A stretch of 64,000 bases of DNA from Nannocystales bacterium (lineage in GTDB: Bacteria; Myxococcota_A; Polyangia; Nannocystales; Nannocystaceae). The stretch covers positions 1-64,000 of the forward strand of contig JBOEGF010000038.1 in NCBI GenBank assembly GCA_050633305.1, given 5' to 3'. This document shows, one piece after another, positions 1 to 64,000 of this stretch (positions within the stretch are counted from its first letter, which is position 1; each line of letters opens with the position of its first letter). A model generated the notes under the pieces. The model made no database searches and was not told the origin of the DNA. It worked only from the letters and a program-made list of their open reading frames with translations. Position numbers and translations under genes: made by a program.

Positions 1-228
1 GAAGGCGGAGGGGAAGAAGGCGATGGTGGCAGCCAGACTCCCGCCGCTTGCGTGCAGTTCGGGAGTGTCTACTGCGGCTGCCTTGGGGACGTGGCAGCGC
101 CAGACTGTGTTCAAGGCGCGACCCAGAGCTGCGCGGATGTTTACGACTTGTGTCCGTCGTACTGGACGTGCGTGAACGCGAACCTCAACTCCTGCGACCT
201 CGACCACACGGAGTGCAACTGTGAGTAG
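1..228 (+). CDS. Partial (3' end) Cys-rich secreted protein or lipoprotein
   Basis: Frame 1 is open from the window edge: EGGGEEGDGGSQTPAACVQFGSVYCGCLG...CDLDHTECNCE, TAG at 226-228. It overlaps the GTG of the next gene and is absent from the ORF track. Confidence 0.7.
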   Translation, partial: EGGGEEGDGGSQTPAACVQFGSVYCGCLGDVAAPDCVQGATQSCADVYDLCPSYWTCVNANLNSCDLDHTECNCE

Positions 229-931
229 CCGAGCTCGACCGGTGCTTCGGCTCGCCTCCATCGCGGCAACGGTGGTGTTCGCGGGGTTTCTCGGTTGCGC
301 GGATGGATCGCAGCCGGAGGCCGGGGAAGAGCTCGGCCCCTGCGTGGAGGGCTATTGCCTCGGTGCGTTGGAGTGCGTCCGCGAGCGTTGTGTGGATCCC
401 GACCAAGCCGCCTCGGGCGGCGAAGAGGAGTCCTGGGAGTCGGATGACGAGGGGGTCCAGCCCCCGGCTGACGACTCCGACCCGGACCCAGACTCCGATG
501 GCGCGGCACCGACAGACGAGCCTTGGTGCACTCTGGCCGCGGACACCCAGTGCATCTGCGGGTGGAGTGAGGACTACGGTGCGCCTGACGCCCCGTGCGG
601 ACCCGCTGTGATCCCTGGACCTTCGAGGTGTTGCGCGAGTCCGGGATGGCCGGAGGCAGATGCCTCCTGTTCCTGTGAGACGCTCGGCTGTTGGACCAAT
701 GGAGCGAGTTGTTTCTGTACGGGTGACCAGGGAAACAACGAGCATCTTGAGAAGGTGGGGACCTGTGATGCCCCGTCCGGGGGCACGTGCTGCCTCGACC
801 ATGGAACGCACATCTGTCGTTGTAGCGACCGAACTGAATGCGACGACTTGGGCACATCGGTTCCCTCGTGCGAGGTCGAGCTGTTGGGCTGTCTCGAGAC
901 GTTCGACTCCGTCAGCGTCTGTGTCGAGTGA
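221..931 (+). CDS. Cys-rich lipoprotein, hypothetical
   Basis: Signal peptide with lipobox FLGC, acidic D/P linker, many Cys. Confidence 0.75.
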   Translation: MSSRARPVLRLASIAATVVFAGFLGCADGSQPEAGEELGPCVEGYCLGALECVRERCVDPDQAASGGEEESWESDDEGVQPPADDSDPDPDSDGAAPTDEPWCTLAADTQCICGWSEDYGAPDAPCGPAVIPGPSRCCASPGWPEADASCSCETLGCWTNGASCFCTGDQGNNEHLEKVGTCDAPSGGTCCLDHGTHICRCSDRTECDDLGTSVPSCEVELLGCLETFDSVSVCVE

Positions 932-984
932 CCTCGAGCGCAGAGTCGGGCCCCAGGGCTTCGACCGGTGACAACCTGGAGAAC

Positions 985-2223
985 TCAGACTCGTGACGTA
1001 CTGACCTCAAGCGGGGGAAAGGGGTTGGGCAGCCGAGCCCACGCGCGGCTGTCGGTCCCCGCTTGGGCTTCGTCGAGTAGGCAGGCGTCGAGACGACGGC
1101 GGAGTGCGGCCTCGTCCATCTGCTGACCGATGAAGACGAGTTGCTGGCCTCGGTCGCCGAACCGCTCGTCCCAGTCTTGCTGCTCGTCGGGTCGCTCTCC
1201 GTTCGGCTGCGTCCAGCGGTCCCGGGGTACGGCTGCCCACCACATGCCCATGGGGCTCACGTTGGTGACTCCGCCGGCCTGTCCCCATTCGTAGGCGACG
1301 CGTGAGTCCGACGCGACCCAGAAGAAGCCTTTGGATCGAAGGACGCCGTCCCAGGTTGCCGAGTCGTTGAGAAACGCCCAGAGTTTTGCCGCATCGAAGG
1401 GCTGTCGGCATCGGTAGGTGAAGCTCGAGATCCCGTACGATTCGGTCTCTGGGGTGTGTTCCCCGTTGAGTTCGCGAATCCAGCCCGCGCTCGCCGCGGC
1501 CTTGTCGTAGTCGAACAGGCCTGTGTCCAAGATGGCCTTCGGCGGCACCCGGCCCTGTGTCGAAGGGACCACGCGCGCCCCCGGGTTGAGTGCTTCGAGC
1601 ACGGCCTGAACCTCACGAGCTTGGACCGGGTCCACCAGGTCGAGCTTGTTGAGCACGATGACGTCTGCGAACTCGATCTGCTCGATGAGAAGGTCGGTTA
1701 CGGTTCGTTCGTCGTCCTCGCCTAGGGTTTCCCCGCGTTCGGCGAGAGCTTGGGCGGCGTTGTAGTCGCGCATGAAGTTGGCTGCGTCCACGACGGTGAC
1801 CATCGTGTCGAGACGCGCGACCTGTCCCAGGCTCACCCCGTTCTCGTCTTCGAATGTGAAGGTCTGCGCGACCGGGATCGGCTCGGAGATTCCCGTCGAC
1901 TCGATCAGCAGATAGTCGAACCGACCTGCCTGAGCCAGTGAGGAGACCTCTGCCAACAGGTCATCTCGCAACGTGCAACAGATGCAACCGTTGGTCATCT
2001 CGACAAGCTTCTCTTCCGTGCGGGACAGGGATGCCCCGCCGCGGTCGATCAGGGCCGCATCGATGTTCACCTCGCTCATGTCGTTGACGATCACCGCGAC
2101 CCGGAGCCCCTCCCGGTTGGTGAGGACCTCGTTGAGCAAGGTCGTCTTGCCCGCGCCGAGAAAGCCGGAGAGCACGGTGACCGGAAGTCGTGCGGAAGGC
2201 GGCTGCGGCGTCGGTTCGGTCAT
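985..2223 (-). CDS. zigA: COG0523/CobW-family zinc metallochaperone GTPase (ZigA/YciC-like)
   Basis: Walker [20 protein letters not shown] metal motif, [19 protein letters not shown], and CobW_C motifs RSKGFFW and QQLVFIG. Confidence 0.92.
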
Positions 2224-2237
2224 AGTAGTGCATGCTC

Positions 2238-2271
2238 ACGCAATTCGATTGCATATGCAACGCGGTGCGAT
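2238..2271. promoter_or_regulatory. Two tandem Zur-like boxes in the divergent zigA-rpmG promoter
   Basis: ACGCAAT-TCG-ATTGCAT (2238-2254) and ATGCAAC-GCG-GTGCGAT (2255-2271). Each matches 11/14 positions of the ATGCAACnnnGTTGCAT deltaproteobacterial Zur-type palindrome as I recall it. Both flanking genes are typical zinc-starvation genes. Confidence 0.65.
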
Positions 2272-2283
2272 TAGAACGTCGCA

Positions 2284-2448
2284 ATGGCCGCCAAGGGAAC
2301 CCGAGTGAACGTCCGCCTCGTTTCGAGCGCAGGCACCGGCTACACCTACTCCACGACCAAAAACCGCCGAAACACGCCAGAGCGAATGCGGCTCATGAAG
2401 TACGACCCCGTGATTCGTGCTCGCGTCGAGTTCGTCGAGGCGAAGTAG
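2284..2448 (+). CDS. rpmG: 50S ribosomal protein L33, Cys-free (zinc-independent) form
   Basis: [54 protein letters not shown] (54 aa). Carries the L33 motifs SSAGTG, TTKNRRN and KYDP, with no Cys. Below the ORF-track length cut-off. Confidence 0.95.
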
Positions 2449-2605
2449 CCGCCAACTGACGGCGCGGCGTGATGCAAGCCCCGTGGGACGAAACCTCGGG
2501 CAACCCATCCCATCGCGGATGACGTCGAAACAAATGGGGGCGGTGTCATCGCCAGGCGCCCGATCGTCACCCTGGGCTCGCGGGATCTCGTGCTACGGAG
2601 GCTGG

Positions 2606-3670
2606 ATGGACGCGCGACGCCTCCTCGCCTTCGTATTGCTCGCCCTGGGCCAGTCCTCCTGCGGAAAGCCGGACGCCGACGAAGCGGACACCGAATCGAC
2701 CGCCGCGAGCACCACCGGGGTCGCCGACGCCTCGACGGTCACGACGTCGGCGACGAGCACTGACGAGACCTCATCGGCGCACTCGGACTCCGGGAAGGCG
2801 GGAGGCAGTACGGGCGAGGACGATCCGACCTCCGGCGCGAGTTCGAGCGGGGAGCCCGGCTCGGAAGGGATCGTTGACACCGTTCAACTCTCGGAGCCCT
2901 ACGGCTTCGACGGTCTGTACATGGACCCTCGAGGCGTGTTGTTCGGGGCCGGCGGATGGCAGGACGACGCTGTTGTCCGTATCGGTGACGATGGGACCAT
3001 CAGTCCGTTTTCGACTGGGCACGGGGGCCCGATTCACCTGACCTTGGGCGGCGACGGCTTCTACTACGTCACGAACTACACGGACAACACGCTGCGACGC
3101 GTGCCACCCGACGGTGGGGCGCCGACAACCATTGCCACTGGTCTCGACGGACCCTCCGGGGCCGTGACCGCAGCGGACGGAACCGTCTACTTCGTCGGGT
3201 GGGGCGTCGAAGGGAACACGGGCCGCTTTCTCTACCGAGTCACCGAAGACGGCGACGTTGTCGTGCATGTCGATGGCGAAGGGCTGCAGGTCCCGCAAGG
3301 ACTCGCAGCTGACGAACGCGGCAACCTTTACGTCGCCAACGCGGTCGATGGTCGTGTCCATCGCGTTGCGCCCGAGGGCACCGTCTCCTTGCTCGGGCAG
3401 CTGCCCAGCGGCGCGAACTACAACGTCGCCCACATGCTCTACGGCAACGGACGTCTCTACGCGACCGGTGGGGAAAACAACGTCATCTACGCGATCGAGC
3501 TCGACGGCGCGGCCACGTTTTGGGGCACAGGCGACGCCGAGACGATTGACGGACCGCTCGAGCAGGCAGCCTTCGACCGCCCTGGCGGCCTCGCGTTGAG
3601 CCCCGACGGGACGACGTTGTGGGTTTCAGGCGGAGGCGGAACCAGCCTCCGTCGGATAAGGTTCAACTGA
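2606..3670 (+). CDS. Lipoprotein with NHL/Vgb-like beta-propeller
   Basis: GGAGG RBS before ATG 2606; signal peptide ending in QSSC; S/T-rich linker; repeats such as PQGLAADERGNLYVAN and FDRPGGLALSPDG. Confidence 0.8.
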   Translation: MDARRLLAFVLLALGQSSCGKPDADEADTESTAASTTGVADASTVTTSATSTDETSSAHSDSGKAGGSTGEDDPTSGASSSGEPGSEGIVDTVQLSEPYGFDGLYMDPRGVLFGAGGWQDDAVVRIGDDGTISPFSTGHGGPIHLTLGGDGFYYVTNYTDNTLRRVPPDGGAPTTIATGLDGPSGAVTAADGTVYFVGWGVEGNTGRFLYRVTEDGDVVVHVDGEGLQVPQGLAADERGNLYVANAVDGRVHRVAPEGTVSLLGQLPSGANYNVAHMLYGNGRLYATGGENNVIYAIELDGAATFWGTGDAETIDGPLEQAAFDRPGGLALSPDGTTLWVSGGGGTSLRRIRFN

Positions 3671-3833
3671 GCGCCTGTGCCCCATGCGAGTTCTTGGGTG
3701 CACGTTCGGACACTCCTATAACGGCCAAACGGTCCGGGGGCCGCGCTTATTGTTAGTAGTCCGTGTGCGGAACAACGTACAGGCTTGTCGGCATGCGTCG
3801 TCGGCCGGCCGCCATTGAGAGTTCCGCCATCCA

Positions 3834-3888
3834 CGATGCCGAGTCCGGCTAGAGCGACTCTTTTTCGTCGCTGCTAGCATCGGCGTCG
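3834..3888 (+). promoter_or_regulatory. Long stem-loop abutting the start codon of the multiheme cytochrome gene
   Basis: Nested pairings CGATGCCGA/TCGGCGTCG, GCTAG/CTAGC and AGCGAC/GTCGCT around the loop TCTTTTTC; ends at 3888, immediately before ATG 3889. Confidence 0.45.
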
Positions 3889-6800
3889 ATGGTCTCGTCG
3901 ACGCGATGTTGTGTAGTCCGGGCAACCCTCGGACTCTCTTTGGCCGGCGTTCTTTTCGGCTGCGACGAGCCGCCAGATGCACCGGCGAAGCCCAAGACTG
4001 CAGTTGAGCCCGCAGTTGAGACCCCTGGACCACCGGAGGCTTCCGGGCTGCCCCCGAAGCCCAGCGAGTGGGTGTGCGCCGATGCAGTATCCGAGGCGGA
4101 GCTCGACAAGAAAATCACAGCGTGGTGCGCCGAGCCCCGTGCTCAAGACAAGAGTCCCCTGGGTCCGCCCCAGCCCTTGTCAAAACTCGAGGACAAGAAC
4201 GCTTTCGACAAGTCGATGGCGGAGTTCCTCAACTCGGGTGAATACAGCACGAAGCTCGGTTGGGTGCACGACGAGCATTGGCGCCTGACCGGGCCGTGCG
4301 TGGGCGAGGCGGATGACCGTTGCGAAGAATCCTACGGTGTCCATCCGGCGGTGAGGATCTGGTATTCGCCCGAGGTCGTCGACTGGCTATGTGCCGGCCG
4401 AGCGGGGGAGATCCCCGACGGGGCAATGATCGTCAAGGAGATGCACTCCCTGGCGTCCGGATTGAAGATCGGGGTGGACTCGAAGAGCTGCATGTCGATC
4501 CAAGACGCGCCAACCGAGGCCGACTCTTGGACCCTGATGATCAAGCGAAAGAGCGAGTCCTTCGACGGATGGTACTGGGCGGGCATCAGCCGAGACGCGT
4601 CGGGGAATCCACCCATCGTGGACGCGTCTGCGTTTGTGGATGCCAAGGCTGTGCCGGTCGACCCTGCGGCGCCCGTGAACACATGGTTTCCGACCGGTGA
4701 CATCTTTGGCGCCGCGGTCCCCGGCGGCGCGAAGGTGTCCAATGTTGTCTACCCGTACAACATGTTCGGGAACTACTGCCTCAACTGCCACGCGTCGGCG
4801 GTGAGCGAGTCGACCTTCTCAACGCTTCGAAACGTGCTCGGGCTGGAGATGCAGTACAAGTGGTTTGCCGATCCGACCAAGGAAGACCCGCCGTCCGCGA
4901 AGGTCCCTGCGGGGAGTCTGCATGGAGAGGGAGGGGCGGATCCCGAGGCCTCCGACGACTATGTCAGCCCGTTCTCTGCGGCGCTGCCAACCGCGGATCC
5001 GGCCTTCGTGGAGTTCTTCGATCAGCTCTCTGAGGTGAGCTACGCCCAGGCGTGGACGAAACGCCTACCCGCGGAGACCTACGACCACGTGCCTTCAGGG
5101 TCCGAGGGCCCCAGTCAGTTCCTGACGTCGGACCAATGTGTCGGCTGTCACGACGCGACAGCCTCGAACTCCAGCACGCCGAACATGCAACTCGCCGCGG
5201 AGGACCCCAAGCGCATGGTCAACCTCTCTCCGTATGGCGAGTGGAGGGCATCACCCATGGGCCTCGCGGGTCGCGACCCGATCTTCTTCTCCCAGCTGCA
5301 GAGTGAGACCAACAACCTCCCTGCGCTCACGGAGTGCATCGAAACCACGTGCCTGCACTGCCATGGGGTGATGGGACAGCGGCAGCTCAGCATCGACACC
5401 AAGCCCAACCCCAAGTGCGACGACCTCTTTGGGGTCAAGCCGCCGGCTGAGGTGCCCTTTGGCGAGCCGTTCCGGCTCAGCATGGTCACGCAGTGGTCCG
5501 AGTCGCAACCCAACGCGGAACAGAAGTACGGGGCGTTGGCTCGCGACGGAATCTCGTGCGCCGCATGCCATCACATCGCGGACCAGGAGCTCGGCGAAGA
5601 GACCACCTTCACCGGGAACTTCATCACGGGCGCTGCCGACACCCTCTTCGGGCCCTTCGAGGATGTCGTGACGAAGCCGATGGAGCATACGCTCGGGGTC
5701 ACGCCGAAGAAGGGCGCCCAGATGTCGGACTCGAAGGTGTGTGGCACATGCCACGCCATCTTGCTGCCGAAGGTGACGAACGCGGGCAAGATCGTCGGCT
5801 ACTCATTCGAGCAAACCACGTTTCTCGAGTGGCAAAACTCCGACTCGGGTCGTGGACCAGACGCGCAGTCCTGCCAGGACTGTCACATGCCGCACACGTT
5901 CAAGGACCAGCCGCTCACCTTCGAGATCGCCAACATCGAGTCGTCGGCATTCGCCCCCACGGATGGTCGCCTTCCCGACGCAGACATCACCCTCACGCCG
6001 AGGAAGCACTATCGGCGGCACGCGTTGCACGGGCTCAACGTCTTCCTCAACGAGATGTTCCAGCAGTTTCCGCTTCTGCTGGGTTTACGGCAGATCGACT
6101 ACATGACCGGTGACGCGGTGACCCCACCGCTGATCACGGGCGAAGAGTCGATGTTGCACATGGCCAAACATGAGACGGCCACGGTCAGCGTCCAGAAGGC
6201 CGTCCGGTCGAAAGACGACATCACGGTGTCCGTCAACGTCGTCAACAAGGGGGGGCACTTCTTCCCCTCCGGGGTGGGCTTCCGACGTGCCTTCTTGGAG
6301 GTCGTGGCAGTCGACGGCAACGGGACCGCGTTGTGGGCCTCGGGTCGGACCAACTCGCTTGGGGTGTTGGTCCAGGGAACCGGAGATACGCCCCTGGACT
6401 CCGAGCTACCGCTGAAACACCCGAAAGCGTATCAGCGCCACTACACGGAGGTGACGGGGCAAGACCAGGTGCAGATCTACGAGGAGGTGATCGCGGACTC
6501 CGACGGAGCGATCAGCACGAGCTTCCTCAGACGCATCGATACGCTCAAAGACAACCGCCTACGCCCCAAGGGATTCGACCCAGCCTACTTTGCAAAGTCC
6601 GAGTCCCCCTTCGTGCAGGCCCTTGCGTACGAGTGTCCGGGCGGAGACCGGGCCAAAATGAAGGACAAGCGATGCCAAGACCCTGACTACGCTGATCCCA
6701 AGCGCACGGGACAGGACCAGCTGACCTATGTGATCGCGCTGGACCCTGTCTCCTTGGCCGAGGTCGCTGACATCAACGTGACCCTGTACTACCAGGCGAT

Positions 6801-6999
6801 TCCTCCCGCCTACCTGCAGGAGCGCTTTCGTGACGCCAATCGAGGTCCCAAGGACAAGTCGGAGATCGAGCGGCTGTACTACCTGACCAGCCACCTCAAC
6901 ACCGCCGCCGAAGGCCTCGACGACAGTGAGGTGATCCCGCAATGGAAGCTGAAGGTCGCGGCGACCTCGGCACCCGTCACCACGGGAGCCACGCCGTGA
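3889..6999 (+). CDS. Lipoprotein multiheme cytochrome c: N-terminal cytochrome P460-like domain plus five additional hemes
   Basis: Lipobox LFGC; P460-like motifs GAMIVKEMH, WTLMIK, DGWYWA and YCLNCH; further CxxCH motifs CVGCH, CLHCH, CAACH, CGTCH, CQDCH (six in total); C-terminal GHFFPSGVGFRRAFLEV domain. Confidence 0.85.
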   Translation: MVSSTRCCVVRATLGLSLAGVLFGCDEPPDAPAKPKTAVEPAVETPGPPEASGLPPKPSEWVCADAVSEAELDKKITAWCAEPRAQDKSPLGPPQPLSKLEDKNAFDKSMAEFLNSGEYSTKLGWVHDEHWRLTGPCVGEADDRCEESYGVHPAVRIWYSPEVVDWLCAGRAGEIPDGAMIVKEMHSLASGLKIGVDSKSCMSIQDAPTEADSWTLMIKRKSESFDGWYWAGISRDASGNPPIVDASAFVDAKAVPVDPAAPVNTWFPTGDIFGAAVPGGAKVSNVVYPYNMFGNYCLNCHASAVSESTFSTLRNVLGLEMQYKWFADPTKEDPPSAKVPAGSLHGEGGADPEASDDYVSPFSAALPTADPAFVEFFDQLSEVSYAQAWTKRLPAETYDHVPSGSEGPSQFLTSDQCVGCHDATASNSSTPNMQLAAEDPKRMVNLSPYGEWRASPMGLAGRDPIFFSQLQSETNNLPALTECIETTCLHCHGVMGQRQLSIDTKPNPKCDDLFGVKPPAEVPFGEPFRLSMVTQWSESQPNAEQKYGALARDGISCAACHHIADQELGEETTFTGNFITGAADTLFGPFEDVVTKPMEHTLGVTPKKGAQMSDSKVCGTCHAILLPKVTNAGKIVGYSFEQTTFLEWQNSDSGRGPDAQSCQDCHMPHTFKDQPLTFEIANIESSAFAPTDGRLPDADITLTPRKHYRRHALHGLNVFLNEMFQQFPLLLGLRQIDYMTGDAVTPPLITGEESMLHMAKHETATVSVQKAVRSKDDITVSVNVVNKGGHFFPSGVGFRRAFLEVVAVDGNGTALWASGRTNSLGVLVQGTGDTPLDSELPLKHPKAYQRHYTEVTGQDQVQIYEEVIADSDGAISTSFLRRIDTLKDNRLRPKGFDPAYFAKSESPFVQALAYECPGGDRAKMKDKRCQDPDYADPKRTGQDQLTYVIALDPVSLAEVADINVTLYYQAIPPAYLQERFRDANRGPKDKSEIERLYYLTSHLNTAAEGLDDSEVIPQWKLKVAATSAPVTTGATP

Positions 7000-8063
7000 T
7001 GCCCAACCCCCAGGACACGCTGCTCGCCTCGGTTCGGGACCGTCTTCAGATTGCAGTCGAACTCGAACTCGCAACGCTCCCTCCGTATCTCTACGCGATG
7101 TGGTCGGTGCGAGACCGCAACAGCGCCGCTGGAATGCTCGTCCGTGGCGTGCTGATGGAGGAGATGTTGCACATGGTCATGGCGTGCAACCTGCTCTCGG
7201 CTGTGGGAGGCACGCCTACGCTCGGCGAGGGAAGGCGTGTGCCGACGTACCCCGGACCGCTCCCTGCCCACTCCAAGACGGTCAACGCCTTCGATGTCCA
7301 CCTCGACCGTTTGTCCGTGGAGGCGGTTGTCGGGTTCATGCAGATCGAGCTCCCCGCTGCCGAGGATGCCCGGCCGGAGGCCGACAACTGGGAGACCATC
7401 GGGCAGTTCTACGACTCGATCGCCCGGGACCTCGCGCAGCTGGACCCCAGCTGCTTCACCGGCGGGCATCAGGTCTCCTCTGGGAGCTTCGCCCCCGGCA
7501 CGCTCTACACGGTTCAGACTCCGCAGGACGCGAGCCGAGCGATGCAGGAGATCGTCCTCCAGGGCGAAGGGCATGCACGCTCGGGGCTCGACGACCAGGG
7601 CGAGCTCGCCCACTACTACCAGTTTCGCAACCTGTACTTTGCCATGGGTGGTCGCGACCACGATGGGTTCGAGCGCTTCGATGCGGCGACCTTTCGGGAA
7701 GCACTCGACGGCGACAAGTACCGGGCGTTTCAGGACGCGGAGGTCCACCCCGTGGTCCGAGACCCAGACCCTGAGACCTACCCCGCGGGCGCCCAAGTGC
7801 TCGACCGAGGCTTCAACAGCGCGTTCTCAGACATGTTGGACTCGTTGTTCGAGAAGGTGACCGACCCGGCCAACTTCAAGACGTTGTGGGGAGGCCAGGC
7901 GCTGTGCGGGATGTTGGAGTTGGGGCCGTTCGCTGCAGCGTTGCGGCAATTCGAGGTGCCGGGCGGGGAGGGTCTTGCCGGGCCCTCGTTCCGCTACCTC
8001 CCGCCCGCCGAGCGTATGGACAGACGCGCCCGCAAGCGTCGTCTCGAGGAGGTGTCGTCATGA
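6999..8063 (+). CDS. Ferritin-like domain protein (PF12902 type, homologous to the VioB/RebD/StaD C-terminal domain)
   Basis: LQIAVELELATLPPYLYAMWS, EEMLHM...NLLSAVGG, TIGQFY, IVLQGEG, ELAHYYQF. ATG overlaps the upstream TGA (TGATG at 6997-7001). Confidence 0.88.
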   Translation: MPNPQDTLLASVRDRLQIAVELELATLPPYLYAMWSVRDRNSAAGMLVRGVLMEEMLHMVMACNLLSAVGGTPTLGEGRRVPTYPGPLPAHSKTVNAFDVHLDRLSVEAVVGFMQIELPAAEDARPEADNWETIGQFYDSIARDLAQLDPSCFTGGHQVSSGSFAPGTLYTVQTPQDASRAMQEIVLQGEGHARSGLDDQGELAHYYQFRNLYFAMGGRDHDGFERFDAATFREALDGDKYRAFQDAEVHPVVRDPDPETYPAGAQVLDRGFNSAFSDMLDSLFEKVTDPANFKTLWGGQALCGMLELGPFAAALRQFEVPGGEGLAGPSFRYLPPAERMDRRARKRRLEEVSS

Positions 8064-9871
8064 GTTACCTGGATGTTCCCCGACTTCACTTCTGCGGAAG
8101 ATTTGTGACCACGCCCTCCACGGTCAACAACATCTCGCAGAACTTCTCGCCCCGGTTGCCGACACCCGAGTCGATCAACAACCCTCAAAACTGGAACTGG
8201 AACCCCTTCGGTGGGCATCGTTTCCAGCTCTACGAGTGCAGCATCGTCCGGGTTGTGCACGCGGACGGTCGGGTGGTGACGGCGTCGTCCGAGGACCCCG
8301 TCATCGGTCTGCCGCTGCAAGGGACGGACGACCCCGTGCCCGCCAAGATGGCCGACCTGGATACCGAGCAGCAATACGTTCCCTCGATCTACGGTCTCAC
8401 GCTACGGCTCGGGGCGCCGGGGCACACGCTCGGTTGCCAGGGAGCGATGGTGCCGACCCCGCTCAACGACACATGGAGGCGTGCCCCGGTCGTCCCGGGC
8501 ACGCAAGAAGGCGGTAGCCGCAGCGGCTGGTATCAATCGGTGCTCGAGCAGATGCACTGGGCCGCGAAGGGCTCGGCCACGCTCGAGAAGCTGGCCGAGC
8601 TCAGCCCAGATCGGGTCTCGATTCGTTTTGTGTTGGACGGGTACGACATGGACTCCTACAGCCCCACGTTTCAGACGGGTCGGGTCGTGGGCACGCTGGG
8701 CCCGGCCACCGCGGACGAGCCGATCTCCTTTGTGCCCGGACGCCTGTTGCGTCCTCCCAACTTCCCGTTCGCCAACTCGGGCAAGAACCTCTTCGATGGC
8801 AACCCCGCGTACTTCGCCCCGTTCCGGGTCGATGAGCAGCGCAGCTCGCTCCTGCTCGACCTGGGCAACGCTCTGCCCACCACCGGATACGGCGGTCCGA
8901 TCCGCGACCTGGGCAGTCTCCATCCCGTCGTGCTCCCCCGAGGGCGTGCTCCCATCGTCCTCCCCGCGCTGGAAGTTCTAGATGGCGCGTATGAGCAAAA
9001 CGCAGGGGTCGTGGAGACCTCCCTCGACGCAGACGCGCTTGTGGCCCTCTCCAACGCACCGCTGCGACTCATGACCGTGGCAGCCAACGGCGGGTTGGGG
9101 CAGACGATTCTGCAAGAAGACAGCGAGGGCCGCATGTTACGAGCCGACCCGTTTACCTTGCGGATGGAGCCCGAGCACGACGCGAGTGTTCGCGTTCATG
9201 CCTTTCGTTTCGGCCGACCTGCCGCTGGCGAGACGATCGGCCTGAAGCTGACGGCCGAACGCTTACGCAACGAGGGGCAGGTGGTCCCCATGCCTCGGCA
9301 GCAAGACGGCGAGCCTCTGGCCGACCCCACCCGCGCTCTGGAGGCGTACCTCTCTGGCATGCCTCCTGCGTTCCTCGCCGATCACGGTGTGGAGCTCGTG
9401 CCGATCCCTGTCGCCGAGCCCGTCGAGGCGCTGCGTTTTCCGGAGCACCTCACCACCGACGACACCGGCGTTGCGTCGTTCGAGCTGCACGCCTCCGATC
9501 CCAAGGCGCCTCGGCTCGGCGGAGCGATCGATGGTCAGGTGTATCCGATCGCGATGGTGTGGGAAGGCCTCGAGAACCCTTGCTTGCAACACTTCGTCAG
9601 CGTGCGGGTGTTCGACGCTTACCCCATCCCCGAGGCGCCCACGTGGGCCGACGCAAAGCGCATCCTGGAGCCCTACGCCAAGCTCTTCCCCTACATGCGG
9701 CATCTCGTCGACCTCGGTGAGTTCGCCACCACCCACCGGGCGCGCGAGCAGATCCTCCGGGTTCTCTCCTACCCGGAGTCGGACCCCCGCTACATGCCCG
9801 TGACCCGCGATCTGTCCGCAAGCAAGCGTGCCTTGCTGATCGCGTGGCTGGAGAACGGCGCCGAGAAGTAG
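8060..9871 (+). CDS. VioB/RebD/StaD-like protein (N-terminal and central body, no ferritin-like domain)
   Basis: MSYLDVPRLHFCGRF...STVNN resembles the VioB start (MSILDFPRIHF...); also WNPFGGHRF, ADLD, LDLGNALP, PYAKLFPYM, YMPVTRDLSASKRALLIAWL. ATGA overlap at 8060-8063 and GAGGAGG RBS. Confidence 0.8.
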   Translation: MSYLDVPRLHFCGRFVTTPSTVNNISQNFSPRLPTPESINNPQNWNWNPFGGHRFQLYECSIVRVVHADGRVVTASSEDPVIGLPLQGTDDPVPAKMADLDTEQQYVPSIYGLTLRLGAPGHTLGCQGAMVPTPLNDTWRRAPVVPGTQEGGSRSGWYQSVLEQMHWAAKGSATLEKLAELSPDRVSIRFVLDGYDMDSYSPTFQTGRVVGTLGPATADEPISFVPGRLLRPPNFPFANSGKNLFDGNPAYFAPFRVDEQRSSLLLDLGNALPTTGYGGPIRDLGSLHPVVLPRGRAPIVLPALEVLDGAYEQNAGVVETSLDADALVALSNAPLRLMTVAANGGLGQTILQEDSEGRMLRADPFTLRMEPEHDASVRVHAFRFGRPAAGETIGLKLTAERLRNEGQVVPMPRQQDGEPLADPTRALEAYLSGMPPAFLADHGVELVPIPVAEPVEALRFPEHLTTDDTGVASFELHASDPKAPRLGGAIDGQVYPIAMVWEGLENPCLQHFVSVRVFDAYPIPEAPTWADAKRILEPYAKLFPYMRHLVDLGEFATTHRAREQILRVLSYPESDPRYMPVTRDLSASKRALLIAWLENGAEK

Positions 9872-9955
9872 GCGGACCCGAGCCGTGATGCGAAATCTTT
9901 CTGGAGACGGAGCGATACGTCTTCATCTCCGGGTACGGTGTACGAGCACGAGCCC

Positions 9956-10507
9956 ATGGCGAAGCGTGTGGTGCACCTCATTCGTCACGGCCAGTACGTG
10001 ACCGACGCTGACGACCCGCGGTACGGAAACCTGACGGTTCTGGGCCGGAGACAGGCGCGTCGGCTCGCCCGCGTGTTTGCAGATCAATCGATCGACGACG
10101 TCCATCATAGCGATTGGACCCGCGCACAGCAGACTGCCGCGCTCCTCGGTGCTGCGCTACCGTCCGTGCGCCTCCGAGAGTCCGCCCTGCTTCGAGAGGG
10201 AGACCCCGGGTCGCGCGGACGCAAGCGCACCAGGGCTCAGGCCGCGACTCGTGGCCGCATGGACGAGGCGTTCTCGCAGTTCATACGACCTTGTCGCGGA
10301 GCCGACCGTCGCGAACTCGTCGTATGCCACGGCAACCTCATCCGATACCTCGTCATGAGGGCACTGGATGTGCCGACGGGCGGATGGCTTCGGCTCGTTG
10401 TCGCGCATTGCAGCATCACCACCATCGTCGTGGTTCCCACGGACCTCCGTGTTCGCTGCGTCAACGCGCTTGGCCACCTGCCCGAACACCAACGTACCTT
10501 GGTGTGA
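9956..10507 (+). CDS. Histidine phosphatase family protein, PGAM5-like
   Basis: HLIRHGQY, LTVLGRRQA, RAQQTA, LLREGDP, ELVVCHGNLIRYLVMRAL...GWLRL...HCSIT. Confidence 0.88.
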   Translation: MAKRVVHLIRHGQYVTDADDPRYGNLTVLGRRQARRLARVFADQSIDDVHHSDWTRAQQTAALLGAALPSVRLRESALLREGDPGSRGRKRTRAQAATRGRMDEAFSQFIRPCRGADRRELVVCHGNLIRYLVMRALDVPTGGWLRLVVAHCSITTIVVVPTDLRVRCVNALGHLPEHQRTLV

Positions 10508-10717
10508 AGCACGCCGTGGCTGGCCGGGCTACGCGCTCGGTCGACTCCGCGCCGTAGAGACACCGTCACTGTGGCCCATGGACCGAGGTCGGGGGCTTTG
10601 CCTCGAGCGTTCCGATGGGCGCTGCAGCGTTCAGCAACAGAGTATTTGCAGCTGAGCCGGGTCGTTCTGGCGCAACCTCGGGAGCCCACTGGGCGGATTC
10701 GCGCTATCGTCCCACCG

Positions 10718-11075
10718 ATGTGGCGGATAGCTTGTTTGGGACTGGTGTTGGGCGGGGCGTTGGTTGGCGGCTGTGGTGACGACTCCGGCGGAGCGTCGGG
10801 GTCGGGCGGGGGGTCCGGTGGAGGCGGCGCTTCCAACCCGGACTGTTTCGACGAAGCTCAGCAGCCGACCGCCGACTGTGCCGTCGACCCGGTGGGCGGA
10901 CTCTGCGAGGGACGAGGAGGCGCAGTGGCAATGCTGGGTGTCGACGACGCCCCCCGGCCAGGATGTCGATGTGGGCCAGTGCAGCGCGACGGGGGAGTGG
11001 ACACACTGGAGCGGTCACAGCACCGGGCAACTGGATACGGTCGAGGGGACCTGCAACCCTTTGGTGCAGGACTGA
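10718..11075 (+). pseudogene. Small Cys-rich lipoprotein with a frameshift (or sequencing error) at about 10909-10911
   Basis: MWRIACLGLVLGGALVGGCGDDSGG...GGLCE continues sensibly only after a one-base frame shift at GGG, as DEEAQWQCWVSTTPPGQDVDVGQCSATGEWTHWSG...CNPLVQD*. Confidence 0.6.
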
Positions 11076-11128
11076 GGGGGCCTCGGAAGCAGGTGCAACC
11101 TCGGGGTCGCTTGCTCGTCTCATCGGGC

Positions 11129-11470
11129 GTGGACCCGTCGCGCAAGCGCTCATCCTTCGGCGCCATGTTCCTGATGTATGGCGGAGGGATCACCGCCATG
11201 TACGGAGCGCTGGCCGCGTTCTCGATGCTCTCCGGGGTGAAGTTCGAGTTTGGGGGAGACAACGGGCGCGGTGGTGTGCCGCTGCCGTCGTCTGTCCCTG
11301 CGGTGGCGGTCCTCTTCGTGGCCGCGCTCGGCCTGTATGGGCTAGGAGCCCGTTGGGACGCGCCTCGGTTCGCCAGCGTGCGCGCACGTCATCGGTGGCT
11401 CGTCCCCGTCGTGACCACGTTCGTCGTCGTGCCCAGTCTGGTGATGTTGTTGTTCGTCATGGTCCGCTGA
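11129..11470 (+). CDS. Small membrane protein, hypothetical
   Basis: 3' part of ORF 10571-11470 read from GTG 11129; three hydrophobic segments. Confidence 0.6.
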   Translation: MDPSRKRSSFGAMFLMYGGGITAMYGALAAFSMLSGVKFEFGGDNGRGGVPLPSSVPAVAVLFVAALGLYGLGARWDAPRFASVRARHRWLVPVVTTFVVVPSLVMLLFVMVR

Positions 11471-11478
11471 CCCGGCTG

Positions 11479-12393
11479 TCATGCAAAGGCCGCGGTGATC
11501 GCCGCGAGCCGGACGCGGAGCTTCGCGCCCGCGAACTCGAGGAACGCCCGCACTTTTGCGGAGACATGTCGTGCGTCTGGGTGGACGAGGTGGACGGGGA
11601 TTGGACCGCGCTCGTCATCGGCGAGCACGCGGACGAGCCGACCCGCGGCGATCGCATCATGGACCTGGTACGAGAGCAGCCGGGTGACGCCCCAGCCTGA
11701 CTCCGCAGCATGAAGTCCGGCCGCGATGGTGTTGGCGCACAGCCGCGGCTCCAAAGTGACACTTCGAGTCTCGTCGACGCCGAAGTCCCATTGGACGCTG
11801 GGGGCTTGCGAGCGGCTGACGGCAACGACGTCGTGGTGCAGGAGGTCTTCGGGCTCGAGTGGAGGGCCGTGCTCCTCGAGGTAGGGGGGCGCGGCCACGA
11901 CGACACTGCGGACGGACCCGACCCGGATCGCCCGTAAGCTGGAATCGGGGAGGTGGCCGATACGGACCGCGACGTCCATGCCTTCGTCGATGAGGTGCAC
12001 GATTCGGTCGAGGAAGAGCGTGCGGGCGTCGACGGCGGGGTGGAGGTCGAGGAACTCGCCGAGGACGGGCAAGACATGGGACTGGCCGAACATGACAGGG
12101 GCGGTCACGCGAAGCGTTCCCTTGGCTCGAACGAATGCCCCTGTCGCCGCCGCCTCGGCGGTGTCGAGCTCGGATAGGATCCGGCGGCAATCCTCGACGT
12201 AGCGACCGCCGGCGTCGGTGAGGGCGAGACGTCTCGTCGTTCGGGTGAGGAGTTGGGTGTCGAGGTGATCTTCCAAGCTGGCGACGGCACGGGTTACCGA
12301 TGGTGCGCTCACCCGCAGCGCTCGAGCGGCGCCTGAAAAGGACCCCTCGTCGACCACCCGGACAAACACCTCCATCGCGCCAAGCCGGTCCAC
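11479..12393 (-). CDS. LysR-family transcriptional regulator (CrgA/DmlR-like)
   Basis: HTH region MEVFVRVVDEGSFSGAARAL...LLTRTTRRLALTDAG; LIDEGMDVAVRIG; SAKVRAFLEF. Confidence 0.95.
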   Translation of the reverse strand: MDRLGAMEVFVRVVDEGSFSGAARALRVSAPSVTRAVASLEDHLDTQLLTRTTRRLALTDAGGRYVEDCRRILSELDTAEAAATGAFVRAKGTLRVTAPVMFGQSHVLPVLGEFLDLHPAVDARTLFLDRIVHLIDEGMDVAVRIGHLPDSSLRAIRVGSVRSVVVAAPPYLEEHGPPLEPEDLLHHDVVAVSRSQAPSVQWDFGVDETRSVTLEPRLCANTIAAGLHAAESGWGVTRLLSYQVHDAIAAGRLVRVLADDERGPIPVHLVHPDARHVSAKVRAFLEFAGAKLRVRLAAITAAFA

Positions 12394-12403
12394 GTCAGCA
12401 TTG

Positions 12404-12418
12404 TTGCAGAATCTGAAA
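12404..12418. promoter_or_regulatory. Candidate LysR recognition site
   Basis: Near-palindrome TTGCAGAATCTGAAA (T-N11-A) in the divergent LysR/PNPOx gap. Confidence 0.5.
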
Positions 12419-12488
12419 GAGTCGGTTGCGGAGTTTCGGGATTCCGCACGTCGCGATCAAGGGTCACAGTCCACAGCAGGACTTGGCG

Positions 12489-13388
12489 ATGGTCACCTCA
12501 ACCTCCCCCAACAACCTCCCTTCGCCCTGGCACGCTGGGGAGGTGGAGCTGCAACGATCGGTCGGGTCGTACGAGAAGATGGCCGTGGTCGGCCCCAAGG
12601 TCATCCGGCCGTACATGCCAGACCAGCACCGGAGGTTCTTCGAGGAGCTGCCGTTCATCGTGCTTGGCTCTCTGGATCACTCCGATCGACCGTGGGCAAC
12701 GCTGCGAGCCGGAGAGCCCGGGTTCGTTCACTCGCCAGACGACACGCACCTCAGGATTGCGGCGGGTGGGGACGAGCACGATCCGGCCGCATTCGAGGTT
12801 GGTGCGTCGGTCGGGATGCTGGGGATTCAGCCCCATACACGTCGCCGAAATCGAGCCAACGGTGTCGTGCAACCCAGCGACACGGGTGGGCTGCATGTGC
12901 ACGTGACCCAGTCGTTTGGAAACTGTCCGCGCTTCATCACCCGGCGCGAAGCGGTCTTCAAACCGCTCGTGGACCGGGCCCCAGCGGCCGAGCACCTCGA
13001 GCAACTCGACACCGACGCTCGGACGATGATCGAGCGAGCCGATACATTCTTCGTCGCCTCGTATGTCCGCCACGAGGATGACTCGACGGATGTCGACGTG
13101 TCTCACCGCGGCGGTCCTGCGGGGTTCGTCCGGATCGACGAGCGCGGGGCGTTGGTGGTTCCCGACTACGCGGGCAACAACTTCTTCAACACCCTCGGAA
13201 ACTTCGTCCGGCATCCCGTAGCGGGCCTGCTCTTCGTCGACTTCGAGAACGGGGACATGCTCCAAATGACCGGACGCGTGACGCTTCGCCTGGCCGAAAC
13301 CTCGGACGACGCGCAGCGGCATTGGAGCGTGACTCCGGACGCGCTCGTTCGTCGTCGCGGAGCCGTCCCGCTGCGATGGCGCACCTAG
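12489..13388 (+). CDS. Pyridoxamine 5'-phosphate oxidase-like FMN-binding protein (tandem domains)
   Basis: PWHAGE, MPDQHRRFF, TRRRNRANG, QSFGNCPRFI, ADTFFVAS, DVSHRGG.GFV, PDYAGNNFFNTLGN. Confidence 0.9.
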   Translation: MVTSTSPNNLPSPWHAGEVELQRSVGSYEKMAVVGPKVIRPYMPDQHRRFFEELPFIVLGSLDHSDRPWATLRAGEPGFVHSPDDTHLRIAAGGDEHDPAAFEVGASVGMLGIQPHTRRRNRANGVVQPSDTGGLHVHVTQSFGNCPRFITRREAVFKPLVDRAPAAEHLEQLDTDARTMIERADTFFVASYVRHEDDSTDVDVSHRGGPAGFVRIDERGALVVPDYAGNNFFNTLGNFVRHPVAGLLFVDFENGDMLQMTGRVTLRLAETSDDAQRHWSVTPDALVRRRGAVPLRWRT

Positions 13389-13430
13389 GGTCGCCCTCAT
13401 CTGCACACCACGAGACACCACGAGATACCG

Positions 13431-14063
13431 ATGAAACTGTACGAAAGCCCCATCTCCGGCCACGCCCATCGGGCGCGCGCATTCCTTCTTCTTCTCGGCG
13501 TGCCGTTCGAATCGGTCGTGGTCGACCTCCTCAACGGGGAGCATCGCGGTCCGGAATTCCTCGCGATCAATCCGCTGGGGCAGATTCCGGTGCTCGTCGA
13601 TGGGGACACGGTCGTTCGCGACTCGACCGCCATTCTTGTCTATCTCGCGCTCAGCCACGACCCCGAGCGGACCTGGCTGCCGCAGGATCCCGGTTTGGCG
13701 GCGCAGGTTCAGTCCTGGCTCTCGATTAGCTCGCGCGAGCTGTGGGCGGGCCCAAGCTCGGCGCGGCTGGTGAAGTTGTTTGGGGCGAAGATCGACCATG
13801 AGCGAGCGCTGTCGACGGCGGACACCGTGCTGGGTTCGTTGTTCGAGCCGCACCTCGCGGACCAGAAGTGGTTGGTCGGTTCGCGTCCGACGATTGCGGA
13901 CGTCGCCTGCTACAGCTACATCCGTGTCGCGCCCGAAGGCGGCGTCAGCCTGGAGCCTTACCCCAACGTACGTGCATGGCTGGACCGACTCGAGGCGCTG
14001 CCCGGGTTCGACCCCATGCCCGCGGCGGCCGACCTCCTTGCGTCAGGCACTGGCGAGCCCTGA
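13431..14063 (+). CDS. Glutathione S-transferase
   Basis: SGHAHR, INPLGQIPVL, RDSTAILVYLA, PTIADVACYSY, YPNVRAWL. Confidence 0.93.
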   Translation: MKLYESPISGHAHRARAFLLLLGVPFESVVVDLLNGEHRGPEFLAINPLGQIPVLVDGDTVVRDSTAILVYLALSHDPERTWLPQDPGLAAQVQSWLSISSRELWAGPSSARLVKLFGAKIDHERALSTADTVLGSLFEPHLADQKWLVGSRPTIADVACYSYIRVAPEGGVSLEPYPNVRAWLDRLEALPGFDPMPAAADLLASGTGEP

Positions 14064-14103
14064 CACCGTCAGGGGGGCGTCCCTAGGGCCCGGTCGGTGA
14101 CAG

Positions 14104-14137
14104 CGAGGCGCGGCCGGCCGAACCTGGCCGCGTCTCG
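14104..14137. terminator. Hairpin between convergent genes (possible terminator)
   Basis: CGAGGCGCGGCC...GGCCGCGTCTCG stem between the GST stop and the 14150 stop; no U-tract. Confidence 0.35.
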
Positions 14138-14149
14138 ATCAAGGGCGGC

Positions 14150-14998
14150 TTAGATGCACTCGTAGGAGCCGCCGTCAAACGGAAGGTCCCCTGTGCACTC
14201 CGAGGCGTCGGCGCAGCCCGGCGCGGTGCAGAAACCATCGTCTCCGCAGGTGAGGCCGTCGCCCAGGGCGGAGCAGGCATTGTCGTCGTCGCAGCGACAA
14301 ACCCCATCGGTAGCGTCACAGGAGAAGCCATCGGCACAGCCAGTGTCCTCACAGCTGACGGGCTCGACGTCCGTCGTGCACGTCATGTCGCCGTTCCCGA
14401 TGTCGGCGCAGACGCCCGTATCATTGCCGCAGACCGTGACCGCGTTGCCGTCGATGTCTCGAGCCTCGACTTCGGCCATCATGAGCGTCGCGCAGTCGAC
14501 AAACTCGGTCGGCTCCGTCGCGCATCCACCGGTTCCGTCGCCGAGGTCGATGCAGGGGCCGGCGGCGCAGGCATCGTTGCTGTCGCAGGGTTGGAAGGAC
14601 CACCCCGACAGCTGCGCGACGCAATCATTGTCGTCTTCGCAGACATTGAGGCAGACCCCGTTCTCGGTGCAGGTGAGCCCGAGGTCGGTGCCCTGGCTCA
14701 AGCAGTCTTCATCAGCGGAGCATTGGTACGTGCATGCTCCCTCACCGGAGCCTGTTGGATCGCCGGTTTCTCCGGAGGGGTCGCCGGTCTCGCCCGAGGG
14801 GTCGGTTGTCCCCGAGGGGTCCGTCGTGCCGGTTCCGGACGGGTCGGTCGTCCCGGAAGGATCTGTCATTCCGTCGGTGTCCGAGGATCCGTCGGTTGCG
14901 GTTGCCGCTTGGGTCTCGTTGTCGTCGTCCGAGCTGTCGCACGCGGAGAGTGAGAGGGCGAAGGAGGAGGAGAGGAGGAGCAGAGAGAGTTTTTTCAT
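14150..14998 (-). CDS. Cys-rich lipoprotein with TDPSG repeats
   Basis: MKKLSLLLL...LSAC lipobox; T(G)DPSG(T/E) tandem linker at about 14755-14870; repeated CxxDxDC modules. Confidence 0.82.
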   Translation of the reverse strand: MKKLSLLLLSSSFALSLSACDSSDDDNETQAATATDGSSDTDGMTDPSGTTDPSGTGTTDPSGTTDPSGETGDPSGETGDPTGSGEGACTYQCSADEDCLSQGTDLGLTCTENGVCLNVCEDDNDCVAQLSGWSFQPCDSNDACAAGPCIDLGDGTGGCATEPTEFVDCATLMMAEVEARDIDGNAVTVCGNDTGVCADIGNGDMTCTTDVEPVSCEDTGCADGFSCDATDGVCRCDDDNACSALGDGLTCGDDGFCTAPGCADASECTGDLPFDGGSYECI

Positions 14999-15105
14999 GG
15001 TCGACCAGGTTGCGGCGTACATGTGACGCCGTGTCGGTTTGGGTATTCACCGAACGTACGCAGGTTCGTCCGGGTCTATTCCGGGATGATGCAAAGTGAC
15101 CCCAT

Positions 15106-16317
15106 ATGTTCGCGCGGCCCTACAACGACCGACCGATCCCGCAGACGCACGTCCGCCGACTCGAAGGGACGTCTCGTGCTTGGAGCCTGAGTCCAGTCCC
15201 CCACGAGACAGCATCCGTCCTGGAGGTCGGCTGTGCGCACGGCGTGAACTTGATGGCGATGGCGGCTCGTCTGCCCGACGCGACATTTCTGGGGATCGAC
15301 GTAGACCCCAACGTCATCGCGGTCGCGCAAGCACGGGCAGCGCGGGCAGAGCTGACGAATGTCCGCTTTGAAGTCGGGGACGTAGGGGCCTTCGACCTGC
15401 CCCCGGGAACCGTGGACTACGCGATTGCGCATGGGATGCTCTCTTGGGTTGCGGAACCAGTTGGCGCTGCCTTGCTTCAGTTGTTCGGTCGCGCCCTGTC
15501 CTCAGAGGGCATTGCATACATAAGCTACGACGCGATGCCCGGCTCAGCGCTCAGAGCGACGATCGGCCTCGGGCTTCGGGGGCTCGACACGGACGACACC
15601 GACAAGGTGAGGGACGTCTTGGGTGCGCTTCACATCCAGGCGGACCCCAGTACGCTCCAAGGTGCATGGCTTCAGTCGGAGGTCTCCGCGGCGCTGGGCC
15701 AGCCGGCGTCGTTCATCGAGCAGCAGTTCCTCTCGCCGCATCAACGTGCCTTGGCCTTCTGCGATGTCTGGGACCAGGCGTTGGCCCAGGGTCTGCGATT
15801 CGTCGACGATGTCGCCGATACCGGACTCTCCGCCGATGCGTATGCGAGCGCAGTGGCGGCGGTCTCCCGCGTCGCGCCGGACCGGCGGGCAGCGGAGCAG
15901 TTGCTCGATGCCGCCATCTATCGGCAGTTCCGGGCCTCCGTCTTTACCCGGAGCGCACGACCCATGGCGCACTCGGGATCTGAGGTCGCTGTGGGCTCAG
16001 GCCGGGCCGCTGCGTCCGAGCGACCGCAGGTGCTCCCGCTCAGCCGGGTTGAAGCTCGCGAACTCGGCTTCGTCTCAACACCCGATCTGGGACACCGGGC
16101 GCTTCATCCTCTCCACGCGACGCTCGTCGAGGCCCTTGACGGCACCCGAACCGTCGAAGAACTCGAGGCGCTGGTCGTGGAGCGGGTGGGCCAGGGTCGT
16201 CTTTCGTTGCCCACGGAGTCGGGCGAGCCTGCAACGCTTCAGGAGGCACGCAGTGGCGCGTCCGCTGTGGTCGCAAGTGCGCTGGATGACCTCGAAAAGG
16301 CCGGAATCCTGGTCTGA
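15106..16317 (+). CDS. Class I SAM-dependent methyltransferase with regulatory domain
   Basis: PQTH, VLEVGCAHGVNL, FLGID, DYAIAHGMLSWV, GIAYISY..MPG, RQFRASVF. Confidence 0.85.
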   Translation: MFARPYNDRPIPQTHVRRLEGTSRAWSLSPVPHETASVLEVGCAHGVNLMAMAARLPDATFLGIDVDPNVIAVAQARAARAELTNVRFEVGDVGAFDLPPGTVDYAIAHGMLSWVAEPVGAALLQLFGRALSSEGIAYISYDAMPGSALRATIGLGLRGLDTDDTDKVRDVLGALHIQADPSTLQGAWLQSEVSAALGQPASFIEQQFLSPHQRALAFCDVWDQALAQGLRFVDDVADTGLSADAYASAVAAVSRVAPDRRAAEQLLDAAIYRQFRASVFTRSARPMAHSGSEVAVGSGRAAASERPQVLPLSRVEARELGFVSTPDLGHRALHPLHATLVEALDGTRTVEELEALVVERVGQGRLSLPTESGEPATLQEARSGASAVVASALDDLEKAGILV

Positions 16318-16429
16318 ACAGAGCACTGCCGACAAGTCCGTCGACAGGCCGATCGGACCTCAAGCCGGGTTCGATCTCGCCGATGTCCATTTTGGCGTGC
16401 TGCTCCCCGGTGCGCGGGAACGATCGGAC

Positions 16430-17626
16430 ATGATTCAAGCTTTCGTAGGACGTCAACCGATCTTCGACCGCGACATGGAGGTTGTGGGCGCCGAACTCCT
16501 GTACCGGGATTCCGCCGCCAACTCCGCTCGCATCGACGACGAGGTCGCTGCGTCTCGCTCGACCATTGTGACAGCGTTCACCGAAATCGGCATCGATGCG
16601 CTTGTTGGACGCGGCGTTGCCTACGTGAACTTCCCCGAGGACCTGCTGCTGAGTCCCAACGTCGAGGCGCTGCCGCCCTCCAAGGTGGTGGTGGAGGTGC
16701 TCGAACACGTTCCGGCTACCCCGGAAGTCCTGCAGGCGATCCGGCGACTGAAGGACGCGGGCTACACGATCGCGCTCGACGACTTCATCTACGAGGAGAG
16801 TCGTGCGGCACTCATCCCGTTGGCCGACATCATCAAGGTCGAGGTCGGCGACAAGGTTGCCATGCGCGCGACGCTCGAGGCTCTCTCACCGTACGAGGTC
16901 ACGCTGTTGGCCGAGAAGGTCGAGGACCAAGCCGACATGCGACTGTGCATGGAGCTTGGCTTCGACCTGTTTCAAGGCTACTTCCTGTGTCGACCCGAGG
17001 TTGTGACTGGCGAGAAGTTGCCCGCCAATCGCATGTCGACCCTTCGGCTGCTGTCCAAGCTCAGCGACCCTACCGTCGACTTCGGCACCCTCGTCGACCT
17101 TGTCTGTTCTGACGTGGCCTTGAGCTACCGGCTTCTGCGCTACCTGAACTCGGCCCACTTCTCGCTGCGGCAACCACTGACCGACGTGCGCCAAGCATTG
17201 GGCCTGCTTGGCTACAACAAGCTCCGGGCCTGGGTGGCTCTGGTCGCGCTGTCGAGCGTCGACGACAAGCCCGCCGAGCTCATCCGGATCGGGGTGGTGC
17301 GGGCACGGATGTGCGAACTCCTGGCCGACGACATCGGCATCGACGGTCCGACCGCCTTCACCGTGGGTCTGTTCTCGATTCTCGACGCGTTGTTCGACCG
17401 CGAGATGACCGAGCTCGTGGGTCCTCTTCCGCTCGACGACACCCTCAAGGCCGCCCTCGCGGAACGGGCCGGCCCGTTGGGACAGTTGATCACCCACGCC
17501 GAGCAATACGAGGCGGGTCGCTGGAACTCCCTGCTCGAGTCGCGGTTCTCCACCGAATCGCTCGTGGAAGCCTATCTGACCGCGAACAAGTGGACCGTCG
17601 AGGCTCTCGCCGCGCTCACCTGCTGA
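16430..17626 (+). CDS. EAL-HDOD domain protein (YuxH/PdeH-like c-di-GMP signalling)
   Basis: FVGRQPIFD, ELLYR, YVNF, VEVLE, IALDDF, LLAEKVE, FQGYF, then HDOD motifs SYRLLRYLNS, RARMCE, FTVGLFSILD. Confidence 0.92.
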   Translation: MIQAFVGRQPIFDRDMEVVGAELLYRDSAANSARIDDEVAASRSTIVTAFTEIGIDALVGRGVAYVNFPEDLLLSPNVEALPPSKVVVEVLEHVPATPEVLQAIRRLKDAGYTIALDDFIYEESRAALIPLADIIKVEVGDKVAMRATLEALSPYEVTLLAEKVEDQADMRLCMELGFDLFQGYFLCRPEVVTGEKLPANRMSTLRLLSKLSDPTVDFGTLVDLVCSDVALSYRLLRYLNSAHFSLRQPLTDVRQALGLLGYNKLRAWVALVALSSVDDKPAELIRIGVVRARMCELLADDIGIDGPTAFTVGLFSILDALFDREMTELVGPLPLDDTLKAALAERAGPLGQLITHAEQYEAGRWNSLLESRFSTESLVEAYLTANKWTVEALAALTC

Positions 17627-17707
17627 CTCGGGCTTCGGTCGCTCCTCGTAGGGGTCCGCGCTCTATGCGGTGGTCGATGGGCTACGTTCCTGGGGTAGAT
17701 TCCAGCG

Positions 17708-19249
17708 GTGCGTATCTTCGAGAGCTCGCGACCTGACATCGTCATCGAGGACTGTTCGATCACCGATTTTGCGCTCCGGCATGCCGAGCGGCTCGGAGAG
17801 AAGGCGGCGTTCGTCGACAGTACGAACGGACGGAGCATGTCCTACGCTGCGCTGGCCGACCGTATTCGTAGGCTGGCAGGTGGCCTGAAGGCACAAGGGG
17901 CAGGTCCGGGCACGACGTGGGCGCTGATGGGGCCCAACATTCCCGAGTACGCGGTCGCGTTCCATGGGCTTGCGTACGCGGGCGCGACGGTGACGACGCT
18001 CAACCCGACCTACGGGGCCGTGGAGATTGGTCACCAGCTGCGCGATTCCAAGGCGACAGCGCTCATCACGTCGCAAGCCTTCCTCGCGACAGCGCGAGAG
18101 GCCGCAAAAGCGTGCGGCATCGAGCACGTGTACCTGCTGGACGACGGGGATGCGCCGCCGCTTTCGTCGTTGGAGGGCGAGCCTCTCGCCGAACAAGTCG
18201 AGGTGGACTACGCGGCCCATGTTGTCGCGCTTCCCTACTCCTCGGGCACCACCGGTTTCCCCAAGGGGGTGATGCTCACCCACCGAAACCTGGTCGCGAA
18301 CCTCTGTCAGGCGCGCCCGTTCTTCAACCTGGGCGAAGACGATGTCTGCTTCGCGGTTTTGCCGTTTTTCCACATCTACGGCATGCAGGTCTTGATGAAC
18401 ATGGCGCTGGGACATGGGGCTACGGTCGTCACTGCGCCGCGCTTTGACCTGGTCAAGATGCTCGAGTTGGTGCCCGAGCAAGGGATCACTCGGTTGTTCC
18501 TCGTTCCACCCATCGTGCTCGCGCTGGCCAAGCAGCCCGTCGTCGACGACTACGACATGAGCAGCGTGAAGCAGATCTACTCCGGTGCCGCGCCGCTCCC
18601 GGAGGACGTCGCATCCGCAGCGGCCAGACGACTCGACTGCGGCATCGGCCAGGGCTACGGTCTCACGGAGACGTCCCCAGTGCTCACCACCACGGACACC
18701 AAGGACTACCGGGCAGGCTCGGTCGGGACGGTGATTCCGAACACGCAGATCCGCCTCGTCGATCCTGAGACGGGCGAAGATGCGGAGCCCGGAGAGCGTG
18801 GAGAGCTCTGGGCACGCGGACCACAGGTGACGGGTGGCTACTTCGGCAATGCGGGCGCTACGGCGGCCACGATCGACGATGACGGTTGGCTGCACACCGG
18901 CGATGTCGCGGTGGTCGACGAGGACGGGTACTTCTACATCGTCGATCGGCTCAAGGAGCTGATCAAGGTCAACGGTTTCCAGGTCGCCCCGGCTGAACTC
19001 GAAGCACGGCTGCTCCAACACGAGGCGATCGTCGATGCCGCCGTCATCGGGATTCCAGACGAAGAAGCGGGCGAACGACCCAAGGGCTTCATCGTCACGG
19101 CACCTGGGGCGACCCTCGATGCTCAGTCCGTCATCGCATTCGCGGCGGAGAACTTGGTGTCCTACAAGGAGCTGGCCGCGGTCGAGTTCCTCGAGGCGAT
19201 TCCCAAGTCGGCGAGCGGAAAGATCCTGCGTCGGCAACTCAGGGAGTGA
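17708..19249 (+). CDS. 4-coumarate-CoA ligase-like AMP-binding enzyme
   Basis: LPYSSGTTGFPKGVMLTH, LPFFHIYG, GQGYGLTE, GWLHTGD, IVDRLKELIK, PKSASGKILRR. Confidence 0.92.
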   Translation: MRIFESSRPDIVIEDCSITDFALRHAERLGEKAAFVDSTNGRSMSYAALADRIRRLAGGLKAQGAGPGTTWALMGPNIPEYAVAFHGLAYAGATVTTLNPTYGAVEIGHQLRDSKATALITSQAFLATAREAAKACGIEHVYLLDDGDAPPLSSLEGEPLAEQVEVDYAAHVVALPYSSGTTGFPKGVMLTHRNLVANLCQARPFFNLGEDDVCFAVLPFFHIYGMQVLMNMALGHGATVVTAPRFDLVKMLELVPEQGITRLFLVPPIVLALAKQPVVDDYDMSSVKQIYSGAAPLPEDVASAAARRLDCGIGQGYGLTETSPVLTTTDTKDYRAGSVGTVIPNTQIRLVDPETGEDAEPGERGELWARGPQVTGGYFGNAGATAATIDDDGWLHTGDVAVVDEDGYFYIVDRLKELIKVNGFQVAPAELEARLLQHEAIVDAAVIGIPDEEAGERPKGFIVTAPGATLDAQSVIAFAAENLVSYKELAAVEFLEAIPKSASGKILRRQLRE

Positions 19250-19340
19250 CGGCTCCCTGCGTCTTGGCTCGCGGGGCGCAACCGCGAGGAACGGCCGCGG
19301 AGGGTGGGGCAATGCACCCCCTGCGGCCCGAGCAGCTCGG

Positions 19341-19757
19341 CTACTTCTTGTTCAGCGCGCGGTCGGTCTGCGCGATGCCCTTGTTGTAGCCTTTGATGCG
19401 TCGCTGTGACGCGCGGAGGGACTTGAGCTCCTCTGCGTTGGCTGCTTTGGTCGCCCGGAGCTTTGCCAGCTCCTTGGTGGTCGTTGCGAGGTCTTTGGTG
19501 ACCGTGCGCAGGGCCCCGCGAGTCTCGACGGAGGAGGCCTTCTTGACCCGGGCGGTCGCGAGCTTCTTACGCTTGGTTTGCGTCGCTTTCCGCTTCGTCA
19601 GTCGCTTGACGGCTGCCAGGTGCTTCTTGGCGTCGGCGGTGCGGACCGTGACGGCCTTGTCCACTGCGGCGGTGGCCACAGCGAGTTTCTCAAGCGCAGT
19701 TTGCAGGTTCTTCTCGACGAAGGAGCTCTTCGCCACGGCCTTTTTTGCTTTTGCCAT
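19341..19757 (-). CDS. Highly basic Lys/Ala-rich helical protein (138 aa)
   Basis: MAKAKKAVAK...RALNKK; about 26 Lys and 12 Arg versus about 10 acidic residues; no Pro, Cys or Trp; AGGA-like RBS upstream. Confidence 0.75.
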   Translation of the reverse strand: MAKAKKAVAKSSFVEKNLQTALEKLAVATAAVDKAVTVRTADAKKHLAAVKRLTKRKATQTKRKKLATARVKKASSVETRGALRTVTKDLATTTKELAKLRATKAANAEELKSLRASQRRIKGYNKGIAQTDRALNKK

Positions 19758-20115
19758 CTTGGTTTTCCTGGTCCCATCGACGTGTCGCGATGGAGGCAAA
19801 CCACAATGTTTCGGAGGCCGCAGGGCCCGCAAGCTCTCTGAGCTGCAAATTTCGTCGGCTGAACGACCCCGGCCGGCGACGCTGGGGCAAGAGACCGCAA
19901 CTCGCCTAGTCGCCGAGATCACCGTTCTAAGCGGTGTTTGAGGCCAACCCGCCGCGTTCGAGAACGCGACGAATGGCGCTACCGACCGCGATAAAGTCCT
20001 CGGCGACGCGGAAAAACCTTCGCGAATCGCAGAGATCATTCACCATCGAACACGGTTTTTGGGATCGCGGTACCTCGGACGAACAGAGGGGGCGGGCGGA
20101 TGTCCGGTGCCTTGA

Positions 20116-20176
20116 AGGGACAGATCCTGTCCCTAAGAGCAAGGAGCCGCGCTCGTGCGAGAACTCCGAGCGCGGC
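20116..20176. terminator. Two tandem hairpins downstream of the amidase gene
   Basis: AGGGACAG-ATC-CTGTCCCT (20116-20134) and GCCGCGCTCG...CGAGCGCGGC (20146-20176). Confidence 0.4.
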
Positions 20177-20191
20177 AGGTGTCCACGCGCT

Positions 20192-21769
20192 CTAGGGCGT
20201 CACGGGAACGTGCGGGTAGCCGTCGCGTTGACGTGCGAGACCCTCGAGCAGGCCCATGACGGCCAAGACTTCCGGCTCTTCCCAGGGGCGACCCACGACC
20301 TGGACCGAGACCGGCAAACCCACGCTCTGCGACTCGATCTCCGCAGCCTTCTTCTCGATTCGGTCCTGCGGCCTGACGCGTCGGGTTTCATCGACCCGGA
20401 CTCGGGAGATCGGGACGACTCCGCCTGGCTGGTCGAGGAGGTTGTACCGAGACAGGCTCGCGAAGCCGACGGTGAAGTCATGGCTCATCCCGTGGGGAAC
20501 CGCTGGGGTGGCGAGGGCCGGTGTGATGAGGACGTCGATGCCCTCCCTGTCCCAGAAGGCCATCTCCTCGTTACGGATGCGGTTGCGGCGATCTGCGAGC
20601 GCCCACATTTCGTGGGTTCGCTTCTCACCGAGGGCGTCCAACACGTCGGCGGCTCGGGTCTCGCCCATCATACGAGCGACCTTGGAGAGGCCAGCCCGGA
20701 CGTGGCGTGGGGATCGGTTGGCCATGGCCACGGTGCGTAGCGGTTGAGCGAAGGGCTCGCCGTCCAAGCCCTCCAGCAAGGTGTGCAGGCCATCCGCCGA
20801 CATCGCCGAGAGGAACAGCTGGAGGTTCTCGTGGACGTTGGGCGGGCGAACTCGCTTGATGCGTACCCCCGCGTCTGCGAGGAGGTTTGCTGCCTCTTCG
20901 ACGGCGCGCTGGACGGAGGCCGCGGGGGTCAGGTAGCCATCGTCGTCGTAGTACCCGACGGTGAGCGTCGTGGGTTCGATCGCGTCGGGATCGCGGAACG
21001 GGACCGGAGGAATGCCGCGGTCGCCCGCATAGTGCTCGGGCCGGTCGAGGGCCTTCATGAACAACACCAGGTCGTCGGTCGAGCGACCCATTGGTCCGAT
21101 CTGAGGTCGAATGAACTCTTGCCCGGGGATCGATCCCTGCGACCCGCGGTTGGACCATCGGCCCGCAGTCGGCTTGAGGCCGTAGACGCCGCATAGGGCC
21201 GCGGGCGAGCGGATCGAACCACCCACATCCGTACCGACGCCCAACACGCTGGTGCCCGAGGCGAGAACGGCTCCCTCGCCTCCACTGCTTCCGCCAGGGG
21301 CTCGCCCGAGGTTCCACGGGTTGTTGGTCGTCCCGAACAGTTCGTTGGTGCTCTCGAACGGAGCGAGCAGAGTTTGAGGGACGTTGGTCTTGCCGAGCAG
21401 GACCGCGCCTTGGGCAAGAGCGAGCCGAACGACCAGCGCGTTGTGGACCGGGCGTTCGTCTCGCCTCGCCTTCATGCCGCACGTCGTCGAGACACCGACC
21501 GTATCGACCGACTCTTTGACGGAGAGTGGGATGCCATGGAGCGCGCCACATGGCTTGCCTTCCTTGCGGTCTGCGTCCCGCTGGTCGGCCTCCCGGAGCG
21601 CTCGGTCGCGGAACTCGTGCGCGAATCCGTTGACTCTTGGCTCGACCTCGTCGGCTCGTCGATGGAGGTCCTCGACGATCTCACGCGAGGTGACCTCGCC
21701 TTCGTCGAGCAGCGCCTTGAGTTCGGTGGCCGTATGCGCGTGGAGCGATCGACTCATCGCGGAGATCAT
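20192..21769 (-). CDS. Amidase-signature family hydrolase (FAAH-like)
   Basis: LHGIPLSVKE (catalytic Lys), GKTNVPQ, PGGSSGGE, GTDVGGSIR. ATG 21769 overlaps the upstream TGA. Confidence 0.92.
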   Translation of the reverse strand: MISAMSRSLHAHTATELKALLDEGEVTSREIVEDLHRRADEVEPRVNGFAHEFRDRALREADQRDADRKEGKPCGALHGIPLSVKESVDTVGVSTTCGMKARRDERPVHNALVVRLALAQGAVLLGKTNVPQTLLAPFESTNELFGTTNNPWNLGRAPGGSSGGEGAVLASGTSVLGVGTDVGGSIRSPAALCGVYGLKPTAGRWSNRGSQGSIPGQEFIRPQIGPMGRSTDDLVLFMKALDRPEHYAGDRGIPPVPFRDPDAIEPTTLTVGYYDDDGYLTPAASVQRAVEEAANLLADAGVRIKRVRPPNVHENLQLFLSAMSADGLHTLLEGLDGEPFAQPLRTVAMANRSPRHVRAGLSKVARMMGETRAADVLDALGEKRTHEMWALADRRNRIRNEEMAFWDREGIDVLITPALATPAVPHGMSHDFTVGFASLSRYNLLDQPGGVVPISRVRVDETRRVRPQDRIEKKAAEIESQSVGLPVSVQVVGRPWEEPEVLAVMGLLEGLARQRDGYPHVPVTP

Positions 21770-22674
21770 ACCGTCGCCGTGGACCAAAGGGCGGCGCACC
21801 ACCCCAACATCAGCAGGTTGAGTGCGAGCGCTGCCATGAAGACGAACCGGACGCATCCGCGGCGGTCTTGGGCGTCGGCGTCACGCCAGAGCAATGCGCC
21901 GACGAGCAGCGCCACCACAGGCCCGGCTTCGACCGAGAACCAGGTTGTCTGAGGCATGTCGGTGAGGACGAACGGGGTCATGAAGGTGGCGACGGCGAGG
22001 AGCTGTAAGATGTGCTTGCGAGCGCGGTCCGCCCCAAACCGAACCGGCCACGTTCGTTTCTTCGTGGCCGCGTCGGGCTGGGTATCGGGGAGTGCGGTGT
22101 TGATGTTGCCTGCGAACCCCAGGATGAACAGCGGGACGAGGGCGGGCCACGGCATCGCCTGCAAGGAGCCGGTCACCGTGTAGAAGCCGATCATCGGGAG
22201 GATCAGGCCAAGTCCCAGCCCCTGCGCCACCTCGCCGTAGCCGCGGTAGGACAAGCGAAGGGGTGCATAGCTGTACGCCCACATCAGGGCGATGCCCGCG
22301 ACCCACAGTGGGAAGAGCAGGGGACGCCGCATGCCGAGAGCCATCGTGGCAGCAAGTCCCAGCAGGGCGGCGGCAGCGAGCCATGACGCCCTTCGCAGGG
22401 CTTGGCGGGAAATCTTGCCCTCCACGAGCACCCGAGAGCCGCCCGAGAACGGGGTCGCGTGTTTGTTGGCCCGGTCGGACTCCTCGTCGGCCACGTCGTT
22501 GGCAAACACGATGAACAGCTGGTCGAGGACCACGGCGAGGTGGGTCAGGAGAACCAAACGCAGGTCCCACTCCCCCACGAGGGCCCACCCAAGGACTTCC
22601 CCGACCAACAGCGGCATCGCGAGGTTCGCGTGCGCGAGGGGGCGCGCGGCCTGAATCCATGCCGAGAGCTTCAC
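21766..22674 (-). CDS. UbiA/MenA-family prenyltransferase
   Basis: WIQAARP, NDVADEESD (first Asp-rich motif), FSGGSRVL, YSYAPLRLSYRGYGE, PD..PDAATKKRT.PVRFG, multiple TM helices. The GTG start is inferred. Confidence 0.85.
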   Translation of the reverse strand: MKLSAWIQAARPLAHANLAMPLLVGEVLGWALVGEWDLRLVLLTHLAVVLDQLFIVFANDVADEESDRANKHATPFSGGSRVLVEGKISRQALRRASWLAAAALLGLAATMALGMRRPLLFPLWVAGIALMWAYSYAPLRLSYRGYGEVAQGLGLGLILPMIGFYTVTGSLQAMPWPALVPLFILGFAGNINTALPDTQPDAATKKRTWPVRFGADRARKHILQLLAVATFMTPFVLTDMPQTTWFSVEAGPVVALLVGALLWRDADAQDRRGCVRFVFMAALALNLLMLGWCAALWSTATV

Positions 22675-22868
22675 GACGCTCGGAGTACAGCACATTGGAG
22701 CTGTTCGCCGACGCCGTCGCCCTGGAAAATGGCCGGTTTGGCGCTGGCTTCCCTTTCCTCGGTCAACCTCCTTGAGGCGATGTGGAGCGGCGCCCAGGAC
22801 CGCAGGTGTCCTCAGCACCAGCTGCGGAGCCTTTCCAGCCGTTCGGTGCGGTGGTAGACGACCTCCCG

Positions 22869-23447
22869 ATGCGGCCTTGGATTCTATGGAGCGTTCTGCT
22901 CGGGCTCGCGCCCGGGTGTGACACGCAGAGCTCGGAAGCCGAGTCGGCACCCGACGAGTACCTCAGCCGAGACGTGGTCGAGAGCATCCCCGACGGAGAC
23001 GCCGCTGGAGACACCTTCTCAGGGTCCTACCAAACACGCGCGACGGTCATCTCTTGTGTCGGCGACTGTGGACCCATCGAGACCGGTGGCACGAGCTACG
23101 CAGTGTGCGAGCGGGATGCGGAGTCGGTCGAGTGGATCACGGCCTACCAAGAGGACGGAACCCTGCGTGTCGACCTGGACGACGATGGGCACATCGGGAT
23201 CAACCTCGACGGCTACATCCCGGTCCGGCTCGAGGGAGGCATCGACTCGGATGGGAGCTGGGATGTGGGAGGCCACGGGACGAAGTTCGGGGGCGAGCTG
23301 GAATCTACGGCTCGAGCCCGAGGAACCGTCGGGGTTGGGGAGCCTCTCGAGGGCACCGTGGAGGTGCACGTCTTCGGCGTCGTCGCGCAGACCGAGACCG
23401 ACTGCTATATGACGCAGCGTCTGGTCTCCGTCGAAGAGCCAGAGTAA
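22869..23447 (+). CDS. Hypothetical lipoprotein
   Basis: MRPWILWSVLLGLAPGC lipobox; beta-rich mature part. Confidence 0.72.
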   Translation: MRPWILWSVLLGLAPGCDTQSSEAESAPDEYLSRDVVESIPDGDAAGDTFSGSYQTRATVISCVGDCGPIETGGTSYAVCERDAESVEWITAYQEDGTLRVDLDDDGHIGINLDGYIPVRLEGGIDSDGSWDVGGHGTKFGGELESTARARGTVGVGEPLEGTVEVHVFGVVAQTETDCYMTQRLVSVEEPE

Positions 23448-23606
23448 GAGCCGTGTCGCGGGGCGGTGTCGCGAAGGTTGCAGCTCACGGTGCGAGCGCT
23501 GTGCGCTGTGCGCCGTATCGCAGGTCGTCCGGGGCGACTCCCGAACAGCGCCCGTTCCTGCCCCGAGCGATCCGTCCCCATGTCCGAGTGATACCCTCGT
23601 CTCACG

Positions 23607-24734
23607 GTGGATTGGGGATGGGGGCGGAGGCTTGGACTCTTGGCGGGAAGCCTCACGGCGCTCGGCTCAGGATGTTCGCCGTCGGTGTTTCAGTGCGCCG
23701 AAGATGTCCAGTGCGAACCCTCGGGCTTCTGCGAACCTTCCGGCTTCTGCTCTTTTCTCGATGAAAGCTGCCCCAGCGGCCGCCGGTACGGCCCGTTTGC
23801 TGGGAACGAACTCGGCGACAGCTGTGTTGTTTCCGACTCCGGGTCGTCGAGCAGCGCGGTGGGTCCGACGAGCACGACTCCGGACCTCGACAGCACGGGA
23901 GCGGGCAGCGGCACCAGCACTGGCGATGCGACAACCACGGCACCGGTCCCGATCTCCGGGGGCAGCTCGAGCTCCGGCAGCGAACCATCGACGGGCGGTG
24001 GGGACGCCTCGAGCACCGGGCCTGGGGTGCTCGGGCGGGTCGAAGATGGGTTGGTCGTGCTCTACCGTCTCGATGAAGTGGATGGGCTGATCGTCCACGA
24101 CACGGCACCTGTCAGTCCCGCCATCGACCTGAGCTTGAGCGGGTCCGGGTTCACGTGGGTTCCGGGCGGCCTGCAGTTCCACGGGGCCAATGACACCATC
24201 GCCGCCTCGACGACATCGACGACCAAGCTCAACACGGCCTGCGCGGACAGCAATGAGATCTCGCTGGAGTCCTGGGTCACCCCGAACGTCGTCGGCACAG
24301 CCGGGCCGCCACGGATCGTGACGTATAGCGAGGACTCCTCGAGCCGGAACTTCTCGCTCATGGTGGGAAGCGATGTGACCGGAAAACTCCCTCCCGCGGT
24401 TCGGGGACGGTTTCGCACCGACGCAAAGGTCCCCAACGGGACGCCATCCATGGTGACGGAGCTCGAGAGCTCCGCAAAGGAACAACTCGCGCACATTGTC
24501 TACGTGCGACAGAGCGATGGAGACGAGCAGATGTTCGTCGACGGGTCTCTCGAGGCCGAGACGACGCGCGCGGGGGACTTGTCGGTCTGGGATACGACCG
24601 AGGCCATGCGTTTGGCGCTGGGCAACGAGTTCATCGACTCGCGTCCGTTCGACGGCACGCTGCACCTCGTCGCGGTGTACTGCCGCGCGCTCCCGCTCGA
24701 AGACGTCGAGCAGAACTTCGTCGCCGGGTTCTAG
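23607..24734 (+). CDS. Lipoprotein with LamG/concanavalin A-like domain
   Basis: LGSGC lipobox; Cys module C..D.QC...GFCE..GFCSF...CPSGRRYG; S/T linker; LamG motifs LVVLYRLDE, ISLESWV, LALGNE, FDGTLHLVAVY. Confidence 0.82.
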   Translation: MDWGWGRRLGLLAGSLTALGSGCSPSVFQCAEDVQCEPSGFCEPSGFCSFLDESCPSGRRYGPFAGNELGDSCVVSDSGSSSSAVGPTSTTPDLDSTGAGSGTSTGDATTTAPVPISGGSSSSGSEPSTGGGDASSTGPGVLGRVEDGLVVLYRLDEVDGLIVHDTAPVSPAIDLSLSGSGFTWVPGGLQFHGANDTIAASTTSTTKLNTACADSNEISLESWVTPNVVGTAGPPRIVTYSEDSSSRNFSLMVGSDVTGKLPPAVRGRFRTDAKVPNGTPSMVTELESSAKEQLAHIVYVRQSDGDEQMFVDGSLEAETTRAGDLSVWDTTEAMRLALGNEFIDSRPFDGTLHLVAVYCRALPLEDVEQNFVAGF

Positions 24735-24895
24735 GGAGACGAACCGCTAAAACACGCGTGTCAGAGGGCGTCTGGGGGTAGCTGTGGCTAGGAGAGAGGC
24801 CGAAGCCGTGTCGGGAACACGGTGAGCGCTGAACGACACCACCACTGCTCGCGCCAGGCGTGCACTGGCGCGCGTGTTTTAGCGGTTCGTCTCTC
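24734..24895. mobile_element. MITE-like element (~160 bp) with long terminal inverted repeats
   Basis: Perfect 23-bp IR GAGACGAACCGCTAAAACACGCG (24736-24758) with CGCGTGTTTTAGCGGTTCGTCTC (24871-24893), extendable to about 30 bp with transition mismatches. No coding capacity; starts at the CTAG of the upstream stop codon. Confidence 0.7.
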
Positions 24896-25001
24896 GAGGG
24901 GGCTCCGGTAGCGTCACCAGTCGAGCGGACCCCAGCTCGGCAAACGCCTTTGGCGGCACGCCCAGGAAGGCTGTGCCGCCGTTCCGAATCGGCCGCTCGT
25001 G

Positions 25002-26408
25002 TTAACGCTTTCGCTTCGGCGAGCTGCGCTTGGGTGCAGAGCGAGAGGGTGCAGAGCGCTTGGGTGCAGAGCGCTTGGGTGCGCTGCGCTTGGGTGCGGA
25101 GCGAGAGGGGGCGCTGCGCTTGGGGGCGGAGCGAGAAGGTGCGCTGCGCTTGGGTGCGGACCGCGTCGGGGCGCTGCGTTTGGGTGCGGAGCGGGTCGGG
25201 GCCGAACGCGATGGTTGTGAGCGCTTGGGGGCCGAGCGGGACGGCGTGCTGCGCTTGGGCGTATTGGAGTACGACGAGCCCCACGAGGGCTGCGTGCGCT
25301 TGGGTGCGGAGCGGGTGGGTTGGGGCGACGTTCGGCGTGGTGACGTCGTGGACTTGGTGTTGGTCCGGGTTGCCGGTGACGGGTTGGTCCGAGGTGCGAA
25401 CGCCGGCGCGGGAGCGGTGCGTCGAGGCGCGTTCGCGGCCGGGAGCGTCCCGACCGTGGATGGGGTGCGTCGGACTGCGGGGCTGGTTCGTGTCGCCCGC
25501 GGGTCGACGACGGTGATGCGCTGGCCACTTGCGGTGGTGTAGCCATTGGTCCGCACCGGCGTGCGGGAGGGATTGGCTCGGACACCCCCGTTGCTCGCAA
25601 CGGCGGGTGCAGTGTTGCGGCGTGTGGGACCGTTGTCGGCGAAGCGGGCCGGAGGGTTGGTACGCCTGGCTTTGCCGCGCTCTTCGGCATCGGCGGGGTT
25701 GGTGCGCCGTGGCGTGTTGATCGGCTCGCCCTTGTGGACGGGACCGGTGGAGTTTCCGGGGACGGGGACGGTGGCTCCGGCGTTTCGGGATGGCTTGGGG
25801 TCGCGTCCCGGTCGGCGATCGTTCTGGTGGTAGTGGTGGTGGTGGTGGCTGGCGTGGACCACCGACAGGCCGTAGGCGTGATAGCCGTACATGCCGACGC
25901 CACCCCAGTAGTAGCCCGGACCGTAGTAGCCGACGCCCCACGCGTACGGAGCCCAGGGGTAATACCCGTTCCAGTAGGTGACCAGGGGAGCAGGCGGGCC
26001 GAGGTAGTAACACCAGCCCCAGCCTTCGGACCAATACACGAAGTCGCCGTGCACGTTGTAGTAGGTGCGGCCAGCCCAAGCGACCTCGGGAAACGTCTCG
26101 ATCTCCTCGGGATACGTGTGCACGTACTCGACGACGACGACCTGCTCACCGTTGCTCAGCTCTTCGTAGCCGAGGGCCTCGGGGTACTCGGCCGGGGGCA
26201 GATCGTAACGAACACTCTGCTCGATGTAGACGTCCTGCCGCGGTGATGGCTCGGCGAGCACCGTTCGGGGTGCGCCGCCGTAGATGGTTCCGGGAGCGTT
26301 CAGGACCGGGGCTTGTTCTTTCTTGCCGCACCCCGTTGCCGAGAGCGCGAGACCCAGAAGCGCCACGCCAACCGGCGCGCGCAAGCCACCAACCTTGAAA
26401 AACCGCAC
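25002..26408 (-). CDS. Lipoprotein with Tyr/Trp/Gly-rich core and a very basic xP[K/S/T]RS-repeat tail
   Basis: LALSATGC lipobox; aromatic-rich PWAPYAWGVGYYGPGYYWGG; His run; C-terminal repeats. Start position uncertain. Confidence 0.75.
   Translation of the reverse strand: MRFFKVGGLRAPVGVALLGLALSATGCGKKEQAPVLNAPGTIYGGAPRTVLAEPSPRQDVYIEQSVRYDLPPAEYPEALGYEELSNGEQVVVVEYVHTYPEEIETFPEVAWAGRTYYNVHGDFVYWSEGWGWCYYLGPPAPLVTYWNGYYPWAPYAWGVGYYGPGYYWGGVGMYGYHAYGLSVVHASHHHHHYHQNDRRPGRDPKPSRNAGATVPVPGNSTGPVHKGEPINTPRRTNPADAEERGKARRTNPPARFADNGPTRRNTAPAVASNGGVRANPSRTPVRTNGYTTASGQRITVVDPRATRTSPAVRRTPSTVGTLPAANAPRRTAPAPAFAPRTNPSPATRTNTKSTTSPRRTSPQPTRSAPKRTQPSWGSSYSNTPKRSTPSRSAPKRSQPSRSAPTRSAPKRSAPTRSAPKRSAPSRSAPKRSAPSRSAPKRSAPKRSAPKRSAPSRSAPKRSSPKRKR
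25008..25262 (-). repeat. 17 x 15-nt coding tandem repeat (APKRS/APSRS/APTRS)
   Basis: Units read directly: TPKRS TPSRS APKRS QPSRS APTRS APKRS ... APKRS SPKRK. Confidence 0.92.
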
Positions 26409-26616
26409 GATTCTAAGTGTGTCGGGGAACATGGGCATCAGCAAGTCGACCTCCGGGCCGCCTCCCTCGGCGCCCAAACCGCGGCGCGCGAGACAAGATG
26501 TCAATCTCGACGTGGCGCCCATCTACAAGACGTTGCAACGGCTCGCCGCATTCGAAGGCCGGCCCACGGGGAGTGTTTGACCTCACCTCGCGCGCCGCCG
26601 TACGGTGTTCCGGTCG

Positions 26617-27549
26617 ATGGCAGAGTCCGCGGTTCCAGTCTTGAGTTTCTTGCACGGCACCTACTCGGGCCGCGAGTTTCCGCTGGATGGTGGCGGTGCA
26701 ATTGCCGGACGAAGCTCGGAAGCCGACCTCGTCTTGGCTGACGACGCTGTCAGCCGAAAGCATGTCCGGTTCTTCTCCAAGCGAGGGCGCACCTGGCTCC
26801 GGGACCTAGGTTCCCGCAATGGCACCCACGTCAACGGCAACCCCGTCGAGTTGCACTGTCTCCGCGAGGGCGATCGTCTGCTCGTGGGTTCCAACCTGAT
26901 CGCGGTCGAGTTCAAGGCGCTGGCGGATGTGTCCGAGGCTCGGGCTGGCGAAGCGCCACGGCGGCGTGGCGGCGCCGAGGCTAGCGCCGGCCACTCGATG
27001 GCAGGCAGCATCGAGGAGATCCCCTTGATGGATGTCCTCCAATGGCTTGCCACCAGCCGCAAGACCGGGGCCTTGAAGGTGCGAAACGTCGACAGCGGCC
27101 GCACCGGCGTCATGCAGCTCAAGGAGGGCCTCGTGAACGACGCGGCGATTGAGGGCAATCCACGTCTGCACCCCGAGAAGGCGCTGATGCGCATGCTCAT
27201 GTGGCAGAAGGGCAGCTTCGAGCTCGAGAACATCGACGAAGAGGCCGAAGCACCCAAGCCCCGACTCAACATGTCGCTTGAGCACGTGTTGATGGAAGCC
27301 GCGCGCCAGCAGGACGAGATGGCCGCCCTCGACAAGAAGTACAAGCTGCCCAAGTCGCGGGACCGCGTGACGTTGGTGCGGAAGTCACCGGTGCGGTGGA
27401 GGACGCTGACCGACGAGCAGGTCGACCTCGTCCAGGACATCATCGAGCTCGGTGGTTGGAAGAACGTCTTGGACACTCGCGAGACCGACGACCTTTCGCT
27501 GCACCGACAACTCGCCGCACTAAAAAAGGCCGGCGCCGTCGAGTGGTAG
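26617..27549 (+). CDS. FHA domain plus DUF4388 (PatA_N) protein
   Basis: FHA motifs AGR, VSRKH, DLGSRNGTHVNG; DUF4388 motifs MAGSIEEIPLMDVLQWL...KTGAL, WQKGSFE, VLMEAARQQDE. Confidence 0.9.
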   Translation: MAESAVPVLSFLHGTYSGREFPLDGGGAIAGRSSEADLVLADDAVSRKHVRFFSKRGRTWLRDLGSRNGTHVNGNPVELHCLREGDRLLVGSNLIAVEFKALADVSEARAGEAPRRRGGAEASAGHSMAGSIEEIPLMDVLQWLATSRKTGALKVRNVDSGRTGVMQLKEGLVNDAAIEGNPRLHPEKALMRMLMWQKGSFELENIDEEAEAPKPRLNMSLEHVLMEAARQQDEMAALDKKYKLPKSRDRVTLVRKSPVRWRTLTDEQVDLVQDIIELGGWKNVLDTRETDDLSLHRQLAALKKAGAVEW

Positions 27550-27671
27550 TGAACCGGGGAACCATGGGGGGTGGCCCCCGTGTTCCTCGCTGACGTCTCG
27601 TCTCGAGAGGCGGACCGCGCTTGGACGAGTGTCCTTGGGGGACGTGTGCGTCGGCTCAGGGGTCTGTGCGC

Positions 27672-27697
27672 CAAATCGGAAATCATTTTCCGATTTG
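27672..27697. promoter_or_regulatory. Perfect AT-rich palindrome upstream of the DUF3102-like gene
   Basis: CAAATCGGAAA-TCAT-TTTCCGATTTG: perfect 11-bp arms in a GC-rich background. Confidence 0.65.
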
Positions 27698-27735
27698 AAA
27701 CTGCCCCGAGACTCGTGCCGTGCCACGCTCGCGCT

Positions 27736-28413
27736 GTGGCCCGTTCCCGTACCGCCCCTGCCCGCACCCGCCGACTCGCCAGCCCTGCGACCGGTCCCAC
27801 TGCGGGGTGGCAGTCCGACGCCCGCGTCGTGTCCCTCACCCAGCAGATCAACACCCTCCAGCGCGACGCTTCCCAGCGCGTCGTGAATGCCATCGTCGCG
27901 ATCGGTGGGCGCATCGCAGAAGTTCGCGCCCGTTTGCCGCACGGACAATGGCAGCACTGGGTCGCCGAAGCGGTTCCGTTCACCGCTCGGACCGTGACCA
28001 ACTACATGGCGCTGGCGGCCTGGGCCGACGCGCGCCCGCAAGAGGTCGATCGCTTGGCAGGGTTGGGGCCGAGCAAGTTGTATTTGTTGGCCGGGTTGCC
28101 GCTGGCGTCCCGGCGACGACTGACCTCGTCGCGGGCATTCGCGTTTGCCGATGGGCGCGAGAAGACCGTCGGATTGATGACCGTGCCGGAGTTGGTCGAG
28201 GCGATCGGTGAGGAGCGGGGCTTGGCGATCCCCGAGGCCCGGCCGCCGATCGGGCGCGTGCTTGGAAAGATGCGCCACCGGATCGCTGGGCTGGAGGCGA
28301 TCGTGGAGCAGCTGGGCAATCGCCGCGACGAGGTTGGGGAGGAAGAGGCGTTGGAGATGAGAAACGAGCTGGTCGAGCTGGTGGAAGCGCTCGATGGCGC
28401 GTTTGGCTTGTGA
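27736..28413 (+). CDS. DUF3102-like protein
   Basis: AIVAIGGRIAEVRARLPHGQWQHWV...FTARTVTNYMALA followed by LGPSKLYLLA. GTG start inferred; the frame is open from 27571. Confidence 0.75.
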   Translation: MARSRTAPARTRRLASPATGPTAGWQSDARVVSLTQQINTLQRDASQRVVNAIVAIGGRIAEVRARLPHGQWQHWVAEAVPFTARTVTNYMALAAWADARPQEVDRLAGLGPSKLYLLAGLPLASRRRLTSSRAFAFADGREKTVGLMTVPELVEAIGEERGLAIPEARPPIGRVLGKMRHRIAGLEAIVEQLGNRRDEVGEEEALEMRNELVELVEALDGAFGL

Positions 28414-28423
28414 GGGGCGGGAT

Positions 28424-28678
28424 GGCAGGGTCGCTGATCTTGTTCTGCGACTTGCGGAAGATGAGCCCGAGCAGGCCGGGCTGCTTGCCGAGGCGCTCAA
28501 GGGTTTTACGGTCGTGGACCTCGAGGGCGTCACCGTCCTTCGACAGGAGGGTGGGCCAGTCGTAGCCCATCGGGGATGGGCGAGGGGCGCTTCCACGGGG
28601 GCGCCGTGTACTCGTCGGCCATCTTGAGGAACAGCAGTAGGTGAGCTGCTCGGTGTAGTCGCCGTAGGAGAGCACGCC
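28424..28678 (-). pseudogene. hsdM: Remnant of a type I restriction-modification methyltransferase (HsdM) N-terminal domain
   Basis: Reconstructed across two compensating frameshifts: LSYGDYTEQLTY[L]LFLKMADEYTAPPWKRPSPIPD/GYDWPTLLSKDGDALEVH...LGKQPGLLGLIFRKSQNKISDPA. No start codon and no catalytic domain. Confidence 0.85.
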
Positions 28679-28863
28679 CAGCGCACGTGTCTGGGTTGCT
28701 CGCATCGTACGGCCCGTCGGCTCTGCCGCAAACGGGCCCAGATGGCGCGAGAGGGAGGTTTGGGCTTGGGCGTGTCCCCAAGCTGCTCGCATCGGCGCGG
28801 CTTTTTTTGGCACAGAGTGTCTTGACCGGGTGTCGCGCAGGCTCCTACCATCGACGCTTGGTG

Positions 28864-30834
28864 ATGCGGCATACGACACTGGCTTCTTGGGTGGGATGGT
28901 TGGCGGCTCTTTCGAGCGTGGCTTGTGGGGATGACTCGCCGCCGGCAAACACTGGTTCGTCCAGTGGCGGTGCGGGCAGCAGCACTGGGACAGCCGGAAC
29001 GACCGACGCTGCATCGAGCTCGGAATCTGGTGCGGACGCCAGCAGCACCACAGGGGACCCCGTCCCACGCCTGGTCGGTGTCGCCGATCTACACCTGCAT
29101 ATGTTCGGCGCCGAAGCCTTCGGTGGAGGTTGGCTGCACGGGACGGTGAACGGCGACGAAGAGTCCGCGCTCGGCCCCTGCGACGGTGGTGAGCCCGGGG
29201 ACCACGGACGCCTCAAGGACGACCTCGCGCCCCTGCTCGGTACGTGCCCGGACACGACGGTGGAGGAACTCTCGCAGATGGTCCCGCTGGTCGCGACGAT
29301 CGTGGGTGGTGGCGGCGAGGTGATCGGAGAGTTCATCGCCAACATTCCGGGCAGTCGCGGCGAGACCGGAGAGCACCTCGATCGAACCGGCGGCTTCCCG
29401 GACTACGACGGGTGGCCCCGCTGGGATGCCATCGCCCACCAACAGGTGTGGCAGGGTCATCTCCGCGAGGCCTACGACGACGGCCTCCGCGTGGAGGTGA
29501 TGTCGGCGGTGAGCTTCGACTGGCTTTGTCAGGCGCTTCCCGAGGAGAACGTCACTCGTCCCCAGTGCGACGAGATGGCTGACGTGCTGGTCCAGCTGGA
29601 GATGGCGAACACCTTCGCCGATGAAAACGACTGGGTCGAGGTGGCGCTGACCCCTGCGGACGCTCGGCGCATCGTCGAGGAGGACCGACTTGCCATCATC
29701 CTCAGCATCGAGGCGTCACACATCTTTGGGGATGGGGATTGGGAAGCACAGTTGGATGAGGTCTACGACCTGGGCGTGCGGACCCTTCAGCCCGTGCACC
29801 AACTCGACAACCGCTTCGGGGGCGCGGCTCCACACAACACGATCTTCCAGGTCGCGCAGTATGCCGAGAACTGTCACATCGACACGGACTGCGCGCTGAC
29901 TTCACCCACGGTGACGCTTGGCTTCGACGTGGACGAAGAGTGCCGCAATGTCCTGGGCCTGACCGACGAAGGCGAGGCGCTGGTTCGCGCGATGCTCGAG
30001 CGCGGCATGCTCGTCGATGCAGCGCACCTCAGCGAGCAGTCGGTGCGCGACCTCTTTGCGATCCTCGAGGAGAACGACTACTACCCGTTCTACCTTTCGC
30101 ACGCCCACTTCCGGGAGATCATGACGCCCGACAAGGGCGATCAGGAGAAGACCACGCCGTGGTGGGTCGCTCAGATGGTGCGCCAGACCGGCGGCATGAT
30201 CGGTCTGCGGACCGCGCACGAGGAGACCAGCGGCTACGATTCGTCCCCCGTCGAGAACTCCTGCCAAGGGTCGAGCCGATCGTTCGCGCAGGCCTACGAC
30301 TTCGGTCGCCTCGGTCTGGGTGTTGCCATGGGGCTTGGCTCCGACCTCAACGGCTTCATTCAGCAGACGCGGCCGCGATTCGGCCCGCAAGCGTGCTCGG
30401 CCTCGTTCCCCGAGGAGGCACGGTGTCAGGCCAAGACCGAGCGCGAGAGCGGAGTCGCAGGCCTCGGCACGGACTTCGACGACAAGGGCATGGCCCACAT
30501 GGGTGTCGTGCTGGACCTGATCGATGACCTCGAGGCGCTGGGCACCGACGTTGAGCCGCTGCGGACCTCGGCCGACGATTGGGTCACCATGTGGGAGCGC
30601 GCCGTGGACACCCGCAGTGGGATGGCCGACCCCGCAGATGACATGGACGTCTCGGGCGTGACGGTGCTGCCTGCACACGGCATCCGTCGTCAGGACTACC
30701 CGACCGAATGCGACATCACGTACTGCGAGGGCGGTACGCTCAGCGGTGAGGAGTGTCGCTTCGACGCCGAGTGCGAGAGCGGGACCTGTGTCGACGCTGG
30801 CAAATGCGGAACCCCGCGCGGCACCTGCGAGTGA
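28864..30834 (+). CDS. Lipoprotein amidohydrolase, membrane-dipeptidase-like (sphingolipid ceramide N-deacylase-like), with Cys-rich tail
   Basis: SSVAC lipobox; ADLHLHMFG, HQQ, SIEAS, PVHQLDNRFGG, GLTDEG, VDAAHLS, SHAH, GSDLNG, GMAHMG. Confidence 0.8.
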   Translation: MRHTTLASWVGWLAALSSVACGDDSPPANTGSSSGGAGSSTGTAGTTDAASSSESGADASSTTGDPVPRLVGVADLHLHMFGAEAFGGGWLHGTVNGDEESALGPCDGGEPGDHGRLKDDLAPLLGTCPDTTVEELSQMVPLVATIVGGGGEVIGEFIANIPGSRGETGEHLDRTGGFPDYDGWPRWDAIAHQQVWQGHLREAYDDGLRVEVMSAVSFDWLCQALPEENVTRPQCDEMADVLVQLEMANTFADENDWVEVALTPADARRIVEEDRLAIILSIEASHIFGDGDWEAQLDEVYDLGVRTLQPVHQLDNRFGGAAPHNTIFQVAQYAENCHIDTDCALTSPTVTLGFDVDEECRNVLGLTDEGEALVRAMLERGMLVDAAHLSEQSVRDLFAILEENDYYPFYLSHAHFREIMTPDKGDQEKTTPWWVAQMVRQTGGMIGLRTAHEETSGYDSSPVENSCQGSSRSFAQAYDFGRLGLGVAMGLGSDLNGFIQQTRPRFGPQACSASFPEEARCQAKTERESGVAGLGTDFDDKGMAHMGVVLDLIDDLEALGTDVEPLRTSADDWVTMWERAVDTRSGMADPADDMDVSGVTVLPAHGIRRQDYPTECDITYCEGGTLSGEECRFDAECESGTCVDAGKCGTPRGTCE

Positions 30835-30921
30835 TCGCTGCGCGGTGATGGGGGGCTCCGCTACGTCGCCGCACTTCTCCGATGCAACGGGTATCGCGAA
30901 CGTAGCCGGGCGCCCTATGCT

Positions 30922-31521
30922 GTGGCTGTGGCACCTCCGGCAGTTGTAGACGAGTGGGCGGAATCGGCGGCTTCCTGGGACGACGACCCCCACGTGCAGG
31001 CCTATGCCGAGGCCGCGTTGCGCACTTTGCTGGAGGTCTGCCGCAACGAGAATCTCTCAGTGGGTCAAGCTCGGGTGCTGGACTTCGGCTGTGGCACGGC
31101 GCGACTGGGACGGGCGCTCGCCCAGCAGGGTGCCGACGTTGTCGCCTTCGACACATCTCCGGCGATGCTCGACCAACTCCGAGCCCGGCTCACTGCGGAT
31201 GGTCCTGCGACCGTCACGCCGGTTTCAGCATTGACCGAGGAGCACCGGGACTTCGACTTGATCGTCGCCTCCTCGGTTCTGGGCTTTGTCCCTGACCTCA
31301 CCGCCTCCGTCGGCGATCTGGCCGCACGGCTGAAGCCGGGCGGCCTGCTCGTCCAATGGGATTGGGAGGCGAAGACCGGCGATGACGACGGCCTCACGCC
31401 TCGCGCCATCGAGGACGCCTACGCTGACGCAGGCTTGGCGTTGCGATCGTTGGAGACTGGCTTTGTGGCAGATGTCGAGGGCACCGCGATGGCGCCGCTG
31501 ATGGGCGTCGCGCGTCGGTGA
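30922..31521 (+). CDS. Class I SAM-dependent methyltransferase
   Basis: W...A..WD, VLDFGCGTARL, FDTSPAML, FDLIVASSVL, LKPGGLLVQWDW. Confidence 0.88.
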   Translation: MAVAPPAVVDEWAESAASWDDDPHVQAYAEAALRTLLEVCRNENLSVGQARVLDFGCGTARLGRALAQQGADVVAFDTSPAMLDQLRARLTADGPATVTPVSALTEEHRDFDLIVASSVLGFVPDLTASVGDLAARLKPGGLLVQWDWEAKTGDDDGLTPRAIEDAYADAGLALRSLETGFVADVEGTAMAPLMGVARR

Positions 31522-31533
31522 CCGGCGCCAATC

Positions 31534-31950
31534 TCAACGCTCCTTGGCGTCGGACACCGACAACAGCCACTCCTCTGCGAGCACCGCCGATGAGAAGTCG
31601 CGGCCATACAACGGAGCGTGTTCGGCCAGCGTTCTCTGGATCTGAAGCCCTTGCACCACACTCGCGGGGAGGACTGCGACTGGCGTTCGCCCTTGCTCGA
31701 AGGCTGCGAACGCGAGGCATAAGACCCGTTGCGTGCGTGGGCCCGAAAACGGTGGCGACTTCCGAATGTCCAACAACAACGAGCGGACTTCGGGGTCCTC
31801 GGCGAGGGCCCGGAAGTGCACGAGCATGTCCTCGGCAGACTGAGCACCCGCGTTGGAATCGAGGTCGCGTCGTCGCCATACCGTGCAGCGGGCTCGCCCC
31901 TTGACGAGCTCGAACCGGTAGTTGTCTCCCTCCGCGTACGACACGCTCAC
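31534..31950 (-). CDS. Hypothetical protein (STAS/SEC14-like, tentative)
   Basis: GAGGA RBS before GTG 31950; LLLDIRKSPPFSGP and C-terminal AEEWL. Confidence 0.65.
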   Translation of the reverse strand: MSVSYAEGDNYRFELVKGRARCTVWRRRDLDSNAGAQSAEDMLVHFRALAEDPEVRSLLLDIRKSPPFSGPRTQRVLCLAFAAFEQGRTPVAVLPASVVQGLQIQRTLAEHAPLYGRDFSSAVLAEEWLLSVSDAKER

Positions 31951-32284
31951 ATCGTCCTCGCGCGGCCGGACCAAGCCGCCAGCCCAACATACGGATTTTC
32001 TCACAGCCTGTGCACAGCCGGTGAGTCGGTTGCCGGCCTGTCGTCTTGAACCCCCGGGTACTCACTTGGGTCAGGCTGCCTCACTACCCAGAAGCCACGT
32101 CGAAACGGTGTTGGTCGGCGCGTTCTCGGTCCTCCGCCACTGCGCTCGAGCCGTCGGCTGACCACAATAAAAAGGTGGTTGTCTCGGTCTGCTTGGACTC
32201 ACGATTCGCCGGTGGCGGGCCGGGTTGTGTTGAGTCCTCCAGGCACGTTCCCCTTCCACAAATGTGGGCTGTTCCATTTGGCGG

Positions 32285-32422
32285 TTACCGGCCGTACTTG
32301 CGCTGAAGTCGATCCGCGGTGTCCTGCTCCGCCCTACCCGTGATGGGGAGGTCCTCATCGACCTGTAACGATCGCAGTGCCCGCGCCGTCCAACGTCGAG
32401 CGTCACAGTTGACGGCTCCGGA
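32285..32422 (-). pseudogene. Degraded C-terminal peptidoglycan-binding domain fragment
   Basis: GAVNCDARRWTARALRSLQVDEDLPITGRAEQDTADRLQRKYGR* resembles PG_binding_1 (T..AL..FQ...LP.TG..D..T...L); no intact upstream gene. Confidence 0.45.
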
Positions 32423-32520
32423 CCTGGCCGCGGATGGCGGCACGGGTCTTGAGGTCGGGCGAAAGACGTCGCGGTCACTCGCTTCGACTCTCACCTGCCT
32501 GGGCGTCGGGGATGTGTCCT

Positions 32521-32556
32521 TTGCAGCTCCATGCAATGCAATGCATGGAGCGGCAA
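32521..32556. terminator. Strong hairpin downstream of the 32601 gene
   Basis: TTGC-A-GCTCCATGCA-ATGCAA-TGCATGGAGC-G-GCAA. Confidence 0.45.
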
Positions 32557-32600
32557 CCCGCTTGGGAGACACGCCAGCGTGCCAGTCGAGGACTGGACGT

Positions 32601-32900
32601 TTACCCGCCGCAACAGACGGAGCCTTCGACTCCGATCGGTCCGCCTTCTTCGGCGGTAATCCTGGCGGTCGGAGGCTCGCCGTTGCTCTCGCAAACGTAG
32701 TCCGGCTTGAAGATGGCACCATCACCGATGTCGCCGACGACGTTGCCTCCTGCCGCCTCACACTCGGCTGCACTTTGGCTCGCTTCAGGTCCGCCGTTGC
32801 CCGTGGGAAGGCCGTCCGGGTTGCCGGGTTGGTCGGGCGGCGGGGTCGCGGCGGGTTTGCAAGCGACCAGGAACAGAAGGGCGAAGGACAGGCGCTTCAT
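32601..32900 (-). CDS. Small Cys-containing lipoprotein
   Basis: MKRLSFALLFLVAC lipobox; C...GG module; ends with VCCGG. Confidence 0.8.
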   Translation of the reverse strand: MKRLSFALLFLVACKPAATPPPDQPGNPDGLPTGNGGPEASQSAAECEAAGGNVVGDIGDGAIFKPDYVCESNGEPPTARITAEEGGPIGVEGSVCCGG

Positions 32901-32933
32901 GGCGACGACCTTCGCCCATCTGGACGGATATCG

Positions 32934-34187
32934 CTACCGCCGACGGCGATAGACTCCGGCGAAGCCAAGCAGCAGCAACCATGCGTTCGGGAGGTCGCGG
33001 CCCCCCGCGGAGCATCCTCCGCCGCCGTCGTCTTGGCCGGGGTCGCCGTCGGTATCGGAGCCGGAACCCGCGGAGTCGGAGCCACCATTGTCGGTATCAG
33101 AGCCGTCGCTGTCGGAGTCGGAGCCACCGGAGTCGGAGTCAGAGTCGGAGTCGGAGTCGGAGTCAGAGTCAGAGTCGGAGCCGCCGCTGTCCGTGTCGGA
33201 GCCGCCGCCGTCTGTGTCCGTGCCTCCATCGTCATAGGGCGTGCAGTTCTCGAGGTCCCACGAGAAATCGTCCTCGCTCTCGCAGGTGTACGCGTCTCCT
33301 TCGCAGTTGGCCTCGAGCTCGGCCGCAACGTCGACGACCTGCTTGCCGACGCCGTCGGGGTTGCCACCGTCCACCGTGACTGCATCGCTGACCAAGCTGC
33401 TGCCGTCGATGAGGCTCGTGATCCGCACTTGGACTTCGAACACGGCTGCTCGACTCACGCCCCAGTCGAGGGGGCCCAGCCCGTCGTTGCTGTGGACGAC
33501 TTCGCCGTCGATCAAGTACTCGATCGCGACACTGGGCCCGAGGTTTGTGGGCAGCGCACCGACGGTGACCGAGCCCGTGGCGTAGCCCGTGCCCGAAGGC
33601 GCGACGCAGAAGCCGGGGCCGGAAAAACTGGGGGTGTTGCAGCTGTCGACGTTGATGGTTCCATCGTCGCAGCAGACGGCGGTGTCGAAGTCGACGTCCT
33701 CAGCAAACCAGTAGTCGGTGCCGACGTCGACGGAGGGGAGCTCGAGTGCAGGCAGGGTCTCGTCCAGAACCGTGACCGTCGTCTCTCCGCCGGCTGAGGC
33801 TCCGCACTGCTGGATGTCGTCGGGGTCGGCCTCGATGCTCACCGAAACGCTCAGCGAACTCCCGGCCAGCAGCGGCGCGTCGGGTCGCCAGAAGTACTCG
33901 CCCGCGGCGTGTTCGATGGTGCCGGACAGCTCGACGTCTTCATCCTGCACGACCACGGTCATTCGGGCGATGGCGTCTTGTGGCGAGAGCGCATCGGGGG
34001 CGCCTTGTTGGGAACTCAGGAGGAGGACGCCGTCGGTGGTCACTGTCTCGTGCGCAACCCGCAGCGTGCTGAACTCCGCGGAATCGGCACACGGATCGAT
34101 CGAGCAGGCGTGAGCGGTGGACGGAGCCAGGGCGAGGGCACCCACCGTCGCGACAGCACCCAAGGAGATCAAGCGAAGCAAAGCCAT
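32934..34187 (-). CDS. Secreted surface protein with Ser-Asp repeat stalk and MYXO-CTERM anchor
   Basis: AHA signal peptidase site; DSDSDS... stalk; C-terminal GGGCSAGG...AWLLLLGFAGVYRRRR. Confidence 0.85.
   Translation of the reverse strand: MALLRLISLGAVATVGALALAPSTAHACSIDPCADSAEFSTLRVAHETVTTDGVLLLSSQQGAPDALSPQDAIARMTVVVQDEDVELSGTIEHAAGEYFWRPDAPLLAGSSLSVSVSIEADPDDIQQCGASAGGETTVTVLDETLPALELPSVDVGTDYWFAEDVDFDTAVCCDDGTINVDSCNTPSFSGPGFCVAPSGTGYATGSVTVGALPTNLGPSVAIEYLIDGEVVHSNDGLGPLDWGVSRAAVFEVQVRITSLIDGSSLVSDAVTVDGGNPDGVGKQVVDVAAELEANCEGDAYTCESEDDFSWDLENCTPYDDGGTDTDGGGSDTDSGGSDSDSDSDSDSDSDSDSGGSDSDSDGSDTDNGGSDSAGSGSDTDGDPGQDDGGGGCSAGGRDLPNAWLLLLGFAGVYRRRR
33130..33180 (-). repeat. Hexamer repeat encoding Ser-Asp dipeptides
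   Basis: (GAGTCR)n run on the + strand. Confidence 0.85.
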
Positions 34188-34293
34188 GCAATCAAGGTGT
34201 CGCGACATGAGCTTTTGTCCACGGGTGCTCCCCGTTTTCTTCACTTTGCTGGAGCGACCGCGACAGGGCTGTCGCGGTCAGGGGCGGGTTCGC

Positions 34294-35691
34294 TCAGCCT
34301 TCGGGTGCACAGGCCACGGAGCCCAACGCGTTGCCCGTCATGTCCGAGTAGGTGTAGGGGTCGCGCAGTCCGGTGAAGACGTCGACGACGGACATGGTCT
34401 CGACGTCGATCTTGAACGCGCCAGCCTCCGACATGGGGTCTTCGTCGTCGCGGAAGGTGACGGCCCAGAGGTAGCCGTCGGCATCGAAGCTGACGCCTTT
34501 GACGTCTTCGTCGGTGGTCCAGGTTCCGGTGATCTCCAGCGTGTCGATATGAACGGCACGCACGCTGTTCCCCTGGCTGACATACATGAGGTCGTCGGGT
34601 CCTTCGGCCAACCCCGAGCCGCCCCCGAGGCCTTCGACGACACCCCAGGTCTCGGTGACAGGGTCGAAGCGTGCGGCGATGCTTCCGAAGTTGCTGGCGA
34701 GCCAGACCCGCCCCGTGTGGTCCACCGTGATGCCGTAGGGTGCGACCCCGGCCGGGATATCCCAGATCTGGTAGGTCAGCGTGTCCTTGTCGACTCTGGC
34801 GAGCAGGGCGGCACCGAAGCCGCCAAGCGGGCTGAAGTAGAGGTTGCCCGCAGCGTCGACCGCTCCTCCGTAGGCGCCAAAGCTTCCGCCGGGAAAGTCG
34901 GGGACGTCGACCTGGGCATCGATCGCGCCCGAGAGCCCATCGAGCAAGGACGCGGTCACGCCCCCAGCTCCGCCCAAACCGGGGAACAGCCCTGGCACGG
35001 TCGAGGTCACGGTCCACACTTGCGACACGCTCGCGTCGCAGTTGCCCGGCGCGGTGGTCTCTCCAGTCCAGGCGACCGGGCGCTGGTTGGTGGTGGGGAA
35101 GTCGACGAACCACGCTCGGCACTCCTCCTGATCCCACGGCAGCACGTCGCCCCCACCCGAGCTTGTCTGAATGCCGGGGGTGCCGTTGGTATCGAGGCAG
35201 TTGTCCGGGTTCGCGTAGAACTTCGTCAGCCCGCCGTGCCGGTTGGCCACGGCCACATCCCCGGAGAGGTTCACGGATGTGCGCGACGGGTTGCCGTTGC
35301 CATCGGCCCGCGTCAGGTACCGGCCCTCTTCCTCGAGCGTACGGGTGTTGATCTTGGAGACCGTGCCCTCGACGTGGTCGGCGACCCACAGATAGGTGAG
35401 CTCGCATTCGCAGCTGCCGAACCCGCCTTTGGGCGAGCCGACGTCGAGCTTGATGTCATCGCCCGTCTCGTCGGCAGCTTCTCCACTGGACACCGCGGCC
35501 GAGCTGCTCGCCCCCGCAGACGAGCTGCCGCTGGACGGCGCCGTGCTCGAAGGGGTTCCTTCGTCCCCCTGCGAGCTGGAACCGCCCCCTGCAGCGGACG
35601 CGAACGCATCGCTGGACGAGTCCGAGTTGCAGGCCGATGCCGTCGCAGCAAGTCCGAGCAGCGCGACCCTTGATGTGCTTCCCCACCCCAT
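34294..35691 (-). CDS. Lipoprotein with Vgb-lyase-like beta-propeller (myxobacterial type)
   Basis: ASAC lipobox; LWVAD..EGTVSKINTRT..EEGRY, NPSRTSV, PYGITVD, YTYSDMTG. Confidence 0.82.
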   Translation of the reverse strand: MGWGSTSRVALLGLAATASACNSDSSSDAFASAAGGGSSSQGDEGTPSSTAPSSGSSSAGASSSAAVSSGEAADETGDDIKLDVGSPKGGFGSCECELTYLWVADHVEGTVSKINTRTLEEEGRYLTRADGNGNPSRTSVNLSGDVAVANRHGGLTKFYANPDNCLDTNGTPGIQTSSGGGDVLPWDQEECRAWFVDFPTTNQRPVAWTGETTAPGNCDASVSQVWTVTSTVPGLFPGLGGAGGVTASLLDGLSGAIDAQVDVPDFPGGSFGAYGGAVDAAGNLYFSPLGGFGAALLARVDKDTLTYQIWDIPAGVAPYGITVDHTGRVWLASNFGSIAARFDPVTETWGVVEGLGGGSGLAEGPDDLMYVSQGNSVRAVHIDTLEITGTWTTDEDVKGVSFDADGYLWAVTFRDDEDPMSEAGAFKIDVETMSVVDVFTGLRDPYTYSDMTGNALGSVACAPEG

Positions 35692-35770
35692 CGAAGTGCA
35701 GTGTGCGACGAAGGGGGACGAAGGTTCCCGGGCAGCGGGTGCGTTTCCCCACGGGTGCTCGAGTGTCCTG

Positions 35771-36754
35771 CTAGGGGGTGATGACGAGGGAGACGGCCGC
35801 GGGACTCTCGGGAGTTCTGACCTTCCAGGTGTTGCTGTCGCCGAGGCCTGGATCCTCGCCAATCTGCCACGCGATGTTGTTCCAAGCTTCCTTTCCGGAC
35901 TTGCCGTAGGGAAGGGTTCCGACCGAGCGGGTCTCGGAGATCGTGAAGGCCTGCTCCGTGTCCGAGCTGTTGGTGATGGTGATGTCGAAGTCCCGGGCAC
36001 CATCCCCGTCGTAGCTGCAGCCGATCTCGGACTTGGACTTGGCCGGAGACATGGCTCCGCCCGTCGGGCCATATTGCCAGTCGTCCCCGCCGACGTACTC
36101 GAGCGTGATTGCTGCGCAGGCAAGCGGGGCAGGGGTGGTGCTGCCCTTGTTGATGTGAAACACGGGGTCCTCCCCGACTGTGACGTGCCAATCGTCCCAC
36201 GACCCGTATTCGTCGCTCAGCGTGACGACGTGGCTCGAGCCCTTCTTGAGACGTCCGGCCTGCTCGAAGGTGACCGGGATCTGTTTGCCTGTCGTGTTGT
36301 TGACGAACACCCGCAAGTTCGTCATTCCGCCGTACGACTTGGTCGACGTGGGGTTCTTCGGATCTTTGAAGGGGGTCCACGAGGGGGGAGGGTCGGTCAA
36401 CGAACTGGAAGTGTTGTTGTATTGCCACTGCGAGCCGTCCCATTGCAGCCAAAGGTGCGCAGATGCTGGCGTTGGAGCACGCTCAACCAACGAGAGCTCC
36501 ATAGGCTGGGCAGCCGCAGAGCCGGCCAGTGGAGCGCTCGCTTCGGCCTTTGCCGTCGACGCTGGTGAGGGCGGAGGCTTCGGCGCAGCCGTGCGCTCCT
36601 CTTCCACCGGTTTGGCATTCGGCTTGGCGTCGGCACCCGCGTTTCTCGTCGCAGGGGCTGGGTCATCGCAGCCGGGTACCGTGGCAGCGAGGGAGAGCCC
36701 GAGGGCGACCCGGAGGTGGAGAGGGCGGGGGACGGATTCGTTGCGATGCATCAT
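35771..36754 (-). CDS. Hypothetical lipoprotein with two internally related beta domains
   Basis: TVPGC lipobox; Pro/Ala linker; paired segments LQWDGSQWQY...WHVTVGEDP and LEYVGGDDWQY...WQIGEDP. Confidence 0.7.
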   Translation of the reverse strand: MMHRNESVPRPLHLRVALGLSLAATVPGCDDPAPATRNAGADAKPNAKPVEEERTAAPKPPPSPASTAKAEASAPLAGSAAAQPMELSLVERAPTPASAHLWLQWDGSQWQYNNTSSSLTDPPPSWTPFKDPKNPTSTKSYGGMTNLRVFVNNTTGKQIPVTFEQAGRLKKGSSHVVTLSDEYGSWDDWHVTVGEDPVFHINKGSTTPAPLACAAITLEYVGGDDWQYGPTGGAMSPAKSKSEIGCSYDGDGARDFDITITNSSDTEQAFTISETRSVGTLPYGKSGKEAWNNIAWQIGEDPGLGDSNTWKVRTPESPAAVSLVITP

Positions 36755-36767
36755 GGACTTCCAGGGG

Positions 36768-39740
36768 TCAATCATCAGAGGAGGTTGGGGAGAGCAGGGA
36801 CCGGGCCTGATCCGCACGGTCGTCAAATCCAAGGGTGTCGAAGCCGGCCGCGGCCTCTCCCGCGAGCCGTACCGAGCGCGCCGAGTCGCGCCCGGCTTTC
36901 TGAAGGGCGCGGGCGAGCGAGAGCTTGGTATCGGCGACCTCGAACGGTTCCAAGGGGGGCCGCTGCAAGAGGGTGAGTGCGCGCTCGAGCGATCGAATCG
37001 ACTCGTCGGTTCGACCCAGGGCGAGCAACGATTGACCACGACCCTTGGAGGGCTGAGCAAGCATGGGGTGCTCGGGCGGTAAGCTCACCTCCATGATCGC
37101 GAACGCGCTGGCGTACTCGTCCAGCGCAGGAACGTGCTCACCCATCGCTGCGCGTGACTCGGCGAGGTTGGAGTGCAGGAGTGCGACCTCTGCATGGGCT
37201 GGACCGTAGGTGACGAGCGCGACGACTAGAGCCTTCTTGTAGGCTGCGACAGACCCTGGGAAGTCCGACTCGTAAAATCGAGCGACACCGAGCGCGTTGT
37301 AGAGTTCGCCCGTCTCACGGTGTTGTGGTCCCAATTCCCGTTCGAAGACTGTCCCCACGAAAACCAGGTCCGAGGCGGCCTGTTCGAAAGCGCCACGGGT
37401 CATCGCGAGCTTGGCTTGGGCGAATCGCACCCGGGCGACGGGGACACTCTCGAGTCCCAGCGCAGTCTCGAGGTGGCTGCGGGCGCGGGAGAGTCGGGTG
37501 TCGGCTTCAGCGACGTCACCGACCTCGAGCGCGAGCATTCCGAGCACTTGTTCGAATCGGGCGGCCGTCGGCGAATGCTCTCCCCATGCCTCTGCAACGA
37601 TAGGAAGACCTTCTAGGAGCAGAGCGCTCGCCTGCCCATGCCGTGCCAGCAGGCTAAGGGTATCGGCTTCGTCGAGCCGCTCGTTTCCGCGGGGGACTCC
37701 CTCGAGACTCTCTCCTTGCGCTCGCAGGGTTGCGAACAACGACAGCGCTCGCTCGTACTCTCCCGCCATCTTGGCGTGACGTGCCCGCGCTGCCAGCAGG
37801 TCATGGTTCGTCTCCTGTGAGGGCGAGGCTCCACGAGAAGCCGCCGCGCTGAGTTCGTCGATGAGCATGGCTTCGAGCTCGGGCTTCGACCAACGTCCGA
37901 CGAGTGCATTGACTGCGGTGCGCCGCGCTTTGAGTTCCACGCCCCGGAGGCCCGCGGGTACCGCTTGATAGGCCACGCCCGTGAGCAGGTCGGCGGCCTC
38001 GTCGAAATGACTGCGCATCCATGCCAGCTCCCCCCGGACGATCTGCGATTCGAGCTCCAGCGGTCGGAACCCATGGTCTTGCCCAACTGCGCTCGCAGCC
38101 TCCGTGAGCTGCTCGGCCTCGGCAATGACGCCGGTCCACAAGCGGCCACGGGCGCGGGCGAGTTGCTCGTAGCCTTCGAGGACCGCTTCCCGTGTTTGGG
38201 GGTCGTCGGGAAGTTGCTCGGCGTCGGACGCTACGGGGTGGTGACACGAGGTCGGTGAGGGAACCTGGGCGAGCAGCTCCGGGGCACGTGCCACCGTGGC
38301 AGCGTCGGCAGCGACGAAGATGTCGATGAGCGCCGCCGTTTCGCGGGACTGCAGCTCCAGGCAATCCATCCGGCGGTCCAGTAGCGCCTCGGAGGCCACG
38401 CCTTGCTCGTGGGTTGCACGGCACGCGTCCCCCCGCGCATCTTCCCAGCCGTCCGCCCAGCGTTGCAGGCTCCTTTCGACCGCGCGGTGGGTCGGGACGG
38501 CGAAGGGTTGCTCGCTCCCCTCGAACGCGGATCGAACCGCAGCTTTCGTTTCTGCGTTCCACGTTTGGGCGACAGCGCCCTGGCCCAGGGCGCAGTCCGG
38601 GCCTGTGTTCTCCTGGGATACGGCGCGGGTGGTGGCGACCGTCGCGAGCAAGCCCGTGGCAACGACAGCGGTAACAGCTCCCAGGCGTCGGGCTCTGAGC
38701 CGGCCTTCGACCTCCTCGAGGAGCGTTGAAATGTCGGGGAATCGCTCGCTGGGCTCGAATGCTAGGCCGCGGGCAAGTACGGCGCGCAGCCAACCCGGGA
38801 CCCGGGGTTGTTGGGCGTGGCTCGGTGCGGGCTCGAAGGGCGGCGTACCACCCTTGTCCATCCGCTCGAGCAACCCGGCGAGGCCACGAAAGGGTCGCTG
38901 GCCATAGAGCGCCTCGTACAGGGCCAGGCAAAAACTGAACTGGTCCGCCGCCGCATCGACGCGTTGCAGCTGGGCCTGCTCGGGAGCCATGTAGGCCGGC
39001 GTGCCCAGGAGCGTGTCTGATTGGGTGATCCGATACTCGAGCGCGCGGCCCGAGCCTTCGGAGGAGGACTCCTGCTCGCCCGCCTTCCGCACCGAGGAGC
39101 GCAGACCATCCTCGGCGGCGGATCTGTCACGTTCATCCAGGTCCGCGAGCCCTCGGGCGAGGCCGAAGTCCAGCACTCGAAGGACCCCCGCTTCGTCGAG
39201 CATGCAGTTGGAGGGCTTGAAGTCTCTGTGCACGATCCCCACGGCATGGGCAGCGGCCAATCCACGTCCCGCCTGCAGGTACACCTCAAGACACTCGCGC
39301 CACGGATGCGCCTGTTGCTGCCAAACCGTGAGGGTCGTCCCAACAACCAGCTCCATGGCGATGAACAGGTGCCCGCCTGCCTCGCCGACCTCGAACACCG
39401 AAACCACGTTGCGGTGTGAGAGCCGTGCGAGGGCCTGGGCCTCCCGAAGCAATCGTTGTTGATGCCTCGGCTCTGCGGCTCCGTGCAGGAGCTTCAAAGC
39501 GACCTTCCGGTCGAGCTGGGGGTCGTAGGCCTGCATCACCGTGCCCATGCCCCCCTGTCCCAGTCGTCGCTCCACGACGAACCGCCCCACAGTTTCGGGC
39601 TCGGCGTTTTCCTCGAAGAGCCCCGCGAACACCCGCCCCTTGTCGACTCTGGGCAAGCCCAACCCCGACCCCTCGTCGTGGGTCGAGTGTTCCGCCGCGG
39701 CTTCGCGCGCGTGCTGAAATTCGTCGCTGAGCGTTGGCAT
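36768..39740 (-). CDS. Membrane Ser/Thr protein kinase with C-terminal TPRs
   Basis: GQGGMG, VALK, HRDFKPSN, DFGLAR, GTPAYMAPEQ, DQFSFC; TM segment; periplasmic Cys-containing region; TPRs. Confidence 0.95.
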   Translation of the reverse strand: MPTLSDEFQHAREAAAEHSTHDEGSGLGLPRVDKGRVFAGLFEENAEPETVGRFVVERRLGQGGMGTVMQAYDPQLDRKVALKLLHGAAEPRHQQRLLREAQALARLSHRNVVSVFEVGEAGGHLFIAMELVVGTTLTVWQQQAHPWRECLEVYLQAGRGLAAAHAVGIVHRDFKPSNCMLDEAGVLRVLDFGLARGLADLDERDRSAAEDGLRSSVRKAGEQESSSEGSGRALEYRITQSDTLLGTPAYMAPEQAQLQRVDAAADQFSFCLALYEALYGQRPFRGLAGLLERMDKGGTPPFEPAPSHAQQPRVPGWLRAVLARGLAFEPSERFPDISTLLEEVEGRLRARRLGAVTAVVATGLLATVATTRAVSQENTGPDCALGQGAVAQTWNAETKAAVRSAFEGSEQPFAVPTHRAVERSLQRWADGWEDARGDACRATHEQGVASEALLDRRMDCLELQSRETAALIDIFVAADAATVARAPELLAQVPSPTSCHHPVASDAEQLPDDPQTREAVLEGYEQLARARGRLWTGVIAEAEQLTEAASAVGQDHGFRPLELESQIVRGELAWMRSHFDEAADLLTGVAYQAVPAGLRGVELKARRTAVNALVGRWSKPELEAMLIDELSAAASRGASPSQETNHDLLAARARHAKMAGEYERALSLFATLRAQGESLEGVPRGNERLDEADTLSLLARHGQASALLLEGLPIVAEAWGEHSPTAARFEQVLGMLALEVGDVAEADTRLSRARSHLETALGLESVPVARVRFAQAKLAMTRGAFEQAASDLVFVGTVFERELGPQHRETGELYNALGVARFYESDFPGSVAAYKKALVVALVTYGPAHAEVALLHSNLAESRAAMGEHVPALDEYASAFAIMEVSLPPEHPMLAQPSKGRGQSLLALGRTDESIRSLERALTLLQRPPLEPFEVADTKLSLARALQKAGRDSARSVRLAGEAAAGFDTLGFDDRADQARSLLSPTSSDD

Positions 39741-39773
39741 GGGTCGGGTCGGGGCGAGGGGGGAGCGCCTGTC

Positions 39774-41498
39774 CTAGGACTCGTAGTGGTGGACGACCAT
39801 GTTGAAGTAGACGGAGTCGCACCAGCTTCCACCCGCGCCCTGGTCGACACGGAGGTAGACGCGCTCGCCGGCGAGCATCGAGGTGCTGCTCGATTGTTCG
39901 TAGACGACGTTGTCGGCCGCGGTCTGGGACCAGAGCACGGCACCGCTCTCGTCGTGAAGCTCGAGGTGGACGCCCTGGCTTACGCAGGCCGGGTCCAGGA
40001 GCCCCGCGTTGATGTCGATGTCGACGGCGCCGTCCGCTGGTGCTTCCCAGGCCAGGGCTGTGGTTCCGTCGCATGCCCCAACGGATGGCGGGACCATGAT
40101 GATCGTGTTGGGGTCGTCGCTGGGCCAGAACGAAGCCTCGGTGCAGGTGGGGTCTCTCCAGGACTCGAAGCCCCAGTAGGCCGACCCGGGCTCGAGCTCG
40201 GTGTATTGGCTCGTGTTGGTGGCGTCGTACAGGTAGTACCAGCCGTTGGTGCCCTGAGCGGCGCCCGGCGCCGAGCCAAGCTCAAAGTCTGCGACGACGT
40301 CATAGACGGTGGGTGCCAGACAGCTCGTCTGGTCGTCGGACAGGGCAACACCGGCCAGCTCTGCTTCGCACGCACTGGGATAAGCCTGCCCGTCGCACCC
40401 ACACACCTCCCCGGCGGGGGCGAACTCGCATCCGATCGGTCGTGCCGCGCACAGGCCCGCTGCCACCTCGCCGCACGCGGCCGCTGCATCGAAGTCGCAG
40501 TATGCGTCCGCGTTGCAGTCGTCGTTGCTCGTACAGGCGTCGTCGCTGAGGTAGGTGTAGAAGGGCTCACACGGCTCGACGTCGAGGTCTGTGTTGTGCG
40601 GGCCTCGGTACCAGCGTCTCTTCTGCTGGGTGTTGGTCCAGGTGCCAAAAGCAACGTAGCCAACGAGATCAACCCAGTACGAGGCGTTGGTGGGCCCGTC
40701 GTACATCGCGGGGAACAACGACCAGTTGTGTCCTGGCTCGCCCGAGACCGCCGCCGTCTCGTCGGTGGGTACGGTACCCACCAGCGTTTGGTAGGCCGGG
40801 GTGCTGGCATCGACATGCGCCGCGATGACGCTGCCCATGGGGATGTCGTAGTCCGCAGCTCCGCCGACGCCGTCCATCGGTCGCCAGCGGACATAGGATT
40901 GCGCAACGGCGTCCCAGGTGATCACTGCAGAGACCGAGCTGCCAAGCTGGGCGGCCACGTCCGACGCGCGGCTTGGCCCGTCCAGCATGCACATCCCGAA
41001 CTTGTTGTAGCCCGGTGCCATCGCGGTGGAGCGCTTGAGGACCATGGTCGAAGCGACGCCGTCCACCACGACGCGATAGAAATACGTTGGAGTTGGAGCG
41101 GCGTGGTCGGCCGCGCCGACGTCCGCAAACAGGGTTGTTCCGTCGGCTGCGACGAGTTCTTCCGCGTCGGCATTCGGAAGATCTGTCGCATCGATGAGTG
41201 CGCCGGCTTCCTGGGAGCGGAAGACCCGGACGTCGACTCCGGAGAGTCCTGCGGCGGTCCAATCCAGAATGACATCATCGCCTTGCACCGTGATGTCGAT
41301 GGCGAAGCCTGGGACCGCGGGGGTCTGCTGATTCGTGGACAAGCTTCCCGATGCCGGACTTGCATGACCCGCATCCGGGCTGGCGTCTTCGTCTAGGTCG
41401 AGACCGGACGCTTCGGGGTCGCTGGGTTGGTCGTCGCACCCATACAGGGCGAGCAAGGGAGCACAGCAGGAGAGAAGGAGGAGGGGATGGATTCGCAT
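39774..41498 (-). CDS. Multidomain lipoprotein with a Kazal-like module
   Basis: ALYGC lipobox; FN3-like VILDW...YFYRV; Kazal-like VCGCDGQAYPSACEA; C-terminal beta-sandwich (QGTNGWYY). Confidence 0.78.
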   Translation of the reverse strand: MRIHPLLLLSCCAPLLALYGCDDQPSDPEASGLDLDEDASPDAGHASPASGSLSTNQQTPAVPGFAIDITVQGDDVILDWTAAGLSGVDVRVFRSQEAGALIDATDLPNADAEELVAADGTTLFADVGAADHAAPTPTYFYRVVVDGVASTMVLKRSTAMAPGYNKFGMCMLDGPSRASDVAAQLGSSVSAVITWDAVAQSYVRWRPMDGVGGAADYDIPMGSVIAAHVDASTPAYQTLVGTVPTDETAAVSGEPGHNWSLFPAMYDGPTNASYWVDLVGYVAFGTWTNTQQKRRWYRGPHNTDLDVEPCEPFYTYLSDDACTSNDDCNADAYCDFDAAAACGEVAAGLCAARPIGCEFAPAGEVCGCDGQAYPSACEAELAGVALSDDQTSCLAPTVYDVVADFELGSAPGAAQGTNGWYYLYDATNTSQYTELEPGSAYWGFESWRDPTCTEASFWPSDDPNTIIMVPPSVGACDGTTALAWEAPADGAVDIDINAGLLDPACVSQGVHLELHDESGAVLWSQTAADNVVYEQSSSTSMLAGERVYLRVDQGAGGSWCDSVYFNMVVHHYES

Positions 41499-41624
41499 CG
41501 TTTCGGGTCGTCTTTCGAGCCCCGCCGCGCCCGAGCGTCGGTGCGGTGGGCACCCGGGCTGTCCGAACCTCGGCCGAACTGTTCCGAAAAAAACGACACG
41601 TCCCAAAACGAAAAACGGGCGCCC

Positions 41625-42242
41625 TTACGACCGAGCGAATTCGAGAGTCATGCGATCGCGTACCTTGGCGGCCCAGGCGTCCACCTGCGCAGGGGCGAGG
41701 GGATCGGGTCGGGACCTGGCGAGAAGCGTGGCGAGCTTTTCCCGGCCACGATGGGCGCGAGTGCGGGCCGTCGCCGCGGAGATCCGGAGCGTGTCGCCCA
41801 CCTCGCTGGACGACATGCCCTCCCAGTACATCATCTCCAACACGACTTGCTGCTCGACCGGGATCTTTCGCAGCGCTTCGAGGAGAAAACGGTCGCGCTC
41901 GGTGTTTCGCAGTAGCGTACTGGGGCCGGGGGCGAGGTCCTGCGCGGCCTGCGAATCGAGCGACTCGGCGAGCTCAGGTCTCGCACGCTTCGTGTAGTAC
42001 TTCTTGAGCACGTTGTAGGCGGTGCAGAACAGGTAGCTGCGAAATCGGCCATCTTCTCGCAGCCGGTCGCGCCCCCGCACACACGCCGCGAAGGTCTCCT
42101 GCACCAGGTCCTCATGGTCGTGGGGGACCTTGTTCGCAAAGAATCGAGTCATCGCTGCGAAGTAGCGCTCGAACAACTTCTGGCCCGAGAGCTTGTCGTC
42201 GTCCCGCCACGCGGCGAGGAGTTCTGCATCGGTTCGCGCCAC
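41625..42242 (-). CDS. ECF RNA polymerase sigma factor
   Basis: DAELLAAWR, EDLVQETF, FRSYLF, region 4 LRKIP..QQVVLEMMYWEGMSSSEVG...TARTRAHRGR. Confidence 0.92.
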   Translation of the reverse strand: MARTDAELLAAWRDDDKLSGQKLFERYFAAMTRFFANKVPHDHEDLVQETFAACVRGRDRLREDGRFRSYLFCTAYNVLKKYYTKRARPELAESLDSQAAQDLAPGPSTLLRNTERDRFLLEALRKIPVEQQVVLEMMYWEGMSSSEVGDTLRISAATARTRAHRGREKLATLLARSRPDPLAPAQVDAWAAKVRDRMTLEFARS

Positions 42243-42400
42243 GCCTCAGGATACCGAACCTCGTGGGGACCCCTATGTTCAATGCATGGATGCCAGAGGT
42301 TCCTTTTCGGGCCGCGGGGAGGGGCCAAACGTTTTTCGAAGCGGGGTGACAGATGGTCGGGCCAGCGGTGTTCGACGGATGGAACCAGATGGAAAGACTG

Positions 42401-43714
42401 ATGCGCACCACCACCGCACTCACCTTGTTGGCGCTCACGCTCCCAGGATGCACCGATGACAACTCAGGCGGCGGCACACCGATGGGCGGGAGCTCGGGTG
42501 ACATGGCGACCACCGAGCCCGCCGGCGCGGAGACGAGCAGCGGCTCCGAGAGTAGCGGAGGCGACGATGAGTCCAGCTCGGGAGAGCCTGTTGCCCCCGA
42601 CTTCGCCGCCTTGGAGGCCGAGTTGGAGATGATCCGCGAGAACGCGGGGGCTCCTGGCCTCGCGGTAGGCCTGGTCGCAGGGAATACCGTCCTGTGGACG
42701 GGGGCGTTCGGAACCCGGGATCTGGAATCGATGGCTCCCGTCGACACCGACACCGCCTTTCGCCTGGGCTCCATCAGCAAGACGTTTGTCGGCGTTGCGA
42801 TGATGCGAGCGCAAGAGATGGGAATCATCGACCTCGACGATACGATTGAGGTGCCATTCACCGTCGACAACCCGCACATCGAGGGCGAGGCGATCACCTA
42901 CCGAAGCCTCGCCCAGCACCGTTCGGGAATCCTCGACACGGACTGGTACGAGTGCGCCTATACGAGCGAAGACGGCTCCTCGTATGCGTTGCCCGAAGAG
43001 CAAGAGTTCTGCCCTGCAACACCCCTGCCTGGACTGGAGGAGTATCTGACCGCGTACCTCGACCCCACGGGGGAGATGTATACCGAGGAGAACTACGCAG
43101 CCGGCCCCGATGGGGAACCAGGCACGACCTACGAGTACAGCAACATCGGAGCCGGACTTGCGTCGGCCTCGTTGGGGTACGCAACCCAGGAGGCGGTGGG
43201 TCAAGACTTCATCGCGTTCAGCAACGCGGAAGTGTTCGGCCCCCTTGGCCTCGAGCACACGCGCTGGATGCGAGATGAGCTTCCCGATCCGGACAACGCC
43301 GCTGTCCCTCATATGTTCGATGACGGCTTTGCGCCGATCGCCCGGTACAACCTGTCGACGTTTGCCGACGGCGCGCTCTACAGCAGTGTCGACGACCTCT
43401 CGCGATACCTCGCTGCAATCGTTCCTGGGCAGGGATCGGTCGAGGACGCCACGGTGCTCCAGCCGGATTCGGTTGAGGAGATGCTCGACTTCGTCGACCT
43501 TGGGGATGGTGATGGACAGGGGATCTACTGGGAGTTCTTCTTGGGGATGGCTGGTCACACCGGAGGTGACCCCGGCGTGTCGACGGCGATGGGTTACGAC
43601 ACCGAGGCCGGAGTCGGCGTGGTGATCTTGCTGAACTCCACCGGTCCCAACACGGAACTCCTGATGCTGCAGGTGTTCGAATCCCTGCAGTCGTTCGCAG
43701 CTGAGGGGCTCTGA
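42401..43714 (+). CDS. Serine hydrolase lipoprotein (class C beta-lactamase/PBP family)
   Basis: LPGC lipobox; FRLGSISK (SxxK), YSN, GHTGG. Confidence 0.9.
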   Translation: MRTTTALTLLALTLPGCTDDNSGGGTPMGGSSGDMATTEPAGAETSSGSESSGGDDESSSGEPVAPDFAALEAELEMIRENAGAPGLAVGLVAGNTVLWTGAFGTRDLESMAPVDTDTAFRLGSISKTFVGVAMMRAQEMGIIDLDDTIEVPFTVDNPHIEGEAITYRSLAQHRSGILDTDWYECAYTSEDGSSYALPEEQEFCPATPLPGLEEYLTAYLDPTGEMYTEENYAAGPDGEPGTTYEYSNIGAGLASASLGYATQEAVGQDFIAFSNAEVFGPLGLEHTRWMRDELPDPDNAAVPHMFDDGFAPIARYNLSTFADGALYSSVDDLSRYLAAIVPGQGSVEDATVLQPDSVEEMLDFVDLGDGDGQGIYWEFFLGMAGHTGGDPGVSTAMGYDTEAGVGVVILLNSTGPNTELLMLQVFESLQSFAAEGL

Positions 43715-43837
43715 GGGGAGCCCACCCAGGGCAACCCCAGAACGTGCGTCGCCACCCCCGGTGGCGTCGCCGCGTACGTTCGTGCCAACGCCGGTGGCGC
43801 GCTGGCTGGGAGCGGAGGCAGATCACCCGACTCTTCG

Positions 43838-43854
43838 TTGGCACCAACATCGCA
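43838..43854 (+). promoter_or_regulatory. Candidate sigma-54 promoter
   Basis: TTGGCAC-CAACA-TCGCA with GG-N10-GC spacing, about 14 bp before GTG 43868. Confidence 0.4.
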
Positions 43855-43867
43855 ACTGCGTGTCCCT

Positions 43868-45295
43868 GTGCGCAGAACCCTGTTGAGTCTCTGTTTGTTG
43901 ACCGCGTGTGGCGAGCCTGCACTGAGCGAGGTTGAGTTGACTCGCTGGACACAGTGGGTTGCCGGAGCACGCATCGTCGAGGGTCCGCCCAAGGTCGATG
44001 TGTTGCTGGTCGTCGACGACTCTCCTTCGATGCACGACCAGGCGGGGTTGTTGGCGGACAACCTCCGAGCCATCGCGGCGGTCTACGAGAGCGAGTGGCT
44101 CGACTACCGGATCGGGGTGATCACGACGCATGTCGCCGGTCCGGATTGCACTTCGGGACGTGACGGGGGACTGGTCCGGACCAGCTGCCGAGAACGCCTG
44201 CCGTCCTTCGTGACGAGTGCGAACCAAGAATCACCCGCGGTCGATCTTCGTCAGGTCTGTACCGATTCGTGTTCGCTCGACGAGGTCACGACGCTGCCAA
44301 CCAGCGTCGGTCCAGATGACACCGCACGGCCCCGGGCGTGGCTCGAACGGGGAGGTGCGGGTCAAAACACCGCCGACCCCGTTGAAGCGCTCGTGTGCTT
44401 GGGACAGGTCGGCGTGTCCGGGTGCACGGCCGAGTCCCCGCTGGGAGCTGTTCAGCGCTTCCTCGACCGCGCAGAAGATCCTGAGGACCCCGATTTTGGT
44501 TTCCTACGGGAGGACGCCGGCCTCTCGATTGTCTTCATTGGGGACGAGGACGATTGCTCGCGAGCGTCCGCGACAAGCCTGCGTGGGGGCGGCTCCGTCT
44601 CCGCGGCGTGCTGGCGCGCGGGTGCGGACTGCGTCGAGGGAGAGGAGGGAGTGTCCTGCGAGGCGGCGAGCAGTCCTGACCTTCTCGACCTCGACGGCTT
44701 CGTCGAGCGCCTGCTGGAGATCGATGCCAACAAGCGTTTGGCCCGAGGAAGGGATGGGCAGCGGGTGTTCGTCAGTGCTGTCGCAGGGGTGCCGCCGGGG
44801 TACCCGGACCTCCCACAGCCCTTCGAACCTGGAGCCGACCCTGCGTTTGAGGATGCGTTTGGGGTCGGCGCCGGTTGTGTTCGTGACGATGTCGTGGGCG
44901 CCCCGTCGGTTCGGACGGTCGCCGTCGCAGAGTCCTTTGCGCCGTGGCAGTCCAGCGTGGTCTCTGCATGCGTGCCGAATTGGACGGCTGCCCTGGCGTG
45001 CCTGCCTGGACCCTCCCTCGACGCACCCCCGCCTTTCTGCCTGGATGTCGAGTTGTTGGCCGAGGGTGCCGACCTCTCGGAGTACTGCGTAATGACCGAG
45101 ACGCGAGGGGGGCAGACCCGCCGACTTCCGGAGTGCAACGTGGAGGACACCGACGCCTGTGTTCTCTGGGTACCCACCATGGAAACTCCGGACTACTGCC
45201 TGGACCGTGGACTCGGGGCAGCAGTCTTCCTACGGCGTCGGGACCCGAGCTGGGAAACGCTCGAGTACGAAGTCACGTGCGCGGCCGAGATCTAG
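43868..45295 (+). CDS. VWA-like Cys-rich lipoprotein
   Basis: LLTAC lipobox; KVDVLLVVDDSPSM (MIDAS DxSxS), RIGVITT, GFLREDA.L..VFIGDEDDCS. Confidence 0.82.
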   Translation: MRRTLLSLCLLTACGEPALSEVELTRWTQWVAGARIVEGPPKVDVLLVVDDSPSMHDQAGLLADNLRAIAAVYESEWLDYRIGVITTHVAGPDCTSGRDGGLVRTSCRERLPSFVTSANQESPAVDLRQVCTDSCSLDEVTTLPTSVGPDDTARPRAWLERGGAGQNTADPVEALVCLGQVGVSGCTAESPLGAVQRFLDRAEDPEDPDFGFLREDAGLSIVFIGDEDDCSRASATSLRGGGSVSAACWRAGADCVEGEEGVSCEAASSPDLLDLDGFVERLLEIDANKRLARGRDGQRVFVSAVAGVPPGYPDLPQPFEPGADPAFEDAFGVGAGCVRDDVVGAPSVRTVAVAESFAPWQSSVVSACVPNWTAALACLPGPSLDAPPPFCLDVELLAEGADLSEYCVMTETRGGQTRRLPECNVEDTDACVLWVPTMETPDYCLDRGLGAAVFLRRRDPSWETLEYEVTCAAEI

Positions 45296-45332
45296 AGGCC
45301 GGCCCCGAGCGGGCGTCCCTAGCTAGGGGATG

Positions 45333-47489
45333 TCATCCTTCGGCCGTGGAAGGCGGCCGACCGCGGCGGGTCGCCCGACGCCGGGTTCGCAGACCAAACC
45401 CAAGCAGCATCATGCAGGCCCACCATGGGCCCGAGGGCTCGGGCCCAACAGAGCATCCTCCGCCCCCTTCCGCAGCACCAGCGTCTGTGTCGCCGGTCGC
45501 ATCCGCCGGACCGGTCGTGCCTCCGCCGAGTCCGTCCGAGGTCCCCGTACTCGCGTCCGCGCCATCCGAGTCTGTCGCGTCATCCTGTCCGGTGGACTCG
45601 CTCGGCTCGACACCGACATCCAACACCAGCGGCTCGGATACGGTTTGGTTGCCCCAAATATCCGTCGCGATACCGACGACCTCCCAGGTGCCCTCGGGGA
45701 ACACCACGCCTTGAAACTCAAACGGAGCGTCGAAGTCTGGGTTGGGGATGACCTCGCCGTTGATGACGAGTTGGACGGCACCCGCATCCCCGCTGACCTC
45801 GGCCACAATCGTAGCCTCGAGCATCAACTCTGGCGTGGATGTGTCTCCAGGAGTGGTGAGCTCGATCGCCGGGGGCTGATCGACCGGTATCATGGCTGCT
45901 TCGATCGCGGCCGGCACCTGTGGCAGCGGGCCAATGTTGTTGCTGTTCTTGGGCTGCGGAAGCCCGGTGGTCTTGAAGATCGCACGCATCTGCTGGGAGC
46001 TGAGCGGCTGACCCAGCTCTTCGATTGCGGACTGCTGAACGAGGGCGGCGGCTCCAGCGACCATCGCACTGGCCGCGCTCGTGCCTCCGAACCCGGAGGT
46101 GTAGCGCTGGTTTTCGTCCGCGCCGTATTCCTCGTAGTCCCCGTAGCCTGCCGTGAAGGTGCTCTCTCCCCACGCTTGCACGTCTACCCGAGCGCCGTAG
46201 CTGCTGAAGGTCGCCCATTCGCGGGTACCTGGGATGCCCGCCCCCACAATGATGGCACCACTGTCGCCGCGCTCGCGATAGGTGGTGAACCCTTCGCCGT
46301 CGAGCGGAAGCCCGCCGTTGCCTGCGGCGGCAACGACGACCATCCCCGCGTCAACCGCCATGCGCGTCGCCAACCAAACCGACTCGGTGAGCTCCGCCGG
46401 GCCGCCTGCTCCCGGTGCTTCGAGTCCCGTGTTCTGCATCTCGAGCAGGATGACGTCTCCGGGTGACGATTCGGAAGCCGCGCTCAGGATGGCACCCGCT
46501 CGTCGGTTCCCCTCCTGTGTCGTCAGCTCCGGGTAGAGCGTCACGGTGCTCGCCGGAGCGATTCCTGTGATCCCGTATCCGTCGTCGCCTCCAACCAGAA
46601 TGCCGAGGACCGCCGTACCGTGGTCTGGGGTGGTGATGTTGGCGGCGTTGGGGGAGATCGTTTGCCCGGCCTCAGCCTCAACTTGGCCGTCGTTGTAGGC
46701 CTCGTGCTCATTGAACCACGAGTACTCGACGTCGCAGATGTGAACGCCTTGGCCATCGAAACCAAGCTCTCGCGCTCCGTCGACGTCGAGGCCGCCTTTG
46801 GCCGGTCGATAAAACTGAAACTCGGTGAGGTCCGGAGTGGGCGGGTCGATGTCGACGGGGGGCGGGGTGCCCACGGGCTCGAAGCTCACCACCTCGATCG
46901 TGTCGAGTTCTTGCAACGCGGTGGCGGCTCGCGCGGCCGCTGCGGTGTCTCCTTCGAGCGTGAAGACTCCCCTGAGGTCGGGTTGCTGTCGTCTGCTTCG
47001 TTGTCTCGCTCGCTCCTCGAGAGCCTCGATTCGGGTGGAGTCCATTCGGAACAATGGTGCCCAGACGAGTCCGCTGTCGGAGGTGATCGACGCGGCAGCG
47101 CTGAGGTCGACTCCATTCTCGCTGATGAGCGCCCCCGCCTCGACACGCGCGCGAGCGGAGTCCGCAAACTTCACCACGACCTGGTAGGGCTGATCCGGCG
47201 CGAGCAGCGGCCGTTTTGGGAGCGGTGAGCGGGCGGCCAAGACTTCCATCGAGTGTTCCCCATCGCGTGCTTCGGGTCCCGCCGCCATGGTTGCTGATGG
47301 CTTGGTTTGCGCGGTGTCGGAGGCCGCTGCGCCGTCGCAGCCCGCGAGGGACAGGGCCAACACGATGCCCATGCCGTGTCGGCGCTGGCGATGGGATGAG
47401 GGGAGACAGCCGCAGACCCCCGCACGTGCGGGCTTGGCCGAACACGTTGGTCGAGGGGATTCCGTGGATTGGGCACTGTGCTCGTTCAT
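45333..47489 (-). CDS. Subtilisin-like S8 protease with Ig-like domain and MYXO-CTERM
   Basis: Catalytic Asp (ICDVE), His (DHGTAV) and Ser (GGTSAAS); AAGNG; C-terminal GGGCSVG...WWACMMLLGFGLRTRRR. Confidence 0.9.
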   Translation of the reverse strand: MNEHSAQSTESPRPTCSAKPARAGVCGCLPSSHRQRRHGMGIVLALSLAGCDGAAASDTAQTKPSATMAAGPEARDGEHSMEVLAARSPLPKRPLLAPDQPYQVVVKFADSARARVEAGALISENGVDLSAAASITSDSGLVWAPLFRMDSTRIEALEERARQRSRRQQPDLRGVFTLEGDTAAAARAATALQELDTIEVVSFEPVGTPPPVDIDPPTPDLTEFQFYRPAKGGLDVDGARELGFDGQGVHICDVEYSWFNEHEAYNDGQVEAEAGQTISPNAANITTPDHGTAVLGILVGGDDGYGITGIAPASTVTLYPELTTQEGNRRAGAILSAASESSPGDVILLEMQNTGLEAPGAGGPAELTESVWLATRMAVDAGMVVVAAAGNGGLPLDGEGFTTYRERGDSGAIIVGAGIPGTREWATFSSYGARVDVQAWGESTFTAGYGDYEEYGADENQRYTSGFGGTSAASAMVAGAAALVQQSAIEELGQPLSSQQMRAIFKTTGLPQPKNSNNIGPLPQVPAAIEAAMIPVDQPPAIELTTPGDTSTPELMLEATIVAEVSGDAGAVQLVINGEVIPNPDFDAPFEFQGVVFPEGTWEVVGIATDIWGNQTVSEPLVLDVGVEPSESTGQDDATDSDGADASTGTSDGLGGGTTGPADATGDTDAGAAEGGGGCSVGPEPSGPWWACMMLLGFGLRTRRRATRRGRPPSTAEG

Positions 47490-47948
47490 GCTGTTCGTTC
47501 CTGGATGACGTCGCCCGGCTAGGCGTCTGCGTCCGCAGCCGAATGCTGAGATCTGGGGTCAACGGGAAGAGCCGGCACTCGCGCCAGCGCAATCACGTTC
47601 GGCGTGTCCGGCACCGTCGAGTGCCAGGCATTCCGTGCGGAGTCCGTCAGGACTTGGGGTACCCCGCGTTCACTGCGTTCGCAACACAGCTGGGTCCGTC
47701 GGTTGGGGTCAGACACCGTCGAGCACACGTAAGTTCGACATCGTCTCCAAGGACTCTCGGGCGAGGTTCCGGTGCGTTAATGCGGGGCCGTCTCGCGCAT
47801 TCGAAACGAAACCTCTCGATTGTGCGTGCGTCCATGTCTGCGGCGGAAAAGCGACGGTGTTCGGAAGCGGAATCACGTCGTTCACCGATCACGTGCGACA
47901 CTCTGAGGCGACCGCGAAGTTGATGCTGCGGCCGTTCGCAGGAGTCCA

Positions 47949-48443
47949 ATGGAGCCAGTGCAAGCCCAACCCAACCCCTATCAGCCTCCGTCGGAAGGCG
48001 GGTCGCCAGGGTCACAACCGCCGATCGACGACACTCCGTTTCCGGCGAGTCGGGGGCGAAGATTTGGCAACCTCATGATCGACGGGATCGTGCTTGGTGT
48101 CGTCGTCAGCGCCCTGTTCTCTGTGTTCGACGAGCTTGGGTTCGAGCCAGAGGGGTTCGTCTTGCAGTGGGTCCCAGAGATCCTGGGCTATCTCCTGACC
48201 TACGTGGTGCCTGAGACGTTCCTCGGCCGCACGGTAGGGAAGTTTGCAACAGGGACCAAGGTCGTCGACGTACGCGGCGGGAAGCCCTCGGTTGGCCAAG
48301 TCCTCGGTCGCACGTTGATCCGATTGGTCCCCTTCGACGGGTTGTCGTTTCTGTGGGGGGACAACACGGGCTGGCACGACCAGTGGTCGCGTACCCTCGT
48401 GGTGCCGTTGCTTGACCCGTACTCGGACATCCCGACGCGTTGA
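47949..48443 (+). CDS. RDD family membrane protein
   Basis: NPYQPP, ASRGRRFGNLMID, GRTVGK, RTLIR.VPFD, WHD..S.T.VV. Confidence 0.9.
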   Translation: MEPVQAQPNPYQPPSEGGSPGSQPPIDDTPFPASRGRRFGNLMIDGIVLGVVVSALFSVFDELGFEPEGFVLQWVPEILGYLLTYVVPETFLGRTVGKFATGTKVVDVRGGKPSVGQVLGRTLIRLVPFDGLSFLWGDNTGWHDQWSRTLVVPLLDPYSDIPTR

Positions 48444-48444
48444 A

Positions 48445-49449
48445 TCAACGGCTGCTCTCGAGCGACACGGGTCGCACGCGCTCGACCATGGACGCGTTGA
48501 ACCTGGCAGGTTCGTCGACAAATGGCTCGTGCCCTGAATTCTCGAACCACAGGAGCGTCTTCGAGGGGGCCCGGAGCCCGTCTATGAAGGCCGTGCTGTT
48601 CTCGGCCGGGACCCAGCGATCGTGACGCCCCAGGAAGAAGAACGTGGGGATCTTGAGCGAGGGAACGAGCTTGGTGAGGTCGATGCGAGACACCTCGGGC
48701 CACATCGCTTCGAGTGAGAAGCGAAAGCCGTGGAGCAATCGTGGGAGGTCGCCCAGCGTGTACTCGGGTCCAGCGAGCACCACTCGGGCGAGGTTCCACA
48801 ACGGCTTCACCCCGAGCTTGCCCTCGAACCGTTGCAGGCACGTGCGCTCCCTCCAGAGCTCGTCGACCCCGTACGGCGGTGCCCCGATTTCACGAAGCTC
48901 GCGCAGCGCCCGGCGGTCCTGCCGACGCTCGGCCTCCTCCACAGCGTATGCGTAGGACCGAGCCTCGGCATCTGGCCAATCACCGATCTGTCCGCTGCCG
49001 ACATAAGAAGCAACCTTCGCCGGGAACCGAGACGCATACAGCACGCCCAGCACCGAGCCCCACGAGTGGCCGAAGAGCGTGACCTTCTTCTGGTTCAGGC
49101 GACGACGCACTTCGTCGACCAACTCGTCGAGGTCGCGGATGAACTGCTCGACGGTCATCGAGGACCGAGGGATGGTCTCGTCGTACGACTTGGCGGTGCC
49201 ACGCTGGTCCCAGTAGACGACGGTGAAGTCGCGTTCGAGTGCGCCGTTGTGATGGCGGAACAGCCGTGTCTCCGAGAATCCGGGTCCGCCATGAAGAACG
49301 ATCAGCGGTGGGTTTCCGCAGTCGTGGCCGCGGATCATCACCCACTGGTCGAGGCCTCCCAGACGCATGGACACGACCTCGGCGATGCTTCCAGGCGTGA
49401 GCGAGCCATCGGGCTCGAGGAACGGCGGGGTGTGTCCGCGGTGCTGCAT
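48445..49449 (-). CDS. Alpha/beta hydrolase (proline iminopeptidase-like)
   Basis: QWVMIRG, LHGGPG, WDQRG, GHSWG nucleophile, GRHD, FENSGH. Confidence 0.9.
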   Translation of the reverse strand: MQHRGHTPPFLEPDGSLTPGSIAEVVSMRLGGLDQWVMIRGHDCGNPPLIVLHGGPGFSETRLFRHHNGALERDFTVVYWDQRGTAKSYDETIPRSSMTVEQFIRDLDELVDEVRRRLNQKKVTLFGHSWGSVLGVLYASRFPAKVASYVGSGQIGDWPDAEARSYAYAVEEAERRQDRRALRELREIGAPPYGVDELWRERTCLQRFEGKLGVKPLWNLARVVLAGPEYTLGDLPRLLHGFRFSLEAMWPEVSRIDLTKLVPSLKIPTFFFLGRHDRWVPAENSTAFIDGLRAPSKTLLWFENSGHEPFVDEPARFNASMVERVRPVSLESSR

Positions 49450-49825
49450 CGAGGTTCGAGTTGCCGCGGCTTGGCGCGGTAGCACCAGCAAGATTTGCAG
49501 GCCGTCTGGTCCGAGCGTCGCTAGGGCGCGAGCGGCTCGATGATCGGCGACGTTACAGGAGAGGTCGAGCGCGGCGGCGACGAACGCCACCACGATACAG
49601 GCGTACCGCGGCGGACCGAGCGAAGGAGTATGTCAACTCCAATGGGCCCACGAGTCGACGGGCTGGTCGCTCGTCCAGGTCGCGAGGATGCAGACGCAAA
49701 CGCGAACCACGGCCCAGAGCGCAAGCCTTCGATGATCGCGCGTTGAAGCCAAGCGTGATTGTAGAGAGTCTCAGGAGCCTCCTCCTCGAGCCGGCGGCAG
49801 GGAATCGAAGCCCGGAACGTGAGCG

Positions 49826-50722
49826 CTATCGTTCTCGCGTTTTCTTGGACCGACTGGGGGCCGTTGCGGCGGTGATCGCATCCAGCAATGTTCGGGTGCT
49901 GGGCGGCAACCTTCCCGCCTTTGGGTAGACCGCCCAATACGTCATTCGGCCGAGGCCGAGGTCGAGCTCGTGGTGGACCCTGACCAATCGCCCGCGTTGA
50001 AGGTCCTCTTGAACGAGCGCGTCGTCGACGATGCCCAGCCCCACGCCGTCTCGGATGGCATCGAGCACCATCCCGAAGTCGTCTGCGCAGAACCGAGTTT
50101 TCCGGGGCAGGGGGGGCGCGTACTCTTCGTTGGTGCCAGGTCGTCGAAAGGCGACGACGGGGGCGGGCACGCCCTCCTGGAGCCGAGACGCGACCTCGGG
50201 GGTGCCGACGACAATGAGCTCGCTCCGGAACAGGACGCGGTTTCGCAGGTCGGAGTCGACGAGCCGTTGGCCGACCCGGATCGCGATGTCGACGTCGTCG
50301 AGAAGGGGGTTGACGAGCCGGGTCGTCAACACGAGGTCGACCCTGGCACCTGGGTGGTCTCGCAGGTAGTCGGTGATGATGCCGCGCAGGAACGTGTGAG
50401 CCACGACGTTTGTGCACGAGACTCGGACCGTGCCTTCGACCTCGTTCGAGAGGTTGGCGACTGCGCGTTCTCCCTCGGCCAGGCTCACCGCGGCCCGCTT
50501 GGCGTGGCGCACGTATTCGGCTCCCGCATCGGTGAGCTTGACGTTCCTCGTGTTGCGCATGAGGAGCGGTGCGCCCAGGTGTTCTTCCAGGCGTTGGATG
50601 CCGCGGCTGATTGTGGAGCTGTTGACCCCGAGCTTCGCCGCGGCGCCCCGAAACGATCCGGCGTCGGCCACCCCGAGGAGCAGGTCGACGTCGGTGAAGC
50701 GGGCCACGATGGTGTCTATCAC
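49826..50722 (-). CDS. LysR-family transcriptional regulator
   Basis: GSFRGAA...STISRGI..LE..LG..LL.RNTR...LTDAG; DIAIRVG. Confidence 0.92.
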   Translation of the reverse strand: MIDTIVARFTDVDLLLGVADAGSFRGAAAKLGVNSSTISRGIQRLEEHLGAPLLMRNTRNVKLTDAGAEYVRHAKRAAVSLAEGERAVANLSNEVEGTVRVSCTNVVAHTFLRGIITDYLRDHPGARVDLVLTTRLVNPLLDDVDIAIRVGQRLVDSDLRNRVLFRSELIVVGTPEVASRLQEGVPAPVVAFRRPGTNEEYAPPLPRKTRFCADDFGMVLDAIRDGVGLGIVDDALVQEDLQRGRLVRVHHELDLGLGRMTYWAVYPKAGRLPPSTRTLLDAITAATAPSRSKKTRER

Positions 50723-50796
50723 ACTGGTGCGAATGAGGGGCAGTGTGGTGCGAATGTGCGGCTTTGCAGGAGGCGGTCCAGGACCACACTGAGGTC

Positions 50797-51825
50797 ATGT
50801 CCAACCCAACGAAGACTGCGCTCATCACCGGGGCGAACTCCGGCGTCGGTTTCGAGGCCGCGCGACTCCTTGGACTCGACCCCTCGTACGGCAGGGTCTA
50901 TCTGGCGGTTCGCTCTCAGGCGAAGGGGGTCGCGGCCAGGAGCCGATTGGCCCAGCTTTGTGGCTGCGATGAGGGGAAGTTCGAGGTGCTGACCATCGAT
51001 GTCTCGTCGGCCGAGTCCACGCGGGAGGCCCTCGGCTTGTTGTTCGCGGCCCGACCCGAGCTGAAGTTCGACTACGTCCTACTCAATGCCGGGAGGGTTG
51101 GTGGGGTTGAGCTCGAGCGGACGGCCGATTCGATCGACGTTGCGTACGCAGCAACACTGGTCGGGCACCACATCATCGCCCTCGACGTGCTCGACCGTGG
51201 AGCCCTGCGGTCCGGAGCCACGATCGTCATCGCCGGGGCCGAGGCCGCTCGAGGCACCCTCAGCGGCATGACGCTGCGAGACGTCCACGCGCTCGCCAGC
51301 GAGCGTTATGAGGGCGACTTGAGCCAAGCAACGACGGCGCTCCTTCGGGGAGAGGCACCGGGGACCTACGACGCCCGTGGCGATCTCGCGACCCTCAAGG
51401 CCTTCGCCGTGTGGTGGGCGGCAGCTCTGGCGCGCCGCTTGGAATCCCGCCACATCGACGCGAAGGTTTTTTCGGTCTCGCCGGGGGGAACCCCCGAAAC
51501 GAACGGGCCGCAATATCTGCCTTTTCCGATGCGAGTCGTGCTGAAGATCCTGACACCGATCCTAAAACTAGCCGGCCAGGCGCACTCCGTCCCCAAGGCA
51601 GCGCAGCGATACATCGACGTCCTCTCGCGTCCAACATCGGACTCCGGCAAGTTCTTTGCCTCGCCTCACGAGAAGGGGATTGGAGCGCTGACCGACAACA
51701 CAGCGCTGTACGGGCACTTTCGCGACGAGGCGTTGCAGGAGGCCGTGTTCGCATCGCTCCAGCAGGTCACGGGTGCTTCCATGGAGTTGCACCCACGGAC
51801 CACCGCCGCTGCGGAGGCGAGCTAG
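50797..51825 (+). CDS. Short-chain dehydrogenase/reductase (atypical)
   Basis: TGANSGVG, LNAG; the usual catalytic YxxxK appears as LATLK; divergent from the LysR gene. Confidence 0.82.
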   Translation: MSNPTKTALITGANSGVGFEAARLLGLDPSYGRVYLAVRSQAKGVAARSRLAQLCGCDEGKFEVLTIDVSSAESTREALGLLFAARPELKFDYVLLNAGRVGGVELERTADSIDVAYAATLVGHHIIALDVLDRGALRSGATIVIAGAEAARGTLSGMTLRDVHALASERYEGDLSQATTALLRGEAPGTYDARGDLATLKAFAVWWAAALARRLESRHIDAKVFSVSPGGTPETNGPQYLPFPMRVVLKILTPILKLAGQAHSVPKAAQRYIDVLSRPTSDSGKFFASPHEKGIGALTDNTALYGHFRDEALQEAVFASLQQVTGASMELHPRTTAAAEAS

Positions 51826-51856
51826 GGGCGCTCCCCCACGCTCCGAGCACTCCCTG

Positions 51857-52552
51857 TCAGCCGAATGTTCGCTGGATCGAGTCGCGGAGCACATTCGAGG
51901 CATCGGCGTCGAGCAGCCCTCCGTGCCCCCCGATGAGCTTGTCGAACGGCAGCTCGGCAAGGGTGTCGAAGTCGTTGCGCAGCGAGCCGCCCGGTGGGGT
52001 CATCATCTTGCGCCACGGGGGCCCGATCTGTGCGGGGTGTTTGAAGCCGAGCAGCGAAGTGACGACCTTGGCACCCATGGACATGAGGGGGTGCGGCACC
52101 CAATGTTGCACGCTGTCGCAGGTGACCAGCAGCCCCCCGTTGCGCTCGAGCAGGAGTGCTCCCTCGGGCTGGGTTGTTTCGCGGAATCGAAAGACCCTGG
52201 CGTCGGGGAAGGGAAGCTCGGTCGCTTCTGTCAGTTCGGTGGTTCCTTCCTTGGGGTCGGCGGCCCAGAGTTTCGCGCCGTAGCGATCAGCGTAGTAGAC
52301 GTCGTCCATTCCGTGCCCACCGATCTTCATGACGTGCGCGACCTTCCCGAGTGCATCGAGGGCGCGCTCGCCCGCGGCATCGAGTCGGACCGCGTTGACC
52401 AGGGTGAGTTCGCCGTCATGGCGGACCACAACCATGTTGCGGATCAGTCGGACCAGCGGCTTGAGGACGACGGAGCCGGTCACGTACCAGGCATCCTCGA
52501 AGATCGGTTGCAGCTCCCCGTGGGGTTCGGCGGGTGGGAGGTCGGTCACCAT
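51857..52552 (-). CDS. Metallo-beta-lactamase-fold / DUF4336-like protein
   Basis: RNMVVVR..GEL..VNAVRL, IGGHGMD, LLVTCDS, FDKLIGGHG. TGATG overlap with the upstream gene. Confidence 0.75.
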   Translation of the reverse strand: MVTDLPPAEPHGELQPIFEDAWYVTGSVVLKPLVRLIRNMVVVRHDGELTLVNAVRLDAAGERALDALGKVAHVMKIGGHGMDDVYYADRYGAKLWAADPKEGTTELTEATELPFPDARVFRFRETTQPEGALLLERNGGLLVTCDSVQHWVPHPLMSMGAKVVTSLLGFKHPAQIGPPWRKMMTPPGGSLRNDFDTLAELPFDKLIGGHGGLLDADASNVLRDSIQRTFG

Positions 52553-52953
52553 CACGACGCCAGCCAAGCTCGGGCCTCAGCCCGCGTTGCAAAGTAGGCG
52601 GTCGGGAAGTCGGCGGGGCCTTCGGGCGCGGGGGGAGCACCAATCGGGGGGAAGCCGGCCGGGACAACCAGGGCTTGCTTCTTCACCCCAGCCGCATTGA
52701 GGCGAGGGATGGTGTTGGCATCGCGCCACTGCACGTCCAACTCTTGGGCGTTCATTCCGAACTGGACCGCGTCGATGAGGATGCCCGAACGTCCGCACGT
52801 CTCGACGAAATCGGCGATGACCTCCTGGCGTCGGTTGAAGCTCTCGCCGGTGAGCTGCGAGGAGCCGTCGTACCAACGGACTTCGAGGTCGTCGGCGGTG
52901 GGATCGTCGATGAGCGAGCCCTGGTGGTCTTCGTAAACAATGGTGGCTTTCAT
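52552..52953 (-). CDS. STAS/SEC14-like hypothetical protein
   Basis: ILIDA, PRL..AGVKK.A.VVP, YF.TR.EARAWL. Confidence 0.75.
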   Translation of the reverse strand: MKATIVYEDHQGSLIDDPTADDLEVRWYDGSSQLTGESFNRRQEVIADFVETCGRSGILIDAVQFGMNAQELDVQWRDANTIPRLNAAGVKKQALVVPAGFPPIGAPPAPEGPADFPTAYFATRAEARAWLAS

Positions 52954-53033
52954 GGTCTGACTGCTTTCGCGTGGGCGTCCGGTTGGCGCATGTCGAACCT
53001 AAGCCAATGAAATCATAGGCTTTCGTTCATTTA

Positions 53034-53087
53034 CGGAATCGGACGTTTCCAGTATGGGATCCGCATTTCCGGAAGTCAAGAGTTCCG
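53034..53087. promoter_or_regulatory. Two candidate TetR operators, CGGAA-N8-TTCCR
   Basis: CGGAATCGGACGTTTCCA (53034-53051) and CGGAAGTCAAGAGTTCCG (53070-53087) in the divergent gap; an additional IR AAGCCAATGA-AA-TCATAGGCTT at 53001-53022. Confidence 0.55.
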
Positions 53088-53104
53088 ATAAGATTCATCC
53101 CACG

Positions 53105-53692
53105 ATGGCGCACGAAGGTCGGCGGTCCGAGAAGGCCAGAGGGCGCAAGCGCGACGCGGAGCGCACCGACGCGATTCTCGCAGCCGCTGGCGAGCTCCTC
53201 GTCGAGGTGGGTTTCGACCGGCTGCGGATCTCGGACGTCGCCAAGCGAGCAGGCAGCGGGACCGGTGCGATCTACCGCCGCTGGTCGACGAAGGAAGCAC
53301 TCCTCGCGGAGGCGATCCGGGCGATGCCCGACGCGGAGATCGAATCCACCGCGGATCCGGTGGCCGACCTACGGGCGCACGTGGCCGACCGTTGTACCTC
53401 AACCGCGAAGAAGCCGGACCTCGTCCCTGGCCTCATCGCAGCGATGCGGGCCGACTCGGGTATCGAGCGGGCTGTCAAAGACGGCCTGACGCTCGACTAC
53501 CTCAAAGACGCGGTCGCGCGCGTCGTGGGGCCCGAGCACCCGCACTTGGATCTCCTCACGCAGCTTCTCCCCGCGCTCACCCTGTTCCGGGCCGCCTTCA
53601 TCCCCGAGACCGTCGACGCGGGGGAGATGACGGAGGAGATCATGTCGTTCATCCAATCGGCCGCGGACCCCAACACTCGCGGCAACGGGTGA
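53105..53692 (+). CDS. TetR/AcrR-family regulator
   Basis: AILAAAGELL.EVGF..L.I.DVAKRAG.G.GAIYRRW.TKE.LL. Confidence 0.92.
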   Translation: MAHEGRRSEKARGRKRDAERTDAILAAAGELLVEVGFDRLRISDVAKRAGSGTGAIYRRWSTKEALLAEAIRAMPDAEIESTADPVADLRAHVADRCTSTAKKPDLVPGLIAAMRADSGIERAVKDGLTLDYLKDAVARVVGPEHPHLDLLTQLLPALTLFRAAFIPETVDAGEMTEEIMSFIQSAADPNTRGNG

Positions 53693-53776
53693 CCCGACTC
53701 GCGGTGTCGGTCCTCGGGCGTCGGTGCTGTATCGACCACTCCGGTGCCGTCACCACGGATGTTCCGCCGCGCGTGC

Positions 53777-54724
53777 CTACAGCGACCAGCTCAGCGACGT
53801 CTTCTCCTCCGAGACCGCCCAGAGTTTCGTCGCCACATCCTGCTTCAGGGCGAGCTCCTCGAGCGTGCAGGCGTCGACGGGGCCAACCGTGTCGGCCCTC
53901 TTTGTCGGGCCGTAGAGGGTGTTGGGCTTCAGCCCCTCTTCGGTCGCACACATGACTTCGGGCCACGAACCCTTCTCCGCGGATTGTGCGATGAGCGGGG
54001 AGACGAGCGACCAGACGATCTTGTTGAAGGTGCTGGCGGTGTCCTGCAACAGGTTCGTCCGCGATGCCCCGGGATGACACACCTGGACCTGAACGCTCTT
54101 GCCCGCGACCTGAATCCGGCGCTGTAGCTCGTACGCAAACATCATCTGCGCGAGCTTGCTCTGCGCGTACGAATCCCACGCGCTGTAGTTCTTGTCGAAG
54201 TTGAGGTCTTCGAACTGGATGGTCTTCAGCCCCATCTTGTACGCGTTGCTTCCGACCACGACGATGCGGCCTTCCGAGGCTTCGATTCGCTCGAACAGCG
54301 AGCCGCACAGCAGGAAGTGACCGAAGTGGTTCACGCCAAGCTGGCTCTCAAAACCGTCCACGGTGATCTTCTGCGAAGCCACCTGGGCGATGGCCGCATT
54401 GCAGATGAGCGCGTCGATGCGCGGCACGGTCTTGATGACCTCGGCCGCGGCCTCTCGTACGGAGTCCAGCACGGCGAGATCCATGCGCACGAACCCGACG
54501 TCAGCATCGCTGCCAAACTCCTCCTTGAGCGTCGCGATGGCGGCGGTCGACTTCTCGGCGTTGCGGTTCAACATCACCACGCTCGCGCCCTTGGACAAGA
54601 GGACTCGTGTTGCCTCGAATCCCGCACCAGCGTTGGCACCGGTGATGACATAGGTCTTGCCTGCGAGGGATCCCAGCCGCTGCGGTGTCCAGCCGTGTCG
54701 TCCGAATGCTTTTTCAGGGGCCAT
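53777..54724 (-). CDS. Short-chain dehydrogenase/reductase (retinol-DH/WWOX-like)
   Basis: TGANAGAG, CNAAI, DGFESQLGVNHFGHF, YAQSK, HPG. Confidence 0.93.
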   Translation of the reverse strand: MAPEKAFGRHGWTPQRLGSLAGKTYVITGANAGAGFEATRVLLSKGASVVMLNRNAEKSTAAIATLKEEFGSDADVGFVRMDLAVLDSVREAAAEVIKTVPRIDALICNAAIAQVASQKITVDGFESQLGVNHFGHFLLCGSLFERIEASEGRIVVVGSNAYKMGLKTIQFEDLNFDKNYSAWDSYAQSKLAQMMFAYELQRRIQVAGKSVQVQVCHPGASRTNLLQDTASTFNKIVWSLVSPLIAQSAEKGSWPEVMCATEEGLKPNTLYGPTKRADTVGPVDACTLEELALKQDVATKLWAVSEEKTSLSWSL

Positions 54725-54805
54725 CGTTTCAACTCTCCTTGTTGCTCAGAAGGTCAGCTTCTGACCCTCTCAACGTAGGTATCTGCGGGCGTCATGCCGC
54801 TGCCC

Positions 54806-54836
54806 CTGGGCGCCAAAACCCTACCTCTGGGCGCCA
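54806..54836 (-). promoter_or_regulatory. AraC-type direct repeat upstream of the SDR gene
   Basis: CTGGGCGCCA at 54806 and 54827 (21-bp period). Confidence 0.6.
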
Positions 54837-54850
54837 CCGGAGCAGTCGCC

Positions 54851-55867
54851 TCAGACGGCCGGGATGGACGCCGCGGCGGACTGGTGCCGGAGCGCCTCCG
54901 GGGTCGTGCCTGTCCATCGTTGGAAGGCGCGAAAGAACGAGGTCGCCTCATCGAACCCAAGCAGAAACGCAATCTCCGTCGCGCTCAGCTCGGTGCGATG
55001 AAGGTAGTGGCGGGCCAGGCTTTCTCGTGTCGTGTCGACCACCGCCTTGAACGTGGTGCCCTCGTCTTTGAGGCGGCGCTGGAGCGTACGGGAACTCACC
55101 GCGAGTCGGCGTGCAACGTTGTCCATGCCGACCTGCCCGCTGGGAAGGGCCTCCATCAGCACCACGCGCGTGCGTTCGGCGAACGTCGCGTCGCTCTCGA
55201 GGTCCGACAGTCGCTTGCGCAACTCGGGCTCGAAGATGTCCCACATGGCACGGCTGGCGGTGAGGAAGGGCTGGTGGGCGTCCGCGGCATCGAAGCTCAC
55301 ACGAAGGACATCACCTCGTGTCAGCCGGATACCCAGGTAGTCCTCGAAGGGTTGTGGATCTCGGGGCAGCTCAGGGACCACGACCGCGGTGGGTCGGACC
55401 CGCTGCCGCGTCCCCAGTCGCGCGAGGTTGGTCGCGAACATGGCCTCCATCCCGTGCATGTACGCGGGCTGCCGGATCCCGGTGTCCTTCCACCGATACG
55501 TGAGCTCGAGCCCGTCGGGGCTGTCGCGTACGTCGAGGGTGATGGGCCCGATCAGCGGCTTGAAGCGCGAGAGTCGCTCCGCGGCCGTCGCCAGGTTCGG
55601 ACTGCACAGCGACGCGAAGACGGGCGGCGTGAAGTACTCGGGAGTCATGGCCTCCGTCAGCCGTACCCAGAACCTCGAATCGCCCACACTGTCGTCGAGC
55701 GCCTCGAAGAACCGCACGAACGACTCCGTGGTGAGCCGAACGTTATCGCGGTTGAGCAGGTCCTCCGGTAGCTGGGCCCGGCGGAGTACGTCGATGTGAT
55801 CGACACCAACCTCAGCGAGAATGCCCTTCCAACCTTCGCCGATCGCATACTCCCGGTTGCTGCCCAT
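54851..55867 (-). CDS. AraC-family regulator with N-terminal ligand-binding domain
   Basis: C-terminal VARRLAVSSRTLQRRL...EIAFLLGFDE..SFFRAF.RWTG.TP. Confidence 0.93.
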   Translation of the reverse strand: MGSNREYAIGEGWKGILAEVGVDHIDVLRRAQLPEDLLNRDNVRLTTESFVRFFEALDDSVGDSRFWVRLTEAMTPEYFTPPVFASLCSPNLATAAERLSRFKPLIGPITLDVRDSPDGLELTYRWKDTGIRQPAYMHGMEAMFATNLARLGTRQRVRPTAVVVPELPRDPQPFEDYLGIRLTRGDVLRVSFDAADAHQPFLTASRAMWDIFEPELRKRLSDLESDATFAERTRVVLMEALPSGQVGMDNVARRLAVSSRTLQRRLKDEGTTFKAVVDTTRESLARHYLHRTELSATEIAFLLGFDEATSFFRAFQRWTGTTPEALRHQSAAASIPAV

Positions 55868-55920
55868 CGAGCCCCTCCGAGGCAAGTCTAGCCACGATCG
55901 GTGGCCGCGGCAGTGTCTTT

Positions 55921-55949
55921 GCGCGCCACCTTCCTAGCTCTGTGCGCCA
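55921..55949 (-). promoter_or_regulatory. AraC-type direct repeat upstream of the AraC gene
   Basis: GCGCGCCA (55921) and GTGCGCCA (55942), 21-bp period, same GCGCCA core as at 54806. Confidence 0.5.
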
Positions 55950-55967
55950 AGACCGTGCGCCCTGCCC

Positions 55968-56342
55968 TCAGCCGCCAGAGCTCGAATGCCACAACCACAA
56001 CGCCGCAAGGGCAAGCAGCACCCCCTCCAACGCCACATACAACCACTGCCGTGGATCGTCGCCTTCGATCACCAAGCCGAGGATCCGGGCCAGGAGGGCG
56101 CCCAGCAGCACGTAGAACAGCAGCGACGCGACGGTCACGGACCATGGGCGGAGCGTGGTGCGGGCGATGAGGACCAATCCGAGCCCCAGGACCATGCCAC
56201 CCCGGATCCGACGCTCGATGGCCGCAAAGGTGTCAGCCGCGGGACCGGGTCCCCCCGTCAGCGGCTCGAACCACCCCGGAAATGCGGCCATCACAGCCCC
56301 GAGCGCGACCACAACCATCCCGATGATGCGAAACGCCGACAT
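55968..56342 (-). CDS. DUF4345-like membrane protein
   Basis: Four hydrophobic segments; RIRGG..LGLG, ARILGL..EG, VALE. Confidence 0.75.
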   Translation of the reverse strand: MSAFRIIGMVVVALGAVMAAFPGWFEPLTGGPGPAADTFAAIERRIRGGMVLGLGLVLIARTTLRPWSVTVASLLFYVLLGALLARILGLVIEGDDPRQWLYVALEGVLLALAALWLWHSSSGG

Positions 56343-56452
56343 GTTGGCGAGCCTAGCAGAGCCGGGTCCAGCCCCGCCCAACACGAATCGCCCGATCTGC
56401 CGACGGTGCTCGGTTGGGGTCGAGGCACCGGCTGCTATCGTCCGCGCGACGC

Positions 56453-57760
56453 ATGACCTCCCTGCGATTTTTCTGCACGGTCGCCTCCATGATCTGGGCG
56501 CTCGCATTCATGACACTGACGACCTCGGTCGCGCAGGCGTCGATGCTCCAAGCTGAGGCCGAAGCCGAGGTTGAAGCGAACGCTGAAGCTCAGCCCGAAC
56601 CCGCGCCCGCCTCCGATCCCCCGACGCGCATCTGGCTCGTCACGGTCGGCCCCAGTGAGCACATCTACACCCGGGGCGGTCACGCGACACTCATGGTGGA
56701 GTGGACCGAGAACGGCAAGTACAACGAGCTCGTCTACGACTTCGGAGAGGCCGACTGGGAGAGCTCAACGCTTGCTTGGGACTTCCTCATGGGGCAGCTG
56801 ACGTTTCGGCTCGAGGCGCCTGGCGACCTGATGGAGGTTGCGGGCAACTACGGCGTCCGCCAGAACCGCGATGTCTTCAAGCAGGCCCTTGCCCTGAGCC
56901 ACGATCAGGCGGAGTCGATCCGTGCGCGGTTGAAGGAACTCGACACCGACGATGCGCGGCACTACGCCCACGACTACGTGCACTCGATCTGCACGACCAA
57001 AGCGCGAGACATCATCGACGAAGCGCTCGGCGGTGTGATCCAGGAACAGCTCAGCTCGCAGGGCGACGGTATGACCATCCGTGAGCACCAGCGAGAGGCC
57101 TTCTACGGCAAACCTTTCGCCGGTCTCGGAGCGGACCTGTTGCTCGGCGCTGAAAACGATGTGCCCCTCAACCGCTACGATGCCCTCTTCGTGCCCGTCC
57201 GGATGCGGATGTACCTGCAAGAGGTGATGGTCGAGAGCCCCTCAGGGCTTGTTCCCCTCGCAGGCCCGCCCATCCCGGTCGCGGGCCGCCAAGGCGTCAA
57301 GCCGCGTCCCGGCTCGACCCGAGGGAGTTGGTATTTTGTGATTCCGTTGATCGGGTGGTTCGCCTGGAGAACGGGGAAACTCCGTATGGGGTTCACCCTC
57401 GAGGGCCTCGGCAGGTTCGCCCTGTGGCCCTCCTTGCTCTTCGCCGTCCTCGGCTGCGTCCTGTGGGGTCTACACCTCATGACTCAGGAGACCGGCTTCC
57501 AGAACAACCCGCTGTCGCTGGCGTTCGTGCCACTGGACTTTGTCCTCGCCTTCGCCTGCAGCCGGTTCATGCGTGGGCAGGACAAATGGCTGAAGAACGC
57601 CCGGATCTACGCCGTCGTGCGCGGCTTGATGGCGGCAGGTGTGCTTGCGATGAACGTCACCGCGGACGGGGCTGCTCCGACAGCGCTCCCGATCCTCGCC
57701 GTCACCTTCTTCGGGTTCTTCGCCTGGCTGGCGCGGGTTCGGCCTACACCTGAGCCCTGA
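56453..57760 (+). CDS. DUF4105 (Lnb-like lipoprotein N-acyltransferase domain) membrane protein
   Basis: LVTVGP...Y...GHA, YDFG, Y...NR.V..Q.L.L, Y..DY...ICTT..RD, FVP, then about five C-terminal TM helices. Confidence 0.78.
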   Translation: MTSLRFFCTVASMIWALAFMTLTTSVAQASMLQAEAEAEVEANAEAQPEPAPASDPPTRIWLVTVGPSEHIYTRGGHATLMVEWTENGKYNELVYDFGEADWESSTLAWDFLMGQLTFRLEAPGDLMEVAGNYGVRQNRDVFKQALALSHDQAESIRARLKELDTDDARHYAHDYVHSICTTKARDIIDEALGGVIQEQLSSQGDGMTIREHQREAFYGKPFAGLGADLLLGAENDVPLNRYDALFVPVRMRMYLQEVMVESPSGLVPLAGPPIPVAGRQGVKPRPGSTRGSWYFVIPLIGWFAWRTGKLRMGFTLEGLGRFALWPSLLFAVLGCVLWGLHLMTQETGFQNNPLSLAFVPLDFVLAFACSRFMRGQDKWLKNARIYAVVRGLMAAGVLAMNVTADGAAPTALPILAVTFFGFFAWLARVRPTPEP

Positions 57761-57993
57761 GCGTCCATCACAACGGGCGGCGACAAGCCGAGCGAGGGCT
57801 GAGGGCGTAACGATTGGACGAGTTGGTCGCGCAGGACCTGGTGCGGAAGCAGTGCTGAGGGCCCGGCGAGACCGGTTTGGCCCGAGGAGCGCGCAAGGCC
57901 AAAAAATGCGGAACGTTTCCGTTGCTGCGGCAACTGACCTGGTTCGGGCTCCGGCGAGCCTGTGGCTGAACGTTGCTTCGGGACTCGGATGAG

Positions 57994-59145
57994 ATGAACA
58001 GACGTCGAAAACTTGGACGCCATCAGCCGCAAGGGACCTCGCCCGCGACCGCTTTCCGCGCGCTCTTGAAGAGCGTACGAATCCCGAGCGGCCAACCGAG
58101 CCATCGGTCGTATCGAGGAACATCGACGACGGTTCTGTCTCTGGCGTTGGTTTCGGGGGCGTTGGTCTCGGGCGTGCTGGGCTGCGCCGCTCCCGAGGAG
58201 GAGAGCTTTGGCGTACAATCAAGCTCCGAGTCGTCCTCCACCCCACCTCCAGAACCCCTGGACCCTTGTGACGCCGAGGGGCGTAGCTGCGACTGTGGAG
58301 AGTTCGGTGCCTCCGCCGGAACCTCTGTTTGCGAAGACGGGAAACTCACCTGTGATTGTTCGGCATGCCCCGACCTCGAGACCCCGGCGGACTTCACGGC
58401 GTGCAGCGGTGACGTCTTGGGGACCTGGCGTTTCGTCGGAACCCGAACGAGCCCGGCGCTGATCTCCTACCAGACGTCTCTCGGGCAATCCGGCCAATGC
58501 CCTTCTACAACCTCGCACGGTGGGAGACGAGACCTTCGGTTCGATTTTCGCGCAGGTGGGGAGGCGACGATGGTCGCCTCCGAATCGTTCTCCGAGACGA
58601 CAACGATTCCTGGCGACTGCATGCCGACGCGGTGTGAAAATGTCACCTACTTTCCTGCGGAGAGTCCATTTGCGTACTCGTCCGACACGACTTCGGAAGG
58701 TGGATCATGCCGGGAATCCGACTGCGATAGCTGTCGGTGCAGTACCGTTGTCGCGAACCAGGAAACCGGACCCGTTGAATGGGATTACTCCGGCTCGCTG
58801 CTTCACATCGGTAGCGGGGCCGTCGGCCAGTTTCAGTACTGCGTAGACGGAAACGAACTCACGCTCAAGAAGGACAATACCGTCTACGACTTCGAGGCCG
58901 TCGACGTTGCCGGAGCACCTCTTGCTTGCGCGGAGCGAAGCTCTGGCCAGTGCCCCCTTGGCGAGGGATGTACAACCGGCGGATGTGTTGGAGTCTCAGC
59001 CGAATGCGTCGACGCCGACGAGGCCAGCTGCTCGAGTCTTGTGGGTTGTGAGTGGGAACCATCGATGTGCGTTGGTGAGGTGCCGCTCGACTGCGCACTG
59101 GCGGACGCCGACGTGGTCCCAGGTTGCTATTTCGAAGTTCTCTAG
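57994..59145 (+). CDS. Cys-rich lipoprotein, hypothetical
   Basis: GVLGC lipobox; FTACSGDVLGTW, YCVDGNELTL; many Cys. Start uncertain. Confidence 0.7.
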   Translation: MNRRRKLGRHQPQGTSPATAFRALLKSVRIPSGQPSHRSYRGTSTTVLSLALVSGALVSGVLGCAAPEEESFGVQSSSESSSTPPPEPLDPCDAEGRSCDCGEFGASAGTSVCEDGKLTCDCSACPDLETPADFTACSGDVLGTWRFVGTRTSPALISYQTSLGQSGQCPSTTSHGGRRDLRFDFRAGGEATMVASESFSETTTIPGDCMPTRCENVTYFPAESPFAYSSDTTSEGGSCRESDCDSCRCSTVVANQETGPVEWDYSGSLLHIGSGAVGQFQYCVDGNELTLKKDNTVYDFEAVDVAGAPLACAERSSGQCPLGEGCTTGGCVGVSAECVDADEASCSSLVGCEWEPSMCVGEVPLDCALADADVVPGCYFEVL

Positions 59146-59151
59146 CCCCTC

Positions 59152-59404
59152 TGTCAGGGTAGTTGCCGCACGAACCGGGCGACGGCGTAGAGCCGGAGCC
59201 TACGGCAGACGGGGGCGAGAAAAGAGACGAAGACCATGGTGGATTCGGTTGCCTTCAAGGCAAGCATGATCAGGAACATGAGGGGCCGCGGCGCAGTCAC
59301 GGCGACAGGAAAAAGTCCAGTCGGTCATGGAGACCGGCGGGCTGAACGAGGCCGACCTCGGCGCATATCTGCGACGTCACGGCCTGCACTCCACCCAACT
59401 CGAC
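59152..59404 (+). mobile_element. Truncated IS3-family element remnant (left end plus internally deleted orfA)
   Basis: Begins TGTCAGGGTAGTTGCCGC (IS3-like 5'-TG end). OrfA-like pieces: MVDSVAFKASMIRNMRGRGAVTAT (from 59236) and, in another frame, EKVQSVMETGGLNEADLGAYLRRHGLHSTQLD. Confidence 0.7.
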
Positions 59405-59583
59405 ACGTCGACGGAGTCGGGATCGAAAGCCACGTGGTTGGAGACCGCTGCAGGGGCCTCGTCCTCGTCGTCGCTCTGCTCGAACGCGTCAGCGTCGTCG
59501 AGTGCAGGGTCGGTGTCGTCACGACCGGCAAGGGCGAGACAGGCGAGAAGGAAAAGGGGGGTGCTTCGTTGGAGATTGTTCAT
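59405..59583 (-). pseudogene. 5' remnant of a lipoprotein gene truncated by the IS3 remnant
   Basis: MNNLQRSTPLFLLACLALAG[R]DDTDP...: the lipobox Cys codon appears mutated to CGT, and the frame runs into the IS sequence and stops at 59377. Confidence 0.5.
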
Positions 59584-60169
59584 CGGTGTTCTGGGCGTCC
59601 TCGCCCACCCGACGACCTAGGGGCACGGTGCACGACACGGCGAAGTGGCGCAGCTCTCACCGCGCCGCCGATGGACTCGTCGAAGGCTGGCGCGCTGCTA
59701 CGCTGCGTTTCGAGATGAACGTCATCGGAATGCTGTTGGGGGCGCTCGTGGCCGCCCCGCCTGCTACCCCTATCGTCGGAGGCCCGCAGGCGCCGGAGGA
59801 TGCCTTTGAGAGTGCGCGCGTTCGAGAAGGCGAGGAGTCTCCGGTTGCCTACGATGTGGGCAGGCGAAAAGGATGCCCGAGGCGACCGCCGAGGCAGTGG
59901 GCCCCCAATGCAGGCACGCCGTCGTCCACCACCCGTAGCGTTCGGCTCTGGTCAAACGCGTACAGCAGTTTCTCTGACTGCGAACCAATCCGCCGTGCGC
60001 ACGCCGCCCGAGTCGGCCGTGTAGAACGCCGACGTCGTCGACCACGTGACCCTGCCCTTGGCCGAAACGCCGTAGTGGAGCATGAGAACGGTGGACTCCC
60101 GCATGCCCGAGCGCGGATACCAGTGTCTCTTCGTGTTCGACAGCCCCGGTGGCGGTCATGCCTGAACCT

Positions 60170-61546
60170 TCAGTTCACGACTGACGGGTCGACCATGAGC
60201 ACTCGAAGCCCGTCGCGCCCGGCACGGGCCACGATCGCGAGTCTGTTTGCGCTCGCACTCATCTCCAACAAGGTGTCGAACTCCGACCCGTAAACGCGGA
60301 GGTCGAGGTCCGTCAACGTGACGCTCGGGATCACCGTGTCGTCGGGCCGAACGCCCACGAGTCGCAACTCGATGTCTGTCTCGTCCCTCCCGATTTCACG
60401 TTGGCATTCGCAAGAACCGACCGACGCGCACATGTCCGGCGGCTCTTGCACGAGGAGAAGGGAGAGCTCGACGTGTACGTAGGCGCCCCAGATCGTCGCA
60501 TCGGCCGTACGCCCCAGCGCAGCGCTGTCACCAAGTCGGCCTGATCCATCCTCGAAGCAACTCTCGTCGCATTGAAGGTCAGGGCACGACCATGGTGCGC
60601 GTGCTGTGTTGGGCAGCGCCAGGTCGGAGTTGCCGGAACGGTGAAGGCGAAGCGTCTCGGGCTCGCCGGTCATCACGACAGCCCGAGGCGCGTCCTCCTC
60701 GAGGGGCTTCGGGTCCTGTGCAAGCCAGAGCGATCGAGGTGCCGCACCCGACGCTGTGTAGACAGGGGCTCCATCGAGCATCAGCGACCAGCCGTCCGCG
60801 CCGACTCCGACGCTGCTAGCAGCGAGCGGTTCTCCGTCGCGATCCAGGCCGAATGCCCAAGTCACCGCCGGTGGGTCCACGGGGCCTGGCGCCCAATCCT
60901 GGTCGGAGCTCCGGCGCTCGATGGTGGAATCGGGATGGCTGAGCCATAGATCCATGCGCGAGCCGGAGACGTCGAAGCCCACGATGTCCTCACGACCTTC
61001 GGTCAGGAAGAGCGTTTCGTGGGTCCAACCACTGTCGTACTCCCACAGCTCAAACCGACGCTCTCCGCTTCCGGTCGCGGACTCGTCGGGAATGAGGAGG
61101 GTGCCGTCGGGGTGGAGTGCGAAGGACGCTCCTGCGCGGAAGTTCGCCCAAGGTTGTGGGAGAGCGGTTGCTCCTGTCTCATCGACGACAAAGATCGCGG
61201 AGGCGCGTCCGTGGGACGTCGATACGAACGCATGCTGATCATCGCTCGTGACGCTGACACCATCGTGTCCCAGAGCGAAGTCGGAGCAGTGGAGCTCGAT
61301 GTCGAAGAGGACCGACGGGTGTGCGGGCGCTCGGTTCTCCGCGGCGCACAAGGAGGGGTCAGGCCTGGCCGGCTCCTCCGGGGGGTCGACCGGAGAAGAC
61401 CCCGTGGTCGGGTCGGTGATCGTCGAGGATGAGCCCGTGCTAGAGAAATCCGTACCCAGATCGCTGTCGGCGGACTCCGAGTCTCCGCACGCCTCAACTC
61501 CGAGCGCCGCGGCCATAAAACACGCCATGGTTTTCCACCGGACCAT
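60170..61546 (-). CDS. Hypothetical lipoprotein (beta-propeller-like)
   Basis: GVEAC lipobox; S/T linker; beta-rich body with a Cys-rich insert. Confidence 0.72.
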   Translation of the reverse strand: MVRWKTMACFMAAALGVEACGDSESADSDLGTDFSSTGSSSTITDPTTGSSPVDPPEEPARPDPSLCAAENRAPAHPSVLFDIELHCSDFALGHDGVSVTSDDQHAFVSTSHGRASAIFVVDETGATALPQPWANFRAGASFALHPDGTLLIPDESATGSGERRFELWEYDSGWTHETLFLTEGREDIVGFDVSGSRMDLWLSHPDSTIERRSSDQDWAPGPVDPPAVTWAFGLDRDGEPLAASSVGVGADGWSLMLDGAPVYTASGAAPRSLWLAQDPKPLEEDAPRAVVMTGEPETLRLHRSGNSDLALPNTARAPWSCPDLQCDESCFEDGSGRLGDSAALGRTADATIWGAYVHVELSLLLVQEPPDMCASVGSCECQREIGRDETDIELRLVGVRPDDTVIPSVTLTDLDLRVYGSEFDTLLEMSASANRLAIVARAGRDGLRVLMVDPSVVN

Positions 61547-61748
61547 CCTCGGACCCACTGTCAGTGTACATGGTCTCCTCTCGGCCTCGGAACGCGCAAC
61601 GTCCCCGAAGCACGGCTTCAGCCCGCTTCACTCCGGTCGGGCGACCGCCACCCCGCCGACGTGAGCGCACGAAACACAGTGTCCGGCTCGTCGTCGGACG
61701 GTGCACGCGCCGTCCGTGTCCGCCTGCTCGACCGCGATCTCGCGGCCG

Positions 61749-62282
61749 TCACGCGGGGCGGTCTGGTCGACCCCCGGCTCGCGGCTCCAACGAGAAGTAG
61801 TGGGAGACACCCGCGCGCCAGTCCGCAAGGTTGTCAAGATCACCTGCCGCGTGGCAGTGGCGGGCGTACTCGTGTGCTTCCTTGGCCCAATCTGTGCTCA
61901 GCGAGCTCAGGTAGTCGAGCGTCTCGTCGACGCCTGCGCCGAACAGACAATGGATGTCGAACCCCGTGCCCAAGTCCATGTCGCGGGAGAACTTGGCTCG
62001 CGCAAGAAGCTCGACATCCTCGACGACGCCGAGGTCGAACAACAAGGCTCCACACAGATAGATATTCTCGAAGTGGTCGCCGTCGTCATCCAGGTCGTCG
62101 TCGTCGCGGAGTCGGTAGACGAGTTCCAGTTCGAAGAGCGCGCGCAACAGGGGACGGAGCTTCAGCGACAGTCGTCGGGCCGCGATCTGAAGGTACACGC
62201 GGTAGCGAACCGCAGGCGCGAGCTCCCGAACATCGGCAAGTTCGCCGCGTTCATACGCCTCGACAAGGGACTCCGGCTCCAC
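61749..62282 (-). CDS. Conserved hypothetical protein
   Basis: Protein-like segment ENIYLCGALLFDLG..EDV.LL.RAK...MDLG.GFD...LFGAGVDETL.YL. GTG start inferred. Confidence 0.7.
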   Translation of the reverse strand: MEPESLVEAYERGELADVRELAPAVRYRVYLQIAARRLSLKLRPLLRALFELELVYRLRDDDDLDDDGDHFENIYLCGALLFDLGVVEDVELLARAKFSRDMDLGTGFDIHCLFGAGVDETLDYLSSLSTDWAKEAHEYARHCHAAGDLDNLADWRAGVSHYFSLEPRAGGRPDRPA

Positions 62283-62503
62283 GGCGAACCAGGATAGCCC
62301 AGCGCGACGCCGTCGCGAGCTCCACCGATCCACAGGTCCACTGCCCGCCGATGCGTTCCACCGTGCACGCGGCCCGTCCGCTTTCGCTGGGGGCACGGCC
62401 TCAGCGGCCCGATGTTCCCGACGGGTGGTCTCGGTTTCGGATCCTGGTGATCTCCCAGTCAGCGGTCGGCTGACGTGCTGGTTCAACCCGCACGCCGTCG
62501 CGT

Positions 62504-62944
62504 ATGGTCTCGTCCGTGCTGAAGTTCGACGCGGACGAAGCCGCGGATGCGCTGTTGACCGCGAAACCCGTGCTGCTGGAGAAACTCCGGGTGGCTTGCG
62601 ACGTCGACCCCGATGGAGCGCGCCGAGGAATACGTGAGGTCCTGCGGTTCCTTGCGTTGACCGGATTGTCCACCGAGGGCCTCACCCCGAGTCCGCGGAT
62701 CGACAACGCGTGGCACGAGGTCATTTTGTGCACCCGGGAATACAACGCGTTGTGCCAGCGGTACTTCGGCCGCTTCGTACACCACGACCCGGGCGGCTCC
62801 GGCGAACTCAACCATCGTCGGTTTCGCGAGACGCTGCGCCTGTACAATCTCCACTTCGGCCCGCCCGACCCCGTGTGGTGGGGCAAGGCGGCCGAACTCG
62901 CACCTCGAGCAGACTGTGGCGCCTGCGAAGCGCCACCCGCATGA
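62504..62944 (+). CDS. Glycine-rich-domain (GRDP-like) protein
   Basis: RFLAL...PSPRIDNAWHEVILCTREY..LC...FGRFVHHDP...T...Y...FG.P...WW. Confidence 0.85.
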   Translation: MVSSVLKFDADEAADALLTAKPVLLEKLRVACDVDPDGARRGIREVLRFLALTGLSTEGLTPSPRIDNAWHEVILCTREYNALCQRYFGRFVHHDPGGSGELNHRRFRETLRLYNLHFGPPDPVWWGKAAELAPRADCGACEAPPA

Positions 62945-62947
62945 ACC

Positions 62948-64000
62948 ATGTATTTCGCCTCCGAAATCTCCTTCGACCCCTCCGCCGCCACTGAGCTTCG
63001 CCGCGTCAAGCCGTCCAAGGCGTTCGCGAAATTCTTCTACTACATGACCGCGGGGCTGGCGGGCGAGCAGAAGGAGATCGAGACCTTCACGGCGGTCAGC
63101 GTTCTCCAGCAGGTCAACATCGCGCTGCGAAGCGTCGGGGTCACCAACATCGTTCGCCTCGCGAGGGACGGCAAAGACTTCTACTTCGACCGAAAAGGCC
63201 GCCCCGACGATCTTGCCGATGCGATGAAGACGTTCGAGATGGCCGAGGCCTCTCAGTTTTCTGGGAAGCCCTTCGAGACGATCACGTTGGTGCTCGAATA
63301 CGAGGATGCCGCGCTCAAGTATCTGGTGCAGATCGAAATCACCCGCACCCACGCGCCGGGCGAGCACCCCGTGGTGCTGAAGATCAACGGAGCCTTGCGG
63401 ACCCCGGCGTCTGCTGTCGACGCCAACACGGCGAAGAAGCAGCTCGGCTCACTGTTCGCCAGCCAGGCCGCCCACAACACCTACGTTGCCGAGCGACGAA
63501 GTGCATTTGATGCATTCGTTCATCAGGTCAAGGGAGCCTTGGCGCGGCACATCGGTGTGGATGACATCGCGGAGACCTTCCACACCAAGCTGCTCCGGCC
63601 TTCGCGTCGGCGGAGCTCGGCCGACGACCAGATCGACTACGACAGCGATTGGGGCGGTCACTCCGATCCTCTTTTCGGGGGTTACCACGGGTTCGGCGAC
63701 GTGTTCTTCCACGCGTGGCTGTGGTCGGAGCTGATGCACGATCACGGGGTGCATGCCCAACAAGTGACCTTGGTCGACGAGTCGGGGCACGACGTGTTGC
63801 TGCTGGGGGAGCAGGGGATCGACCCCTCCTCGTCCTCCGCTCTCGATCCCGACAGCGCAATGGAGGTCCCCGCCGACCCGGATGCTGTGGTGTTCGACGG
63901 ACACGACTACTCGAGTGACATCTGCGAACCCACCACGAGCACGGGAGTTTTCGACTCCGGCAGCGACTCGGGCGGCTGGCTCGATGGGATGTTCGATGGC
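62948..64000 (+). CDS. Hypothetical protein, partial (runs off the window), with an acidic Gly/Ser/Asp C-terminal region
   Basis: 351 open codons from ATG 62948: MYFASEISFDPS...ETFTAVSVLQQ...NIVRLA.DG.DFYFD..G..DDL...GYHGFGDVFFHAWLWSELMH...SGSDSGGWLDGMFDG. Absent from the ORF track because it has no stop in the window. Confidence 0.85.
   Translation, partial: MYFASEISFDPSAATELRRVKPSKAFAKFFYYMTAGLAGEQKEIETFTAVSVLQQVNIALRSVGVTNIVRLARDGKDFYFDRKGRPDDLADAMKTFEMAEASQFSGKPFETITLVLEYEDAALKYLVQIEITRTHAPGEHPVVLKINGALRTPASAVDANTAKKQLGSLFASQAAHNTYVAERRSAFDAFVHQVKGALARHIGVDDIAETFHTKLLRPSRRRSSADDQIDYDSDWGGHSDPLFGGYHGFGDVFFHAWLWSELMHDHGVHAQQVTLVDESGHDVLLLGEQGIDPSSSSALDPDSAMEVPADPDAVVFDGHDYSSDICEPTTSTGVFDSGSDSGGWLDGMFDG

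Follow-up and report, generated by a model that had tools for sequence, protein, structure and literature searches.

Does a run of three overlapping genes in a bacterium of the Nannocystales encode one redox or biosynthetic pathway, or two systems that happen to adjoin? We analyzed a stretch of 64,000 nucleotides (the window), in which gene A (positions 3889-6999, 1036 aa) encodes a lipoprotein hexaheme cytochrome c with lipobox Cys25, gene B (6999-8063, 354 aa) a ferritin-like protein of PF12902 that corresponds to VioB/StaD/RebD in their C-terminal part, and gene C (8060-9871, 603 aa) a homolog of StaD/RebD over their first ~650 residues, all on the + strand. The ORFs and the two overlaps listed in the preliminary description were confirmed on this strand: a stop-start overlap, TGATG, between A and B (6997-7001), and ATGA between B and C (8060-8063), with a GGAGG site upstream. 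An alternative start of B, an ATG at 6942, would replace the TGATG junction by a 58-base A/B overlap; the database entry for B has 373 aa. Such short overlaps (-1 or -4) are frequent in the genome, being found for 110/621 same-strand neighbors called by a crude gene caller in parts of four of its contigs. The overlaps between A, B, and C point to probable co-transcription, not common chemistry. GC3 values of the three genes (0.81-0.83) are in line with the window mean (0.80 +/- 0.03), and a promoter and terminator scan of the locus gave signals no better than those of shuffled sequence. For a propeller lipoprotein encoded upstream, 99 C loci and 49 A loci yielded no relative; it was therefore left out of the system's parts.

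Gene A encodes six CxxCH motifs (at 297, 417, 488, 557, 618, and 662) behind a hydrophobic N-terminus ending in LFGC25, and B and C have no signal-peptide-like or Tat-like start in a hydropathy and motif check. Together with the PF12902 match of B (E 5e-53), these features agree with the initial view of A as exported and hexaheme, B as ferritin-like, and both B and C as proteins without signal peptides. Full-length relatives of A (39-52% identity) are spread over many phyla. Its first domain (residues 100-322; 4186-4854, + strand), with a modeled beta-sheet fold and a C-terminal CxxCH (residues 297-301), is assigned to the cytochrome P460/c'-beta superfamily. The top five structural matches of an AF2 model of residues 100-322 (pLDDT 72) were all P460 or c'-beta proteins (Z 7.3-10.1; next 4.9), and the N-domain aligned with a 28-sequence PF16694 profile at 98% in HHalign. 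PF16694 matches 23 of 26 members of the A family, relatives scoring as well as E 1.6e-8; A itself falls below the gathering score of 27 bits (16.3 for the whole protein, 23.4 for the domain alone). Since a sequence-profile search of the PDB with the N-domain did not recover P460, the assignment stands on fold and HHalign. K183 (4435-4437, + strand) is Lys in 44/44 sequences and aligned with the P460 Lys column, and the heme-Lys cross-link at this position is putative. T215 (4531-4533, + strand) aligns with Asp102 of McP460, the distal carboxylate position. Hydroxylamine-oxidizing P460s have a proton-accepting carboxylate there (Ne Glu96, Mc Asp102; PMC11928373), and in Table 2 of that paper a P460 with the cross-link Lys but without this carboxylate does not oxidize hydroxylamine. 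No A sequence (n=44) has a carboxylate at this position (Thr 38, Ala 5, Ser 1). The hydroxylamine chemistry put forward earlier is weakened as a result, and hydroxylamine oxidation by A appears unlikely.

The five-heme domain of A (residues 395-1025; 5071-6963, + strand) is related to the pentaheme cytochrome c552 of PDB 5ZE8, presumably from Thermochromatium tepidum, and to ExtKL/MccSep, by weak homology (profile match E only 3e-8). In an alignment made by eye with the published MccSep peptide, Val796 (invariant, 23/23) falls on the Sec position, and the catalytic Sec/Cys of MccSep/ExtKL is absent from the A family. MccSep has a His/Cys-ligated heme 2 (C239); in A, the cysteines C483 and C510 are invariant. 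This P460-pentaheme fusion is a widespread architecture without a name.

For C, no match was found in Pfam, NCBIfam, or PDB sequences. Its model (pLDDT 88) predicts a beta-barrel, two Ig-like domains, and a helical C-terminal domain; searching with the whole model by Foldseek and VIA-align gave no clear match, the best (Z 5.9) being generic barrels or Ig-like folds. The helical domain (~80 residues, 524-601; 9629-9862, + strand) contains M546 (9695-9697, + strand) and M579 (9794-9796, + strand), each invariant in 66/66 members of the family, and both are kept in 18/18 sequences including StaD, RebD, and small free proteins. This conservation makes the domain a candidate non-covalent heme b site, which, judging from its motif spacing, may resemble that of cytochrome c; PDB and Pfam profile searches with the domain returned nothing significant. 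The two-Met domain occurs as a free protein of 74-77 aa too. No long fusion containing C (1151-3285 aa) turned up when looked for, which is weak evidence. In B, residues E23, E55, H58, E117, E190, H205, and M305 are invariant, and six diiron-type ligands are kept, being invariant in 43/43 sequences plus StaD and RebD; a diiron site is a candidate on this conservation. In a tree, B forms a long branch for which placement is not possible.

The C family aligned with StaD at an HHalign probability of 98.7 and with a RebD-like protein at 98.4, with an identity to StaD/RebD of ~22-25% at the profile level. C and B together are a distant, split StaD/RebD homolog with the order reversed, and heme b binding and dimerization of indole-3-pyruvate (IPA) imine by C/B are putative. 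Structural matches and HHalign bear out the P460-fold (A) and VioB-family (C/B) assignments of the preliminary description. In the HMM checks that it proposed, PF12902 recognized B, A stayed below the PF16694 threshold, and TIGR04492, whose VioB cut-off is 1250 bits for one polypeptide of ~1000 aa, matched neither B nor C, the best family member reaching 27.6 bits. No solved structure of VioB, StaD, or RebD was found in the literature searched (PMC9705886, 2021), and C has no PDB sequence match.

Gene neighborhoods were then compared. B or C was found at 0/80 A loci, relatives of B, C, or f15 (an exported monoheme lipoprotein cytochrome, see below) at 0/49 close A loci (of which 42 span 10 kb or more), and the A N-domain at 0/111 C loci. 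The trio had been proposed as a recurring three-gene pathway, with lack of co-occurrence in other genomes named beforehand as evidence against it, and the counts contradict that proposal. The A loci have no common neighbor beyond kin-level synteny, and A is also solitary in Paracoccus. B lies directly downstream of C or is fused to it in 55/95 loci. Both C and A are patchily distributed: C occurs in 0/6 congeners and 3/71 family members, full-length A was detected in none of 59 relatives, and among 400 genomes of the phylum, A is present in one and C in two, never in the same genome. The trio recurs only in one Nannocystaceae MAG (KUG77_15630, 89% identical; KUG77_15640, 87%; adjacency from locus tags and accessions), the operon having been retained over ~12% protein divergence.

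A and the split C/B are two uncharacterized heme systems brought together here. Because these systems travel separately in other bacteria, the arrangement is probably local. With folds, homology, residue conservation, and gene neighborhoods as direct support, the explanation that we hold to be reasonably probable, the proposed roles of the modules included, is a lineage-restricted operon of two separately mobile modules, probably co-transcribed and not obligatorily coupled. Retention of the operon across the divergence noted above, the f15 neighborhoods, and the joint presence of A and C in genomes (the latter two described below) speak against it.

Three other explanations were weighed against it. 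It is improbable that B and C make a bisindole or a related Trp-derived dimer, with the imine supplied in trans (e.g., by a LodA-like oxidase encoded on contig C24), export by the ebo cluster of contig C8, and A unrelated. The StaD/RebD homology and the common conserved residues speak for such a product, as does the genomic context: C-B adjoins ebo genes in 4/99 loci with a lodA gene nearby in 1/99, and other contigs of the same genome contain ebo genes with the same GAF neighbor and one gene each of the LodA-like and RebH-like kind. According to PMC12904256, ebo is linked with scytonemin precursor export and indole production; in the passages covered, PMC5133447 names no ferritin-like genes alongside ebo, and according to PMC4417212 PF12902 genes are found next to those for fungal LodA. 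Against it stand the low identity to StaD/RebD, the distance from the TIGR04492 cut-off, and the absence of StaO, RebO, StaP, RebC, and RebH relatives from all 99 C loci. In the genome (92% complete), StaO has no match and the best RebO match covers just 119 aa at 29%. Since neither the 99 C loci nor the genome offers a Trp oxidase, this is not a bisindole cluster, and the earlier statement that it is no violacein or indolocarbazole cluster holds. The nitrogen reading, by which A would oxidize hydroxylamine or handle NO and so supply B/C for N-N or nitrosating chemistry, is highly improbable. The P460 fold and the invariant Lys favor it, an attached five-heme chain would take electrons away as in HAO, and invariant His152 near the pocket of A could be an alternative base; the 44 sequences lack the distal carboxylate, however, the trio is not conserved, and the neighbor families common to A loci (five scanned against Pfam) include no recognized nitrogen-cycle gene.

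It is also possible, though on the unlikely side, that C-family heme proteins and an exported P460-superfamily cytochrome, usually f15, form a coupled system, in which A has taken the place of f15 and, at the envelope, donates electrons to B/C, accepts them from B/C, or acts as an oxidase upstream of B/C. The f15 gene is present in 13 of 111 C loci and directly upstream of the C-family gene in nine, namely those of the genome's second C copy, a gammaproteobacterial MAG, Gloeothece, a metagenome contig, and five Kofleriaceae. As f15 directly precedes C-family genes there, A, which occupies the same slot in this operon, may be its substitute. The f15 proteins have a single CxxCH (72/75) and an invariant K223 (81/81) inside FPxGxxELKxxW, and the best local match of the P460 profile falls on this motif (20.9, vs. 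at most 20.1 in 30 block shuffles). In addition, a jacalin lectin tail on the second C copy and MVL lectin tails on 5/42 f15 relatives hint at surface roles. A and C occur in the same genomes above background, although kinship and genome size confound these counts: an unlinked C relative is present in 8/48 A genomes, with sharing of 2/9 vs. 0/242 in Rhodanobacteraceae and 3/5 vs. 10/106 in Kofleriaceae (2/4 without the centre genome, p 0.06). On the other hand, f15 is only tentatively assigned a P460 fold (HHalign probability 7-10%; PF16694 weak, at the CxxCH, in 2/42), its match to A is not significant, five of the nine adjacent cases come from one family, A stands beside C nowhere else, and B and C have no signal peptides, so direct contact with A would need an export route. 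What survives of the original P460-VioB coupling is this looser form, through f15 and unlinked genome sharing; the fixed trio does not.

For the favored operon of two mobile modules, we infer cofactors, ligands, substrates, co-transcription, and localization as follows. A would be exported and membrane-tethered, with a P460-type heme that has a cross-link Lys and no proton-accepting carboxylate; this heme would take NO, NH2OH, or peroxide as its small ligand and trade electrons with the five-heme chain. The likeliest role of A, ahead of that of a hydroxylamine oxidase, is a redox terminal that binds ligands or detoxifies. C and B would form a split VioB/StaD/RebD-type enzyme, with heme b between M546 and M579 of C and a carboxylate/His diiron site in B. 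This enzyme would use peroxide or O2 to couple a small substrate oxidatively, though not the IPA imine that a Trp oxidase supplies.

We further offer a broader idea that we consider rather unlikely: VioB-N-type proteins may serve as heme modules, holding heme b at a cytochrome-c-like site between two Met. In several phyla they would form an undescribed redox system together with an exported cytochrome of the P460 superfamily that is cross-linked through Lys (f15, or here A), the diiron partner being optional. If true, the P460 fold would gain a role outside hydroxylamine/NO chemistry, and it would be clear where VioB, StaD, and RebD, enzymes in wide use, bind their heme. The split C protein and the free 75-aa two-Met proteins open the heme-site question to direct test, and the large oxidase-free C family (at least 648 metagenome matches) implies chemistry not yet known. 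Unless A replaces the f15 cytochrome, the trio itself is less important, as its genes look locally assembled. Neither the split C/B family nor the fusion of P460 and pentaheme domains nor the pairing with f15 was described in the titles and abstracts covered, few of them from subscription journals.

Compared with known systems, A shares with P460/c'-beta proteins (2JE3, 6HIU, 6AMG, and 7EAD; PF16694) the beta-sheet fold, the C-terminal CxxCH, and the Lys at the cross-link position, and its pocket is nearest to that of inactive NsP460; it differs in the five-heme fusion within a 1036-aa lipoprotein, Thr for the distal Glu/Asp, long insertions, and a score below the Pfam cut-off. In layout, the fusion is like HAO, but A has no catalytic base. 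Cytochrome c552 (5ZE8) and the MccSep/ExtKL polysulfide reductase (bioRxiv 10.1101/2025.11.18.688581), like the five-heme domain of A, have five CxxCH and a C-terminal domain with a GH-x-x-P-x-G motif, whereas A has Val for the catalytic Sec/Cys of MccSep/ExtKL and an additional P460 heme domain. The Caulobacter ferritin-like protein 3HL1 (PF12902) matches B (E 3e-10) over B residues 13-166 only and, unlike B, is a stand-alone structural-genomics protein. From the VioB/StaD/RebD chromopyrrolic acid (IPA-imine dimer) synthases (TIGR04492), C/B differs by its two genes in reversed order, its scores far under the family cut-off, the lack of Trp oxidase or tailoring genes, and the neighbors of its family, among them TonB receptors, DedA, propellers, a monoheme cytochrome, and ebo genes; in common with them, C has colinear N-terminal homology over ~490 columns and, in its helical domain, both Met residues, and B, here a separate gene, shares the Glu/His set of their ferritin-like C-terminal part, to which it corresponds.

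The preliminary description was right that three overlapping ORFs lie here: gene A, an exported hexaheme cytochrome of 1036 aa (3889-6999), gene B, a ferritin-like protein (6999-8063), and gene C, a VioB-N-like protein (8060-9871), with TGATG and ATGA junctions. An alternative start of B may lie at 6942 instead of 6999. GC3 of all three genes is in line with the window. The window begins contig C38 of an 11-Mb genome; as its nearest named relatives are proteins from a Nannocystaceae MAG, the host is most probably a myxobacterium of this family. In a sample of this genome processed with a crude gene caller, 110 of 621 same-strand junctions showed -1 or -4 overlaps; since such overlaps are frequent, those between A, B and C argue for an operon only. 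On the same strand, 218 bases upstream of A, a lipoprotein with a Vgb/SGL/ScyE-like beta-propeller is encoded (2606-3670), relatives of which are absent from the A loci and C loci (neighbourhoods of A or C relatives in any genome). A histidine phosphatase family gene (9938-10507, same strand) lies just 3' of C, and LysR, pyridoxamine-oxidase-like and GST genes (11479-14063; names read from sequence) follow 1.6-4 kb past C. A similar LysR/pyridoxamine-oxidase-like/GST set, ~50% identical, adjoins a C-family locus of another Nannocystaceae genome (G130:C250; L216 1-3104).

The trio appears to be local, and the recurring three-gene system proposed for it was not borne out: B or C relatives were found at 0/80 A loci and the A N-domain at 0/111 C loci. 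HMM searches detected no B, C or f15 (a family of exported monoheme cytochromes found beside C-family genes) at 49 close A loci, and a distant five-heme protein was present at 1 of 111 C loci. No conserved A neighbours were found past close kin. C was not found in congeners (0/6) and occurs in 3 of 71 family members; full-length A was not found in 59 relatives. Among 400 genomes of the phylum, A is present in one and C in two, never in the same genome. The sole recurrence of the trio was observed in a Nannocystaceae MAG (KUG77_15630/15640, 89% and 87% identical; adjacency from locus tags). An unlinked C relative is present in 8 of 48 A genomes; C occurs in 2/9 A genomes versus 0/242 in Rhodanobacteraceae, and in 3/5 versus 10/106 in Kofleriaceae (2/4 with the chosen centre left out, p 0.06). 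These counts, which are confounded by kinship and genome size and based on few candidates scored per genome, speak against A and C being independent.

Gene A encodes a lipoprotein (lipobox Cys25) with six CxxCH motifs. A Pfam search with whole A gave a P460 match below threshold only, and PF16694 was matched by 23 of 26 A-family N-domains. The five best structural matches of an AF2 model of residues 100-322 (pLDDT 72) are P460 and c'-beta proteins (Z 7.3-10.1; next match 4.9), and a 28-sequence P460 profile aligned with the N-domain at 98%. K183 falls in the column of the cross-link Lys and is kept in 44/44 sequences. McP460 Asp102 (DFMVK) aligns with T215 (TLMIK), a position held by Thr, Ala or Ser in 44/44. 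Compared with active cytochrome P460, A keeps the Lys but lacks this carboxylate, and a P460 of that kind is inactive toward hydroxylamine, according to PMC11928373. Residues 395-1025 contain five CxxCH and match cytochrome c552 (PDB 5ZE8, E 3e-8) and, weakly, ExtKL. In contrast to MccSep, A has an invariant Val796 at the Sec position (aligned by eye with the Sec peptide in bioRxiv 10.1101/2025.11.18.688581). Taken together, K183, the missing carboxylate, the five CxxCH motifs and Val796 indicate that A couples a predicted P460-type site for ligand binding to a chain of five hemes, and make a role as a typical hydroxylamine oxidase or a polysulfide reductase unlikely. P460-pentaheme fusions also exist in ESM Atlas as unnamed clusters. 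This genome encodes five further small PF16694-like proteins (contigs C5, C7, C11, C22 and C27; L220-L224) and four further five-heme-domain matches (C4, C10, C21 and C24).

Family and PDB searches with C gave zero matches. The C-family profile (66 sequences) is colinear over ~490 columns with S. clavuligerus StaD (probability 98.7) and a Pseudonocardia RebD-like protein (98.4), names that follow our own reading of their clusters. In the C model (pLDDT 88), a beta-barrel is accompanied by Ig-like domains, and the C-terminal domain is helical. B belongs to PF12902 and is the sole such gene found in this genome; its residues E23, E55, H58, E117, E190, H205 and M305, kept in 43/43 relatives, StaD and the RebD-like enzyme, are taken as a putative diiron site. 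B is directly 3' of C or fused to it at 55 of 95 loci and 5' of C at none; beyond these, B precedes C in L233, a locus of a distant subfamily, as in the window. Fused C-B proteins score just 11-28 bits against TIGR04492 (VioB family, cut-off 1250 bits).

In the helical domain of C, M546 and M579 are invariant in 66/66 sequences; an alignment of 18 rows, which includes StaD, RebD and four free proteins of 74-77 aa encoded at C loci, shows both Met throughout. The spacing presumably resembles class I cytochrome c without CxxCH, and database searches with this domain gave zero matches. VioB binds heme b, and its structure was lacking as of a 2021 review (PMC9705886). We propose M546 and M579 as candidate heme ligands. 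The free two-Met proteins (L130 881-1102, L103 17471-17698, L176 1111-1341, L148 5557-5784, L105 and L104) are candidates for minimal heme b proteins. Alignments of ferritin-like proteins from Rhizobium plasmids (matches H57-H75) with a fused C-B query begin at its residue 501 or 524, so these proteins may include a portion of the two-Met domain; some of their genes adjoin GMC oxidoreductase genes.

Among 99 C loci, of which many are short, with 44 of 10 kb or more, and many are kin to one another, DedA was found at 20, a GAF protein at 12, two TonB receptor types at 19 and 13, and two propeller types at 10 and 11. In two Lysobacterales genomes (L208, L210), an operon that combines C-B with genes for a TonB receptor and DedA adjoins smpB (name read from sequence), which suggests insertion at the same spot. 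f15 is present at 13/111 C loci, 70 of which have at least 1.5 kb of upstream sequence, and lies directly upstream of the C-family gene in 9/111. The second C paralogue of this genome (G000:C13 225423-229300, minus strand; L081 9424-13301) is fused to a jacalin-like domain and directly follows an f15 lipoprotein gene, without a ferritin-like gene. f15 K223 is kept in 81/81 with motif spacing like the P460 Lys motif; the best local match of the P460 profile to f15 is this motif, which beats 30 block shuffles at a probability of just 7-10%. PF16694 matched f15 weakly in 2/42, at CxxCH only. These f15 data are the strongest sign hinting that an exported cytochrome may belong with C. One C-family cluster with f15 also encodes a 1439-aa pentaheme protein with a vWA-like and a choice-of-anchor X-like tail (L103 2661-6977).

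We lean slightly towards two mobile modules having been joined in this lineage: A would be an exported P460-type redox protein that binds or detoxifies a ligand, and C plus B a putative heme b and diiron enzyme for oxidative coupling. That A takes the place of f15 as exported partner of C is a weaker possibility; direct comparison of f15 with A was not significant. A bisindole product, with oxidase and ebo export supplied in trans, seems improbable. Both gene types are on other contigs of this genome; StaO, RebO, StaP, RebC and RebH relatives are absent from the 99 C loci, where LodA occurs once and EboD four times. Hydroxylamine or N-N chemistry appears more improbable still.

Mycetohabitans, Aureibacter, Gloeothece and one metagenome contig (L182, L185, L184, L137) have the C-B pair within an ebo cluster or next to it. 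This genome has EboD, EboE, UbiA and EboF-like genes (G000:C8 507800-517900; L227) with the same adjoining GAF gene as L137 but without C-B. It also has a gene for a LodA-like protein of 940 aa, paired with a LodB-like gene (G000:C24 177576-181474; L228 7577-11475), and a RebH-like halogenase gene (C24 403330-404601).

No description of the split C/B family, the P460-pentaheme fusion or the f15 pairing was found in the literature searched, mostly outside subscription journals. The A and C families, together with the two-Met domain and the f15 partner as leads, merit bench study. All parts fall within known superfamilies, yet depart from the defining features of the active P460, MccSep and VioB families.
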